Part shown: positions 1-64,000 of the stretch, piece by piece
How positions within the stretch are numbered: position 1 is the stretch's first letter
How the letters are laid out: every line of letters starts with the position of its first letter
NCBI GenBank assembly: GCA_951406725.2
Contig: OX597816.1
Coordinates: 108,066,001-108,130,000, forward strand
Reading direction: 5' to 3'
DNA length: 64,000 nt
Source of the DNA: Octopus vulgaris
Taxonomy: Eukaryota
Notes under the pieces: generated by a model
Databases searched by the model: none
Told to the model about the DNA's origin: nothing
The model's input: the letters and a program-made list of their open reading frames with translations, nothing else
Made by a program: the position numbers and the translations under genes

Positions 1-263
1 CCGCTATCACTATTTCAATCCTGTTGGTAGTTATAAATAACGTTCTATAGATCACTGTCCTTTTCTTTGTCTTCCCAATTACTTCCCTGGGCGGGGTCAG
101 CCTCAGGCTGTCTCCTTCCTTCACTGTCAGTTCGTTGAATTTCTTTAAATTCGTCTTATCAAGTTGTATCTCTCTTACTTGTAAAATATCCGCAGTCAGA
201 CTTTTTCCAGTTACTGCTGGAACTGGTCGACTCTATAACTTCGTTAGCAACAACTTCACCCAT
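1..263 (-). pseudogene. N-terminal part of L1/Tx1-type LINE ORF1 (copy A), runs off the window edge
   Basis: Minus-strand translation VREIQLDKTNLKKFNELTVKEGDSLRLTPPREVIGKTKKRTVIYRTLFITTNRIE aligns with KEGSNIKMTLPEEGKAKMKKKTVIYRTFSNESRRIE in ORF 1723..2139. ATG at 263, frameshift near the start. Confidence 0.7.
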
Positions 264-1006
264 AAGTGAGGAAGAAAACAAAAAAATAACAGGTAACTAA
301 AAATAAATCAGCAATTCGATAATTCAACAATTAGGTACGACAGACATTCAGCAATGATGCAACAAGCGACTTACATGAAGCGACTAACAGCAAATTACAA
401 CAGGGAATCAAACGAGTCGACATCAAAGTGACTAACTGCGAGGCTTGCTAGCTTAATTCTTTATTACTGGCTCAAGGCCTAAACGCAGAGGCGACATACG
501 ACATGCGGGAACAAAATCCACATAAACGGATGAATGTGAAATGAATTAAATTACAATAAAAATAAGACGACTATCTCGCTCCCGCTCTGAGATGAAACCT
601 TGCATTCCTTTTTCCTTTAAACCTTTATATTTAACATAACAATTTCCAGCCCCGTTCGGAGGCGAAACCGCGACTTTCCTTTTCGTTTTGACCTTACAAT
701 TTAAAAACTTTTTAAACAAATGTTCATACACGATTTCCTTTTTTTTTTTTCCTTTTTTTTTTAAACCAAAAAGTTTAACCCATTTTTTTACACAGTTTTC
801 AGTTTCTAAATTAAATCACGACTTAACACTTCTTTTCGTTCACATATTTCTCCACCGAGGCGCGAAGTTCAAAATCCATCTCCGGCCTCAGTGGGTTCAA
901 TCTCTCACAATGTCTTTCAATTTTGAAATTTTTCAAGTTTGGGGTGTTCTATATTTCATTATAAATTTTCTTTTGTTTGTGTTTTGCATGTTGTCGCTTT
1001 TTGTCT

Positions 1007-2197
1007 CTATATTTCTGCAGTTCTTGCCTTTCGTGTGATTGTATCTGCGTGTCTGTGTGTTCGTGTAATTTGTGTGTCTGTGTGTTTGTTTGACTGTAAT
1101 TCTACGTGTTTCATCTGTGTGTCTATGTCTTTAGTTTTCCTTAACTCTGGGTTTTCTTGTTCCTGTTCGTTATTACTTGTGTGCTTTTGCAATTCTACGT
1201 GTTTGAGAGTCTGCTGGTCTGACTGACTCTGTACATGTAAGTCCTATACTGGTGATCCTACTGGTAAATATTCTATGTTTCTTGTAGTGGGTTGGGTTTC
1301 CTCTTCCATTGCTTTGTACTTTTTCAATTCCACTATCGTCGGTGACTTCCTTCTCTCTCTTTTTTCTGGCTTTCACCTCCGCAAAGTTTCCGTCATATTC
1401 TGTTTTCTGTTTCTGCTTTTTTTTACCATTATATCCCCCTGAATACTCTCCTCTACCATTTCCACTGTTGCTCTAGGGCATTTCTGTCTCAAGTGCCCTC
1501 TTTCACCACATTCGTAACACTTTAGGGGGCGGGTCCCCTCCAACATTATCTCCAGCCTTGCTTCATTTGGTAGCTCTAAAGTTCAGGTACTTCGTTGTAA
1601 TATTTCGGGCTCATTGCACAAATTATCTCTAATCCGTAACCCACCACTTCACTTGTGTTCGGCTTACCATGCCAATCCCCGCTTTCCTTCCTCAGCTCCG
1701 AATTAAAAATTGAGACTATTATTCACTCTGGGTCTATCGACGGTGGGATTCTTCCCACCCTAATTCTAACAATTCTTTTGTCCAAGCAGTTAGACATCGG
1801 AGTCCATTTTTCTCCCTGTATCAGCTTGTTGGCGGGTTTTTTCGCCTCCTCTTCTGATAAAAAGGTTACTTCTATCGACGCATATATCCTTCCTCTTGTA
1901 AAGAACGTTATGCTGTCTCCTATTTGTTCTTCCAAGATTTCTTCTATCTCTTCCTGCGGCGCGTATTCAATTCTTCGGCTTTCATTCGAAAATGTTCTAT
2001 ATATGACCGTCTTCTTTTTCATTTTCGCTTTTCCCTCCTCTGGCAGGGTCATTTTTATATTTGACCCTTCCTTCTCTACCATACCATAATATTTGTTTAT
2101 AAGCTCCTCATTCCACTGTATCATCTCCGGTTTCAGCACACGTGGGTCTAGGGGAACTCGACCTCCAGTAGCCTCTGCATACCTTATTTTACTCAGT
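1007..2197 (-). pseudogene. L1/Tx1-type LINE ORF1 (gag-like, CCHC zinc knuckle), copy B, disrupted
   Basis: YAEA N-terminal motif and RRM-like segment (ORF 1723..2139, ...VRIRVGRIPPSI). CYECGERGHLRQKC (C-x2-C-x4-H-x4-C) at ~1478-1519, followed by a low-complexity tail. Stops and frameshifts present. Confidence 0.75.
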
Positions 2198-2311
2198 TAT
2201 TCACTACCACACAACAATGGCAGTTTCGCACAAAAAATCGGCTAGACTTCTTAAAAAAACAACAAAAAGGCGTGGTTTGGTAGCTTTCGATGCCTACTCG
2301 CTTTTAAAAAC

Positions 2312-2591
2312 ATATATATTTCAAGTGAAAAACATTCACTGATTTCGAAAATAGAAATATTACATTTCTAAATCTCTCACAGAGATTTATACAGTAGCAG
2401 CACCATAAAGTGATGGCATGTTGTCAACTTAATGTGACAGTAGCATTCTTCCCTTTCATGGGACTGTCATATTAAGTTGACAACATGGCATCACTTTATT
2501 GTTCTGCTACTGTATAAATCTCTCAGAGAGATTTAGAAATGTAAATTTCTATTTTCGAAATCAGTGAATGTATTTCACTTGAAATATATAT
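2312..2591. mobile_element. Foldback/MITE-like palindrome, ~130-bp arms with 21-nt spacer
   Basis: 2312-2441 is the near-perfect reverse complement of 2463-2591. Both outer ends are ATATATAT. Confidence 0.85.
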
Positions 2592-2595
2592 ATTT

Positions 2596-4626
2596 CCAAA
2601 GGCGAATAGCCGTGGACAATAGCAAGTCAAGCCAATTTCCACGTGAGTAAGCAGTCCTTCAGGCTGGTAGTTGTCTACACTCCTAACGAGCGTGGGAAGT
2701 CTGGTTTTTTTTTCGAGACCTGGAGCACTTTCTAGTGACGTCAAAAACGGTAGTTCTAGTTGGGAACTTTAACACTATCCTCGATGCGCAGGTGGATAGT
2801 GTTGGCTCAACTGATAGGAAAGGGAATCCTAGCCTCAAGGGAGACTGGATGAACCGAGCGTACCACAGTGGACGTGGAGTAACAGCGACGGTTCACTCAG
2901 ATCGTACTTAGATAGGATATTCGTTAGTTAAAGAGCTAAGGATACTTTTAGTTGTCCACAGTTTCACGTTGTGCCTTACACGGATCACAAATTCGTAACG
3001 TGTGAGGTGCATTTAGATAAATGTCATTGACAGGGACCCAGGTACTGGAAGCTAAACAAGTCTATTTTGACTTGTGAAGACTTTCGTATCCAGATTAAGG
3101 TGTTAATACAGAGGGCATTATGTGACACCACCATTAATAATTCATGGTTCCATGCCCTCAAAAGTGCCATCCGTTTGGAGCCCATTAGATTTAGCAATCA
3201 GCTAAGTTTAGATAGGACTAGAATAGTGGGTGATTTAGTTAAGAACTAAGACGGGGTGATGGAATCTGGCTCTGCATCTAGAATGCTGCCGGCGAGAACG
3301 GTCTTGTACCGTCACCTCAACTCCAAGCACGAAGGTTGCAGAGTTAGAAGCTAAGCTACGTGCGGGGAAACGAGAGGGTGTTAACGTTGCCGGATGGTAC
3401 AGGTGTTTATTGCATCTGTAATCACTTATCGCCTGACCGTTGTCTCTTGCTTCGAATCGTGGTTAAACAAGTTGGAACGGCTCCTTTTCTGTTTTTTTGT
3501 GGAAGGGAGGAAAGCCACTTGTAAGGCTCTCCATTTGCTGCCAGGAACCTTTAAAGGGTGGGCTAGGGATGTCTTGGCTAATGATACGCAGACATGCGTT
3601 GAGGCTGAGATATCTTTGGTGCCACCTGGAAGGAAATAAGGTGCGGAGTCCGCTGGCAGAGGAATTCTTCCCGCGACCGGCCTCTATGGACAGATTTACA
3701 CCCGGGTTCATAAAAAGACGTAATCTGACTGTGTGGCAGAAGGAGTGCTGACAAGCATTCACGTTGATCAACAAGACTGGCAGCGGGAATAACACCTCGG
3801 TGTTCTATAGAGGGTTGGTAGAGGCTAAAAATGATGACGTCCTAGGAGGGGCTCTGGGGTTCGACGAGAACCAACTAACCAAACTGTTTAAAAAGAGTTT
3901 CAGGCCAGAGTATTTGGATAAGTTCCCAAACTCCCTGACCTGGCAGTGCTACAGGAACGCTTTACCTGTTTGCGATAAGTTATCTAGGCACGGAATGTCA
4001 ATGCCACCGATATGTCCAAGATGCGGGCCGGACGATGAAACCGTTCAGCACGCTTTTGTACAATGTCGGGAGTTTGTTAAGCTTGATAAATTATGTAAAA
4101 CACGTATTGTCGCATCTGGGACGAGTACAGTTGTCGGCTGTAAAGATGGTACCGCCAACTGGACTCTCAAACGAAGGTGAGGCAGTTTTTCACTGTACGG
4201 TTGCAGTATTGAAAGAGTGAGTATGGCGGACTAGAATGGAAGGGTCCTTCGTCTCTGGCCCCGGTTTGATAACCTACTTCAGATGTCATCTGAAGAGCAT
4301 GACGGGGTTGGAGAGGAAAACCCTACCGCAGAGCGTGTATGAGAAACGTTAGAAGGATGTGATGAGAAAGGCGGGTGTCAGTAACCCAGCTTAATCATCG
4401 ATGAAGGAAGTAAATATAGTTTCTGGGCCTTACAGGCTGCTGGGTATGTATTCTGAGCTTATTTTATTATATTTCAAAATTTAAAAACAGGATAGTCTAC
4501 AGTCAATTAAATTATATAAATTTATATTAACATTTTTAAGGTTCATTCGAAGTAAGATTAACATTTTTTCTAATTGTTTCGTCCTGTAATATCCCATCTA
4601 TGTAACGATTCAATAATCATAATAAA
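2596..4626 (+). mobile_element. L1/Tx1-clade LINE ORF2 remnant: APE endonuclease plus C-terminal zinc finger, RT core absent
   Basis: EN motifs FRLVVVYTPN, VVLVGNFN, WTWSNSDGSLRSYLDRIFV, YTDHK and GPRYWKLNKSIL. Then WKGGKPLV..CCQEPLKGGLGM and zf-RVT-type CPRCGPDDETVQHAFVQC. AATAAA at 4621. Confidence 0.9.
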
Positions 4627-4630
4627 AATG

Positions 4631-5290
4631 AAGCTAGCAAGCCAAGCCTTTTCTTCTGTGACACGTCGTTATCTTCAGTTTGCTACCCTGCGTTATGTGA
4701 GTCCGTTTCTGTCTGTTTCTTGTACATTTGTGTTATCTGTGAAATACCTTAACTGAATTTGAACTGTTGTCTTTTGACAAACAGTAATTTCTGTTAATTT
4801 TTATTGAAATATTTTTGTGAACAGTTTATTTTTTATCCTTTGCGGGTTATTTTTTCTGAAAAATTTTCTTGTCATTCGTGACAAGTTTTTTTAAAGAGTG
4901 TTGATATGGAATTTGACTTTTCGTCAAAAAAGGACTTTCCCTGAGATGGGAAAAGGAAATACAATCGTGAACCAGTGGGATACCAAGGAGAAACAGAGTT
5001 TTTCACCCACGACGGGCAATAACGTTACAGAAGTTGAAGTAACTATGGACCAGCTTTTCAAGTTTAGAAACCTAATTTTAAAAAAGTGGAGCGGATATCA
5101 AGTTGTTGCCGCCCCCGAGATAGTACAAGCCATTAATGCGAAAACAGTTATGTACCAAGTCTACAACATCAAAGAAAAACGTATAATGGAGGCAAAAAAT
5201 GAAGCAGTAGAAAAATGTAAGGCACCTTCTGGAATAAAGTACGCTACGTTAGCCGAGGAGCAAGAAGCCCCACAATTGAGGCACATTTCG
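4631..5290 (+). pseudogene. 5' UTR plus truncated Tx1-type ORF1 (copy C)
   Basis: ORF 4898..5305 segment PEIVQAINAKTVMYQVYNIKEKRIMEAKNEAVEK resembles PEEGKAKMKKKTVIYRTFSNESRRIEYAPQEEIEE of copy B. Confidence 0.6.
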
Positions 5291-5431
5291 AGTCGGCTAG
5301 CGTAGCTAAGGCGGTGTCTACACACACGTTGAAGAATGAAGAGATAATGCTGCTGTCCACTTACTTGAGTCGCAGGACCGCAAAAGTGACAGGGACGAGA
5401 CCCCTGTAGGGTATGAGGTAATGTGGATTGC

Positions 5432-5823
5432 AGGAGAACCCAGTCATGACTGTCAGGCAATTTCTGCGACCACATCACCCCTAATATTTGGCCACCTAAC
5501 TCCTCAGACTGCATCTACCTTGATTATTATGTGTGGGCGCAGTTGAGCGAAAGACCAGCAAAACTCCTTGTAATACCAAAGATGAGCTAAAAGCAAAGAT
5601 TACGGCAACATTCATCAACTTTAAAAGCAGACCTTCCAGAAGCGTTACAGGAGATTCTGACGTTGTCTAGAGGCTGTGGCTGAAGCCAATAGCAATTTTA
5701 GTAAATAAATTTACTCTTTGATATTTCAAGTTAATTTTATGTAATTTTGTTAAATAAAATGAGCTGTCGGTGTTATATTAATTTTTTGCATAAATTAGAT
5801 GACAACGTATCCACTGCACTGTT
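5432..5823 (+). mobile_element. Tc1/mariner (maT/DD37D-like) transposase C-terminal fragment
   Basis: Translation RRTQS*LSGNFCDHITPNIWPPNSSDCIYLDYYVW...NTKDELKAKI matches the WPPNSPDLNPLDY motif. Confidence 0.75.
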
Positions 5824-6092
5824 TATATACGTATCATATATATGTGTGTTTGTATATATGCATATATGTATATTCTGTGTGTGTGTGTGTGTGTGTGTGT
5901 AAGCTCTTTGTGTAGGTAGTAATTAACATGAGAATAAATTGTCAATAACATTGTAATAATAATTTACTTCTGAACCAGTCGGCTGTTAATCTGGAGTTTC
6001 CTGGGCGACCTGTTCAACAGACCTGACTGAATGAAGGATAATATATTAATGTTAATTACTATATTTAGATAGTAATTTATTTAGATAGTAAC

Positions 6093-6330
6093 TTGGCCTT
6101 AAGATTGCAGTAAATACCGGCCTAAAAATAGCGATATTCTAGACATAATTTAAATACAGTCAAGCAAGCCCATACAATTTACAGAATGTAGAAGCCATTT
6201 ATATTAATAATTGTTCTAATGGCCTAACTTCATAAAGTATATACTGGAGAATAGATAGGTGAATCTCCAATTTATCTTCAAACAATGACATATCTGACAA
6301 AAGATCTCCCTACTATAACACAGTAGTGAA
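6093..6330 (+). mobile_element. Decayed Penelope-like RT C-terminal fragment
   Basis: Frameshifted GLKIAVNTGLK..ILD...EAIYINNCSN...ISNLSSNNDISDKRSPYYN resembles the PLE RT thumb region. Confidence 0.55.
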
Positions 6331-6879
6331 GAAAGTCAATTAATTTTCTTCAGCTGCTGTAGTCTTATTCAGCATTATTCTGAAGGATAGAAAGAAAGAA
6401 TAACAGCTCATGATAGTGAAATGTACCTTGATAAATTCCTCCAAGAAACATCAAACAAATCACCGACATAAGGATACATACATACATACTAACGTACTAC
6501 ACTCATCACGTGATTGACAGATTCACCTTTTAATCTAGAGTATACAGAAGGCTGGCTCTATTGCTTTGTTGATATTACATTTCACATAATTAGTCTTTAG
6601 GGTTAGCTCTTGCACTGCTCATATTCGGACTTCACACTCAACTTCAATGCCCGATTTATCTTGGCTATGCATTAATTTTTCATCTATGTGGCTTATACTG
6701 TTTCCTTCTTAAAATCGTAATTCTTTTCAATGCAACTTTCACTTTGCAAAACGCAATGTTAGTTTGCCTGCATCAGCCAAAATCATGCATTGTATTTTAT
6801 ATCAAGACGGTTAATACCATTTATGCAGCTTGTTCACCTCTACCTCTAGGAAGAAAATTCTATTGACATCCCTTAAATT

Positions 6880-7290
6880 CAATGCATCATTCATAGGTAT
6901 TACCATTCATATTTTGATACATATTTTCTAAATGCTTTCTTCTCTACATTTAATAATCTCAACCCATCGTTATTGTGTATACTGAGTGAATCTTGTTTCT
7001 TCTAAATTTTATTTATTTACTTTATAAAACCAACTTCAGCCTCATAAACTTTTCATTTAGTTTTCCCTTGGTCTAATATGTTTGACATATGCCAAAATAT
7101 TTCAATGTCTCTCTTCATCTATCCCTCTGGTAACATTATTTTATCAGAAAACAAGCTTTTTCCCCGTAAAATCAACATGAAACTGTTCTTAATTGCGAAA
7201 ACAATACCCCAATTTTTTACTGAACATACGAACAGTGTTTACTAGTGCAACTATTTTATCTATGTTATTTCCTCATGTCTTAAAACAGTT
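6880..7290 (-). mobile_element. Possible highly decayed RTE-type LINE 3' fragment
   Basis: Minus-strand LKYFG..VK...VYEAEVG-like stretch resembles the RTE C-terminal LRWFGHV motif. Heavily frameshifted. Confidence 0.3.
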
Positions 7291-8093
7291 CATGACATAC
7301 GATTTTTTGTCTTTTAGTCAGTCAGAAAGACCCTTTACAGGACCTCTGAGACTGATGAAGTAGGAAGAGTGTATCCTTCAGTCAGAAATTTGGCCCCAGT
7401 GCTTGCAGCAGTTGACTCCGCTAAAGGATCCCACGCTGCCAGGTGAAGGTGTTAAACTTGGGGTCGGGTTACGCCTACAATCACACAGACCATGGCGGGA
7501 TTTGAAGTCAGAGCCGGATAAAATACTACTATGTTTTTAAAAATTTACCATTCCACCGCCTCGGATTGGTACATTTTATGGACTCGAATGTATAAAATAC
7601 AAAGTTGACTTTGACCACATTTGGATCTTCCTAAGTCACACCTAATACTTATTGGAGGTAGCTTGGACACAGCAAACAACAGTCGTAGTAAACGTAGATT
7701 CCGCTCTTTATTACAATCTCTTCCAGTATGTCTTCTGATGACGTATCTTCATACTTCTAGTATTTATGTTTCATTCAATAAAGTCAGCGACATTGTTTTC
7801 CTTCCTGAAGAAATTCATCTATTCTCTTACCAATGAATGAGGAAGTGAGTCATACGCTTTATTGTAATCGTATATTTCCTCTTACAATCCTTCAATATCA
7901 TCTCGTCTATTTAAAATCTGTTCAATAGTTTCTCTGCTGTTTCTACCATTACTACTATTTTCTTCAACTGTTTGAAGAAATCAGTACATGCTACTACAAT
8001 AATTCAACACAAAGTTTCCCACATCGCAGGAAAGCATCATATTAGGCAAACTTTATCAGTATCATCATCATCATCATCATCATTATGATTGTG

Positions 8094-8290
8094 GAGTGGC
8101 TAGCTGGTTCAATCGTTAGCGCGCCTGACAAATTGTTTAGCGGCATTACATTCCGAGTTTAAATTTTTCGGAAATCAACCTTGCCTTTCACTCTTGGGGT
8201 TGATAAAATAAGTATCAGCTGAGCACTGGGGTCGATCTGATCGACTTACCCCTCCCCTAAAATTGCTGGACTTGTGCCAAAATTTGAAAC
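8094..8290 (+). mobile_element. tRNA-derived SINE family A, diverged copy
   Basis: Similar to 10972-11200 (cgttagcgcgcc, ttgcctttca, gataaaataagta, ctggggtcgat). Confidence 0.8.
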
Positions 8291-8865
8291 ATTATTATTA
8301 TTACCATCATCATCATCATCATCATCATCATTATTATTATTATTGAATGAGAGAGCAGCGCATGCCTTAAAAATGAAACTGGGGTACAAATATACGAAGT
8401 CCAGCATACCCAAAATGATTAACCTCTGATAAGGGTACACGAAGCACATGCATCACAAACACAAGTGTGCGACACGGTGACCCCCATCTCAAATTAATCG
8501 GTGCATTACCTTGCAAGTGAGGCCAAGTTAGATTTTTTCTGGTCTAGCAGTCCATCCCGCCCAAAAGGTTCTTCAATAAAGGTTGTATGAGGATGATGAG
8601 TGAAACACCACTGTTTCCAATGGTAAATTATTCAAGCTCCTGCAATGGTCCTTTCTTGTGATCAGAGTTGCACATATCTTCAGCTACAAAGAGACATGCT
8701 CAAATGGTTATGGTCAAGCATCTGACAAGCATATCTGTGGTAATGAGTAGAACATTTGCTCTTGCCCAACTTGGTGTAACGCCAAGACAAAAATGTATAT
8801 GTTATAACTCCCAATGAGTTCAGATAAAAACATGAGAGCCACTGTTTGGTTCTGCATCAGGATAA

Positions 8866-8909
<44 letters not shown>

Positions 8910-8919
8910 CATCATCATA

Positions 8920-9535
8920 ATCTTCTTTCAATTCTGTTACCATTTCTTGCCGAGTGTCCTCCTGACACCTAGAGCAGACACCAAACCCCCTGTATACATT
9001 GGTAGGCCATTAAAATAACCATACCAGTTTGTTCATTTACGAAGTCATATGATAGAGAAAAATGAGAAGAAAGATATAGAGAAAAAGGAAAAATGAAAAC
9101 ATAAAAATAAAAAATGAATAAGTAAACAAAGAAAATAAAGGGGAGAAAAGGAAAGAAAATTCACGGCGACAATGCTCTTCTCAATACGTGTAACGTACCA
9201 GTTAAAACAATCTTTTGCACTTCCTGCATGGATGGTAAGCCGGCGATCATTCTTAAGTAATTTTCAGTTCCTTTTTTGATCATTCCAAGTGCTCCTACAA
9301 TCAGTAGTAGTTTAACCGTCTTGAGATGTCACAACTTTTCGATTTCAATTAACAAATCTTTATATTTTCTGAGCTTGTCAGATTCTTTTGCCGAGATATT
9401 ATAATCACAGGGTATGCTCATGTCAATCAACAAACAAACTTTATTGTTTTGGTCTTTTACAACAATATCTGGTTTATTTGCTTTTATGGTCCGATCTGTA
9501 CGTACTGGGAAATCCCAAAGAATCGTTACATTTTA
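8920..9535 (-). mobile_element. R4/Dong-like non-LTR retrotransposon 3' end (restriction-like endonuclease)
   Basis: Minus strand VTILWDFPVRTDRTIKANKPDIVVKD..CLLIDMSIPCDYNISAKESDKLRKYKDL..IVGALG. The 3' end abuts (TAA)n at ~8866-8910. Confidence 0.85.
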
Positions 9536-9740
9536 TTTTGCTGGGTATGATATAATGTGTGAGCTGTCCACAGCCAGCAGACTAAGGTGACATTTGTTTA
9601 CTGGTCATACTTCAAGAACCCTGTGAAAAATTCTTGCAATTCCAAGCAATGTAGATTTTTGTAGCTGTTATTATTATTATTATCTGTGGTATTGAGCAGA
9701 ATAATTGCCCATATTTTATACCAAGTCAAAACATGTACAT

Positions 9741-9857
9741 TTCTTCTTCTTCTTCTTCTTTTTCTTCTTCTTCTTCTTCTTCTTCTTCTTCTTCTTCTTC
9801 TTCTTCTTCTTCTTCTTCTTCTTCTTCTTCTTCTTCTTCTTCTTCTTCTTCGTCTTC

Positions 9858-9917
<60 letters not shown>
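9741..9917. repeat. Compound (CTT)n-(ATT)n microsatellite
   Basis: Directly visible. Explains the poly-R/K/S/L/F ORFs. Confidence 0.98.
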
Positions 9918-9918
<1 letters not shown>

Positions 9919-10971
9919 ATTGTAAAGTGGGGCTGGGATTGTCGTGCACGTGCTGCACAAAATATTTAGCGGCATTTCTTCTGGCTATACTTTCTAAGTT
10001 CAAATACCAACGGGGTTAGTTTTACTTTCCATCTCTTCGGGATTGGTAAAATAAAGAATCCGGAGTTGATGTTATCTATTAACCCCCTCTCCCTAAAATT
10101 TCAGGCCTTGTTTTATATAGCCTAATGGATTATTATCATTGTTTTTGTTGTTAAAAAAAAAAAACAGAAGTCCACATAAAACCCTTGTTTCTTTTCCATC
10201 TTAAGTAGTTTAAAATTATGGCATTAATTTTCTGAAGGTGACCGGGCAACTGCTGAGATAGTCCTTCTCACTTTATGAGCGCAGAGCAGGCTTTTATGTC
10301 CATTCAAAAAGTAATGTCTCGTAATATTTTGCTGAAATTTCCAAAATGTTTTTAGTGGAATTAGAGGAGTGTAGTGGGTGTAGAAGAAAATCTATCTCTA
10401 ATTTCGTCATTAAAGAAATACGGTAGCAAATCAATGATCCACCTGCGAGTAATGAATGTTATACTATAAAATCGAAAGAAATGTTGCACTGACTTATAAC
10501 GTATGAACGTCACTAACGATAACAACTACGACAGTAAAAAAAAATACAGGTAAAATTAGCAACAGTAACATACCACCCCAACTACAATAAATGTAACTAA
10601 GGAAACGACATGAAAATTAGCTTTTGTCGTCATCTTCAACAAATGGACCGAGACAACAACAAAAATTACACCAACGGTAACAACAACGAAGACAGTGCAT
10701 CAAGAGAGAGTAACATCAGTGAGAGCAACAACAGTAGTAACAATAACAACAACGAGAGCAAGAAAGCAAGAACAACTCATCCATCACCACGAATACAAAA
10801 AAAATACACGCCGTTTGTCAGTGTATTGGAGATATGTGCGAAGGACATATGCACGAAGCAATATGCGGTGTGAGAAAGCAAAGAAAGTATGCGGTGGTAG
10901 TTGAAGAAGAAATTTTTAAAAAGTGATACATGCATGCCGATAATTATCCATTCATATACTTGTATTTAGCA

Positions 10972-11200
10972 GGCGGCGGGCTGACAGAAACGTTAGCGCG
11001 CCGGGCGAAATGCTTAGCGGTATTTCGTCTGCCGCTACGTTCTGAGTTCAAATTCCGCCGAGGTCGACTTTGCCTTTCATCCTCTCGGGGTCGATAAATA
11101 AAGTACCAGTTTAGCACTGGGTCGATGTAATCGACTTAATCCCTTTGTCTGTCCTTGTTTGTCCCCTCTATTTTTAGCCCCTTGTGGGTATTAAAGAAAT
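10972..11200 (+). mobile_element. tRNA-derived SINE family A, full length with 16-bp TSD
   Basis: A-box-like head and B box GAGTTCAAATTCC. TSD ATATACTTGTATTTAG at 10954-10969 and 11201-11216. Many related copies in the window. Confidence 0.92.
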
Positions 11201-11297
11201 ATATACTTGTATTTAGGGAAATTACTATGTCAGGTGGCACTAAGAAATATATCACCTGAGATAAGCATGAATTGCTTTAGAATATTGTTGGAGGAGC

Positions 11298-11525
11298 TGG
11301 GGCGCGTGGCTTAGTGGTTAGGGTGTCAGCATCATGATCGTAAGATTGTGGTTTGGATTCCTGAGCAAAACACTTCATTTCACGTTGCTCCAGTCCACTC
11401 AGCTGGCAAAATTGAGTAACGCTCGATGGACTGGCGTCCTGTCCAGCTGGGGAACACATACGCCATAGAAACCGGGAAACCGAGCCCATGAGCCTGGCTA
11501 GGCTTTAAAAGGGCGCATTTATTTT
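11298..11525 (+). mobile_element. tRNA-derived SINE family C
   Basis: A box TGGCTTAGTGG, B-box-like GGTTTGGATTCC, body GAGCAAAACACTT..GCTCCAGTCCAC. TGTTGGAGG repeated on both flanks. Relatives at 44698 and 60770. Confidence 0.85.
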
Positions 11526-11789
11526 AATGTTGGAGGGGTATGAGAAGATCATTAATACGAAAACAACGTCTCACAGGCCTGTCTGATTAAAAACTAACGG
11601 TGCAGATGTTGTTCACATCAGGAAATATACAAGAGAACCCAATGCAAACCTAATAAGGGTTAAGTTAGTGTTAAAAGGTAGTAAGGAAGCTCTTTTACAG
11701 CCTACATAAGTAACTATTGTAATATCACCAGCAAAAACCGTAGAAATGATTGGGTGTGTGGTAAGAAGCGCGCGCGTGTGTGTGAACAT

Positions 11790-11990
11790 TTGTCCTCCAC
11801 CACCGCTTGACAACTAGTGCTGGTGTGTTTACATTCACGTAACTTAACAGTTCAGCAAAAAGTATCGATAGAATAAATATCAGACTTAAGGGAAAAATAA
11901 GTACTGGGGTCAATTCATTCGACTAAAAAAACTCCTGAAGGAGATTCCCTGATATGACCGTATCATGATGGCGCTGAAACAAGTAAAGGA
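11790..11990 (+). mobile_element. SINE family B, 3' half
   Basis: Matches 54590-54790 (gcttgacaac..gctggtgtgttta..gatagaataa..ctgaaacaagtaaa). Confidence 0.8.
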
Positions 11991-12030
11991 TAGGTAGATA
12001 GACAGATAGATAGATATACACACACGCATG

Positions 12031-12070
<40 letters not shown>

Positions 12071-12685
12071 TTTTATGTATCGATTAAATGAGTGTAATTG
12101 TACTTCATCTGTTAATTAATTAAATAAATAAATGAATAATGAAATTCAACAAGGAATCGAAAGCAAACCAATCACTTGCATCAGTGAATCCTCACGCTTG
12201 CTCTATGACGGTGGTGGCAGTGGACGTGTTTGTCATTTCTACCTCGATATCACACATAATTTTTTTCCAATATCAATGTGCGATGTCGAGTTTTTGCAAG
12301 TTTTCCCTCTTTCATATATTAACATATTTAACGTAATTAAAACGCAATTTCTCCTTGAGACCGATAATAAATGAAGGCATTGCTTCAGATTTCCTTGGTT
12401 ATATCAGTCAAACGACTGTCTGCAGTGACGTCAATAGTTTTATGAATGCAAGAAAGCTGGACAAAAGATCGATCGATGATTTTGGAATAGATTCGGTTAG
12501 TAACATAATAGTAAAACCTCACATTGCAAGTACTATTTATACTTGACATGACAAGGATTATTTTTAAGAACTTCGGAAAGGTTCTTAGTACCATTTTCCA
12601 GAACTAAACATTGTTTTTCTAAATTTTTTCTATTGTTAGCATATTGTTTTAGTGGAGCATTTCTTTATTTCGAAGGAGTTGCTTT

Positions 12686-12802
12686 GTATGTATGTATGTA
12701 TGTATGTATGTATGTATGTATGTATGTATGTATGTATGTATGTATGTATGTATGTATGTATGTATGTATGTATGTATGTATGTATGTATGTATGTATGTA
12801 TG
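12686..12802. repeat. (TATG)n microsatellite
   Basis: Directly visible. Confidence 0.98.
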
Positions 12803-13223
12803 CATGCATGTATGTATGTATATCTGTGTGTGTATGCATGTACGTATATAGGCATGCATGAATGCTTGTCTGTGTATATATGCATACATTCACGTATGCC
12901 TGTAGACAGGCGAATGTTACGTTCATTTGTATAAGATATGTCATGTTTAAAAATAGTTCTTGCTAATGAATGTACACAGGAATACGTCAGCATTTTCAAT
13001 ATTCAGGCATGTATATATTAAGTCTATCATTACTTAGGAAATCTGCTTATCTATCAAAATGTTCTCTGCCACATCCTTGTATCATTCCGCTGAATGCTAC
13101 TAAGTCATATGCGTGCATCAGTGACATATACATACTCATATACACAGACACTTAAACACATGCGTATGTGTGTGTGTGTCTGTGTGCGTGTATATATAAA
13201 TATGTGTGTGTGTGTGTATACAA

Positions 13224-13274
<51 letters not shown>

Positions 13275-13294
13275 TAAGAGGGATCTTATAGCGT

Positions 13295-13485
13295 ATTTAT
13301 TTTCATCATTAGACTGAGGCCATTCTGTGGCATCACCAGGAAGACTCTAGTCAAACGAAACGACTCCAGCAATTATGTTTTAAAGCCCGAGAATATTCTA
13401 TAATTCTCATTTGTTGATCCGCTCGGTTACTGGGATGTCATGTCAAAACCGGTTACCAAGTGGTCGTGGTGGGACAGGCACAAAA
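13295..13485 (-). mobile_element. SINE family B, diverged 3' half
   Basis: Reverse complement resembles the 3' half of 54382-54795. Confidence 0.6.
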
Positions 13486-13962
13486 ATATATGCACCTAGA
13501 CATGAGGGTATTTTGTGCAGTTTCTGCCGCCACTGCACAATACTGTGGTGAACACAGGTATCGTGCAATGCAACCGAATATGGAAAACGGGATGAGATGA
13601 TTTGCCACAGCTTTTTGAAACAGAGAAACTGGCACAGCTTAGTGGACTCTCGGATTGCATTGGAGACCTTGGTTTTGGTACTGGATGCAAACACACACAC
13701 ACACTCGCATACACACACATGCACACACATACGTATGTATATACAGAAATACACACATACAACTTTATTGTGTTAGAGGGAGAAAGAAACAAGGAGAGAG
13801 AGGAAGCGATAGAGAGGGGAAACAGGAGTGAGAGAGGAAGCATGAGAGAGAGAAAGGAAGTGGCAGAGAGAGACATTGCAATTTATTAATTGAATACGAT
13901 CGTCATGAACACTTTCTCTCTCCTAATGCACTTAAAAAAAATATGCTTACACACATAAACAC

Positions 13963-14011
<49 letters not shown>

Positions 14012-14161
14012 AGGGAAGAGGATGTATGAGGCAAAAAGAGAACGAGAAAAACATTAAAATGTCTGATGATAAATAAGTTAGCGTCGAATCAGCCACGTCA
14101 AATAAGCAGTGCCAAATTGGCTCTGCCAAAACGTCTTATGCTTATATATTTATCTATTTGC

Positions 14162-14192
<31 letters not shown>

Positions 14193-14230
14193 CATACATA
14201 CATACATACATACATTATTTTTTATTTTAT

Positions 14231-14545
14231 GGCTGCCCCTCGTTATCGAGTATGGCCATCGCACGAAGCTTAACTGTTGCTGGTGCTGTGATCGAATGTG
14301 ACTTTTTAGCCCAGCTAAAGATCTACAATGTCTTGTACAGAATTGGCAACTAATACCTTTACCGGTAATAGCCGGCTGTAGTTGTAACTGGGCTTCATGT
14401 ACCTTTGTATGTTGTTTAAGTCCTCCTGCCGAATTACACTCTGTTCCACATGCCCGACTGATATGATTAGTATGGTGTGTTACACCACCACCAGTGGCCA
14501 GGTTGTCACTCATCTGTCTCGCTTTATGACTACAAAGATGACTCT
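14231..14545 (-). mobile_element. RTE-like LINE 3' end with two C2H2 fingers
   Basis: SRACGTECNSAGGLKQHTKVH and CQFCTRHCRSLAGLKSHIRSQH, then the short stem-loop tail ggccatactcgataacgaggggcagcc. Flanked by (ATAC)n. Confidence 0.65.
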
Positions 14546-14696
14546 TGAGTCATACATACATAGACACACACATACAAACACACACACACACACACATACA
14601 TACATACATACATACATACATACATACATACATACATACATACATACATACATACATTCCTACATATATTCCTACATACATACATGCATACATGCT

Positions 14697-15078
14697 AGTT
14701 GTCTACTCCTTATGCAAAGTCTGAACACCTCCTGTATCTACGCCGTAGCACAATCATGGCGTCTGATGTGGCTTTTTTAAACAAGACAATGTTCTGAAAA
14801 GACACCCACATAGATTGCACCTCCGATTTGGACCACCAAGAGCTACAGATAAGTTCTGCACTTTGTGGATCTTAAAATGTCTTTTGAGGCCTCCGTTTGA
14901 TTTGCAAACCTTCTGGCATACGCTGCATTCAAAGGTGTACACAGACATATAGGCAGAATAGTTGATGGAGGTTCGTTTTTCATGCGTTCGCAGATGAGTT
15001 TGAGGCCAGCAAAAGACAGGCATGGTTTGTCACAGACTGTGCACACAAAAAGGTCATTGTCATTCACCTTCTCGATCG

Positions 15079-15080
<2 letters not shown>
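14697..15080 (-). mobile_element. RTE-like LINE 3' end with three C2H2 fingers (frameshifted)
   Basis: CTVCDKPCLSFAGL/THLRTH, CSVCQKVCKSNGGLKRHFKIH and CNLCGCLFRTLSCLK. Flanked by (ATAC)n on both sides. Confidence 0.65.
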
Positions 15081-15109
<29 letters not shown>

Positions 15110-15174
15110 CATACATACATACATACATACATACGTACATACATACATACATACATACATACATACATACATAG

Positions 15175-15482
15175 TTACTCTCTCCGGGTTACAGGTTCAG
15201 GTGTACATCTGTAAATATTGGGGCCCTGGGATATGTAACACACTGCCTAAATAGCAATCTTGTAAAATTAGGCTTCCCAAAGCCAGAAAGGAGAAAGCTA
15301 ATTCGAAGGCTACAGATCCAATCCATCACCGAAACTGCAAAAATCTATAAAATTTTCCATAAGAATCGTAAGAAAAAATATCCTGTTCTTGATGTTGAAA
15401 TTTCAGTGAAGGAACCTTGGATCTAGGTTAGAAACCGGTTCTTTCTCTTTAGGCAAGAAGTGTTGAAATAAACTGAATAATG
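15175..15482 (+). mobile_element. RLE-type LINE 3' fragment, (ATAC)n-associated family, copy 1
   Basis: IGALGYVTHCLNSNLVKLGFPKPERRKLIRRLQIQSI. 3' UTR shared with 15520-16010. Confidence 0.8.
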
Positions 15483-15519
15483 ACATCCACACGTACATAC
15501 ATACACACATACATACATC

Positions 15520-16010
15520 CAGTGGAAATTAGCTGCCCAGTGTAATTAGCTGAAGATCAGTGTAAAAGAGAATACCTACGCTGAACTATTGAAAAATCTG
15601 CAGTTACTCTATCCAGATTACAAGTTCACGCTTATATCTGTAATTATTGGGACTCTGGGATATGTAACTCACTGCCTAAATACCAATCTTGAGAAATTAG
15701 GCTTCCCAAAACCAAAAAGGAGAATGCTAAGTCGAAGGCTACAGATCCAATTCATTACTGGAAGTGTAAAAAAATATAAAACTTACCAGAGGTTTATCAT
15801 TTAAGTATATATGAGCATGTCTAGATATGCAAGTATATGCACGAGAAGACATACATAAAGCAAAACATACAAATCTGCACTTATACATACATACAAGCAT
15901 ACAAAGATACCCTGTTGTTGATGTTGAAATTCTAATGAAGCCTTGAATCTAGGTTAGAAACCGGCTCTTTCTCTATTGGCAAGAAAACTTGAAATAAACT
16001 GAATAATGAC
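15520..16010 (+). mobile_element. RLE-type LINE 3' fragment, (ATAC)n-associated family, copy 2
   Basis: VEISCP..KENTYAELLKNLQLLYPDYKFTLISVIIGTLGYV. Ends ...ctgaataatgac followed by (ATAC)n. Confidence 0.85.
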
Positions 16011-16258
<248 letters not shown>

Positions 16259-16354
16259 CGTTGTTTTTTTGTTACCTACATTCCACCATTGTTACCTACA
16301 TTCCAACTATGAAGCATTGTATCTTCGGTGGAAACCAGTTCCTTTCTGACTCCT

Positions 16355-16385
16355 CCTTCTGTCGAAGAGTTATGCTCGAAACTTA
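16355..16385 (+). ncRNA. Degenerate hammerhead-like motif (variant core CUGUCGAA)
   Basis: CTGTCGAA-GAG-ttatg-CTC-GAAA-CT-TA, same layout as the copies at 45313, 55418 and 57067. Helix I is lost. Confidence 0.35.
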
Positions 16386-17336
16386 ATACACACTCATTTT
16401 TCCATCTTATACTGAGCATCAACCTGATATAATCCATGCGTACGTCCTTTTGACTTTTGTTGTTTTATTTATATACATACATGTATACATATATACATAC
16501 ATATATATATATATTTGTATATATATTAAGTTATACATACACACGTAGATACACACAAACACACATATAAACGTACGGAAACACATGTACACACATGCTC
16601 ATACATCCACACATACGTAACCGCATATGTCAATCTACTTCTCAATTTCCATAAGTTTTAGTGAATGCATCTTGCGTTATACAAATACACCGTTATGTTT
16701 GAGTGAGAATATTTATCTACCAAGTATTCACTACTTTGCAGCCTCATTCCAGTATTAAATCACAACTTGGTCACCTTCATAATGTATCAGCGAATATAGT
16801 TTCCTCTGCAATATTATTTTATCGACACAGAAGACAAATTTCTTAATTTAAACGAACAACTTCATGAAAGCGTGAGAAATAGTTTGGCTATATCAATTCT
16901 ATAAATATATATATATATATTGTAACTTATAGCTAGCTTTTTTGCAAATATGTGTGCATGCTGAAAAATATTTCTTCATAGGCATGAATACGTTCGTGTG
17001 TTGATTATTTAGTATGTGATGTGTCTGTGTGTCTGTAAATGACACATGTTTTCGTGTGTGTGTTTCATAAGTGTTTACGTGTGCATGTTTCTGACTACAA
17101 GACATGTTACAGTTATTCTTAGGCTAAGGCAATTTTTGTTCCAAACATTATTTTATGTGAATTTTTCGAAAGTAATTACTTCGAAAACCTTGGTGAAGTA
17201 TCTTAATGGTTAAATCTTGTTTTCTTCCCTCTCCTGGCAGCAATTAAATGACTACGTATTGCTGGTCACATTTCTATGCTACTCAGTCACAAGATACATT
17301 TTACCAATGGAGCATAACTGACAATCAATCTGTAGA

Positions 17337-17770
<434 letters not shown>

Positions 17771-17941
17771 TGGTTTGTATATATGTTTATTTCATATATA
17801 TGTGTGTGTGTGTTTGTGTGTATAGAAATACATAAGACATATGAACGTACCACAACTTATTCTGACAAATCCTGGAGGAATGATTTTTATAAGCAATCAA
17901 ATATACATAAGTTTTGGCTAATAATATTATTTCTAGTATTA

Positions 17942-18132
17942 AGACGGTAGGCTGACAGAATCGTTATCGCGCCGAGAAAAATGCTTCCAATTTGATTTCA
18001 AATTCAGCTGAGGCTGATTTGTCTTTCATCCTTACCGGTCTCATTAGAATAAGAACCAGTAGAACACTGCGATCGATGTGATCGACTTAAACCCCATCCC
18101 CTGAAATTGCTGGCCTTGTGCCAAAATTTGAA
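17942..18132 (+). mobile_element. SINE family A, diverged
   Basis: gctgacagaatcgtta..cgccg..aaatgct..ctttcatcc..gtgccaaaatttgaaa. Confidence 0.8.
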
Positions 18133-18280
18133 ATCAAAATTACTTCTAATACTATATATCTTAAATAGTAGTAGCAGCAGCAACAATAGTGGTAGTAGTA
18201 GGAGGAGGAAGAGGTGGAGGAGCCCCAGCAGCAGTAAAACAAGAGCAGTAACAAACTCAAATTGATGCAACATTAAATGC

Positions 18281-18587
18281 TATTTCGTTTTTGGATTTGG
18301 TTTACAAGATTCTTTATATGAGTTCGTGTGTTGAAGCATATTCTGTTGTGTCCGGGGAGAGTCATTTTCCTTTTGTGCCTTATAATGTAACACACTCTCC
18401 GGTAAAATTTCCACTTATTTCCTATTTTTCGTTGCGTTTTGCAACCTTTTCAATAGTCTTGAAAAGGTTGCAAGACAACGAAAGTTTTAGGAAAATAAAA
18501 ATAAGAAATAAGTGGAAATTTTACCGGTGAGTGTGTTACATTATAAGGCACAAAAAGAAAATGACACTCCCCAGACACAACAGAATT
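18281..18587. mobile_element. Palindromic foldback MITE
   Basis: Arm ~18340-18452 is the reverse complement of ~18458-18586, with a small indel. Second copy at 48660-48917. Confidence 0.85.
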
Positions 18588-18999
18588 AAATACTAGCTGT
18601 AATAAATAGTTCTACTAGATCCATTCTTACCTGGGACAGACCCAGTTTGTACACATATTATACTCCCTATATTTTTTGTAACTGTTTAAACAATCTGTTT
18701 CGCAATTTCTGAAAGAAACATCTGAAGTAAAAGATTAGCCTTAATTAAGCAGATGTATGAATGAAGGCAGACTAATGCAGCGTTTTTTAGTCAGAGTGTG
18801 TCCCACAACTATATATTTCTAGCGTGTAATATTTAGACTGAAGGCTGGAATATCTATGAAGGATGCAGTTACAAAAGTTAGTAACTGAGTAACTGAGTAT
18901 CATTCATTGGCTCGTCATGTATACGGAATTATAACCGTTACGTATAAATAACGTTTCTTTTTCTATGTATACCTGGGCATTTTTGTGTGAGGAATAAAG

Positions 19000-19445
19000 C
19001 AACAGTAAAATCGTCCCTTTCAGTACAGCTACATTATGTTGGCAAATAGTCTTTGCTTTAAAGAACTATTACCGAATATCTCTCGTTGAGGGATTTAGAA
19101 ATACTAATATTTCTGACTGTGCGTCACTTTGATAACTATATGTTCGAACGGTGAATTCAGCAACGCCATCTGGCCAAAGCAGCTACTCTGTGTTGATAAA
19201 GAGCAATAACCCAGAAACTAGTCTACAGGTGTTGCTTTGCGCTAGATGGGAATGTTGAGCTCCGTGCTCGAAAATATAAGGACACAGATAGTTTGTCGTA
19301 TAGCCTATCTAGAAATGATGGGACTAAATCAACAGTAACATCGTCCCTTTCGGGACATCCGCACTATGTTGGTAAATAGCCTTTACTTTAAAGAACTGTT
19401 ACTGAATGTCTCTCGTTGAGAGATTTAGATATAATAATATTTCTG
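19000..19445 (+). repeat. Diverged ~115-bp direct repeat (19000-19115 and 19330-19445)
   Basis: caacagtaa.atcgtccctttc...ctttaaagaact.ttac.gaat.tctctcgttgag.gatttaga...aatatttctg occurs twice. Confidence 0.85.
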
Positions 19446-20498
19446 TTCTATATTTAAGAGATGAGGATTTATGTGCGTTATTTATATTATTTACATTCGA
19501 CGGATGTTTGTCCTCATCTTGTTTGTTGTTAACACAACGTTTCGGCTGATATAACCTCCAGCCTTCATCAGGTGTCTTGGTGAAATTTCGAATCTGGATT
19601 CTCATTCCTAAGGTATTTTTCAATGTTATTATTGTTGTTGTTGTTGTGTGAATTTTAGGGCTTATAAATCTAATATTTTCCTATCCTTCCTTAATACCGG
19701 TTCCCATATACTGCTCATATCTGCATTTGGTCTGCTTAGGAGGTTGTTGTGTCCTAGCATTTGTGCTGCTTCTTTTAGTTTGCGCATTTTCCAGTGGTGT
19801 TCTCTGTCTATTATTTTAACTTCATCACACAGGGGTAGGTGGTCTCCATTATTTCAACATGATCAGCTACACCCGATTGATCAATATCTCCTCGTGTCAC
19901 AGCTTTGCGATGTTCGTCTACCCTTATTTTGAGGGGGTGGCATGTTTCGCATTTGTATAAACTACCACAGCTGCATGGGATGGAGTACACGCAGTCTTTG
20001 GTCATATTCTCTTCTATTGGTGGTTTTACTCGAAGGAGATATTTGCGAAGTGTTGTATTACTCTTGAATACTGTCCTGATGTCATATGGGCCGCATATCT
20101 TTTGTATCTTTTCAGAGAGGCCTTTCATATAGGGTAGACAGGCTGTGGACAGCTTATTGGCCTAATCCTCTCTCTTCTTCATAATTAGAGTGGATAGTAT
20201 ACTTTTGGGGCAGTTGTTGCTTAACAGATCGGTATTGAGCTTGATCATTTCTTCGTAGTGTGTACTTATATTCTTTGTACGATGTTTTAGGTACTGAGCA
20301 ATCCTTCTCTTTACACTGTATGGATGGTGGGAATTGAAGTTGAAGTATTGTCCAGTAAAGGTCGGCTTGCGGTATACGGATGTCCTGAATCCATACTTTG
20401 TGCATGTTATTAATGCGTCCAGGAATGCCAGCTGATTACCTTTTTTTTTTTTTTTTGATGAGGACAAATATCCGTCGAATGTAAATAATATGAATAAT
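19446..20498 (-). mobile_element. 5'-truncated Penelope-like element (RT thumb, GIY-YIG, pLTR)
   Basis: LAFLDALI..TSVYRKPTFTGQYFNFNSHHP (20162..20467) and CVYSIPCSCGSLYKCETCHPLKIRVDEHRK (19811..20128). Hammerhead in the 3' pLTR and an inverted pLTR tail at the 5' end. Confidence 0.92.
19531..19576 (-). ncRNA. Minimal type I hammerhead ribozyme in PLE pLTR
   Basis: GACAC-CUGAUGAA-GGCUG-gagguuauau-CAGCC-GAAA-CG-UU-GUGUU: helix I GACAC/GUGUU, 5-bp helix II, palindromic ACGU helix III, GUU triplet. Confidence 0.8.
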
Positions 20499-20510
20499 AT
20501 TTCTGTTTAT

Positions 20511-20577
<67 letters not shown>

Positions 20578-20579
<2 letters not shown>

Positions 20580-20631
20580 GTAAAGCTTGTAGGTAGATTT
20601 GGTAGACGGAAATCGAAAATACCGTCGTGTA

Positions 20632-20688
<57 letters not shown>

Positions 20689-20700
20689 ATGTGTGTGTGT

Positions 20701-20770
<70 letters not shown>

Positions 20771-20917
20771 AGGTTCGGTAAAAGAGACGGATAAAATAAG
20801 TACAGGGCTTTAAAAATAACTGCCATGGTCAATCTGTTCGACTAAAACCCCTCCGAGGCTGTGCCCCAACATGGCCAGAGTCAGAGGACTGAAACTAGTA
20901 AAAATAAAAGATAAAAG
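20578..20917 (+). mobile_element. SINE family B fragment with expanded internal microsatellite
   Basis: gatttggtagacggaaa...ggttcgg.aaaagaga..gata.aataagtac...gactgaaac.agtaaaa matches 54382-54795. Confidence 0.75.
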
Positions 20918-20976
<59 letters not shown>

Positions 20977-21673
20977 CATATATATATATAATATAAACCT
21001 TTACATAAATAAATAACGTGAAATACACGAAGGGACGAACATAAGAGACAGACGGGTCATTCAAAGCCTTCGTTCTTCAGTCAGAAACCGATTCCTCATC
21101 GCAGATTTCGGGTGTTTAATTCTGAGATCCGCTCTGAATCGGCCAGCCATAGAAGGAAAGAATGCAACGCAACAAAGACGAACATGAAATGAAAAAAACT
21201 TTTTTGAAGACAGTAACGGTTAAAAACATGGATGACACAGGCGCCCTACGGCTTTGAGACAAAAGGAGACACAAAAACAATATCAGCAAGCGTGGAAAAA
21301 TAATTACCTTTTCGGTGATGAGACACATGTTGAACAAGCGGCCGATGGCAACAGAATGGCTGAGGCAGCAAGTCGCAAGAGGGTAACAGAGAGTAGGGTG
21401 TAAGAGAGAGAAAAAGAGGGACAGAGAGAGAGGGGACCAAGGAGGGTGGAAGGCGAGGACATAAGCAGTGACCAAGAGAGAGAGGGAGTAAAGGAATCAG
21501 AGAAGAACCAGTGACCAAGAGAGAGAGGGAGAGAAGGAATCAGAGAGGCTGGGAGAAAAAGGCGCCAAAACAATTTGGCAAAGGAAAGAAAAAGTTTAAA
21601 GACATCGTGCAGGGGTGGTGATATGACAAACATAAAGAGATTATGGACGTACGCTGTGAAATATAATATAAAC

Positions 21674-21719
<46 letters not shown>

Positions 21720-21964
21720 TGGGGTGGGGGAATAAGTTGAAAACAGAACAATTCAAACTTTTTGAGAGGTCCAAAAAGGGAGAAAGAATGATTTCTAATA
21801 AAGATTCATCATATTCATAAAAAAAGCCACAGCATGTAATAAGAATATGAAAATTGTAGTTGAAAAATAACGTTGTAGGTATAAATATATCATAAACAAT
21901 TATAGAAAAATGGAGGAGAAGATGATGTTGCATCAAAATTGGATTAAACAAAATAGGATTCAAT

Positions 21965-22060
21965 ACATACGCGCGTTTCAAAGGACAATACAAATATGTA
22001 AGAAACATGATAACCATAGTAATTATAATTATATTTATGTATTGTCATTCTCATCAGTGT
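21965..22060 (-). ncRNA. Type I hammerhead ribozyme with long helix II, in a (TA)n-flanked insert
   Basis: ACA-CUGAUGA-GAAUGACAAUACA-(45 nt)-UGUAUUGUCCUUU-GAAA-CGCGCG-UA-UGU: 13-position helix II with one mismatch, palindromic helix III, GUA triplet. Confidence 0.7.
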
Positions 22061-22194
22061 GAAGAATATTTGGAAGGACATCAAAAAGGTCTAATAAAAT
22101 AAAGTAAAATAAGATACAATAAGGAGAATACAAAAGGGGTAACAGGAAAAATCAGATATTTACAAGCAAGTGTAAACAATATTTATACATGAAA

Positions 22195-22225
<31 letters not shown>

Positions 22226-22229
22226 TATA

Positions 22230-22332
<103 letters not shown>

Positions 22333-22631
22333 GTACAGGACGTCTGGCTGTCTATCTACTCCTTATTTCGAGCATTCAACAACAGTATGAGTCTTCGAAG
22401 ACAGTTGCTCTCATATCTTCCAACATATATTTTGGATTTAAGGAGGGCCAAAGTTGGGAACAAAAACAGGACAAAGGAGACAGACAAAGAAACCGAACGA
22501 AAACAAACATGGATGGTCGTTAGACCAGAACGAGGTGGGAAATAGTGAACGCTGGAAGAAATATTTTCTTTGAAAAGAGAAAAGATAGGCGTCCAGTCCT
22601 CAAAACGTTCGTGCAGGCAAAGAAATTTGGT

Positions 22632-22681
<50 letters not shown>

Positions 22682-22687
22682 AAAAAA

Positions 22688-22903
22688 TGAGGGAGCGCTG
22701 AAGAGTTCCTGGCTTTGAGGATATTGCAGAAGGCTTAGCTGGAGGTCCAACTTTCCCAGTTCTCTTACAGAGCTTAGAAAAACTGAAGGACTGCTGCAGT
22801 AAATGAGTAAATCTGAGAGGGGAATATGTTGAATAAAATCACCATTAACTGAACTGCTGTATTTTCTTTTACCCAAAGCCAGGAACTCTTCAGCACACCC
22901 TTG
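22688..22903 (+). mobile_element. Mariner-derived MITE
   Basis: TIRs gagggagcgctgaagagttcctggcttt / aaagccaggaactcttcagcacaccctt. Internal LEKLKDCCSK*VNLRGEYVE* matches the mariner transposase C-terminus. Confidence 0.85.
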
Positions 22904-23236
22904 TGTGTACATATATATATAAATATATATATATATAGAGAGAGAGAGAGCGAGAGAGGGGAGAGAGTGAAAGAGAGAGAGTCAGACAGACAGACAGAGA
23001 CAGAGATTGACAGACAGCAGATACACAGACACTAAGACAGACAGGTAGATAAATATGCCGAAAGACAGACAGATAGATATAGATGTAGACCCACCGTTCC
23101 AATGTTAGCGTTTATCAGTCAAAAGTGAAGTGAGCACAAGATTCATGAGGTGTAATATCGTGTCAAAAATATCATATAGATACATAGCCACATAAATATA
23201 CATGCAAACACACGCACAGGTATAAATATTTGCGAG

Positions 23237-23316
<80 letters not shown>

Positions 23317-23684
23317 CGCGCGCGTGCGTGTCCTAGGGATAATAAAAGTAATTAAATATAAGTAATGTCTGATTTGTTTTCCTGCATATGAACTAAAAGT
23401 AGACCTACTGCTATTGTATTGGAAGAATAATTCTATAAGTGTGTAGACACTACATAAATTTCTAAATATAGGTTAAAACAGGACTAAATTCGGTCATAGA
23501 TTCTACAGCTCTGGATTTGCGTCAATTAAACTAATGTTTAATGTGTTTATTTGTAAGTGTACTTAAATATTTCCACATTTTACCTACTCAATTGAATTAT
23601 GTATGTATGTATATTATATATATGTATATGTATATATATGCGTATGGTATATGTATATTATATATATATTATATTATATATATG

Positions 23685-23763
<79 letters not shown>

Positions 23764-23904
23764 GCATGTATGTGAGTAAGTTTGTATTTATGTATTCTTA
23801 TAACAAAGCCAATATCAGTGTGTTAAAGAAAATGTTATATCATTAAAGAACAAGTAATTCTTATTTAACATAACTGTATGTTGGTAATTTTTTCTGGGAC
23901 GCAT

Positions 23905-24060
23905 TAGTTGATATCACCGACACCAATACGTGACTGGTACTTATTTTATCGACCCCAAGGAAGTAAAATGCAAAGTTGACTTCGACGGCAGTTGAACTCA
24001 AATCTAACAAAAAGCAAAAACAAAGCTAAAACAAGTACTACAAAGCATTTTCTGCACTAT
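23905..24060 (-). mobile_element. SINE family A, diverged
   Basis: ctggtacttattttatcgacccc..aaagttgacttcg..tgaactca is the reverse complement of the family A body. Confidence 0.7.
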
Positions 24061-24517
24061 TCTAACAAATCTGCCATTTCACTGCACTTAATGAATAGCC
24101 AAATAAAAGACATGCAAATATAACGGGTGTGTTTCTCAACGGAGGAAGATAGACATTGCCAAAATATACCACATTCACTCTAATGTGTATGTATATCTTG
24201 ATTTGAGAACTTGAGTTGAGACAGTTGATCTTGTCTGTGTTGTCGCTTCTTGGCAGCTGTAGCAAAAAGCTTTTAGTAAGGCCTGCTACTAAACTCGCTA
24301 AGTAAGCCAAAAGTAATTTCCATGTTATGTATAAGTAACTCCTTCAAAATCATAGTTCAGGAACTCATAGGTTCAGACTGACTAAAATTATGATTAAGTA
24401 GATTATCACACGTAATAAAACAGAGAAAACAGTATTGTACTAAACATATCCAATCATTTGCTGCCTCTCCCAGTCAGATGTCTTTCTGTCATCGTGCGTG
24501 TGTATATGCATGTGCGC

Positions 24518-24561
<44 letters not shown>

Positions 24562-24741
24562 GTGTTTATCGGGGTCGATAAAATAAATACCAGTCAGATA
24601 TTAGTGTCGGTGATATCGACGAACCCATCCCAGAAAAATTACCGACATGCAGTTATGTTATATAAGAATTATTTGTTCTATAATAATATAACATTTTCTT
24701 TAACACAATGATTTTGGGTTTGTTACAAGAATACACAAATG

Positions 24742-24819
<78 letters not shown>

Positions 24820-24862
24820 TACACATATATATATATATACACACACATATATATACACACAT

Positions 24863-24893
<31 letters not shown>

Positions 24894-24987
24894 ACACACA
24901 CATATATATATATATATATACATATATATATACATATATATACATACATATATATATATACATATATATACATATATATATATACAT

Positions 24988-25230
24988 AAATTCAAATCGG
25001 ACCATGTTAACACCCAAAATTATTTACATCAACAAGGTGCTTTTTTTCTATGAAAATCTCTATTCTTTAGGATTTTTGACTGCTGTGTCATCATTTTTCG
25101 GTGTATTTCAACTGGAAAAATGTTCATTTGAAGAGAAAAACAAGTTACATAAGGCAAAATTTTTACTTTTCAAAAATTCCAATTCTAAAGGGTCGAAACA
25201 AACCCAAGCAACGCCGGGTGATACTGCTAG
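24988..25230 (+). mobile_element. Non-autonomous Helitron, 3' part
   Basis: Subterminal CCC..GGG hairpin then CTAG|T at 25227-25231. Closely matches 40964-41205 in reverse. Confidence 0.8.
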
Positions 25231-26116
25231 TCTATTATAAAATAAAACTCGTAAACCCAGGGTCTTGTAAAACGGGTCCTTGTAAAGTGACGTATTACTC
25301 TATCTACACAGATCAAAACATATCACACCCATTTTTCAATCATCTCATATTTACGACCATACATGTCCCTTCCTTGTCAAATAAAAAATGCAACTTTAAA
25401 AGCTGTTGGTTACATATTTTGTGTCCGTCAATGTTCTCTTTGGTGAATCTGAGACTATGAGAGAATGCGTATTCTAAAGAGGATTCAACATCGATATCAA
25501 ACTTCGACTACGTACATTTAATTATGTAGCTATGCATACTCCTCTGAAAAAAAAATATATATGGTTATACCTACATAAGATCAAAATGTTCCAGACACAT
25601 ATTACATCTATTTCTCAGGAATCTCGTATTAAGGTCTACACGTGTCTCTTTCTTTTCAAGATGGAAAGCGTATCTTGAAAAGTCTTTGGCTGCTCTTTCT
25701 AGCAGATACGGAGACCACGTGAAGGTTAGTTCATTAGTTATTTGATATCGTTTACGAATTAGAGTAGCTTGTCTTGTAAGCAGGCTACGCGTTTATGGCT
25801 TTGTCATAGGAGGAAGGACAACACCACACCGTCGCTGTTGAAGGAAAGATAGAAAATTGGCCTGTGCTCCATCTGTAGAGTTGGGGTCCAAATGTCTCCA
25901 GGAGTGACTGTTTTCAGTGTTTAACTAGGCGACTGACTAAATCAAACATCCCGGGAAGAGTATGGTTCTGTTGATGGGCTTTTTCATAGTTTCCGTACAT
26001 CAAATACCATATACTTTTCAACAATCCGAGCCTATGATAGAAGACGCCTGCCCAAGAGGCCACGCTGTGGCATCGCCCCGGAAACTAAGTAGTCTGCACT
26101 GCTTAAAATGAGTCAT

Positions 26117-26539
26117 GAATCTTTTCGATTTGAACGACAGTTTTTTCTAGCGGTGTCATATGAAATTGTTACCCATAATTATGACCCTAGAATTTCAATC
26201 TCTTTTAGGGTTAGGGTTAGTTAAGGTTAGTTAGGGTTAGGGGTGGGGAAGGGTATTTCTTTTTTCTTCACAAATGTAATTAAACCCAATCTGTTTCTTA
26301 AACGAGGGACATATTCATATGGCACAGAATACTTTTTAACTCAATAGACGTCACTGATTGGTTGAAATTGCAGAAATTGAAGAAATAAAGCAACAAATAT
26401 CTTGCAAACTATAGAATTGTCTCAATAAAGCCAAGAGAAAAAGATGTTTTATAAACACATTCTACCAGTATACGAAGTTTAAAATGTTTTAGTTACCTAG
26501 AAATTACGTTAAAAACTGCCATTCAAACCGAAAAGATCC
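26117..26539. mobile_element. TIR MITE with 8-bp TSD and internal TTAGGG repeats (Merlin-like, tentative)
   Basis: TIRs gaatcttttcgatttgaacgacagtttt / aaaactgccattcaaaccgaaaagatcc. TSD TGAGTCAT at 26109-26116 and 26540-26547. Confidence 0.85.
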
Positions 26540-26566
26540 TGAGTCATTATATTTACACATAATTAA

Positions 26567-26785
26567 GGTGGTGAGCCGGCAGAGTCGTTAGCACGCCGGG
26601 CAAAATGCTTAGAGGCATTTCATCCGTCTTTACATTCTGTGTTCAAATTCCACCGAGGTTGACGTTGCCCTTCGTCCTTTCGAGGTCGATAAAATAAGCA
26701 CCAGCTGAACTCTGGGGTTGATGTAATGGACTTATCCATCTCCTTCGAAATTGCTGGCCTCCTGCCAAAATTTAAAACCAATATT
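26567..26785 (+). mobile_element. SINE family A with TSD
   Basis: Full head ggtggtgagccggcagagtcgttagcacgccggg. ATATTTACACAT repeated on both flanks. Confidence 0.88.
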
Positions 26786-27666
26786 TACACATGAAGCAAT
26801 GTCTTGGAGTGATATGGTGTCTATCCTGAGAGACTTTCAGTGTAAGTGAAGAATTAGGTTCCAATCAGAGATTGACGAAAGATACGCACCTGCTCTACTA
26901 CATTTTTCTACAACAAAGCTAAAAATAGTTTTCCATAAATTATATTATTTCAGACAAACCAATACAAATCAATACTGATTTTCCATATATGGGAACCAAT
27001 TTGCTGCCGTCAGATAGGTTTTATCATTTTATATTGGAAGAAAACATGAAAATATATGTATGTATGTACGTATTTATTTATGTATATTCGTATGTGCAAA
27101 TGTGCGTATGTATGTGTCTGTCAATATATATAAATATATACATATATATATATATATGTATGTATGTATGTATTATGTATGTATGTATGTATGTATGTAT
27201 GTATGTATGTATGTATGTATGTATGTATGTATGTATGTATGTATATGTGTATATGTATGCATTTTTGTACGTATGAATGTATGTATACAGAGAGACAGAC
27301 AGACAGACAGAAAGAGAGAGAGAAATAGAAAGACGCACATAGAGAAATACAACCTAACATACACACGAACATACATAGAAATTAACCGAGATGTTAATTT
27401 TTGTTTAAAACCTAAAAATATTCAATACTTTGGTTCAGATTGAAATTATCGATTCGTGCATTACGTTGCATTTCGTTTATTAACTTTCGTTATAATATGC
27501 TTAACTTTGAATCATACATTGTTTGTATCAAAGTGAGATAAAAATATTTAAAAGGTAAGTGTACAAATACGTGTAGGCATATGAATGACCATATACATAC
27601 AAAGATACGTACACACACACATACATGCGCGCACGCACGCACACACACATACACACACACACGCAT

Positions 27667-27712
<46 letters not shown>

Positions 27713-28329
27713 GGATCCCTTGCGTTGTGGAAGTAAAGCTATCCCGAAAATTGTATCGTAATATGAAACCCCGTAAATCGAAATACAGTAACGTGAAATT
27801 AACTTTGGCATTGATTTTCATGTTATAAAATGAATTTTCGACCAATTTTCGTGGGATGGTGGGGAATAAAGAGAAAAATATAAAAACAAGCAACACAACC
27901 ACTTATGCATGAAAATATCAATTCATAAACATACACAATGCAATATGCTTATATAGTATTTGAAGAGAAATGCATTAGGGAACAAATAATAGTTTTACTA
28001 TCATAATAGGTTATGCTCTTAACCACAAAAATGTTGACTACTGTGTGATGATAGAAAGAGAGAAAGAGAGTTGTTGAAAGGTTGCGGGACACTCACTTCT
28101 GTCTAATAGCTCATCATCATCATCATCAACATCTGTTTGAGGGTGAAGAATTTATATAAAGTTGTTTGATGTTTATGGCGCGTGTAGGAAATGAGCTGCT
28201 TGTAAACCCCTCTTATAATTTTTATGTCAGGTTCCCGATTGGGGATGTTGCTAACAACATCTATCAAACATCCCTCTATAAGTGCGAACCCATTTGACAA
28301 TGTTCTTTGCAGTCACTTTAAGTGAAATT

Positions 28330-29290
28330 GGTTGAATTTCCATTTTCTTACCTTATTCCTCTAACTACTTCAGCTACTTTTTTAATATACTTTCTCGGTG
28401 GGATACTAGCAATTTATCCACATTATCCTCAATGATTTCTAACCCTTCATCAGAATATCTCTCTGAATTTCATGTAGTCTTGCTGCTTGTAGAAATAAGT
28501 CACAGATACGGCCTGGTCATATATATTTTATCAAACCCAAGGATGACAGTTTCACTTCATCCCACGACTCAGAAATATTATGTATACCATCTTTTATGTT
28601 AAGCTACTTCCAAAAATCATTATATATAGGCTTAACCTTTCCTGTCAACTGCATTCTTTAACTGTTTGAAAGTTAACTGATAGTGTGCCTTGAAGTTAAC
28701 TATCACTTTTTGATCTATTGGCTGGAGCAAATATATATTCTTGGGGATATATTTTACTTTCCCATTATAGGAAGGCTCGTTTAAGTTCACTATTTGACTT
28801 GGTGCAGTGTCTAAGAATAATATTTTATTGCAAATATTGTCTGACGTTGAATCTACAAAAGTACTTTAAACTAATCTTCAAAAAGGCCCTCAGTCACCCA
28901 TGTGTTCTTATTTTATACCTAATCAGAGGTAGATTAAACTTTACGTAATCTTTGAAAGGTGCTGGTTTTTCAGAGTGATATACGAATGGGTAGGGGCTTT
29001 AATTCCATATCACCGGCGGCGGTTACTCCCAGAACAAACTTCGGACAATATTTGGCAGTTTTAAATTCTGGTGTCGATATTTTTTTCTTGAGAAATGCTA
29101 TACGTTTTAGCAGGCGTGCACTTACAGAAAAGTTTAGTTTGTTTTGTTAACATTGTGTACTGGCTCTGATCTTTTGCCCCCTTCATCAATAATTTCCTTC
29201 GGTTGCGCAGTATAATTTTAGCAATGGTGGATTAAATTAAATTCATTATGCCACAAGACAACCTTTTCACTCTTTAGACAAACATTGCTT
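28330..29290 (-). mobile_element. Decayed pogo/Tigger transposase
   Basis: Minus-strand KEIIDEGG..VHNVNKT, VLGVTAAGDMELKPL, LLQPIDQKVIVNFKAHY and DFWK*LNIKDGIHNISESWDEV, in the expected Tigger DDD-domain order. Confidence 0.8.
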
Positions 29291-29732
29291 ATTTTTTCAA
29301 ATATTTATTGAAGAGCGGGGTTGAGTGTGGTGGAGAGCTGCCGCGATCTCAATTTGTTTTGTTATTATACATGATGTGAATGTATTCTTTCTTCCTGTTG
29401 CTTTGCTCCAGGCCATGGTCGTGAGAATCTAAGGACGACAGCAACCAAGACATAGCTATTCAGTTTCTTTCTAAGAATTATAACTTCCAGATTGCTCCAC
29501 CCAATATCTCTCCATAAAGTGTGATTACGCGTAGAGCTGGCTGAAATATTAAATCAACTACAGAGCCTCAACATAAAGGAGCAAACAACACAGATTCTCT
29601 CGATGGCTGATTCATAGCTACAGTCTCTTGGTTCAACAACAGACTGGTATAGAAATATATGGCTTAACCAGTAAGGAACATACTTTACATTTTGAACGTG
29701 ATCATATTTAAGATATTCTGAACTTACTCTGC

Positions 29733-29990
<258 letters not shown>

Positions 29991-32174
29991 CTTTTTTATT
30001 CTCCGTTTCTTTCCCTTCCACGTTGTCTTCATCCTTCTGCTTCTACAGCTGAGAATGCATTCGTGTATTTATGAACCTGTGACTTATTTCAAAAGTAGTC
30101 ACAGATTTACATTCTTTGTTTTATTTATAAGTATCTAAATAATATTTACAAGTTCTAAACCCTACAGGAATGACATTATCAATAAATATAGAAATTTACA
30201 AATAAAAAAAAATTCATTGATAAATTTGATCGATACACACTAACTTAATCAATGGAGTTACTCTGGTTTATAATGAATATGAAGTATTTCTGGGAATCAA
30301 TAGCAACAGCTCTCAACTGCAGTTTGGAGGAAATTAGCTCTTTAAGCAAATACCAGGAAGTTTGTATGTATTTTAAGTAGATAATTTTGCTGAGTATAGT
30401 CAGAAGTGTATGAAACTCAAGAGGATTAATATAGAAGGCATTTAAGGAATTTTTAATATCTAATTAATGATCAATAATCTGGAAACGTGACTGTAGAAGT
30501 AAATTATTTCACTGTTGATCAGCCTATAAATAATCAGTTGAGACGAATATGTTTCTTTCAATTCTTAGAATTCGAAAACTAGCCAATCATAATACAAATA
30601 CTAATTTGGTGGGATGCGTACTCTACGTTAAATTACTACTATGTATTATATATATATATATATATATATTTGTCAGTGTACCTTCTTCCACAGCTAATAC
30701 ATTATAAATAATCCAGTAACTCCACCGAGATCAAAAATAATAAGTTAATATATTTAATGCAGGAAACATTAAAAATTAACAAAATGAAACTAAAATATAA
30801 CAGAAGTTGCCTCCTATTATATCCGAAAATGAAAATATTAGCCACATATATGTTTCTAGTTAGGTTTTTGTCAATATCCCTGTATTATATATGTTAACAT
30901 TAACTTAACTATTACACATAAAGTTTATCTAATGACTCTTATTATCTAAAATGCATTTCTAAACTCACACAATCAAACCATATCTCTGTTTGAAATATGC
31001 TTTGTAATTTATGATCAATTTTAATAGACCAAATTTTCTTAATAGCTTAACAAAAAGTAATAAATCTTAGAGAACATATTAAAATATTTTGAAAGAGCAT
31101 TCAGAAGTGCATTACTAAACACTCGTTTTAGAATTTGGGAATCGTATTTGTTTATAAGATATTTTTTTCAATATCAATGGCATGCAAATATTCCTAAGAA
31201 TATATTGGCTTAAATGATATTGGCATACTATCAAAGATAGCATCTAATGTAGAATTAAATCTTCAGCAATTGATATATTATCCTCGAAACACAATCGAAG
31301 TATGTCAGGCATTTGGATTTTTGTGTTTCTTTTTATTTCGTTTGCATTTTGCACTGATTTTGAAAACCCAGTTTCAATTTAGCAGTTATCTGTAGAATAT
31401 TATAATATCGTTTACCACATGTTTCTTTAATACCAAATGGTGATCTTGTTCCTATATCAAAATACACAACAACAAAAAAACATCGTTTACGATAAAATAC
31501 TTTCTATGGTACATACTAAGTTTTTTGCTGAACGTTGTCCTCAAAGTATGTTTCTTTTGGAGCCAGTCACTATTTTGATTCCCTGCAGTGCATCTATAAT
31601 TATGGAGGTAAATATGATGTGCTTACCATTCAAAGTTATGGTTTTCGAAAGTGGAGAATTAAAAAAAAATCTCGCTATGTTTATTGGTATGATTTTTGTC
31701 TTCGCATTATTGATTCATTCTTTCCCTCTATCAGTATATGATATGCGCTTATATTTGTTTCTTATATATTATTTGTAATAGTTTTCTTGAATTTTGTCTG
31801 TGATATATCCCTTGTACATCTGTAACTCTGTGACTATTGTATACTTTGGAGATAGCCGGTGGAAATGCATACTTTACTGCTGTGCAGAGAAAAATATCTC
31901 ATTTTCAGAAGCAACTTTGCAATTTCATATATCTTGTGATTAGCTATATTAAAACTGCATGGGAGAGAATCAATGTAATAGTACACACGAATTCGTTTTC
32001 TATTTTCTTGTTTTCATTAATCCCCTTCGATGCTGGCTACTATTTTCTGTTACCGTATGTTATTCATTCGTCATATTTTTTCAGGTTTAAATAATTTTCT
32101 TTTTTTTTTTACCCTGGATATTATGCATCAATTTCTGAACAGTGTATAACGTTGTAATATTTAGATTTACGTTA

Positions 32175-32360
32175 AGGCGACATTTTAGCTGTATTTTGTC
32201 TGTCTTTAACGTTCTGAGTTCAAATTCCGCTGATGTCTACTTTGCATTTCATAATTTCGGAGATCGATAAAATAAGTACTCGTTGATCATTGGGGTCGAT
32301 ATAATCAACTTAAACTTACCCCGAAATTGAAGAGTTTCTGCCAAAATTTGAAACTAATAT
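32175..32360 (+). mobile_element. SINE family A, internally deleted
   Basis: cgttctgagttcaaattccgc..gataaaataagtac..ggggtcgat. aatattta.attta.gtt repeated on both flanks. Confidence 0.8.
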
Positions 32361-32710
32361 TTATATTTATGTTTTTGCTGAACTTTTCGACTGTTTCAAA
32401 ATATTGATTCATTATGGTTGCATAAGCAAACGAACTCAAGTAATACATGTGGAATAGAAATTACGACTTTTATTATGCTGTAACTATATATATTCTATCT
32501 TCCGGAGCACTTCAATCAACATTGAAAACGCAATATAACGATGCGACTGTAATAATAAAAGTGTCTGATGATGTCAGTAATGTCATTGATTATCTCTGTA
32601 ATTGCCGAATTTATATTTGTTATACTTTATTCTTACAGTTATTATATAAATGGTTAAAGATTATTTTCGAATATGACAAAATTTAATGGCAATAATTAGT
32701 GCTCTATAAA

Positions 32711-32759
<49 letters not shown>

Positions 32760-32769
32760 TACTTTTAAT

Positions 32770-35035
32770 CTCCGTGTTTGTTACAATCACATGTGGAGAC
32801 ACACCCAGCGTCCTGGGGCGAGTGAAGGACAAGAAATGTTACAGTTTCACTGAAAGCTTGGGGAGGGGAAGTGGCAGGGGTAGAAGTGAAATATCTTCAT
32901 GCAATACAACACAAATATTTAAATGGATAAAGTATTTCTAAGGATGTGGGCAGTACTTGTCAGCAAAATCTTTTAGATTTCTTTGACATGGTTCACCTGG
33001 GATCTTATCTAGATGTTTCTGACGTCCCTTTTTTTATAATACCTAGAGCACCCACAATAACAGAAACAGTTCTCGCTTTAAGATGCCACATCTTTTGTAT
33101 TTCAATTTCCAGGTCCTTATATTTACTTAATTTGTCAAATTATTTTACAGATATATTTTTATCAGTGGGAACACATACATCTATTAGTCTACAAGTGTTT
33201 TTTTTCGATGTCTCTAATAATTATGTCTGGTCGATTAACTTTGACTGTTCTGTCAATGTTGACTGGAAAATCCCAGAGGATAGTGACATTTTTATCTCCA
33301 ACGACTGGCTCAGGTTGACGTTCATACCAGTATGCAAGAGTGCTGATTTTTTAGTGTTTACATATTTCCCAATGTAAATACTGTCCTATCCTATCGTGGC
33401 GATTTTTGTGTTCGTTTCGAGTCATCCCGAGATGAGATGGTCTATTGTATTGTCAAAAGTATTGCAGAATATGCATTTGGTGTCAGAACCGTTTTGAAGT
33501 ACGTTAGCCTGGTAGTTTTTAGTAATCAAGCTTTTGGTTTTGTGCCACCATTATGAAACCTCTAGTCTTTGCTTTCAGTCCCGAACTTCTCAACCATTGA
33601 TGAGTTGTTGCTTGCTCTACATCGGTATTTAGACTTCGAAGTGTATATTGTCAATGCAGAGGCTTCTGGCCCCACCGCTCCTCAGTTTGTTTCTTCCCGT
33701 TCTTTTCTGCAGCTTGCTTGATCCGTTTCGCTTGTTGTTTTGTGGCAGTGGTTTCCAGTTCTTCAAATATTTCAGTGTTAATGCCAAGTTCCCTTGCCAA
33801 TTTGCAAGCTTCCTTGACAATAGAATATGATTTCTTGCCGCTTTCGTGTTTGCAGAAGAGCTGCAGCGTCCAGTCCTCTGTACTAGATAAGTACCTGTTC
33901 ACTGCTATTGGGGAGGTCTTATAGTACAGTTCTACCTGCATCATTCCTCTTCTCTCATTATTTATAGGTAGGTACAGACGATCAAGGTCTCATTTTGGGC
34001 GGTGCTTGTTCTTAGATGTTAGCAGTTTTCTTGTCTTTGATTGCAGGCGTTGGAGCTCTGTAAGATTCTACTTAATGATGTTAAAACTATATTGGACTAC
34101 TGGAAGTGTCAGGGTGTTATGGCGCCAATGCGATTTTTCCTATAATACTCCTTTCTTATTTTTCCTTCATTGTAGCATGTTGTATACCATCTCCTTCGTT
34201 TATCCCCAGGTATTTGTAATTTCCTTGTCAGTCAAGCAACTTGATGGTTGAGTCGGTATCTAATTTATTGGAAGCTGTTTGCCTCAGCTTGCCGCTTACA
34301 AAAGTTGCTTCAGCACACTTATCAAGGCCAAAATCCATACCGATGTCATTACTGAATTCCTTAACAGCTGTTATCAGCCCGGCTAGCTCTTCGTCATTTC
34401 TAGCAAACAGCTTCCGATCGTCCAAATTAAATAGATGGTTTATTGTCGTATTACAAACTTTGAACCCATACCTGTTCTTATTTAGTTCGTTTGAGAGTGG
34501 GATCAGTGCCATGCAAAAAAGTAATGGGGAGAGGGATTAACCTTAAAAGATACCTCCTTTGATGTTCGTGTTCTTAGATTGGTTCATCCCATTACTATGG
34601 TTTAGAAGGAGCCATGTCTTCCACTTGGCCATGATACCTTGTAAGAATTTGAAGACGACAGGAGAGATCTTTTATATCAAGCGTTTTGAGTAGCCAACTA
34701 TGTGGGACACTATCAAATGCTTTCCTGTAGTGCATCCATGCTATACTCTGGTTATTTTTACTCCGGCACTTCTCTACAGTCATTTTACTTATGAGTAATT
34801 GACCTTTGCACGCATACGAATTCCTTTTACAGCTTTTTTGAACTTGTGAAAAGATAGACTTCTGTCAAGGAAAGTGTATATTCTGTCAGTTAATATGGAT
34901 GCGAGGATCTTGTAGGTGGTGTCAAGATATGTCGCTAGACCTTTGGATTTTTTTGTGTTTTCATTTTTTGGTAGTAGCTATGTTGTTCCTTCAGTCAGCC
35001 AGGAACGTATTTGCTCTGGATTCTGGATGACATCC
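32770..35035 (-). mobile_element. R4/Dong-like LINE: RT, CCHC and RLE, decayed
   Basis: AWMHYRKAFDSVPHSW, INHLFNLDDRKLFA..DIGMDFGLDKCA, KCIFCNTFDNTIDHLISG and an RLE ending in VGALG..STAHILR. The 3' end adjoins (TAA)n at 32711-32758. Confidence 0.9.
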
Positions 35036-35599
35036 AGTTAATGATGCAGTGAAAATCACATAAATCTCTCCTCAATCCCAGACGCCAACGACGAAGAAGT
35101 CAAAAACTCTTTCACCAAGTAGTACCATACCATTATGTTGTGATGATGAGGGAGGGGGTTAGAAATTTGCGGATGCAGTCGAAATAGCAAAAATGAACCA
35201 ATGGAAAAAGGAATAGGTGTGGTTTATCTACACTTGTTTGATTTACACAGTATTTCATTTTGAAAACGAAGTATTGAGGGAGGATTTAAATGATCTACAG
35301 GAAGAGTTAAGTAAAGATTTTGATGAAACAGACTCCCATCGCGTGGAGCATCGGAAGATAAATTAGTAGTGAAAACAATTTTTGATTAATACTGTCCTAA
35401 ACTTATTTATACATTATTTGTTATAAAACAACTAAAGTTGAATTATTTGTTATAAAACAACTTTCTATCTACATAATGCCCTGTCTACCTATACCAGTAG
35501 CGAGTATGATATTTCTATGTCAGATTTTGGATGATGTATTCTTTAAGCAGCAGTTATCTTTTTGCTTTCTGTGTATGATTCTTTATTCATTTAGTATCG

Positions 35600-37100
35600 A
35601 ATGGAGAGCATCATAACTATAACTTATTAATGGGACATCCAGATTATTGACGCTCATTATCTTACATGTTACAGTTAACCACACCCTCCTTGTTTTTAGC
35701 ATCAAGCTCGTACATGTATGATATTCCTTTCTAGTTTATTACTTCCATTTGTCTATTTCATTAATTGCTTATTTATAATTCTTTTTGATTGGTGTAATCG
35801 TCTTATCTCTGTCGCATTATCTAACATGGAAGCGCTCTTAATTAATTTCTCCATCTGCGATATTGCCTTAAGCCATTTTTCTCATTCGAATTTAATGTCA
35901 ATACTTCCAATAAAGTTGTGAAGTTTCTGTAATGGTTTTTCTGTTTGCTTATTGCCTGCAACATATAACTTGAGGTCGTCCATCATTTAAATCATGTCTG
36001 CTTTAACATGTTGTATACGTATTTGTGCAAAGCAGAACGGGGGTGTTGAGAGCGAGCCACCTCGAAATATTTCTCTGTAGATGAAGCTAATGTTTATGAT
36101 TTGCTATACCATCATTCTCGCACATTTAGATGGCTTTTTTCATACTCTGAGCCTGTCAGATGTTGGTTCCAGCTTGCTTCTTCACTATTTTCTTAAATCA
36201 TTGTTTCTTAAATATCTCTATAATATTAATTTATATGTCCTTGTTAAATATCTAAACCATGTTGGGTTTTACTTAAGTCTTTGTAAAATCTGGATTATTT
36301 GTATTTACATGGTCTTTTGCAGTTGTCTAGTTCCTGTGTTTTGTTGTAGTTTTTTCACTCATGATACTCTTCCCTACAAATTCTTCTACTTCGCTTGCTT
36401 TCTATTTCTAAACAGTTTTGTGTTGGAGTCGATCTGTCTGATTTGTTCAAATGATCTTTGTCACTGTTCGTAACGAAAAAAATCTCTTGTTTAAAGCGTT
36501 CTTGATTATGGGTAATTCTTTTTTCTTTTTTCTTTTTCTTGGTTTCCTTTTAGTTACTGTTGTTTTACATTGTTATTTCAATTAGTGTTGAGAGATCTTT
36601 TATTTTCTTTATCTTTCTACATGTTTGTTTTACATGCTTTTTGCTTGGTTTGTGGTATTCTCATATGAGTAGATCCAAAAGAGCTTCCGCTTTCCGTTGT
36701 AACCGCCATGGCTGCTGCATACATTATTTCGTTTAACTTTTGATGTTTGTCTCCATTTTCAATAAAATTACTTTGGTCAGGTTTGTGTTTTTTATCACTA
36801 CTGTTACACCTTACTGAGCTTTATATTCTCGTTCTTCGAAACTATTCTACAATGATTTCTACTTTTAATTCAGTATATTTCGAGATTTTTCAATTTCTTT
36901 CCGCACCATGTTATTGTCTGAAGAAATGCTAACGTGCGCCATGAGACATTCTCTTTTTTCCTTATCATGTATAACATCTGGCCTACGTTGTTTAAGTATT
37001 TTATCCGTCTGGATGTGAAAATCGTGTCGTCTTTTGGCTTACTAGGTTCATTTAGAGCTCTCTCTAGTACATAATTGTATTACTTCCTGGTTTGTGGTAT
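35600..37100 (-). mobile_element. Older R4-like LINE fragment (N-terminal region plus RT pieces)
   Basis: Minus-strand LNEIMYAAA (~36720), REIFRGGSLS (~36060, GIFQGDSLS-like) and MDDLKLY (~35975). Confidence 0.65.
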
Positions 37101-37249
37101 TCTCATTTCTTATTCAGTGATCAGAATAAAATGAGATAGACCTCTTGATTCCGTCCTTTGTATTTTTGGCTGAACAAATATTTTACAATCTGTTACAATA
37201 TCATTAATATTTTCGACTGGATGGTTACATAAGAAACATTTATTTATTT

Positions 37250-38690
37250 TGAAGTAGTGCACTAAATATCCCGGTTCACTGAATTAGTATTAAATGTTTG
37301 ATCTTGAGCCGCTACAAACTCTCAGTTTCTCTCTTTAAATCCCTACTCTGGATTCACTCCACTTTTATCTTTTCGAAATGTAAAATTTTTTCATGATTCA
37401 TGATTTTTTTCACATTCTTGATAGCTCTATGGAACTGTCCGTATAACATCGTTTCTTATAAGTTTCCTTTCTTCGAAAAATTATTCTATTTTCGCATACT
37501 CAACACAAGTAAGCCCTAGTTGTAGTGTAGCATGTTTAAGGAGCTCTTCATTCACTCTTTGCTAGGTAGTGTTTTATTGACCGTTGGTTTCCATCCATAT
37601 AATCAGAATGGCTAATATATTTTCTCTCCATCGAACATTACGCTCCATACATAAAGTATTGGCATATGCTATCGGATGAAGCATTCCATTCATAGATTAT
37701 GCTTCTATTTTCATATTTAGTCCGGTTCACTATTCCAGTACCTCGTAATCTTCCACATATTGACCGTATGTATCGAATTTTATGTGTTTAGTTGGCACTT
37801 CAACCCAAGCTTTAATCTTTTGAAATATATTGTTTTCACTTTTCCTTCATGTTTTATACATAATATCATTACATTCCAATGCTCCTAGATACTTGTATCA
37901 ACTGCCATCAATTTATAATGAATCGTTCGTACTTAGCAATCCATTTTAATGGGCTTTATACTCTCACTTCAATATCTAACGTCGCACAAATTGATATATC
38001 AAACTCCATTCGAATGTAGCTGCAATATACCTTTACAGTGTTAACATATTCTCAGTTTGAGACCCATGTTGACTTTCCTACGTTTGATTACGATAGTTAT
38101 TAGTGCACTACAATTAACAAGTCGTAGAAATAGTCAATATAGCAGACACCAATTTTAACTGTTACACTTCACGGTGATTTCATCTTCAGCTTATTATAGC
38201 AGCACTGAAAGCGTTGAGGTTTTTCAGTTATGCCAAAGATTCTTCGTAACACTACAATTCAAGAATGTGATACCATGTCCTGTGCCGTTTGAAGCCAATC
38301 CAGGCCATGCACAAATTAGCCTGTTTTACTTGGAGTTCATTATCGTTTTGTCGATAAGACGAAGTGTTGATACTCGATTGAAATCCTCACTTGAGCTTTA
38401 TAGAGTGTCATTAATTATTGGTGCCCTTTGAATGTTTCCTGTGCTATGTCAGTTCAACAGGTAGCATATGAGTCTACATCAAATATTTGTATGCCTTCTC
38501 AGCAAAATTTCCTGTTAGTAACTGCCATAATGACAATATGCAGGTGTTTTGAAGTTAATTATCTGCGGTATTTTCCTTTAAAAGATGTTTCGTAATCAAA
38601 GCTTTTTACCCCTTTCCAATCCATTGCAGTAAAATTCTTTGTATTACATATGTAGATAATTTTCGATTATATTAAATGCTGTTAAGTCTA
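37250..38690 (-). mobile_element. Third, heavily decayed R4-like LINE fragment
   Basis: Minus-strand YKYLGALE (~37885), IRMEF and DLKRETES..VAAQDQ (~37300-37350). Confidence 0.6.
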
Positions 38691-39904
38691 TACGAATTCT
38701 GTTCAAAACCCGTCCTTCATTGTATAGTGTTTTATGCAAAATATGAGCCCTTACCTGGAGAGCTATTTTCTAGACAGTATTTAGAAGGTCTCCTGGGCAA
38801 ATCTTTGATATGTTTTGATATTTTACAATGCGTAATGCTCCTATACATAATTAGGATTATTTTTGTATTTATATTCCATTTTCGAATTTTTATATTTATG
38901 CTTTGAAATATTAATTTGTTATATCACAAAGACTATATTATAACATACAAGACTAATAAATGTTTTGAGAGGGTGTTCTAATGATATTTACAATCCTTAG
39001 TATCACTACTTTTTGGTTACCTTTCCTTTTATAAGAAGGTTAAAGATTTGTATTCTTAATGAATTGTCTTCAATTTACCTGAAGACAATTCAGTAAAAAT
39101 ACGAATTTATTTAAACAATTTTGTTTTAGAAGAATTTCCTCACGCTTTTACATTTACAATAGTATAGCTTGCATCATTAATCATTGTATCCTGAATCTGA
39201 TATTTAAGATTAAGTAGTCTTCTCGGAAAGTACAAACGCGAAATACAATATATATACTATATATGAAAGTAGGTTTTTTGCAGAAAATTACTAATATGGT
39301 ATTATTAATTCTGCTTAAATACATGTCAGTACAACAAATTAATATGCAGTGTCTTGAGCTAGGAAAGGTATTCATATTGTTGATGACATCCATAAAATTC
39401 TTGTTATTCAAATGCGGTTTCATAATGTTTTGTTTATTTCTGAGTTACGTATTTGATATATAGCTTCACAAATTATATCTTTTTAAAATACTTACTCGAC
39501 TTTATGATTTTCGATTAACCAAAACTAGTTATTTGGTAGTTACCCTAATAACAATTTATGGTAATTTTTTCTAAATAATATTTTCTATAATATTTTCTAC
39601 AATATTGTATAAATAAATATCTTCTGAAGCTTTCATATCTACTTTTATATCCATATCTACTTTTATACTCAAGCTGGCTTCTTTTACTACATTGATTTCT
39701 CATATACATCGTATATACTTTCCATTCCTATATAACTTTGCTTTATGCTGAGCGTTATTTAGTTTCGAAGCTAATCTTCTCTTGGAAAAATTAGTCTGTG
39801 CGTATGTATGTATGTATGTATGTATGTATGTATGTATGTATGTATGTATGTATGTATGTATGTATGTATGTATGCATGCATATATGTATGTGTGCATATA
39901 TCTA

Positions 39905-40462
39905 TGCCATTATTCAGTTCTATGGCAAGATTTCTTGCCAATAGCAAAAGAGCCGGTTTCTAACCTAGTTTCAAAGCTCCTTCATTGGAATTTCAACATG
40001 AACAGGGTATTTTTGTATGTATATGTGCAGCATTTGGAGTCAATGCATGCGCAGAGTTGTATGCTTTGTTCTATGTATGCATTCTCATGCATATACATGC
40101 ATGTCTAGACATGCGCTTATATACTTATATTATAAACTTCTGGCACGTTTTACAGATTTTTACAGTTCCAATGATGGCTTAGATCTGTAGACTTCGAATC
40201 AACTTTCTCCTTTCTGGTTTTGAGAAGAGTAATATATCCATACTAGTACTTAGGTAATGTATTACGTATCCTAGTGCCCTGATAATTACAGGTATAATCT
40301 GGATAGAGTAACTGTAGATTCCTCAGTTGTTCAGTATAGGTATTTTTCTTTTTGCTGATCTTTAGCTTTATGTTAACATCCATTGGGCAGCTGAATTCCG
40401 CAACTGTACACAGTTTCTCTTCTCTATCCCAAATCACAATGTCAGGCTTCTTATGTTTAGAT
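39905..40462 (-). mobile_element. RLE-type LINE 3' fragment, (ATAC)n-associated family, copy 3
   Basis: KHKKPDIVIWDREEKLCTVAEFSCPMDVNIKLK..LRNLQLLYPDY. Same 3' UTR as 15520-16010. (TATG)n on both sides. Confidence 0.88.
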
Positions 40463-40963
40463 TTTATGTATGTATGTATGTATGTATGTATTATGTATGC
40501 ATGCATGTATGTATGCATATTTTACTGCTTAGTTTATAACTTCGTTGACATGTTTTTTCTTATACGAGAACATTACAATATTATGTTGTTTTTTTCAAAA
40601 GTTAATACATTTTTGTAGTATCTATTATTTGTAAATGGTATATTTATGAAAACAATCAAGTATATTCATAGATTAAAGTCGCACCGCAAGGTCATTAGGA
40701 AAGGAAACTCTTTGTCATCGCGTTCCTCAGGGTTCGACCATAGCACGCGAAGCGTTGAATGTTTTTTACTATAGATTACTATAGATTCTAGTCTTCCCAA
40801 ACCTTGAGAAATTTTATGGATAAATGGAAACTGAGAGGGAACTTTTGAAATTCCTAACATAAGATTATAAGGCTATCAGATAAATTCACTGGAAGAACAA
40901 ATGGAACGCTCATTCGAAGAAATCGAAAACAAACACCATAATCAGTTGGTTTATATATATCAA

Positions 40964-41351
40964 CTAGCAGTATCGCCCGGCGTTGTTCGGGTTTGTTTCG
41001 ACCCGCTGGAATTGGAATTTTTGAAAAGTAAAACTTTTGCATTATGTAGCTTGTTATTCTCTTCAAGTGAACATTTTTGTGGTTGAAATACACCGAAAAG
41101 TGGCGACACAGCAGTGAAAAAATCGTAAAAAATAGGGATTTTCATAGAAAAAAGCACCTTTTTGATGTAAATAATTTTTGGTGTTAACATGGTCCTATTT
41201 GAATTTTATCTTCTACGGAAAGAAGAGCAACCCTTCTATCATACTCTCAATTTTGGTCAACTTGCGCCGCAGGGTCTCGAAGGAGATAGTGTTAGTTGAA
41301 GGCTACCAAACCTGGCGCACACAGACAACTTCAGCTTTATATAGAGAGAGA
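40964..41351 (-). mobile_element. Apparently complete non-autonomous Helitron (~390 bp)
   Basis: Minus strand starts A|TCTCTCTCTATATAAAGC and ends CCCG-aacaacgc-CGGG...CTAG|T. Confidence 0.82.
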
Positions 41352-41473
41352 TAACACACACACATTAATACACATACATACACGCACACACACACACACA
41401 TGTATGTATGGATGTATGGATGTATATATGTACATCTGTCCACTTTTTGCCATATTTTTATCCTTCACTTCCT

Positions 41474-41543
<70 letters not shown>

Positions 41544-41699
41544 GCACACACACACACACCTTCTTAGCTTACAATTTTCTTTCAACAATTGACAACTAAA
41601 GTACGCTCGCAAATTAATACTACGAAAACTTAGCGACAGAAAGTAAATTAAAAACCAATTTACCTTTTCTGTTGAGTTATCATTGTATATGTATATTTT

Positions 41700-42237
41700 T
41701 GCGTGTCTATATGTGTAAAGAGAAAGTGGGAGAAAGTGTGGTAATAGGCGGAGTAAAGCCTTTGAAGTGAGAGAAGGAAATCGTAAAATATTGAGTTTTC
41801 TCGAATTTTTGCTTAATTGGGGGTCAAATTGAAAGAAATGTATATGCCATGACCTAATGGAATGTACTTCGAAAAATCATAGGTAAATTCCAATGGAAGA
41901 AATTGTGTGAGGAGTAAATCGTTATGTATTTATTTGTTTCTGTTTGCTCTGTATTTTTTTTTGAGTAGTGGTTTAAGGTACACTTGCAAGAGAAAGTAGG
42001 AGAAAGTATGGTAATAGCAGGAGTGAAGCAGTTGAAATTAGAGAGGCAATTTACTTTTCTCGAATTTTTGCTTAATTGGGAGTCAAATTGAAAAAACTTT
42101 ATATGCCATGACCCAATCGAATCTACTTCGAAAAATCATAGGTTAAATTCCAATTGAAGAAATTCTCTATTGTAGAATTGTATTAAAAAGGAACATGGTA
42201 ACAGACAGAGAAAGTCTGCCTTTTATCATAAGAGATA
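41700..42237 (-). mobile_element. Helitron-like repeat with internal ~180-bp tandem duplication
   Basis: 41719-41905 resembles 41989-42165. Minus-strand start A|TCTCTTATGATAAAAGGC is Helitron-like. 3' end not identified. Confidence 0.5.
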
Positions 42238-44059
42238 ATTTTGGATTTTTGACAGAGAATGCAGAAAACCCTGTATTGTCTTTGTAAATGGTATTTAAAC
42301 TTACACAAAGCTGTCATATTCTAATCAGAACTGTGAAGTATTTACATTTTGAGAAGCTCATTTAGAATGCTAGAAATCATTTATAATGGTTTGTAACATT
42401 GGAAAACAATTTTCATATTTTGGAAGAGGGGTGTTGTCAATGTAATCGAACCAAGTACCTAACTAGCAGGTATACATTTCACCAAGCTACAATGAATAAA
42501 AGACAAAGTTGACTTTGTAGAGATTTGAACCCCGAACATAAGAAGAGTGTACTTATATATTTAAAGGGAGTTTTTCTGATCCACTACAGATTTTTCCTCC
42601 GAACTACTTATTTGACAATATACACAAAGAGGACACGTTAACACTCAACTTGCCTGAGATAAATTCTGCTTTTCTATTAAAAGCATGTACTAGATTATCA
42701 CCTTTATTTTCAAACACCTCATAATCTTTATGATAAACTTCTCTATACATAATGTTACCTTTATGATCACGAAACACATTATTTAGGAGTGATGGAGCAT
42801 ATCAGGAGCATTTCCTTTAAACGTAAGCCAAGGCAAGATTTCTACACCAATTGCTCGCATCTTGTCAGGATACAGCTATATTGAAAATATGCAGTGTAAA
42901 CTGTAAAAATCAATTTACTTGGGAATGAAAATAGTTAACTCGTTTATCTCATAGCAGTCCTACAAAAAGCACAAATCTACTTATCTGTTTAATCGCGCAG
43001 TAAATAACGAAATGAAAAAACAACTTCGATAGAGGATAAAAAAATGAAATAGTCAGAAGAAAATGTAAGAACAATGATATTAAACAGAAAAAGGAAATAG
43101 GAATGCTGTAAAATAAATAGTAAGGTGATATCGAAATAATGTAATATAAACTTCCAAGATCTCGGGAGAACGCTGAGAAATGACAAATGCAACCATAGAT
43201 TGCTCGTTATTTTCGCGTGTGAGTATGTAACTAAATATTTATTTGCGTCAGTTATGTATATACATGTATATATGTATGTGCATATGTGCGCGTGTGTGTC
43301 TTTGTGAATGTACCTATGCATGCATATATAAACATATATAAACATCAGATCTACGTACAAAAATATATAGAAGTATATATGTATGTATGTATATTGTTTG
43401 TGTGTGTATACATATACATCAATCTATATGTATATATGCATGCATGCATACATTCACAAACACACATAGAAGTACACATACTCACACATATTCACACACG
43501 CACTCACACATGCACACACATGCACACACACACACATGTGTGTGTATGTACATTTGTGCGCGCATCTGTCCATGTGTTTTGTTGAAAACGTAAAAAAGAC
43601 AACGTTTTTCCAAAGGTTTCCTTGAAGAGGTAAGTTTCTAAATGCCTCAGAAATAGCATAAAGGGCTCAATCCACAAGGAAATAATTAGCACAGACGTGG
43701 AAAACTGAAAGAATCTCTTTTATTTCACATATCAGCAAAGTAATGGTACTAATTTTCACAAAGAAAGTGAACCTGCAGTTGAAAAATGGCTTGTCTATCT
43801 CCCAACAATTTTTCATGTAGATAGAGATTGCTTCAAACAGCCTTAATACCGTTACGATAAAACTATTGCTAAATCTATTCAACTGTTCACTTGTAGATAT
43901 GCAATATCTTGACGTTGCGAGTCCCACTGAGCAAGTTAGTAATGGAGATGTCACAAACTACGTGATCTCGGCAGTGTCGAAAATCTAGGAGAGTGGTTGA
44001 CGCTGTTCGTAAAAAGCGTTTTTTCAAAAGATAAAAATGATTTTCTGTAGAGTATAAAA

Positions 44060-44510
44060 GGAAACTATTTGAGAACCATTACAATTTGTAGTGGTTCTCT
44101 CAGACATGCCATCAATGATATGAACAATCACTACCGATACAAAAAATATCAAAGGCAGTCAGAGATAGGATAATATAAAAAACTTTCAGAAATATTTCAA
44201 TGCAATCTGTAAGTAGGATAGAGGAAATAACATGCAATTTAATGCTGGAAAATTTCAAACACTTCGCTATCAAGTTTTTCACATGTTGCAACCAGGACAA
44301 GCAAACAGAAAAGAGTGCAATGCCAACTTCACAATTAGTATATGATCCAGGTAGGAAAAGAGGCAAAGACGCATCATTTTGTATGCATGTTTCTAAGATG
44401 GCGACAATGCACAAATAATTGGGGCGATGGATTGCGATATATTTCAAAAATATGGAATGTAATGACATGACAAACATAGGTAGAATATACAGTTTTTTTC
44501 TCAATCGTCT
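44060..44510 (+). mobile_element. CR1/L2-type LINE RT fragment
   Basis: FVVVLSDMP..TDTKI..QKYFNAICK*DRGNNMQFNAGKFQTLRY..HVSKMA. Confidence 0.6.
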
Positions 44511-44697
44511 ACAGTAATGCTCGTAAATATTTTTTCAAGTGATATAAGAGAGGTTCCGTAACTCGGAGAAGTTCAACGTTAATACACTAAGTAGATTAAT
44601 ACGATGTTAACGGCTGCTGCTCGATGTTAATAAGTAGAGTATATAATGCGCTAAGGAGATTATATACAAACATATGTATGTATACTTGTTTGCGTGT

Positions 44698-44845
44698 GAC
44701 GGCGCGTGTCCTGTTGTTTAGGTTATTGCACTCACGATCGCAATTTCATCGTTTCCATTCGAAGACCAGCAGTGCTTTGTGATCTTGAGCAAAACATTTT
44801 ATTTCATCTTGCTCCAGTCCACCTAGCTGCAAAATGGATAACCAG
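44698..44845 (+). mobile_element. SINE family C, diverged
   Basis: ggcgcgtg..cacgatcg..cttgagcaaaacatt..ttgctccagtccac matches 11298-11525. Confidence 0.7.
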
Positions 44846-45022
44846 TCGACGGTTTGGCTTGCCTGCCAAACCAGGAGGATGGCATAATTTCAAGGCTGCA
44901 GCAATGCGAGTAAGCGCACTGTGAACGGTGATATATGATCACATCCGATAGTCTAGCCGATACATTGATAGAATAATATATATATATCAAATCATGTATA
45001 TACTCATAAATATTTATATACA

Positions 45023-45084
<62 letters not shown>

Positions 45085-45217
45085 TAGGTATCTATAGCAT
45101 TCATCATGTGTAGCAGGAGAGATAGCGAGGCCGTTGATACACTGATGGTGGGTTTACACCGACTTTCCACTTTCAGAATCAAATACGAGCATGCATGTGT
45201 ATATATGCATGTATTTA

Positions 45218-45264
<47 letters not shown>

Positions 45265-45267
<3 letters not shown>

Positions 45268-45438
45268 CACTAAACTTTTTTCTATTTTCTCTCCCTGTTT
45301 ATTTCTGTGTTCCTTTCTGTCGAAGAGCAAAGGCTCGAAACGTGAAAGTATTTCTCATTTCCCGAGCGTTTAACTAATACATTTGTTTGTTCTTTACACA
45401 CCCGTCTTCATCTTTTGTTTTTATGGGGGAGGAAATTC

Positions 45439-45443
<5 letters not shown>
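45265..45443 (+). mobile_element. ~180-bp (TA)n-flanked element with hammerhead-like motif (45313-45348)
   Basis: CTTT-CTGTCGAA-GAGC-aaag-GCTC-GAAA-CG-TG-AAAG. Body homologous to the copies at 55372 and 57021. Confidence 0.75.
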
Positions 45444-45481
<38 letters not shown>

Positions 45482-45588
45482 GTGTGTATGTATGTATGTA
45501 TGTATGTATGTATGTATGTATGCATGCATGTATGCATGTATGTATATATGTACGTACATATGTGTATACGTATGAATATAGGTAAGTG

Positions 45589-45620
<32 letters not shown>

Positions 45621-45640
45621 TGTATCTATCTATCTATCTA

Positions 45641-45679
<39 letters not shown>

Positions 45680-46985
45680 GTCTATGAGAAAAACAGCACA
45701 CATATGTATACGTAATATAGACAACATTGTGCAAATTTTCACCTAAAAGGAAAACTATTATTGTAACTAAATATGACTAGGGTATTAGAAACACCTACAT
45801 TACAAGAAATCAGAGCTAAAATGCTCTAATTCTGTAGTCAAAGCACATAATTGTATACAAATATACAAATAAATATATATACGCTTGCATACATGTATGT
45901 GTACTTTAATTCTCTCTTGCTACCTCTCTCTTTTCCTCAATATATGTTTACATAATGGTATTTAACATACAAGTGAATGTATGTGCGTGTAAGGATGTAT
46001 ATATGTGAATCTGTATATGTATATATATATGTATGTATATATATATATATGTATGTATGTATGAATGTATGTATGTATGTATGTGTGTATTGTATGTATG
46101 TATGTATGTATGTATGTAAGTGTGTATGTATGTGTGTATGTGTACATGTGTGGGTGTGCTTTGTACATGTGTCTGGATGTGTGTGTAAGTGTGTGTGTGC
46201 GCGCTAGTGTGTGTATAACTTTCCCGTGATTGGTTTTCTTATAATATATTATACAGTATATCATCAATAATATAGTCTTATGATAAGTGTGAAAATAGTG
46301 TAGTCTCGATAATTACTAATACCTTACTCAAGACGGTCTAGTGGTAGCGCCATTAAGCGTATGTATATGCGTGTATAAGTATTCATGTATACACGTATAT
46401 ATACGTACTTGTGTTTTAGGATGTTCATTGTTGCTTAAAACCTACACTTCCGTATCCATTTTTTAAATATTTACACAGACAAATAAGTCATTGGAAAACA
46501 TGTTAGAAACCTACGAATAGACATAATATATTTGTTCAATAAGAATCAACCTATATCAATATATTTTGCCATGCTTTCCTGGCCGGAAAAACATCGTTAA
46601 TAAACACCGATAGCACTAATTATAACTAATATCCTTATATTTACCTCACAGCCTTATAAGACCTACAACTGTAACAATATGTTTCAGAGTTTATTTGGTA
46701 ATGGGCCAAACTAATCCACCGTAACGAACAACCTTCTTTGGATTTGGATAGACTTTTCCTCAAATAACAGTCTAATTTAGTGTTAGCTAGACTGGTTTCT
46801 GAAATCTTGGTTTTAGCATCAATTATAGAGTGAGAACATAGACGACATGCACCTCATCCTCACCCCAACCCCTTCGTCACTCCAAACTCCCCCACACTTA
46901 CCCCTCCTCTCCCTTCTCCCAGCCATCCACTATCCTCAATACCCTTCTCACATCTGACCCATCCACCCCTCCGCACTTCAGTCAG

Positions 46986-47180
46986 TTGGTAGCATTCCTC
47001 TTGATAGGGGGTCTGCGCTTCATCCCCCTCACTCCATCCAGTAACGAATTTCAGACTCGTACTGATATTCATAACCTTGTGCGTCATGTCAGGCTATATG
47101 CACTATTACACAACATCCCGCCTGTAGCTAATGAAGAGGACTGCTTCACCGACCTTGACCAACGACCATCCCACTGGACA
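46986..47180 (+). mobile_element. Penelope-like ORF N-terminal fragment
   Basis: LLIGGLRFIPLTPSSNEFQTRTDIHNLVRHVRLYA..DCFTDL..SHWT resembles the PLE L.KGL.F+P..NEF..D..F.RR+RL..SWTP region. Confidence 0.6.
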
Positions 47181-47231
47181 CTGTGTATGTTATTTTTTCC
47201 CATGCCGGCCACTTGATAAGATCGATATTAT

Positions 47232-47295
<64 letters not shown>

Positions 47296-47411
47296 ATCCA
47301 CCAGACTATCGTATGTTGTTATACATCACTCGTCACAATGCGGTTTGCTTCGTTTTAGCTTTGATGCAACAGTCTCTGTCAATTTCACTCTCATATAATG
47401 TAAGTATATAC

Positions 47412-47465
<54 letters not shown>

Positions 47466-48145
47466 GCGCGCATGTATATGTATGGCTTTCGATAATTAAA
47501 GAGAGATAACTCTAAACATTTGTTGTTTTTTCTTTTATAGTGAGCGATTCCGCGAAGTAAAACGTCTATGTGTAGAAATAGTTTGTATCAAGTAAATATT
47601 TAGATTTCTCACTTTAGGGAAATATATTTGCTTAGAAAATAATCAATTCACTAGCGCCAGCTGCATGATTAACAGTAACTGCTCAAGTATTAACATTTAC
47701 AATGCAAAACACATTAAAAGGATAACTAGAACTAAATGTGAGAAGAAAAGCTACACAAGACTTGGCCCAATGGTAACAATACATTTTTTTTTTTTTGATG
47801 GCGAAGCACTTTAACTCTCGTTATTTAATTCTATTTTGATTAAAGTGCGTATATTTTGATACACTAATTCAAAGTTGTAAGTAACGGTTGCTTTCTAAAA
47901 TTGGTAGGTAATTCTTTTCCTTCCAATGCCGAATTCAATCTCTGCTAAAATGACTAGTGGAAGGTTAACTGCGACAGAATAGAGTTTTATCTAGGTAACT
48001 GTAAACCGCATATTCTTTTAATGCAACGGAAGTTCGACAGGTCAATGTTAAAGAAAATTTTATGTACATACACACATATATACATACGTACATATATTTA
48101 TGCCTTGTACATACATAAATACATACACACACACACACGCACACA

Positions 48146-48234
<89 letters not shown>

Positions 48235-48289
48235 CATATTCGTATTTGGTTTGCAAGATTCTTGATGTGAATTCGTGTATTGAAAGAAA

Positions 48290-48653
48290 TACTATTGAAC
48301 CTTGGGAGGGGCATTATGCAGGTAATAATAAACGCAAGTACTTTATTGTTATTGTTAGTTAATTGGTTAGTTACTCCGTTAAAACTTTATCGATCAGCTG
48401 TTTTTTACTAGTTTTTCAAACTCATATGTTAAACACTTTGGTCAAACAGTTAATCGTTCAAGTGTTAATTGTTCGTGTTGTCATTTTTTTTTACAGCATG
48501 AACAATGCTAAACATTTGAATGATGAAAAAACGGTTGATCGATACATTTTTAACGGAGTAACTAACCCATTAACTAACAATAACAATAAAGGACCGAACC
48601 AGTGAGTGTGTTTATCATTACCGGCATAAAGCCCCTCCCAAGGTTCAATAGTA
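48290..48653. mobile_element. Long-TIR MITE with TA ends
   Basis: TACTATTGAACCTTGGGAGGGGC / GCCCCTCCCAAGGTTCAATAGTA. Complementarity extends more than 100 bp inward. Confidence 0.88.
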
Positions 48654-48659
48654 TATATA

Positions 48660-48917
48660 TATTTCGTTTTGGGATTTGGTTTGCAAGATTCTTCATATGA
48701 GTTCGTGTGTTGAAGCATATTCTGTTGTGTCTGGGGAGAGTCATTTTCTTTTTGTGCCTTATAATTTAACACACTCACCGCTAAAATTTCCACTTATTTC
48801 TTATTTTTATTTTCCTAGAATTTTTGTTGCGTCTTGCAAACTTTTCAAGACCATTGAAAAGGTTGCAAGACTCAACGAAAATTTTAGGAAATTTTAGAAA
48901 ATAAGAAATAAGTGGAA
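48660..48917. mobile_element. Second copy of the 18281-18587 foldback MITE, right arm truncated
   Basis: Near-identical left arm and central ttgcaa.cttttcaa/ttgaaaaggttgcaa palindrome. Confidence 0.85.
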
Positions 48918-49539
48918 GGTATTTCCTCTGTCGCTTAATGGCGCTACCACTAGACCGTCTTGAGTAAGGTATTAGTAATTATCGAGACTACACTATTTTC
49001 ACACTTATCATAAGACTATATTATTGATGATATACTGTATAATATATTATAAGAAAACCAATCACGGGAAAGTTATACACACACAGGCGCGCACACACAC
49101 ACTTACACACACATCCAGACACATGCACAAAGCACACCCACACATGTACACATACATTCATATCATTCACACCGATACATACATACACATGCACACCTAT
49201 TGTACAAACGTTGCTTGAAAAAGATATAACTCATCAGATTCGCAAGCAGACCTTCAATTAACATAGTACAAATTTGACTCATTTTCAATCCTGCTTTTCC
49301 CTGTCTAAACCTAAAGCATAAAAATGTAAATACCTTTCTTACACTGCTTCACTTATTATATCGCGGTTTCGAGACCCAACATCAAACATTTCCTCGAATT
49401 TTATTTTTCTCAGAACCGTACACGTCTGAACTTTTATTACAACCCACTCCCAATTTGTTTACGTCCAAGCTGCTACAATTTAAATCGAACATTAAAAACA
49501 CTATTGATACCCAGACATCGTTACGTTGTAATCTACGAG

Positions 49540-49960
49540 TATTTAAAAACTTATAATGACAAGCTATCCTCTTCAAACGCAGCATAAAAAGTTTTAAGCC
49601 AATCGCATGTGGCATTTATCAATTTCGTCTTAACGAAGTTCGTGCTAGTTAAAAGAGTTGTAAAACATCAATTTAACTCCTATTGCTCTCTGTAATCTCT
49701 ATATAGTCTCTGTCACTGAACTAATTCCAGTTTTCTTTTTGGTAGTGATTTGACATCTCATAAAATACCTCAATTAGATTATTTTTTTTTATACAACCTC
49801 GAGTGAAAGATATTTTGAAACTTTACTCGTAATACTGTTTCTGCTTCTATTGAGAAGTTTTTCTGTGCTGGAATGTATTATCATTCTTTCAGTCAAATGC
49901 CAACTACGCTGCTTCACTTGGCAACTATCCAAACCACCATGTTTTACTGTAACGGCAACT
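49540..49960 (-). mobile_element. Possible decayed CR1-type LINE 3' region
   Basis: Frameshifted pieces resembling VW.P...YE.RL..FTLE...LIEVF. Confidence 0.4.
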
Positions 49961-51389
49961 TCTCCCTAACCTCAAAACAAAGCACTGTGTTTTTCAACTA
50001 TGTTGGTTTGTTACTATTTATAGTGTCGTTACTCAAGTGAGCAGTTTTTTTGCGTAATTGCTTAGCCCTTAGTCATTGCTAACTAAGCTGACCTTGATTA
50101 AGACCAAAGGGAGATCTAGATATGAATATACTGTTTTTTGGTTTGTATTTTAGCAGGTATCTGTTAAAGATCTTTACATTCTTAATCAAAATTCCACCTC
50201 AATGACCAGCTTCCTCATGATGTGTTTCGAGATAATCGCGATCCGACTACGCTGTTAAGACTCCACTGTTAAACACAACAATTTATTGATTGTTAAATAG
50301 TATCTCAATTGAATGGGTCTCAAAAATTGAATGGATCCTATCCTAAAATGGGAACAAACAAACAGACAGAAAAATTAACTTTCTCGAAATCATACGGATT
50401 ACAACTTGTATTACTCTCATTGTCTCCATATCGAAAAGCAAGTAAAGAAGCTAGAATTTCCTCTACAAGCATTCCTAATGTATTCCTATTAAAAATTACT
50501 GTCTTCTTATCTAAGGTAATGCATCATAGTTTTCAATTTTAACATGATAGACTACATTTCGTGGGAAACTTTTCAAACAATCGGGAAATTCCCATTAGTT
50601 CACTATCTGTGTACTTTGTTTCAGCGCTTTCCTTCTCGTTCTTTCAACTTTGCTGCTATATAAAACATCTCCTTTGAAGTTACCGATTATATCATAACTT
50701 CACTGAAAGAGAACAACCAGAACTTAATTTAAGAAGTGAATATCCTCCTGGCGTTTGATAATTGAACATGTGGTAAAAACAGCAACCAAACCTTACTCAA
50801 ATGACATCAGAATTTCAAAATGGGTTGCATACAATTGGATAATGTAGTCTTCCTGCTTTAATGGTATTTAAGAATTTACTTGACAATTCATTCTGCTCCT
50901 TTTTTCAAAGAAATAGAGTGTGATTTGAGGGATAGCTCTCTGCTTTTTCGAGCAGATCATCTGTCTGCATAGACGATCTGTCGTTGGATTATATGGGTGA
51001 AATCGCTATAGGTAGTGTGAGTTGATTCAGTTTTATACAAAGAAACTATTTGATTGAAACTTGTGTTCATAATAACACCATTATCGCTGCATTCGATATA
51101 TTTTAAACATTATCTCTGGATTTCCTCCTAGAGTATGTTTCAATTTCTGACTTATTCAGTTAATAAAACATCCATGAATAGTTATGTACATTTCTGTGGA
51201 GAATATTAACGATCTTTAATATAAAATAAACATGAACTTAATAGATTTTTATTTATAAATACACATGCATATATAATAATGTTTTTAAAATTAAACAATC
51301 AAAATTACATAACTGACAAGGTGTCTCTGAAGTAAAAGTATAGTATTATTATTCATGGAATAATAGTTGCAATGAAAGAAGATATAACA

Positions 51390-51622
51390 ATATTTGTTTC
51401 AAATCTTGACACAAGACCAGAAATTTTGTAAGTGGGGATAAGTCGATTTCATTGGCGTCAGTGTTCAACTTGCACTTATTTTATCCACTCCGAAAGGATG
51501 AAAGGCAGATTTTGAACTGAGAATTTGAACTCAGCAGAATTTGAACTGAGAACGTATAGTCGAATAAAATGCCGTTAAGCATTTTGTCCGGTGTGCTAAC
51601 AGTACTGCTACTTCGTCATCTT
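51390..51622 (-). mobile_element. SINE family A (minus strand)
   Basis: cgaaaggatgaaaggca, gaatttgaactgagaacgta and aagcattttgtccggtgtgctaac are the reverse complement of family A. Confidence 0.82.
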
Positions 51623-51652
51623 ACAATATCATTTAATATTGCGGAAACGTAA

Positions 51653-51844
51653 GGCGGCGAACTGGTAGAATCGTTAGCATGCCGGGCAAAATGCATAGCG
51701 GCATTCGTCTGACTTTACCATCTGAGTCGACTTTGCTGTTCATCATTTCCGGGTCGATAAAATAAGTAATGGTAGAAACTGGAGCCGATGTAATCGACTT
51801 AACCATCCCTTGAAATTGCTGGCCTTGAGCCAAAATTTGAAACC
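51653..51844 (+). mobile_element. SINE family A with ~18-bp imperfect TSD
   Basis: Head ggcggcgaactggtagaatcgttagc. Flanks aatattgcggaaacgtaa / aatattgaggaaacataa. Confidence 0.88.
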
Positions 51845-52549
51845 AATATTGAGGAAACATAAAATGCTATCATGTCAATAAAAAAAAAATTCTATTATTA
51901 GCTAATAATTAAATTTATTTATCCTAAGATGTATTCAACATGTACTTTTATCATACTATCACAATAGGAGGAAATCTTTAACATTTTTCATCATAAACGA
52001 GCATTGAACATTTTATATATATATATATATACACGCGTGTGTGTGTGTGTTTGTACTTGTGTATATCTTATATACAGTGGAATAGGAATAAACATTTCTC
52101 GTGTAAAATTAAACAATTAAACGCTTAATATCACATGCGTTTCTAATCAATAGAGTAAGTTTCATGCATGACTGTATATTATGATATAAATCAATTCACT
52201 TTTTACTTTTTACTTTATGAAAGCCAAAACTAAAACAAAAAATCCATTATGCTGTTTTAAATACTCTGGGGGATAAATATTTTATAATTGTCGTAAAATT
52301 AACAGATAATTTACTAAGCGTAAAACATTAATTCATAGATTAGGCGTCACAAACATTTTAGCTTTCCGTTAACAAAATAACGAGTAAAATCTATTACAAT
52401 TAATTAGACCAAATGATTTACAAAATAATATTTTATTATTAATTACCCAAAGGAATAAACGACAGATTTTCCCTTTTCTTTTCAAAAATGCATACTGTCG
52501 CACAGGAATGTAGTTACGATTCTATCTATCTTATCTATCTCTTCCACTC

Positions 52550-52596
<47 letters not shown>

Positions 52597-53001
52597 TTAA
52601 CATGTATATACACGGATATATTTGCATACACAAACAAATTTTATACTCACATTATGTGTAATAATTTAATTACTTAGCATTTTAGCGTTCAATTCACAAC
52701 GTAAGGTGAGATATAAGGGTATATTGATACTTATATATATATATGAAAATTACAATAAATAGATAAATATCTATTAGCTTGACTATGGAAAAATCCTAAT
52801 CGAAAAGATGGAAAATAAACTTACTATATCATTACAATAATGCTTCCAAACATACGTTGATGTAATACTTGATTTTTACACCTTATCCATTATACCATTA
52901 TACCACTACAAAGGATTGTATTTGAACACTGACATCTTGATAACTGTGTTTATATTTATGTATGTGTGTGTGTTTATGTGTGTGAGCTTGTGTGTGAGTA
53001 T

Positions 53002-53069
<68 letters not shown>

Positions 53070-54236
53070 CGTAAACACAGGTATACATATATACATATGT
53101 TCGTAAACACAGGTATACTTACACTAGTAAATTTTTATATTTACAAAAACGTACGAAGCCAAAAACACATATAATATAATTTCATTACGAAACTTCAGTT
53201 GAAGATTTTTATTATCGAAGTAATAAAACTGGTTTCTATAACTATGTAGATGTAAATTTTATACATGAAAGTGGAAGTTACAAATGTCTTGCTAATTTCT
53301 TGAATATTGAAGTTTTTGTAGCCTCACTATGCATTTCAAAGGTTTATAGATCAATATTAGAGTTCTAATAGACATATATACTATGAAAAATTAATTAGAC
53401 TATGAAATAAATGAGGTTCAAACTTAACAGCCACTTGGTTTCAGTTCCGGTCTTGCTGCGCAACACCTAGGGCAAGTGTCCTCCATTATAACTCCGAGTC
53501 GTCGAATGTTTTATGAGTGAATTTTTAGATAGATTTTTAGAAAGATATATTCAGTTGCAACTATTAGTGTCAGCCTTTGGTTTCGAAAATAATACACCTT
53601 TAAATGCTGCTTCCTGATGCCGCATCCTAAGATCTCCGACTTCTGTCTACTTTGACGACTGCAAAAGGCCATGGGTACTTCGAATACTCTGTTTTTCTTC
53701 TGTAATTGCAAAGAAATTAAACAGAACGCTTCATTACATATTACAATATTGTGAGCAGAAGTTCTGTCCAGTGAGAGGAATATGCGCCTAGTTTTTACTA
53801 AAAGTAGACTATCTAATAATTATCTGTGTTACAAAATGACATACATTTACTCTGTCTTTTCTAATTCTTTCCTTTACGCACATAAAAAAATAAGAATTTA
53901 ATCATCTTCCTACAAGCAAAAACTACAAACTTGCTGAATCTAGGCGGAAAAAAATGTCGAAAATTTATTGAATTCATATTTTCTCTCTGAATTAGTTGTT
54001 TGGTTAGAATTTTTGCTTAGAATAATCTTTTGTATTATAATTCGTGTCAAAGTAAATATCTTTGTATTGTTTCTTTTGTTAGCTTTCTTCAATAGCGTCA
54101 GCCTAGAGTACGTTTCCTTTGGACTTATTCTTCTAATCTTACACAATTAATACATAAACAAACTCTTAGACAGGTGCAAAAATGAAGGTAAGTATGTATA
54201 TGCGTGTGCGTATGTATATATATATGTATTACGAGC

Positions 54237-54277
<41 letters not shown>

Positions 54278-54381
54278 TATGTATATGTGTATATATATGT
54301 ATATATATATATATATACATATATTCATATATATATGTGTATATATATGTATATATATATATTTATATATATAGACGTACA

Positions 54382-54795
54382 GGCGCAGGAGTGGCTGTGT
54401 GGTAAGTAGCTTGTTTACCAACCACATGGTTCTGGGTTCAGTCTCACTGTGTGGCACCTTGGGCAAGTGTATTCTACTATAGTCTCGGGCCGACCAAAGC
54501 CTTGTGAATGGATTTGGTAGACGGAAACTGAAAGAAGCCCGTCGTATATATGTATATATATATGTTTGTGTGTGTGTTTGTGTGTCTGTATTTTCCCCCT
54601 AGCATTGCTTGACAACCGATGCTGGTGTGTTTATGTCCCCGTCACTTAGCGGTTCGGCAAAAAGAGACCGATAGAATAAGTACTGGGCTTACAAAGAATA
54701 AGTCCCGGGGTCGAGTTGCTCGATTAAAGGCGGTGCTCCAGCATGGCCGCAGTCAAATGACTGAAACAAGTAAAAGAGTAAAAGAGTAAAGAGTA
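54382..54795 (+). mobile_element. tRNA-derived SINE family B, full length (~410 bp)
   Basis: A box TGGCTGTGTGG, B box GGTTCAGTCTC, internal (TA/TG)n and an (AAAGAGT)n tail. Resembles published octopus tRNA-SINEs; family name not verified. Confidence 0.92.
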
Positions 54796-54841
54796 CATAT
54801 GTATGCATATATACATACATACGTATATATAAACATACGTG

Positions 54842-54878
<37 letters not shown>

Positions 54879-54879
54879 G

Positions 54880-54939
<60 letters not shown>

Positions 54940-55371
54940 TGTTTGCTTGCGTGTGTGTGTGTGTATGTATGTGTTGGTATATGCATGTGTGTGGGCCTGT
55001 GTGCATTCCGGAAGTACTTTCATACAGTATGGTTCCACTTTTACAACAAGGATAGTGAGCAAAAGAAAAATACCAAATGTAAGATATTTGCCACGCTAAC
55101 AAGTTACAATTAACTACTAGCATATTCCAGAACTCCTCTGCAATTGCTATATTCCGGAAAAATTTCTTTCTTGCAATTTTGCAGACGTCCCATGAAAACG
55201 CTTCTGGTGTATCCAACATATTCTATATATTCGTTGTTTTTGTTGTAGTTTACCTAAAGAACAGTGTCCATATTAACTTTAAAGAATTCCGTAACACACG
55301 GAAATATTGCTTATGATCATAAGAATTGATATGATAACATATACATATATAATTATATATGTATGTGTGTA

Positions 55372-55491
55372 TAGCCACTATACACATTTATTTCTCTCCT
55401 TGTTTTTTTCTGTGTCCCTTTCTGTAGAAGAGCGTAACCTCGAAACGTAAAAGACGTTTTCTGTTCCTAGCGTTATACTAATACATCTGTT

Positions 55492-55497
<6 letters not shown>
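55372..55497 (+). mobile_element. Short element with hammerhead-like motif (55418-55453), 3'-truncated at (TA)n
   Basis: CTTT-CTGTAGAA-GAG-cgtaac-CTC-GAAA-CG-TA-AAAG. Confidence 0.75.
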
Positions 55498-55553
<56 letters not shown>

Positions 55554-55559
55554 CTGTCT

Positions 55560-55841
55560 TTTAGAAAAACATAAATTCGGAGTAAAAGCACCCTCTAAGA
55601 AGTAGAATAGTCTATATTTATTACTGGTGAAGACCGGTTTAATGAGCTACCCTGGGTTTCTCGCCATGGCGGATGCCTTTATGGCGTATCTTCAGACCCC
55701 AAGCTCTGTTGGCCTATGACCTCTTTAAAATGTGGAGGGGAAAACGATACGGTTGTGAACAAGGAGATCATCTCCCTTTTCTGCTGGCTATCGGCTTCGG
55801 ACGGTGTCGCCATCTTTCAGCTATGAGGGTAAACAATAGAG

Positions 55842-55886
<45 letters not shown>

Positions 55887-56245
55887 CCAATCAACTTCTG
55901 GCTGTGGTGTTATTTTCGCTATTACCGCTATTATGCGGTTCCCAACACGCCAGCAGAAATCTTCTAAAATGCAAGCAAGGCCCGAACATTTCTATTCTGG
56001 AGTTCAGTATGGTCCTTGATATGTGCGAGTTTTTCAGAATTTCCATGCGTTCAGTTATACATAGCTTGCAGCTTTTCGTCCCATTGATAGAGGGACCCGG
56101 GCGCTCGAGGATTTTCCATGAGATCGAGTGTGGAATTCCATCTTCCTTTAGTTGCCAGACATGGCTGGCCTGCGATGTAACGTATCTCCTTTCCGGGACC
56201 CTGAAGGAGGATCTTTAGTTGGAAACACGTTACATCACCATAGAT
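55560..56245 (-). mobile_element. Penelope-like element 3' end: GIY-YIG C-terminus plus pLTR
   Basis: Minus strand RSSFRVPERRYVTSQASHVWQLKEDGIPHSISWKILERPGPSINGTKSCKLCITERMEIL..LNSRIEMFGPCLHFRRFLL, a PLE endonuclease CxxC/CxH tail. Confidence 0.8.
55644..55699 (-). ncRNA. Type I hammerhead ribozyme with canonical core
   Basis: GGGU-CUGAAGA-UA-CGCCAU-aaaGGCauccGCC-AUGGCG-A-GAAA-CCC-a-GGG-UA-GCUC. GUA triplet and near-palindromic helix III. Confidence 0.78.
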
Positions 56246-56280
56246 CGTCATCGGTTACCTGTTTAAAGGTTTGATAGAAG

Positions 56281-56492
56281 TATGCATAATAATTTGGCTA
56301 GACTGAATGGTATGTTGGTTCGTGTGTGCATAGGGTGGTGTTATGTAAAGAGGAGGCATTGTTATGAGTCAATGGGTTTAAAGTACATATCAGTTTCCAA
56401 TAGCGAATTTATTTTTCTTATTAGAATGTCTAAGATGGGGAGATTATCGTTGCTGAATTCTATGGTGAATTGAATGTGTGGATTTATGTTTT
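56281..56492 (-). mobile_element. Penelope-like RT thumb fragment
   Basis: KNINPHIQFTIEFSNDNLPILDILI..LETDMYFKPIDS*Q..HHPMHTRTNIPFSLA. Confidence 0.85.
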
Positions 56493-57020
56493 TATAAGCT
56501 TTTGGATTTTTTTACAGCTCCAGAACTTTGTCTCTAACAAGTGAAACACCAAATATTGAATATTTTGTATTAAGGAATTAAGGAATACGCAATAACCGCA
56601 AAGTCAACCAACGATATATGATATTCGCACAAGGCATAGTCCGACCGGTATGTTTAAACTTATATTCTTTAATACACAGATCACGCCTTTGCATCCACAC
56701 ACACAATAAGAATTACATACATAGACTCATTCAAACAAACATACATGTGTATGCCACAGATTTGTGTAGCTGTGTATTTTTCTGTTGGTTCATCACACAT
56801 TTCATGTGAATCGTTGAATTTACATTTTACAGTTAACATTTCCGAAAACAAATATGTAACTAGTATTTTCCAAATCGATTGTTAAATGTTGATTGAATGG
56901 ACAAGTAGACTAAAATGAAGTCATTGTCTTTATTTATAACAATGAATGATTAAGAAATATATCCAGATTATAAGCAAATATATTAACACGTTTTATAAAA
57001 TTCGGATATTCTCATATCGG

Positions 57021-57196
57021 TAGCCACTACACACATTTTTTTCTCTCCTTGTTTTATTCTGTGTCCCTCTCTGTAGAAGAGCGTAGGCTCGAAACGTAAA
57101 AGACTTTTTTCAATTCCTGAGCGTTATACTAATACATCTGTTTATTTTGTATATCACCTGTCTTCGTCTTTTGTTTTTTTCGTGAACTCTCCCCTG
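57021..57196 (+). mobile_element. Short element with hammerhead-like motif (57067-57102)
   Basis: CTCT-CTGTAGAA-GAGC-gtag-GCTC-GAAA-CG-TA-AAAG. Ends at (TA)n. Homologous to the copies at 45265 and 55372. Confidence 0.78.
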
Positions 57197-60100
57197 TATA
57201 TATATATAATTTCCCTTCATTTTGGCTTAATCAGTGTCAAATTTCAGATTTGGTTATGTAGTACAATCATGCCATGTATTCTTTCATGTGTATTCATTTT
57301 GTTTTTCCCACATTTAATTCTCACCTCATCTCATTATTCATTGTTTTTAACTCCATTCTATTGTAACTGACTCTGACTGTCTGTACAATGTTAATGCAAA
57401 TATTTACTAGTGGAAGATATACATTTCTAACTTTCTTTCACTGTAAGTAAACATTACCAGCCATTGGAAAATAGTATTTATTTATTGTTTTACCTCTAGA
57501 TTAAGTAAATACAGTATTTATTCAATATATAAGTTAGATATTTCTAATCTACTTGATAGGACATTTTGTCATTCTTTCCTTTATATAAATGTATGCGTTT
57601 CAGTGTGTTTAAGTAGAATCCTTTTTTATTACAGTTGTCCTATTTCGTTATTAGTCCCATATGTTTTGTTGGAACAAAAATATTCCTAAATACGTTAATT
57701 TAATAGTGCTCAAGACCTTTTCGGTCTCATCATTAGATTGAAGTGATGTAAACGTTAGCTGATTGTTTACCTGAGCTGCCGTACGTTCTAAAGTCTCATA
57801 GGAATACTATCATAATTGATAAAGTCATCAACGTCGAATATAAAAATTACACAAAGCTTAAGTGTTGCTGTTTATAGCTTTGTTATAGCTTTATTTTTCT
57901 ATTTTAGGTTTTGTTTTGCTATTAGAAATACTCATTATTTATTCTGTTTTGTGAAGTTGTAGTACTGACAATTAAGGTACTGTATTATAATGAAGTGAGG
58001 AAACACCTTTTTTGTAAATGCATGTTTAACCAACAAGAGATTGTTATAGTCGTGAGAATATATTACAAAATCATCAGAATGTAAGACCTAATGTTAATCC
58101 CAATTTAAAATAGAATGTTCACGAAATAACAAACGAGTATAAACTGTAGAATATATTTTAAACAGCTAATGTAATAGATAAAAGTCAAGGAAAATATGTA
58201 TGCTGTAAACTCCATGACTCAAGTTCCTACATCGAACTTACAAGTGTAACATCTCGTCTGTTGACCAGATATTTACAGCAAAGAGTCTTTCCAGATCATT
58301 ATAATACAACCAAATAGACGAAAAAGTTCGTTAGAACATTGTTTCCTATCTCCAGGAGTGCGATCCAAAGTTGTGTTACCAAGATTTTTCAATGATTCAC
58401 AAAGTAATTTTTGAAAGTATTATTTTTGTTCGAAAGTGTAAAATAATTTCCAAATGTGTTACTGTTATACAAGATATACATGGCTACTTACATTCAGTGT
58501 CACAAAGATATTTGATACATACTAAAAATGTATTTACTCTCTGAATTTTCCCAGACCAATGAACAGGAAACTGTAGTTAAAAGAATTACCAAACTACGAA
58601 TGAGTAGACTCATACTTAACTTTTTTTCCCAGTAACATACATTGTTGTTGGTTATTTCTTGTATGCAAAAGAACCTGCGTTCTTTAAATTTAAATATCTA
58701 AAGAAAAATCTATTTACAAAATGACAGAAAATAACTTTTATTATGAAAGAAATGAAAGCCAGCCTTATATATATTTATTCCATCTCCGGAATATACAGAC
58801 ATTCATACACATACATATTCATGTGCGTGTGTGTATGTGTATCAGTGTGTGTATCTGTGTGTGTGTGCTTGTGTGTGATTTATTTGGCAATATTTTGACA
58901 AGAAATTGGCTTATACAAAGTTAATTTAACAACCCTGCTGTTACATCCTTCCTAATCTCAAAGTAGAAATTGAATTCTGGAAGAATCAGACTACTTAGGC
59001 CTATTTCAGAATTTTTTACAAATATATCACTATTTTATATTTTCTTTATGCCATTTGGCTGTTCTATAATTATATGTAGCTGTCAGTTGATATAATCCCT
59101 AATGTCAGAGCAGGAATACAAACCCAAAATTTTAGAATTGGGATTTACATTTATTACCACAGAATAGTCAAATCGCAATTACTAATATTGTTTGAAGTGT
59201 CAAGCAAAGAATCACTGAAGTACATGGAACTATCAAGCACGAAAAGGAAAAATATTTTAGCAATAGAAAAAGTTTGTATTTGAAAACAAAACACTGCTTA
59301 AGGACTGGATGGTCCAAACAATAATACTATGCTAACAGGAAAATTCTGATAGATAAGTTTATTGATATTCGTGATAATTGTTTTGTTAAATTAAACATTT
59401 CAACTATATTTATGATTTAAGTTTCTGGTTAAAGTAGTTTACATATTAACACGTAAGTTACATTATGTTGAAGACATTAATATCTTCGATTTAATATCTT
59501 CCATCACTAAGATTGCTTAATGCATAACGTTTTAACACACATATATGGGTAGTAGGAAAAAGCAGGATAATTTTTATAGAATTTTTTATGCAAAGGAAAA
59601 AACAGTATTTTTTAGCAAAATCAAACAAATCTATATATACATTTTATTTGGAGGAGATGGGGTAATCGTCTTAAAATAATAATCTGCTGTAGATCATTAT
59701 TCGTAGAGTTTAAGAACCATTACTTTCTAAAATCTGAGCTTCTTGATTTACATTTTAGTGTCTTCTCTTATATATATGTGTGTTTGTATGTATGTATGAC
59801 ATATAGAGATAGTTAATTATAGTGCAACTGTGCTGAGAAAAATGCTAAGTGATTTAATAGACATGTTAAGCTCTTGCTGACTTCTTGGAGAATATCAAAT
59901 CAATTAGGGAAACGGCTGGCATCTTGATAGCTTTCTCTATTAATTTGAAATAATTTAATTTTAATTTAATGTTAGAACTTGTTTCCCACAGCTATTAATT
60001 TCCTATGCGATGCTTTTTAGTAGTACTCAACAAATATTTAGTAGTGTATTTGCTGTAGAAATGAAATTAATTATCACTATTTTGTGTGTGTTTACAGAAG

Positions 60101-60450
60101 CGAAAAGAGTTTCTTAATTACGGCAATAGTTCATGAGTTTACGTATTTAAAGCTGATATTTATTATTTATTTTGTTTTACATATTTTCGCTAACTTCATC
60201 AATTCAATATGGAACTCATGAAATTTTATAACCGTAAATGAAATTTTAATAAATTAATTAAAATAATCATTGATATTCTACTAATTAGAAACATTTATCA
60301 GCTATGGGCTCACTTTGTAAATGCCGTAATGGACGTATGGAAATAACAGAAACAGTGTTTATAATTTAACGAAAGTTATATCCTTTGTTGTATGTCAGTG
60401 GAGGTCATTATACCATTATTAAGCACATGCTTTGCTTCTATCTCACTTCC

Positions 60451-60451
<1 letters not shown>

Positions 60452-60522
<71 letters not shown>
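60452..60522. repeat. (ATT)n microsatellite
   Basis: Directly visible. Confidence 0.98.
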
Positions 60523-60524
<2 letters not shown>

Positions 60525-60769
60525 ACTATATACCAATTTAGCAGATTAACTAACCGATTGTTTTAATTAACCGTTTGGTCAATCACTTTCAGTCAGACCT
60601 AGAATAGACAGAGAGCATATCATTAAAGTTGCGAATGGTGACAAAAGGACTTTGGCGAGCTTTTGCAGCGTTCTCATTTAATTGTAATTCTTGGCCGGTT
60701 TCTTGGATTCTGTGTTATATACTGGCTCAACCTGGGTGGGTCGCAAGTCCATTGCAGGAGCACCCATTC

Positions 60770-60906
60770 GTGTCAACTGAATGGTCTGGAGAAACGTCAA
60801 ATACAGTGCTTTGCTCAAGAACACAACACATCGCCCGGTCAATGAATCAAAACAACAATATTACGATCGTAAGACACCCCAATCGCTAAATCACATATTT
60901 TCGCAC
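60770..60906 (-). mobile_element. SINE family C, diverged
   Basis: ctggagaaacgt.aaat..agtgctttgctcaagaacacaac..ttacgatcgt is the reverse complement of family C. Confidence 0.7.
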
Positions 60907-61727
60907 TTAGGCTACAATAATCAATAATCACTTCCTTTTCAATGTGAGCTATTTAGTTTCTATTTCTAGCAAGTCCAGTACTCTGTCTACATATCAACAC
61001 TAGATCTACAAGAAATGGCTCCCAAATCTATCTCAAATCATGCGCTGCCATTTTAAAGGAAAAGAAGCACATATTAGTTAATATACTCTTAAGTATAATG
61101 TCTAAAATATAAGGGCAGTCAGAAATAGAATACCTTAGCTTATAAATTTGCAAAACCGGGTTTACCCCGGAGTCTAAACATCATCAACAACAACAATAAC
61201 AACAACAACAATGAAAAAATCCACGGTAGTGTTGGCAACATAATACAAGTTGCTGGTTCTGTGAAAGATCTTTCTTCTAATAGCACAAAGGAATTATTAG
61301 ATAGCAATTGTTATTACTTCGTCTTCCACGTTTTCATTTCGTTTAAATATTAATTTTTATCTTCTCTATTTTTCAAATGCAATTCCCCTTCTTTACGACA
61401 TTGCCTCGTCATTTTCCATTCTCCTGATTGTTTTCATATTCTGCCTACAAATGCGAAGAATCCAAATCAATGTCCATTGAAGCAAGAGAAAAAAAATAGC
61501 ACAAATACTGAATACTTTTCAACAAAACTCAAGACAGCGAAAAAGTGGAACGATTATATAAAGCTTAAGGCTGAATGGAACATACTTGATTACAGGTTTG
61601 CTCGTTCAGGAATGACAGAATACTATTAAAAACAAAACACAACTTCTACGTCATTTGCTTATGAACACACCGAATTGAATCGATCTGGTTTGGTAGAAAA
61701 CAGGATCGTGCGACAGTAGGGCTAAAA

Positions 61728-61763
<36 letters not shown>

Positions 61764-62046
61764 ATATATATATATATATGCATAATATGCATAACATGTG
61801 TAATGTGCATAAGCGTGTTTGTATTAAGTGAGTGTTATTTCAAATTTAGTTTCGAATTAATTGCGGAATCTTTATTGATAGACAAATGGACTCATTACTG
61901 AGAGTAGAGTCAAATTTATTGTGAAATTTGTGAAATTCTTTATGTTTTGCTTAACTCTCTATGCACTTGGCTGAAATGGTCGTGTGACAAAATTCGAAGT
62001 CACGGGTAACACGAAAATCACTAAATAAGGTTACCATATATGTTCT

Positions 62047-62420
62047 TTTTTCTTTTACTTCTTTCAATCATTTGACTGCGGCCATGCTGGAGCACCGCCT
62101 TTAGTCGAGCAAATCGATTCCAGGACTTATTCTTTGTAAGCCAAGTACTTATTCTATCGCTCTTTTTTGCCGACTCGCAAAGTTATTGGGACGTAAACAC
62201 ACCAGCATCGGTTGTCAAGCGATGTGGGGGAACAAACACAGACACACATTCACACACACAAATATATATACATATACATATATACGGTGGGATTCTTTCA
62301 GTTTCCATCTACCAAATCCACTCATAAGGCTTTGGTCGGATCGAGGCTATAGTAGAAGTCACTTGCCCAAGGTGCCACGCAGTGAGACTGAACCCAGAAC
62401 CATGTGGTTGGTAAGCAAGC
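62047..62420 (-). mobile_element. SINE family B, near full length
   Basis: Reverse complement of 54382-54795 across its length. Confidence 0.9.
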
Positions 62421-62520
62421 TACTTATCACACAACCACCGTGAAATATAAACGAACTTTGTTTCACTTTATCATACTTCGATACAAAAAATCCACTACTT
62501 ACCACACAGCCACGCCTGAG

Positions 62521-62604
<84 letters not shown>

Positions 62605-64000
62605 TCTTCTCTCCCTAGAAACATAAGTGTATCCATATGTATATAAAAAAAAATCTCGTGTATGCGCGCGCGAAAGAGAGTTTATGTGTGTAGCAATATA
62701 ATCGTTTTTATTCAGATAGTCGGATGACATGAGGGCAGACTGAAACTTTTTTAGGGTTGATGGTTGAAGGAAACCGTAGACGAGAAAGGAGTTCTAGGAA
62801 AAGAATTTTTTGTTTGGCAAGATTGGGTATAATGTATGATATTTCATATATTGTATTAAGTGAGATTTAGTGAGGATGATAAATTATTTATGTGTGTGTT
62901 TTTTTTTTTTGTATATTTAATATGATATATTGTGGCGGTTGTTGTTTAACTCCAGAGCAATGCTGATTGTGCAGATGTATGATGAAAGATGTTCCATCCG
63001 AATCCACCCCTTTCTTTACGTATCTAAGATTACGTTAAAAATGTATATCCTTCCCTTGTTTGAAAATGGTGATTGTGACTCGAGGAATATAATTATTTCA
63101 GGTGTTTCAGGTATGAGTATGCATTCGGTATAAACAATACAAAACTATTATCCTCATATTTATACATTTATCCTCCTCATATTTATACAAAAGTATTATC
63201 TTCATATTTGTACACATATTTAGTTTAAATTGTATCATTAACTTAACCATATTGTTCATCGGAGCTCACTTTGTAAGAGCTGCCTATTGAGATTTATATG
63301 TTGATTTAATGTTTCCAAATTTTCAAGCGTTAAAAGAACACAATCTGCAAACCAGCAGAAAAGCTTCATCCTGGTGGATATTTGAGTCAAATATATCTCA
63401 AATCATATCTTACTCACTTAAAAATATGACGGCTACATCAGAAAATGTTAGCGTTAGATATACAAAAACACGTTACAGTTGTAGTTAGAATTCATTTAAT
63501 TTTAGGTTAGCTCGATCAGTGCTGAATCTGAGGCTAAACAACAAAAATAAAGTTAGAAAGCTAACCACCAGAAGTGCCGCTTTCAAAGTTTTCCATCTAT
63601 ATGTATTCTTTTAATTATAAATCAAATATATAGCCCCCAGTTAAATCAGTAGGTAGATTATCCTCTTTAAATTTATTACTGTTTCATTTCACAGCTTTGA
63701 ATTCAGTTTTGAATTCAACAAGATATCATTCGCCTTAGGTATTTTCTTTACTCTTCTTAAGAACAAAATGATAAGTCAAATTTGTGTCAAATATTTCTGG
63801 AATTCCTGCTAAGCTGAAAAATTTCTTGATGTGTAAAAAGGAAGGAAAGCAGGGGGAATTTTACTGTTGCCTTGTTGAATTTTTAAATGAAATCTTTAAG
63901 AATTAAAATCTGAGAAGAATACAGGGAGGTCAAACGGAGAATATAAACATCATAAATAAAACAACAAATTTTATTTGAAGCTTCTTAAAGTAATGATCGT

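Follow-up and report, generated by a model that had tools for sequence, protein, structure and literature searches.

A probable target-site duplication of L1/Tx1-type LINEs within a short repeat of Octopus vulgaris, and the stacked elements around it

Elements and motif copies at the locus

The window, which is the whole stretch of 64,000 nucleotides from Octopus vulgaris that was analysed, carries near its start two stacks of LINE-related elements on either side of a head-to-head pair of short-repeat fragments. The features of the two stacks, with the four elements designated X, Y, W and Z, are the following:

1..441, minus strand: 5' part of element Y, with the 5' UTR and a frame-shifted ORF1
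442..454, minus strand: motif copy AAGCTAGCAAGCC between the tail of X and the 5' end of Y, read as a duplicated target site
455..2273, minus strand: element X, ORF1-only, 1819 bp
2274..2286, minus strand: diverged motif AAGCTACCAAACC on the 5' side of X, continuous with the host repeat's left part
2287..2617, no strand assigned: two left-part copies of the host repeat, head to head (palindrome)
2618..2633, plus strand: diverged motif AATAGCAAGTCAAGCC on the 5' side of W
2634..4630, plus strand: element W, an ORF2 remnant (5'-truncated and internally deleted) with a 3' UTR
4631..4643, plus strand: motif copy AAGCTAGCAAGCC between the tail of W and the 5' end of Z
4644..5456, plus strand: element Z, with the 5' UTR and ~200 initial codons of a full-length-type ORF1

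Read directly, the 13-mer AAGCTAGCAAGCC is exact at 442-454 (minus strand) and 4631-4643 (plus strand), and a third copy at 2274-2286 (minus strand) has two mismatches to it. The first-pass annotation placed the motif ahead of three ORF1 units, and its coordinates and contexts proved exact on re-reading: 442-465 of the minus strand is AATAAA-gaatt-AAGCTAGCAAGCC, 4621-4643 of the plus strand is AATAAA-aatg-AAGCTAGCAAGCC, and 2265-2286 of the minus strand is AAGCTACCAAACCACGCCTTTT, which is identical to 4631-4652 at 19 of 22 positions. An AATAAA tail lies upstream of the motif at 442-454 and at 4631-4643; the copy at 2274-2286 is preceded not by an element tail but by the host repeat's left part. 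Each of these three copies is followed by an ORF1 homologue with a 5' UTR before it, and the sequence that follows the motif differs by family (ACGCC..., TCGCAG..., AAGCC...). When up to two mismatches are allowed the window contains four matches against 0.80 expected, a number which one of 100 shuffles reached, and the fourth match (37036-37048, minus strand) is surrounded by unrelated sequence.

Judged from their sequence, X and Y are ORF1-only ("half-LINE") elements of ~1.8 kb. X consists of a 5' UTR, a broken ORF1, a non-coding 3' part of ~0.9 kb and a tail ending in ...GTAATAAAGAATT; its ORF1 is split into frames at 1723-2196 and 1373-1582, the latter with a zf-CCHC domain (1e-4). Y extends leftward out of the window to position 8621 of locus L033, for a total of ~1.83 kb, and has an ORF1 with a CCHC knuckle pattern and no ORF2. 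The presence of an ORF1 homologue only is a property of full-length copies, as in X (1819 bp) and a solitary copy at locus L078 (1726 bp), and a search for ORF2 similarity in X, Y and loci L078, L079 and L096 found none. Of the three ORF1 units described in the first-pass annotation, two (X and Y) turned out to be complete elements that have ORF1 only. Half-LINEs of this kind comprise several ~1.8-kb families that are 20-40% identical, and some of these are young, with intact 457-aa frames and arrays of their own.

W and Z are related to full-length elements. W aligns to residues 116-380 and 804-1148 of the ORF2 of the full-length relative at locus L076 with ~80% nucleotide identity; the reverse transcriptase core is absent and the zf-RVT domain is kept (1.1e-09). 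The ORF1 of Z is 32-55% identical, depending on the stretch, to those of the relatives at L076 and L077. Z breaks off near 5456, with the loss of its downstream junction, which was sought and not found. The host repeat has a single other copy in the window (19003-19460), which is separate, diverged and empty. In the last ~110 nt the tails of X, Y, W and the full-length elements have scattered shared blocks without strong identity, and a common end that contains AATAAA (TAATAAA in most).

The ORF2 of the full-length relative (L076:820-4263) contains Exo_endo_phos (6.7e-13), RVT_1 (4.5e-32) and zf-RVT (7.5e-10) domains, which is the combination of apurinic-type endonuclease, reverse transcriptase and C-terminal zinc-binding motif expected of the L1-Tx1 group and is preserved in part in W. 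The CCHC zinc knuckle expected of ORF1 in that group is present as zf-CCHC in L076 and L077 as well as in X, and as a CCHC pattern in Y. Such relatives form arrays of 5264-bp units, 99.4-100% identical, with a single 14-nt spacer between units and the same spacer at both ends of the array. The nearest named homologue is a hypothetical protein of Argonauta hians (59% identity), and no relative labelled Tx1 appeared among the results of the homologue searches, the atlas search or the cluster look-up. The label "Tx1-type" appears to fit the domain architecture and the insertion behaviour described below.

The host repeat and its filled and empty sites

The motif lies inside an abundant low-GC short repeat of ~330 nt, as its internal site (C)AGCTAGCAAGCC; the repeat also contains a hammerhead-like motif. 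In uninterrupted copies the site reads ...GCATCGA C AGCTAGCAAGCC ATGCTACTCC...., and such copies align through the motif to 2383->2270 of the window on the minus strand and to 2521->2634 on the plus strand (BLAST with low-complexity filter). Each arm of the head-to-head repeat pair bears a stack. On the minus arm X and Y are followed by the right half of the repeat, so that the pair is bracketed by one split repeat whose left half plus motif occupies 2383->2270 and whose motif plus right half occupies L033 8619->8406, with 80-84% identity to uninterrupted copies. On the plus arm, which carries W and Z, the right half is missing because Z is cut off.

The host repeat has the short tandem units (150-450 bp) and the low GC by which non-LTR retrozymes are recognised: its GC is 0.37-0.40, window positions 19003-19460 hold 1.4 units of 332 nt, and at loci L055 and L060 the end of a repeat unit stands before its start. 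The pattern CUGAUGA...GAAA...GUC is present, and helix I is preserved through differing sequences in five subfamilies, three of which were paired by eye, the other rows having been pre-filtered for pairing. In this it resembles metazoan non-LTR retrozymes as treated in PMC7229834, which have tandem units of about 300 nt, low GC and a type I hammerhead-like motif, and it differs from that description in that the Rfam hammerhead models do not score its motif. A 461-nt stretch of the repeat matched no Rfam model at E<=1, and a 91-nt stretch searched at E<=10 had only weak C/D-box snoRNA chance matches and none to a hammerhead model. A single-sequence fold of the repeat was no better than shuffles (z = -0.61). 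The repeat is described here as retrozyme-like and its motif as hammerhead-like. Copies are collinear only from about -35 to +230/300 around the motif, and the inverted modules fit back-to-back arms. A MITE or other non-autonomous DNA transposon, as Tx1D is, was considered as the identity of the repeat and rejected, there being no fixed shared termini and the inverted modules varying in place.

Genome-wide, the exact 13-mer occurs 72 times and its reversed control 35 times, and a LINE tail lies directly upstream in 10 of the first 30 exact matches; these counts and those that follow come from exact-pattern searches and refer to little-diverged copies, with samples of at most 30 loci. When the left flank was included with the motif, 95 of the 100 matches listed (103 in total) ran into the right part of the repeat and are empty sites, and 4 of the 100 ran into X- or Y-type LINE 5' ends. 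The motif plus right flank gave 81 matches, of which 14-15 are directly preceded by a LINE AATAAA tail and the others (about 66) by the left flank of the repeat. Empty sites, for which a search had been proposed at the outset, dominate. The X-type insertion at L078 (1726 bp) and the Y-type insertion at L079 (2163 bp) are solitary, and each lies at the motif within the repeat, with motif copies on both sides and the repeat halves outside. At two of the four 5' junctions that were fetched (L080 and L081), no motif-bearing 3' junction was found within 3 kb. The insertions follow one plan in which the AATAAA tail joins (C/A)AGCTAGCAAGCC directly and a second motif copy precedes the 5' end. Insertions at one sequence, empty sites elsewhere and a duplicated target are together the signs of a sequence-specific LINE, and these elements show all of them, with the paired motif copies read as the duplicated target.

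The site exists in more than one version. In 37 of 50 cases an X-type tail leads into one of four homologous versions of the site (17 of the motif class, then 7, 7 and 6), against 7 control matches, which together with the tail-adjacent 13-mers bears out the enrichment of the motif at LINE 3'/5' junctions that the first-pass annotation proposed to test. Three of the site variants were traced to related repeat subfamilies or stacked elements, and at the second variant tails of both the X type and the full-length type occupy about 17 of 80 sites. The 13-mer which precedes X-type 5' ends differs between the site variants; the X-type 5'-end pattern is overly strict (4 matches, 4 in the control) and is used here anecdotally only.

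Origin of the stacks

The motif is very probably the target-site duplication (TSD) of a sequence-specific L1/Tx1-type insertion inside the short repeat, and repeated hits at the regenerated site are likely to have built the stacks. A length of 12-13 bp is most likely for the TSD. The APE-type endonuclease of the autonomous relatives would nick the bottom strand just left of AGCTAGC, the top strand would be nicked 12-13 nt further on, and target-primed reverse transcription would insert the copy and duplicate the site. For their mobilisation, elements with ORF1 only are predicted to borrow ORF2 protein in trans from the full-length relatives, which occur at the same sites and whose tails are broadly similar.

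Three other explanations deserve consideration. The motif could be a conserved 5' terminus of several LINE families, such as an initiator or internal promoter, with new copies aiming at resident 5' ends, and it is consistent with such a role that all three ORF1-bearing units in the window begin right after the motif and that 10 of the first 30 exact genomic matches have a LINE tail on one side and, on the other, a LINE 5' end or the repeat. The explanation is largely refuted by the finding that the motif with its flanks is mostly empty, in a repeat which is separate, short and not a LINE. Solitary insertions bear the motif at both ends, each family continues differently after the motif, and other 13-mers precede X-type 5' ends at other site variants; since this 13-mer varies with the variant, the motif is not part of the element. 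A conserved LINE terminus, which had been one of the original suggestions, is accordingly very improbable, and the companion suggestion of self-targeting had to be given up as well, the motif belonging to a non-LINE repeat and being empty in nearly all of the left-flank contexts listed. A coincidence of chance or low-complexity words can scarcely be credited: the exact 13-mer does also occur inside two unrelated repeats (7 of 30 and 4 of 30 loci), and one two-mismatch copy in the window is unrelated, but two exact 13-mers and one variant stand at three element junctions within 4.2 kb, the count in the window was all but absent from the shuffles, and the same junctions recur genome-wide.

The stacks themselves might have formed otherwise than by successive insertions, either because the reverse transcriptase switched from one RNA template to another or through recombination or tandem duplication between motif copies. 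Arrays of nearly identical 5264-bp units could indeed expand by unequal crossing-over, and one junction (L031) has a long A run. Template switching, however, predicts a joint between tail and 5' end that lacks a target copy, whereas every junction examined holds one motif copy, and tandem duplication does not join different families, whereas the stacks in the window pair X with Y and W with Z, divergent families which stack head to tail at the motif as originally proposed. Kojima explains the same pattern by sequential insertion in the account given in PMC4494074. An origin of the stacks by these routes is unlikely.

The 13-mer is not constant across the four site variants, so the recognition determinants of the enzyme may lie in the conserved flanks of the site. 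A more specific and rather doubtful proposal is that a guild of ORF1-only half-LINEs co-homes with full-length L1/Tx1-type LINEs to a single position of the retrozyme-like repeats, just upstream of the hammerhead-like motif, where the homing cue would be the conserved flanks, the fold of the ribozyme or the annealing of read-through RNA. The duplicated word itself would not guide homing, since the same lineages land at the homologous position in subfamilies with differing 13-mers.

Related systems and significance

Among site-specific LINEs, R1 and R2 of arthropod rDNA are familiar examples in which repeated insertion at one site can yield tandem copies; they insert into a host gene (28S rDNA), the octopus elements into a mobile repeat. 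Target preference is common to many Tx1-clade elements, and tandem insertions "sandwiching a TSD" have been interpreted as sequential insertions (both as set out in PMC4494074). Site-specific Tx1-type LINEs and tandem insertions around a duplicated site are already published, and the principle is known. The closest parallels in that account (PMC4494074) are Tx1L in Tx1D of Xenopus laevis and the crocodilian Tx1-Mar in Mariner-N4_AMi, where an APE-type LINE likewise occupies a fixed place and orientation in a commoner mobile repeat, the target is duplicated and non-autonomous partners use the common site. In octopus, by contrast with those systems as described there, the host is no DNA transposon but a low-GC repeat of ~330 nt bearing a hammerhead-like motif, and the non-autonomous partners encode ORF1 rather than being SINEs. 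Tandem SINEU-3 copies, for which sequential insertion is also invoked (PMC4494074), are separated head to tail by one copy of the duplicated target as the octopus elements are; the octopus stacks differ in mixing families, whose elements are up to 5.3 kb long, and in occupying the two arms of a pair of inverted repeats. As non-autonomous LINE derivatives that retain ORF1 only, X and Y resemble mammalian HAL1 ("half L1") as described in PMC5753468. This resemblance is a functional likeness and not membership. HAL1 stems from the L1 of mammals and lacks site specificity; X, Y and the 457-aa family are of invertebrate L1/Tx1 type and have a common homing site.

For annotation the locus is a caution, in that the stacks are nested insertions in a small repeat and not composite elements, and have no terminal repeats. 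Understood in this way, a repeated word becomes a readable record of insertion, which gives the exact landing site, the length of the duplication and the empty and filled sites of a precise retrotransposon family in an invertebrate genome of 2.8 Gb. Such families suit the study of how APE-type LINEs choose DNA, and the four diverged versions of the site together with the ORF1-only passengers provide built-in comparisons.

A motif at the junctions of stacked L1/Tx1-type elements

Reading the sequence bears out the motif positions given in the first-pass annotation: a 13-mer lies at 442-454 on the minus strand, just after AATAAA-gaatt, and at 4631-4643 on the plus strand, just after AATAAA-aatg, and a variant at 2265-2286 (minus strand) is identical to 4631-4652 at 19 of 22 positions. 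With two or fewer mismatches allowed, the window holds four matches versus 0.8 expected, a count reached in 1 of 100 shuffles; the fourth match, at 37036-37048, has unrelated sequence around it. The elements that adjoin the motif, which are provisionally assigned to the L1/Tx1 type on architecture and behaviour (homologue searches yielded no named Tx1 reference), and a further copy of the short repeat that holds the motif (the host repeat) are as follows.

Features in the window
455-2273, minus: element X, with 5' UTR, broken ORF1 with CCHC knuckle, about 0.9 kb of non-coding sequence and tail ...GTAATAAAGAATT
From 441 leftwards out of the window to L033:8621 (L033 is the left neighbour), minus: element Y, about 1.83 kb in total, CCHC ORF1 visible in L033
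2634-4630, plus: element W, aligning with a full-length relative's 1148-aa ORF2 over residues 116-380 and 804-1148, about 80% nucleotide identity
4644 to about 5456, plus: element Z, 5' UTR and first ~200 codons of a full-length-type ORF1, then cut off
19003-19460, plus: diverged host repeat copy, 1.4 tandem units of 332 nt, diverged subfamily

The ORF1 of X matches zf-CCHC (1e-4), and no ORF2 similarity was found in X or Y. At other loci, a tail like that of X follows about 0.9-1.4 kb downstream of a homologue of the X ORF1, and one solitary X-type copy measures 1726 bp. That X and Y are truncated LINEs was rejected because of this distance and copy size, and, given also the lack of ORF2 similarity, both are taken to be complete ORF1-only elements. 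The full-length relative has an ORF2 with Exo_endo_phos, RVT_1 and zf-RVT domains and an ORF1 with a CCHC knuckle; W retains zf-RVT and is missing the RT core. The sequence that cuts off Z (about 5340-5700, plus strand) we take, by eye, to resemble the last stretch of a Tc1/mariner-type transposase gene. At L033:3414-5528 (plus), 3 kb past where the stack ends, an unrelated LINE has an open frame of 704 aa with reverse-transcriptase motifs, about 25% identical to the ORF2 studied here.

Empty and filled sites in the host repeat

Across the 2.8-Gb genome there are 72 exact copies of the 13-mer, versus 35 of the reversed control. Contexts were sorted for the first 30 genomic loci.

Contexts of the 13-mer (first 30 loci)
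LINE tail immediately upstream: 10
Short repeat, unoccupied copy: 2
Within an unrelated SINE-like repeat: 7
Within another repeat: 4
Assorted: 7

The two other repeat families, one of them SINE-like, account for 11 of these loci (L003, L006, L013, L020, L024, L029 and L030; L014, L017, L023 and L027) and apparently have no relation to insertions.

Alignment of the flanks placed the motif and the following ATGCTACTCCAGACTGATGA... within the host repeat (3333 first-look candidates, 40 scored), in which the usual form of the site is CAGCTAGCAAGCC. The left flank joined to the motif, used as a query, produced 103 matches in all; among the 100 listed, 95 continue as the right part of the repeat, four as X- or Y-type 5' ends, and one is ambiguous. 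The motif with its right flank produced 81 matches, 14-15 of which have a LINE AATAAA tail immediately upstream (about six X-type and about eight W-like), while the remainder carry the left flank of the repeat. Since most matches to the flank queries are uninterrupted repeat, empty sites exist and are the majority.

Two of the four fetched 5' junctions are solitary insertions with both ends visible. At L078 the order is left flank, CAGCTAGCAAGCC, a 1726-bp X-type element, AAGCTAGCAAGCC and right flank; at L079 it is left flank, CAGCTAGCAAGCC, a 2163-bp Y-type element, GAGCTAGCAAGCC and right flank. The two copies disagree at their first base, which limits the duplication to AGCTAGCAAGCC, perhaps extended by the following A (12-13 bp). 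At L080 and L081, a search over 3 kb found no 3' junction bearing the motif. The empty sites and the motif at both ends of solitary insertions support the earlier suggestion that the motif is a target site.

Site variants and arrays of related elements

The search for X-type tails found 50, versus 7 control matches.

Sequence after X-type tails
Motif class: 17/50
ACCTCTAGCCGAAC (second variant): 7/50
ATCTCTAGCAGACT-like (third variant): 7/50
...GGTGATTGTC-like (fourth variant): 6/50
Other sequence: 13/50

The second and fourth variants occupy the homologous position in diverged subfamilies of the host repeat, and the third was seen between stacked elements only. About 17 of 80 second-variant sites are filled, about seven with X-type and about ten with full-length-type tails, and the unfilled ones have that subfamily's own left flank. 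The duplicated word differs among site variants with common flanks. The word preceding X-type 5' ends is the variant of the occupied site (the 5'-end pattern search gave 4 matches versus 4 in the control), which rules out the alternative first-pass reading of the motif as a conserved terminus of the element itself; self-targeting was also rejected. In a tree of 17 X-type 3' parts, computed without support values, second- and third-variant copies lie among motif-class copies. At L084, L085 and L086, for example, one X-type lineage occupies homologous sites of subfamilies with unlike duplicated words, and three of the four variants share flanks as well as a CTAGC core lying 2-5 nt away from the junction.

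In the full-length family, 5264-bp units alternate with a 14-nt spacer to give arrays of period 5278. The units are 99.4-100% identical within and between chromosomes, with many 1148-aa ORF2 frames open; a six-unit array is flanked on both sides by the same spacer word. This family is young, with exact head-to-tail arrays at L076 (G000:C9:58633001-58643000), L077, L088 and L089 (G000:C5:29174001-29217000); the six units on C5 span about 31.6 kb and are followed by the 5' end of another LINE. There are many ORF1-only families (8932 first-look candidates, of which 150 were scored). A young one has five 1.79-kb units arrayed on the minus strand (L098+L096+L097, G000:C4:70038001-70056000), with 457-461-aa frames open in three units, 320-332-aa frames in two, and a weak CCHC knuckle. 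(T)CGCGTTTTTTT stands between its units and at both array ends, one junction having a 26-nt A run, and the array is followed, head to tail, by three or more further ORF1-only elements. Because both kinds of array show it, the rule that stacked elements are separated by a single duplicated target word applies to other targets too.

The host repeat and the origin of the stacks

Classification of the host repeat as a MITE was dropped, since copies are collinear only between about -35 and +230/300 relative to the motif and have inverted modules at varying places; several terminate in (TA)n. Its GC content is 0.37-0.40. Located 21 bases 3' of the motif is CCAGA-CUGAUGA-(14 nt)-GAAA-CUA-GUC-UCUGG, arranged like a minimal type I hammerhead in which helix III is a single pair and the loop is palindromic. 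Among 28 distinct copies with the GAAACUAGU anchor, CUGAUGA and GUH are kept in 27 and helix I has 5/5 pairs in 12. Helix I is kept with other letters in other subfamilies (CACAUG/CGUGUG, UCUAGA/UCUAGA, UCUGUG/CACAGA, CUGUG/UACAG), the rows of one of the two comparisons used having been filtered for pairing, and three pairings having been read by eye. In the copy at 19003-19460, the site (19166-19179) is empty and diverged and the hammerhead-like core is mutated. Since an Rfam search gave no hammerhead match and a single-sequence fold was not better than shuffles, the repeat is termed only retrozyme-like, in the sense used in PMC7229834; the tandem units, low GC and hammerhead-like motif suggest this putative assignment. 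Among the papers searched, none joins 'retrozyme' and 'Tx1', or 'hammerhead', 'non-LTR retrotransposon', 'target-specific' and 'insertion'.

When uninterrupted copies of the repeat were aligned to the window, the left part through the motif matched 2383->2270 (minus) and also 2521->2634 (plus), so 2287-2617 is a head-to-head pair of left parts, an arrangement that is also common elsewhere. The segment from the motif through the right part matched L033 8619->8406 (minus). On the minus arm the order is therefore motif, X, motif, Y, motif and the right half of the repeat; on the plus arm it is motif, W, motif, Z, then a break.

Target preference is shown by many Tx1-clade elements: the target is the Tx1D transposon for Xenopus Tx1 and a Mariner family for Tx1-Mar and SINEU of crocodilians, and tandem SINEU-3 copies 'sandwiching a TSD' were taken as sequential insertions (Kojima 2015, PMC4494074). 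HAL1 is an L1 derivative with ORF1 only (PMC5753468). A repeat annotation of octopus counts 13 L1-Tx1 families as recently active, the passages found making no mention of site choice (PMC13282606). The motif is most likely a homing site, within a retrozyme-like repeat, that is duplicated at each insertion. Each insertion would regenerate its site and repeated hits there would yield both stacks, so that one insertion after another most likely built them.

Follow-up and report, generated by a model that had tools for sequence, protein, structure and literature searches.

The window, a stretch of 64,000 nucleotides from Octopus vulgaris (contig OX597816.1, positions 108,066,001 to 108,130,000, forward strand), contains three solo pseudo-LTRs (pLTRs) of a Neptune-like Penelope-like element (PLE), an isolated fragment of the open reading frame (ORF) of such an element, and the 3' end of family E, which is related but distinct (16340..16470), all on the + strand. 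The first, a solo 3' pLTR of the older N7=C group (45265..45443), is flanked by (TA)n runs; its minimal-hammerhead block (45313..45348, +) consists of helix I, CUGUCGA, an extra A, helix II, GAAA, ACGU, and helix I, with the core carrying U at position 6 (U6) starting at 45317, G at position 17, and a mutated loop II. The ORF fragment (46876..47180), from the N-terminal part, has 64% amino acid and 74–76% nucleotide identity to the long copies and lies 1.4 kb downstream of this pLTR, an adjacency that by itself does not establish a common insertion. The second pLTR (55372..55498; subfamily N7=A) is cut short on its 3' side at a (TA)n run; its U6 core starts at 55422 and has a private helix II mismatch, and the copy is 89% identical to the full element L121. 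The third (57016..57197; subfamily N7=A) is complete up to the TA junction, has its U6 core from 57071, is 90% identical to L121 over 193 nt, and carries both the YGAGCG and the ACTAATACA motifs downstream of the core.

In a pattern search of the window, CTGT(A/C)GAAGAG was found with 0 mismatches at 16359, 45317, 55422, and 57071; at up to one mismatch there were 8 matches against 2.42 expected, a number reached in 0 of 100 shuffles. All four cores have the U at position 6 and the extra A after A9 described in an earlier note on this DNA, and the homology of three copies ending in or near (TA)n (45265, 55372, 57021) was recovered by alignment over ~130–180 bp. The type I layout given there is not kept in full by every copy, helices being broken at 57071 (helix I, CUCU/AAAG), 55422 (helix II, a C.C mismatch), and 16359 (helix I and the ACGU palindrome both lacking). 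The cleavage-site triplet is GUA in the two copies so described (55422, 57071) and GUG at 45317; GUG falls outside the NUH rule. No hammerhead family was present among the 150 of 222 matches listed from an Rfam scan of the window (E up to 5), nearly all of those listed being microRNA models on simple repeats.

The parent element was found by walking 5' from the short copies to ORFs with two pLTRs; a 459-nt query first matched an unrelated repeat and was narrowed. A PLE reverse transcriptase (RT) fragment in another locus (L052) was dropped as a relative, being only 28% identical to the parent. In L171, one open frame spans the N-terminal region, RT, linker, and GIY-YIG up to the endonuclease end; RVT_1 passes in Pfam (E 1.3e-7), GIY-YIG is below the cut-off (E 0.007), and homologues of the protein carry both domains. 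The linker between RT and endonuclease reads CSRPRCRTC (CX4CxxC, fitting CX2-5CxxC); DKG in the RT and the CCHH residues of the endonuclease were read by eye [criteria of PMC8557442, available text], and together they exclude the Hydra clade, for which that text gives DKT and no CCHH. Two direct pLTRs, each with the motif, flank the ORF in L121, L126, L181, and L188; the upstream pLTR of L171 is inverted. The pLTR pairs of four copies are 96–99% identical over ungapped columns, and the ORF starts ~0.9 kb downstream of the hammerhead. One joint in the 5' UTR is without GT-AG ends. Motifs point to membership in the Neptune clade, the 120 homologues listed including no named PLE reference; the closest of those listed share 55–59% identity with the parent protein.

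The copies at 45265, 55372, and 57021 are solo 3' pLTRs of an autonomous PLE with Neptune-type domains that inserts into (TA)n. The PLE-type minimal hammerhead of the earlier note is borne out, the motif being placed in the pLTRs of RT-GIY-YIG elements, and an autonomous PLE with this pLTR, for which the note had proposed a search, was found; its statement that the copies encode nothing is correct for the short copies and wrong for the family, whose long copies carry the RT-GIY-YIG ORF.

Exact matches to the U6 core number 23,731 in the genome, in keeping with the abundance previously suggested, versus 7,039 to the A6 core, the latter mostly from other families; the U6 lineage is estimated at roughly 44,000 copies and is the most abundant among the related lineages counted. 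U6 is the consensus of the family and not decay: the motif lies downstream of the endonuclease in 23 of 30 loci (U6 in 22, C6 in 1, A6 in 0), and U6 cores are present in 20 of 20 long-ORF loci and in 75 of the 77 cores parsed from 90 positionally sampled copies. Non-U bases at position 6 number 645 genome-wide (C 72, A 19, and G 9 in the first 100; hand count) and resemble a mutation spectrum. Copies with 'CUGAU' and the GUAG loop were considered as an A6 sister family and rejected, their relatives being mostly U6 and the base spectrum fitting mutation; a small A6 subgroup among them is possible, A being twice as frequent as G. The 16355 copy, which the earlier note had grouped with the three U6 copies, comes from an A6 family: position 6 in its 24 best other genomic matches is A in 21 (one of them reassigned from C by eye), C in 1, U in 0, and unparsed in 2. 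The consensus core of family E reads as the canonical CUGACGA, and U6 in the 16355 copy as private decay. An ORF was looked for in the A6 families B and E and was not found.

In the tree, 16 U6 rows form a clade (98/98, bootstrap unconverged) whose sister is an A6 family from this genome; 80 related metagenome loci gave 14 hammerhead matches, all A6, and the U6 pattern had 0 matches in metagenome contigs. These sequences indicate that U6 is derived from A6 with a single origin common to all seven subfamilies examined. In a sister lineage, U4 has independently become C, in 16 of the 26 cores parsed. The extra A and the palindromic helix III are already published PLE features. A6U was not found in the published literature searched (the variant survey of Lunse et al. 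2017 and Repbase lying outside that search), and supplementary file 2 of PMC4209133 has neither a CUGU core nor an Octopus entry (file 1 lying outside the search).

Across the seven subfamilies, which were set by hand-made motif rules with 22 of 184 copies unassigned, 2 of 36 columns vary in the hammerhead block versus 59 of 125 in the flanks. The variable block sites are N7 and H17, with only A or U at position 17; these are the two positions that hammerheads leave free, and they are also the only core variants among those listed in contigs of four organisms. C3/G8, G12, and A15.1/U16.1 are unchanged in all seven subfamilies; loop II (GUAG) and the downstream YGAGCG are strictly conserved; the extra nucleotide after A9, G10.1-C11.1, GAAA, the palindromic helix III, and a NUH site are found in all seven U6 subfamily majorities. 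The CUGANGA box of the PLE minimal hammerhead is absent, CUGUNGA being found throughout the lineage. Subfamilies A and T differ by 0.222 (22%) at synonymous sites, with dN/dS of 0.08–0.18; at that divergence, the 34 unchanged sites have a P of about 2e-4. Conservation of U6 by itself is not significant over the present tree length. Helices I–III are paired in 93% of cells across the U6, A6, and outgroup lineages, both partners having changed in 8 of 10 pairs, versus 17–42% paired in slid controls; the stem covariation on which the earlier note had placed weight is seen between lineages and not inside the U6 lineage, where it is uninformative because the pairs are invariant.

The 5' edges of the 90 sampled copies, read from local alignments that may stop early in old subfamilies, fall at -90 to -61 in 43 cases and in the next 60 nt upstream in 2; the upstream pLTR of the full element L126 begins at -86, the same edge. 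5' ends do not pile up at the cleavage site, either in the U6 sample (1 of 90) or, by eye, in 30 copies of the A6 lineage, so that this feature does not separate a catalytic from a non-catalytic reading. Of the 90 sampled copies, 80 are followed by a TA-type run in the next 130 nt, a figure without a background rate for this TA-rich genome; in most rows the run directly adjoins the element end, with a fixed TA junction. To judge from the 5' edges solely, transcription would start within the upstream pLTR, ~60–90 nt before the core. The endonuclease would nick (TA)n DNA and the RT would prime at the UA-rich junction, with uncleaved RNA as template; priming at the junction closing the 5' pLTR would give solo copies of ~200 bp with a common 5' edge, and longer copies, truncated at the 5' side, would come from priming at the transcript's 3' end.

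The U6 motif is best read as a weakened hammerhead, probably dimer- or protein-assisted and kept under selection (probability roughly 0.55). It would cut slowly, only as a dimer via the ACGU palindrome, and probably with the protein of the element; because cutting would already be slow, dimer-bound, and probably protein-assisted, a slower core may have been tolerated or favoured. A one-letter core change carried through many successful descendants thus suggests a weakened cutter still needed by the element. According to the available text of the respective sources, a natural A6C hammerhead cleaves at <0.1 per min (PMC3088659), and an Anolis PLE hammerhead cleaves only with protein and is dispensable for insertion in vitro, where RT starts internally (PMC11167929). 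Three points count against a weakened cutter. When mutants were scanned pairwise, every alteration of the CUGA turn other than the C3/G8 swap had low activity and none was rescued (PMC9901934, available text). The invariance of loop II goes beyond what catalysis alone explains. Finally, U4-G5-U6 is predicted to pair with A15.1-C15.2-G16.2 (P 0.44–0.96 in 6 of 10 U6 copies; <=0.06 with A), which would close the core.

On that prediction a second reading is built, possible and clearly the less probable of the two: the same element would carry a catalytically dead hammerhead kept as a recognition structure, its pocket zipped by one change and the remaining motif frozen through a long period of active retrotransposition for the sake of a shape on which the element depends. 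With U6, the former uridine turn would zip up against the strand of helix III; the resulting irregular hairpin, built from helix I, UGU/ACG, tandem G.A pairs, helix II, and a GUAG loop, would be bound by the protein of the element or a host factor. The zipped monomer is predicted for subfamilies A, T, and young C, and is predicted to be weak or absent in the tested G, old C, and D copies; in the models, U does not consistently make the core costlier to open. The invariant loop II, the single 5' end in 90 at the cleavage site, and the independent U4 to C change of a sister lineage agree with a dead core, as do the Anolis insertion in vitro that core mutants leave unaffected (PMC11167929, available text) and the Naiad PLEs, which thrive without canonical hammerheads (PMC8557442, available text). 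In the zipped form, however, C3 would be mismatched with U16.1, yet neither ever changes, and the hammerhead fold explains both; position 17 is restricted to A or U; and no further core decay is seen over a synonymous distance >0.2.

How the short copies arose is a separate matter, compatible with any reading of the core. That they form a non-autonomous SINE- or retrozyme-like family, with short masters of their own and PLE enzymes in trans, is unlikely, and the separate family of this kind in the earlier note was given up, the motif being in both pLTRs of L121, L126, L181, and L188. Such a family would suit the sharp 5' edge, the majority of short copies, the short tandem arrays at L009 and L021 (2 of 30 best-match loci), and the lack of an ORF-linked copy for the G and old C groups, met without a targeted search; but the diagnostic bases of short copies are those of ORF-linked copies in A, T, young C, and D, the upstream pLTR of L126 shares the 5' edge, and tandem copies, which the note had suggested looking for, were absent from the positional sample (a second core within 400 nt in 0 of 90 copies). 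The assembled contigs list no back-joint of a circular RNA, a result that says little against circles.

It is improbable that the U6 core keeps full activity as a variant, through rescue by protein or by an unrecognised tertiary contact, such as one of loop II with the upstream UGUG stretch or the downstream YGAGCG. Strict conservation of loop II and YGAGCG would fit, and tertiary contacts have been proposed to compensate variant cores (PMC3088659, available text); against it, the CUGA turn was rescued by none of the double mutants (PMC9901934, available text), minimal hammerheads of PLEs cleave slowly even where the core is canonical (PMC4209133), and YGAGC has a predicted pairing with the helix II 3' strand that would oppose the active fold. 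Decay from a canonical A6 family holds for the 16355 copy and is refuted for 45265, 55372, and 57021 by the excess of U6 over A6 matches, the latter mostly from other families, and by U6 in near-intact young elements, so that hardly any weight is left to it.

PLE hammerheads are poor cleavers in vitro, dispensable for insertion in the one reconstituted system, and missing from Naiads. The U6 lineage offers a natural experiment, a uridine-turn change expected from mutagenesis to cost most activity having been fixed in a thriving element; the remainder of the motif stayed under selection after A6U, and a sister lineage drifted independently to U4C. If the non-catalytic reading were true, this would be a natural transition from ribozyme to recognition signal in tens of thousands of copies, and PLE hammerheads would be kept for a purpose other than cutting. 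Descriptors based on CUGANGA overlook at least 23,731 such motifs in the Octopus vulgaris genome.

Among known systems, non-LTR retrozymes [available text of PMC7229834 and bioRxiv 10.64898/2026.07.22.740005] are likewise short units that code for nothing, carry a type I hammerhead, and are related to PLE pLTRs; the Octopus copies differ in being dispersed monomers of an autonomous coding element, without tandem arrays and with a non-canonical core. Anolis Poseidon PAc [Frangieh et al. 2024, PMC11167929, available text] shares the pLTR hammerhead, AT-rich targets, and a pLTR-5' junction at which RT might initiate internally; PAc belongs to another clade, its ORF begins inside the hammerhead rather than ~0.9 kb downstream, and its core cleaves with protein, whereas the Octopus core is known from sequence alone. 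The A6C hammerhead of phage Bcep176 [Perreault et al. 2011, PMC3088659, available text] is likewise a natural substitution at position 6; there it is C, in one sequence, and measured, whereas here it is U, in tens of thousands of copies read solely as sequence. Neptune PLEs [Craig et al. 2021, PMC8557442, available text] have in common with the parent element the single ORF, DKG RT, CX2-5CxxC linker, C-terminal GIY-YIG with CCHH, pLTRs, one inverted upstream pLTR, and microsatellite targeting, and differ in the hammerhead core, non-canonical here. The PLE minimal type I hammerheads [Cervera & De la Pena 2014, PMC4209133] share the pLTR position, U-rich 5' flank, short helix I, extra nucleotide between 9 and 10.1, G10.1-C11.1, GAAA, palindromic helix III needing a dimer, and occurrence mostly as solo motifs of truncated elements; theirs read CUGANGAH, with U3-A8 as the described core change, whereas in Octopus A6 is replaced by U lineage-wide.

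A motif search of the window gave four hammerhead-like cores, at 16359, 45317, 55422 and 57071. Three of the four copies (45265, 55372 and 57021) are homologous over 130–180 bp, with (TA)n at their bounds; identity of the window copies to the element locus L121 is 80–90%. The four-copy family proposed in the earlier note holds for these three and fails for the copy at 16355: among its 24 other best genomic matches position 6 is A in 21 and C in one (two unparsed), and none carries U. The helix layout, said there to be kept in all copies, is kept in part, with a helix I mismatch in one copy, a helix II mismatch in another, and neither helix I nor the palindrome at core 16359; position 17 is G in one copy. 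Also present in the window are the 3' end of a different PLE (55586–56560, minus strand; RT tail and GIY-YIG C-terminus, frame 55891–56214), followed by a hammerhead-like motif (55644–55706, minus strand) that the earlier note does not list, whose core is the canonical CUGAAGA, whose helix II is long and whose helix III is a 9-nt palindrome; a further PLE in decay (19811–20506, minus strand), seen as RT-tail and GIY-YIG-like frames without a Pfam match and probably Poseidon-like by its motifs; and non-LTR retrotransposon fragments at 3752–4180 (plus strand; zf-RVT, E 1e-9) and 33651–34536 (minus strand; RVT_1, E 2e-5).

Parent elements of ~4.2–4.5 kb were reached by walking 5' from short copies, whose 3' end is fixed at a TA junction and whose 5' ends vary. 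They comprise a pLTR, a short TA junction, a ~0.8 kb 5' UTR, a single ORF, a 3' UTR rich in pyrimidines, and then another pLTR with terminal (TA)n, so that the linkage to an autonomous PLE, which the earlier note had asked to be checked, is borne out by pLTR motifs flanking RT-GIY-YIG ORFs. An endonuclease query gave 17,167 candidates, of which 150 were scored. At the parent locus L171 an uninterrupted frame runs from the N-terminal region across RT (DKG, LPKIHK, YIDD), a CX4CxxC linker and GIY-YIG with CCHH residues; these domains fit Neptune by the criteria in the accessible part of PMC8557442, the clade being set from motifs and Nematis a possible alternative. The Hydra and Naiad clades were ruled out by the same criteria. 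Young copies are 92–97% identical to L171 over the main alignments, and four copies each hold two pLTRs, 96–99% identical within pairs (ungapped columns). At L009:1500–2100 and L021:1500–2100 the pLTR unit is repeated head to tail in short arrays, the former with a period of about 226 bp and a trace of 5' UTR 'tail' between units; in L094, L096, L103 and L134 an internal deletion fuses the 5' UTR and ORF start directly to the 3' pLTR, which suggests template switching.

U6 is the state of the whole lineage and its consensus, not a product of decay. The motif lies downstream in 23 of 30 endonuclease loci (22 U6, one C6, no A6), and all 20 long-ORF loci have the U6 core; 77 cores parsed among 90 positionally sampled copies comprise 75 U and two A, one of the latter a neighbouring A6-lineage element. 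With the GUAG loop held fixed, 645 genome-wide matches carry a non-U base at position 6 (72 C, 19 A and 9 G in the first 100, A across all N7 states). The old subfamily D, with copies 71–86% alike to the query, has U6 as well, with an endonuclease upstream. The family is abundant, as supposed: in the 2.80 Gb assembly (227 contigs) the U6 pattern has 11,867 + 11,864 exact matches (control 1), and its A6 version 3,568 + 3,471 (control 0), most of those listed with other loops. For a motif 25 nt 3' of the cleavage site, 23,889 matches were counted in the genome; since 49 of the first 90 along one contig also match the exact core, the copy number comes to about 44,000 by a two-sample estimate, which is rough and taken at the end of one chromosome.

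A sister family with a CUGAAGA core has its own endonuclease, 52–59% identical to L171. In a linker-endonuclease tree (26 of 27 rows tried; L297 left out for low coverage; L201, which has lost its core, labelled by its flanks), all 16 U6 rows group in one clade, sister to that family, at 98/98 with bootstrap not converged; on this tree U6 is the derived state. A relaxed hammerhead descriptor matched 14 times in 80 related metagenome loci (11 CUGA, two CCGA, one UUGA, none U6), about four of the matches lying elsewhere than downstream of the matched ORF. Contigs from four coded organisms contain the pLTR, and their summed depth shows a several-fold peak at the core; core variants listed there concern N7 and position 17 only, in a table that is incomplete, since the common N7=A is missing. 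A sister A6 lineage (L396–L425, L022, L006) has CCGA (U4C) in 16 of 26 parsed cores from 30 sampled copies, which makes it a second case of weakening in this turn. The downstream motif of that lineage is matched 14,181 times, and no ORF turned up for the CCGA group.

Motif rules placed 121 copies in seven U6 subfamilies and 41 in two A6 groups, leaving 22 of 184 outside; mean distance to the subfamily majority is 0.04 to 0.19. Of the hammerhead-block columns, 2 of 36 vary among the seven U6 majority sequences, and of those in the flanks 59 of 125 (Fisher p 1.4e-6, though the columns are not independent); the two in the block are N7, where all four bases occur, and position 17, with A or U. Were the sites neutral and changing at the synonymous rate, 34 of them would stay unchanged with P about 2e-4; the chance that both variable sites fall among the seven plausibly free positions is P 0.03. 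CpG sites of the block rank with the most frequently mutated positions in copies, yet are constant in masters. Fixed ORF differences between subfamilies have dN/dS 0.08–0.18 (pS <= 0.222), versus 0.48–0.65 for private changes. The three helices covary across 21 copies of U6, A6 and outgroup lineages, and are invariant within the U6 lineage alone, so that the covariation looked for in the stems is found at the wider level only. Under the octopus calibration quoted in PMC13282606, the mean distances to the subfamily majorities would correspond to an age in the tens of millions of years, a rough and conditional figure.

Conservation of C3, G8, G12 and U16.1, with position 17 only A or U, favours the motif as a weak but real ribozyme, to which we give a probability of roughly 0.55. 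It speaks against a recognition structure, a more doubtful reading with which the invariant loop II and the predicted zip of the turn onto the helix III strand would agree; folding predicts this pairing, given U6, in 6 of 10 U6 copies, and the predicted cost of core opening is not consistently higher. As to a weak ribozyme, CUGA-turn changes cost most activity in mutagenesis (PMC9901934), some activity, though low, remains in a natural A6C variant, and U4C is reported to be weak in vitro yet enough in a viroid (both PMC3088659). About 20 nt 3' of the cleavage site (window 57118–57124), all lineages keep UU(U)CC-YGAGC, the complement of GCUCG-AAA in the 3' strand of helix II and the GAAA box; its YGAGC segment, shared by the U6 and A6 lineages, is predicted to form an alternative helix competing for the helix II 3' strand, which would block the hammerhead fold. 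In the metagenome loci L297 and L311, which hold related elements, UUUCGA follows directly on the cleavage site; it is the complement of UCGAAA, and a similar blocking hairpin is predicted.

Of the 90 positionally sampled copies, 43 start 61–90 nt upstream of C3, two in the next 60 nt upstream, and about 15 well beyond; only one starts at the cleavage site. The upstream pLTR of the full element L126 begins at –86, and in full elements this pLTR closes with a short TA stretch, next to the 5' UTR. In the Anolis PLE, reverse transcription begins internally near the pLTR junction, on uncleaved RNA (PMC11167929). Most simply, transcription would start inside the pLTR and priming would occur at the internal TA stretch of the 5' pLTR, yielding solo pLTRs with no separate SINE required; the separate non-autonomous family envisaged earlier is less likely than solo pLTRs of an autonomous element. 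Short copies may also have been amplified from short master copies.

The literature searched, on A6U hammerheads, CUGU/CYGA cores and degenerate PLE hammerheads, and on hammerheads and Neptune in octopus, gave no description of the A6U variant, which may still be in print elsewhere; the one paper brought up for A6U hammerheads concerns the twister; the accessible parts of PMC6765202, PMC11014351 and PMC3376415 hold nothing on it. The A6U core is thus a variant without a description found there, on a layout that is known: the PLE minimal hammerhead (PMC4209133) has the same layout, extra nucleotide and palindrome included, and the two are alike in structure, but the U6 core does not fit CUGANGA.
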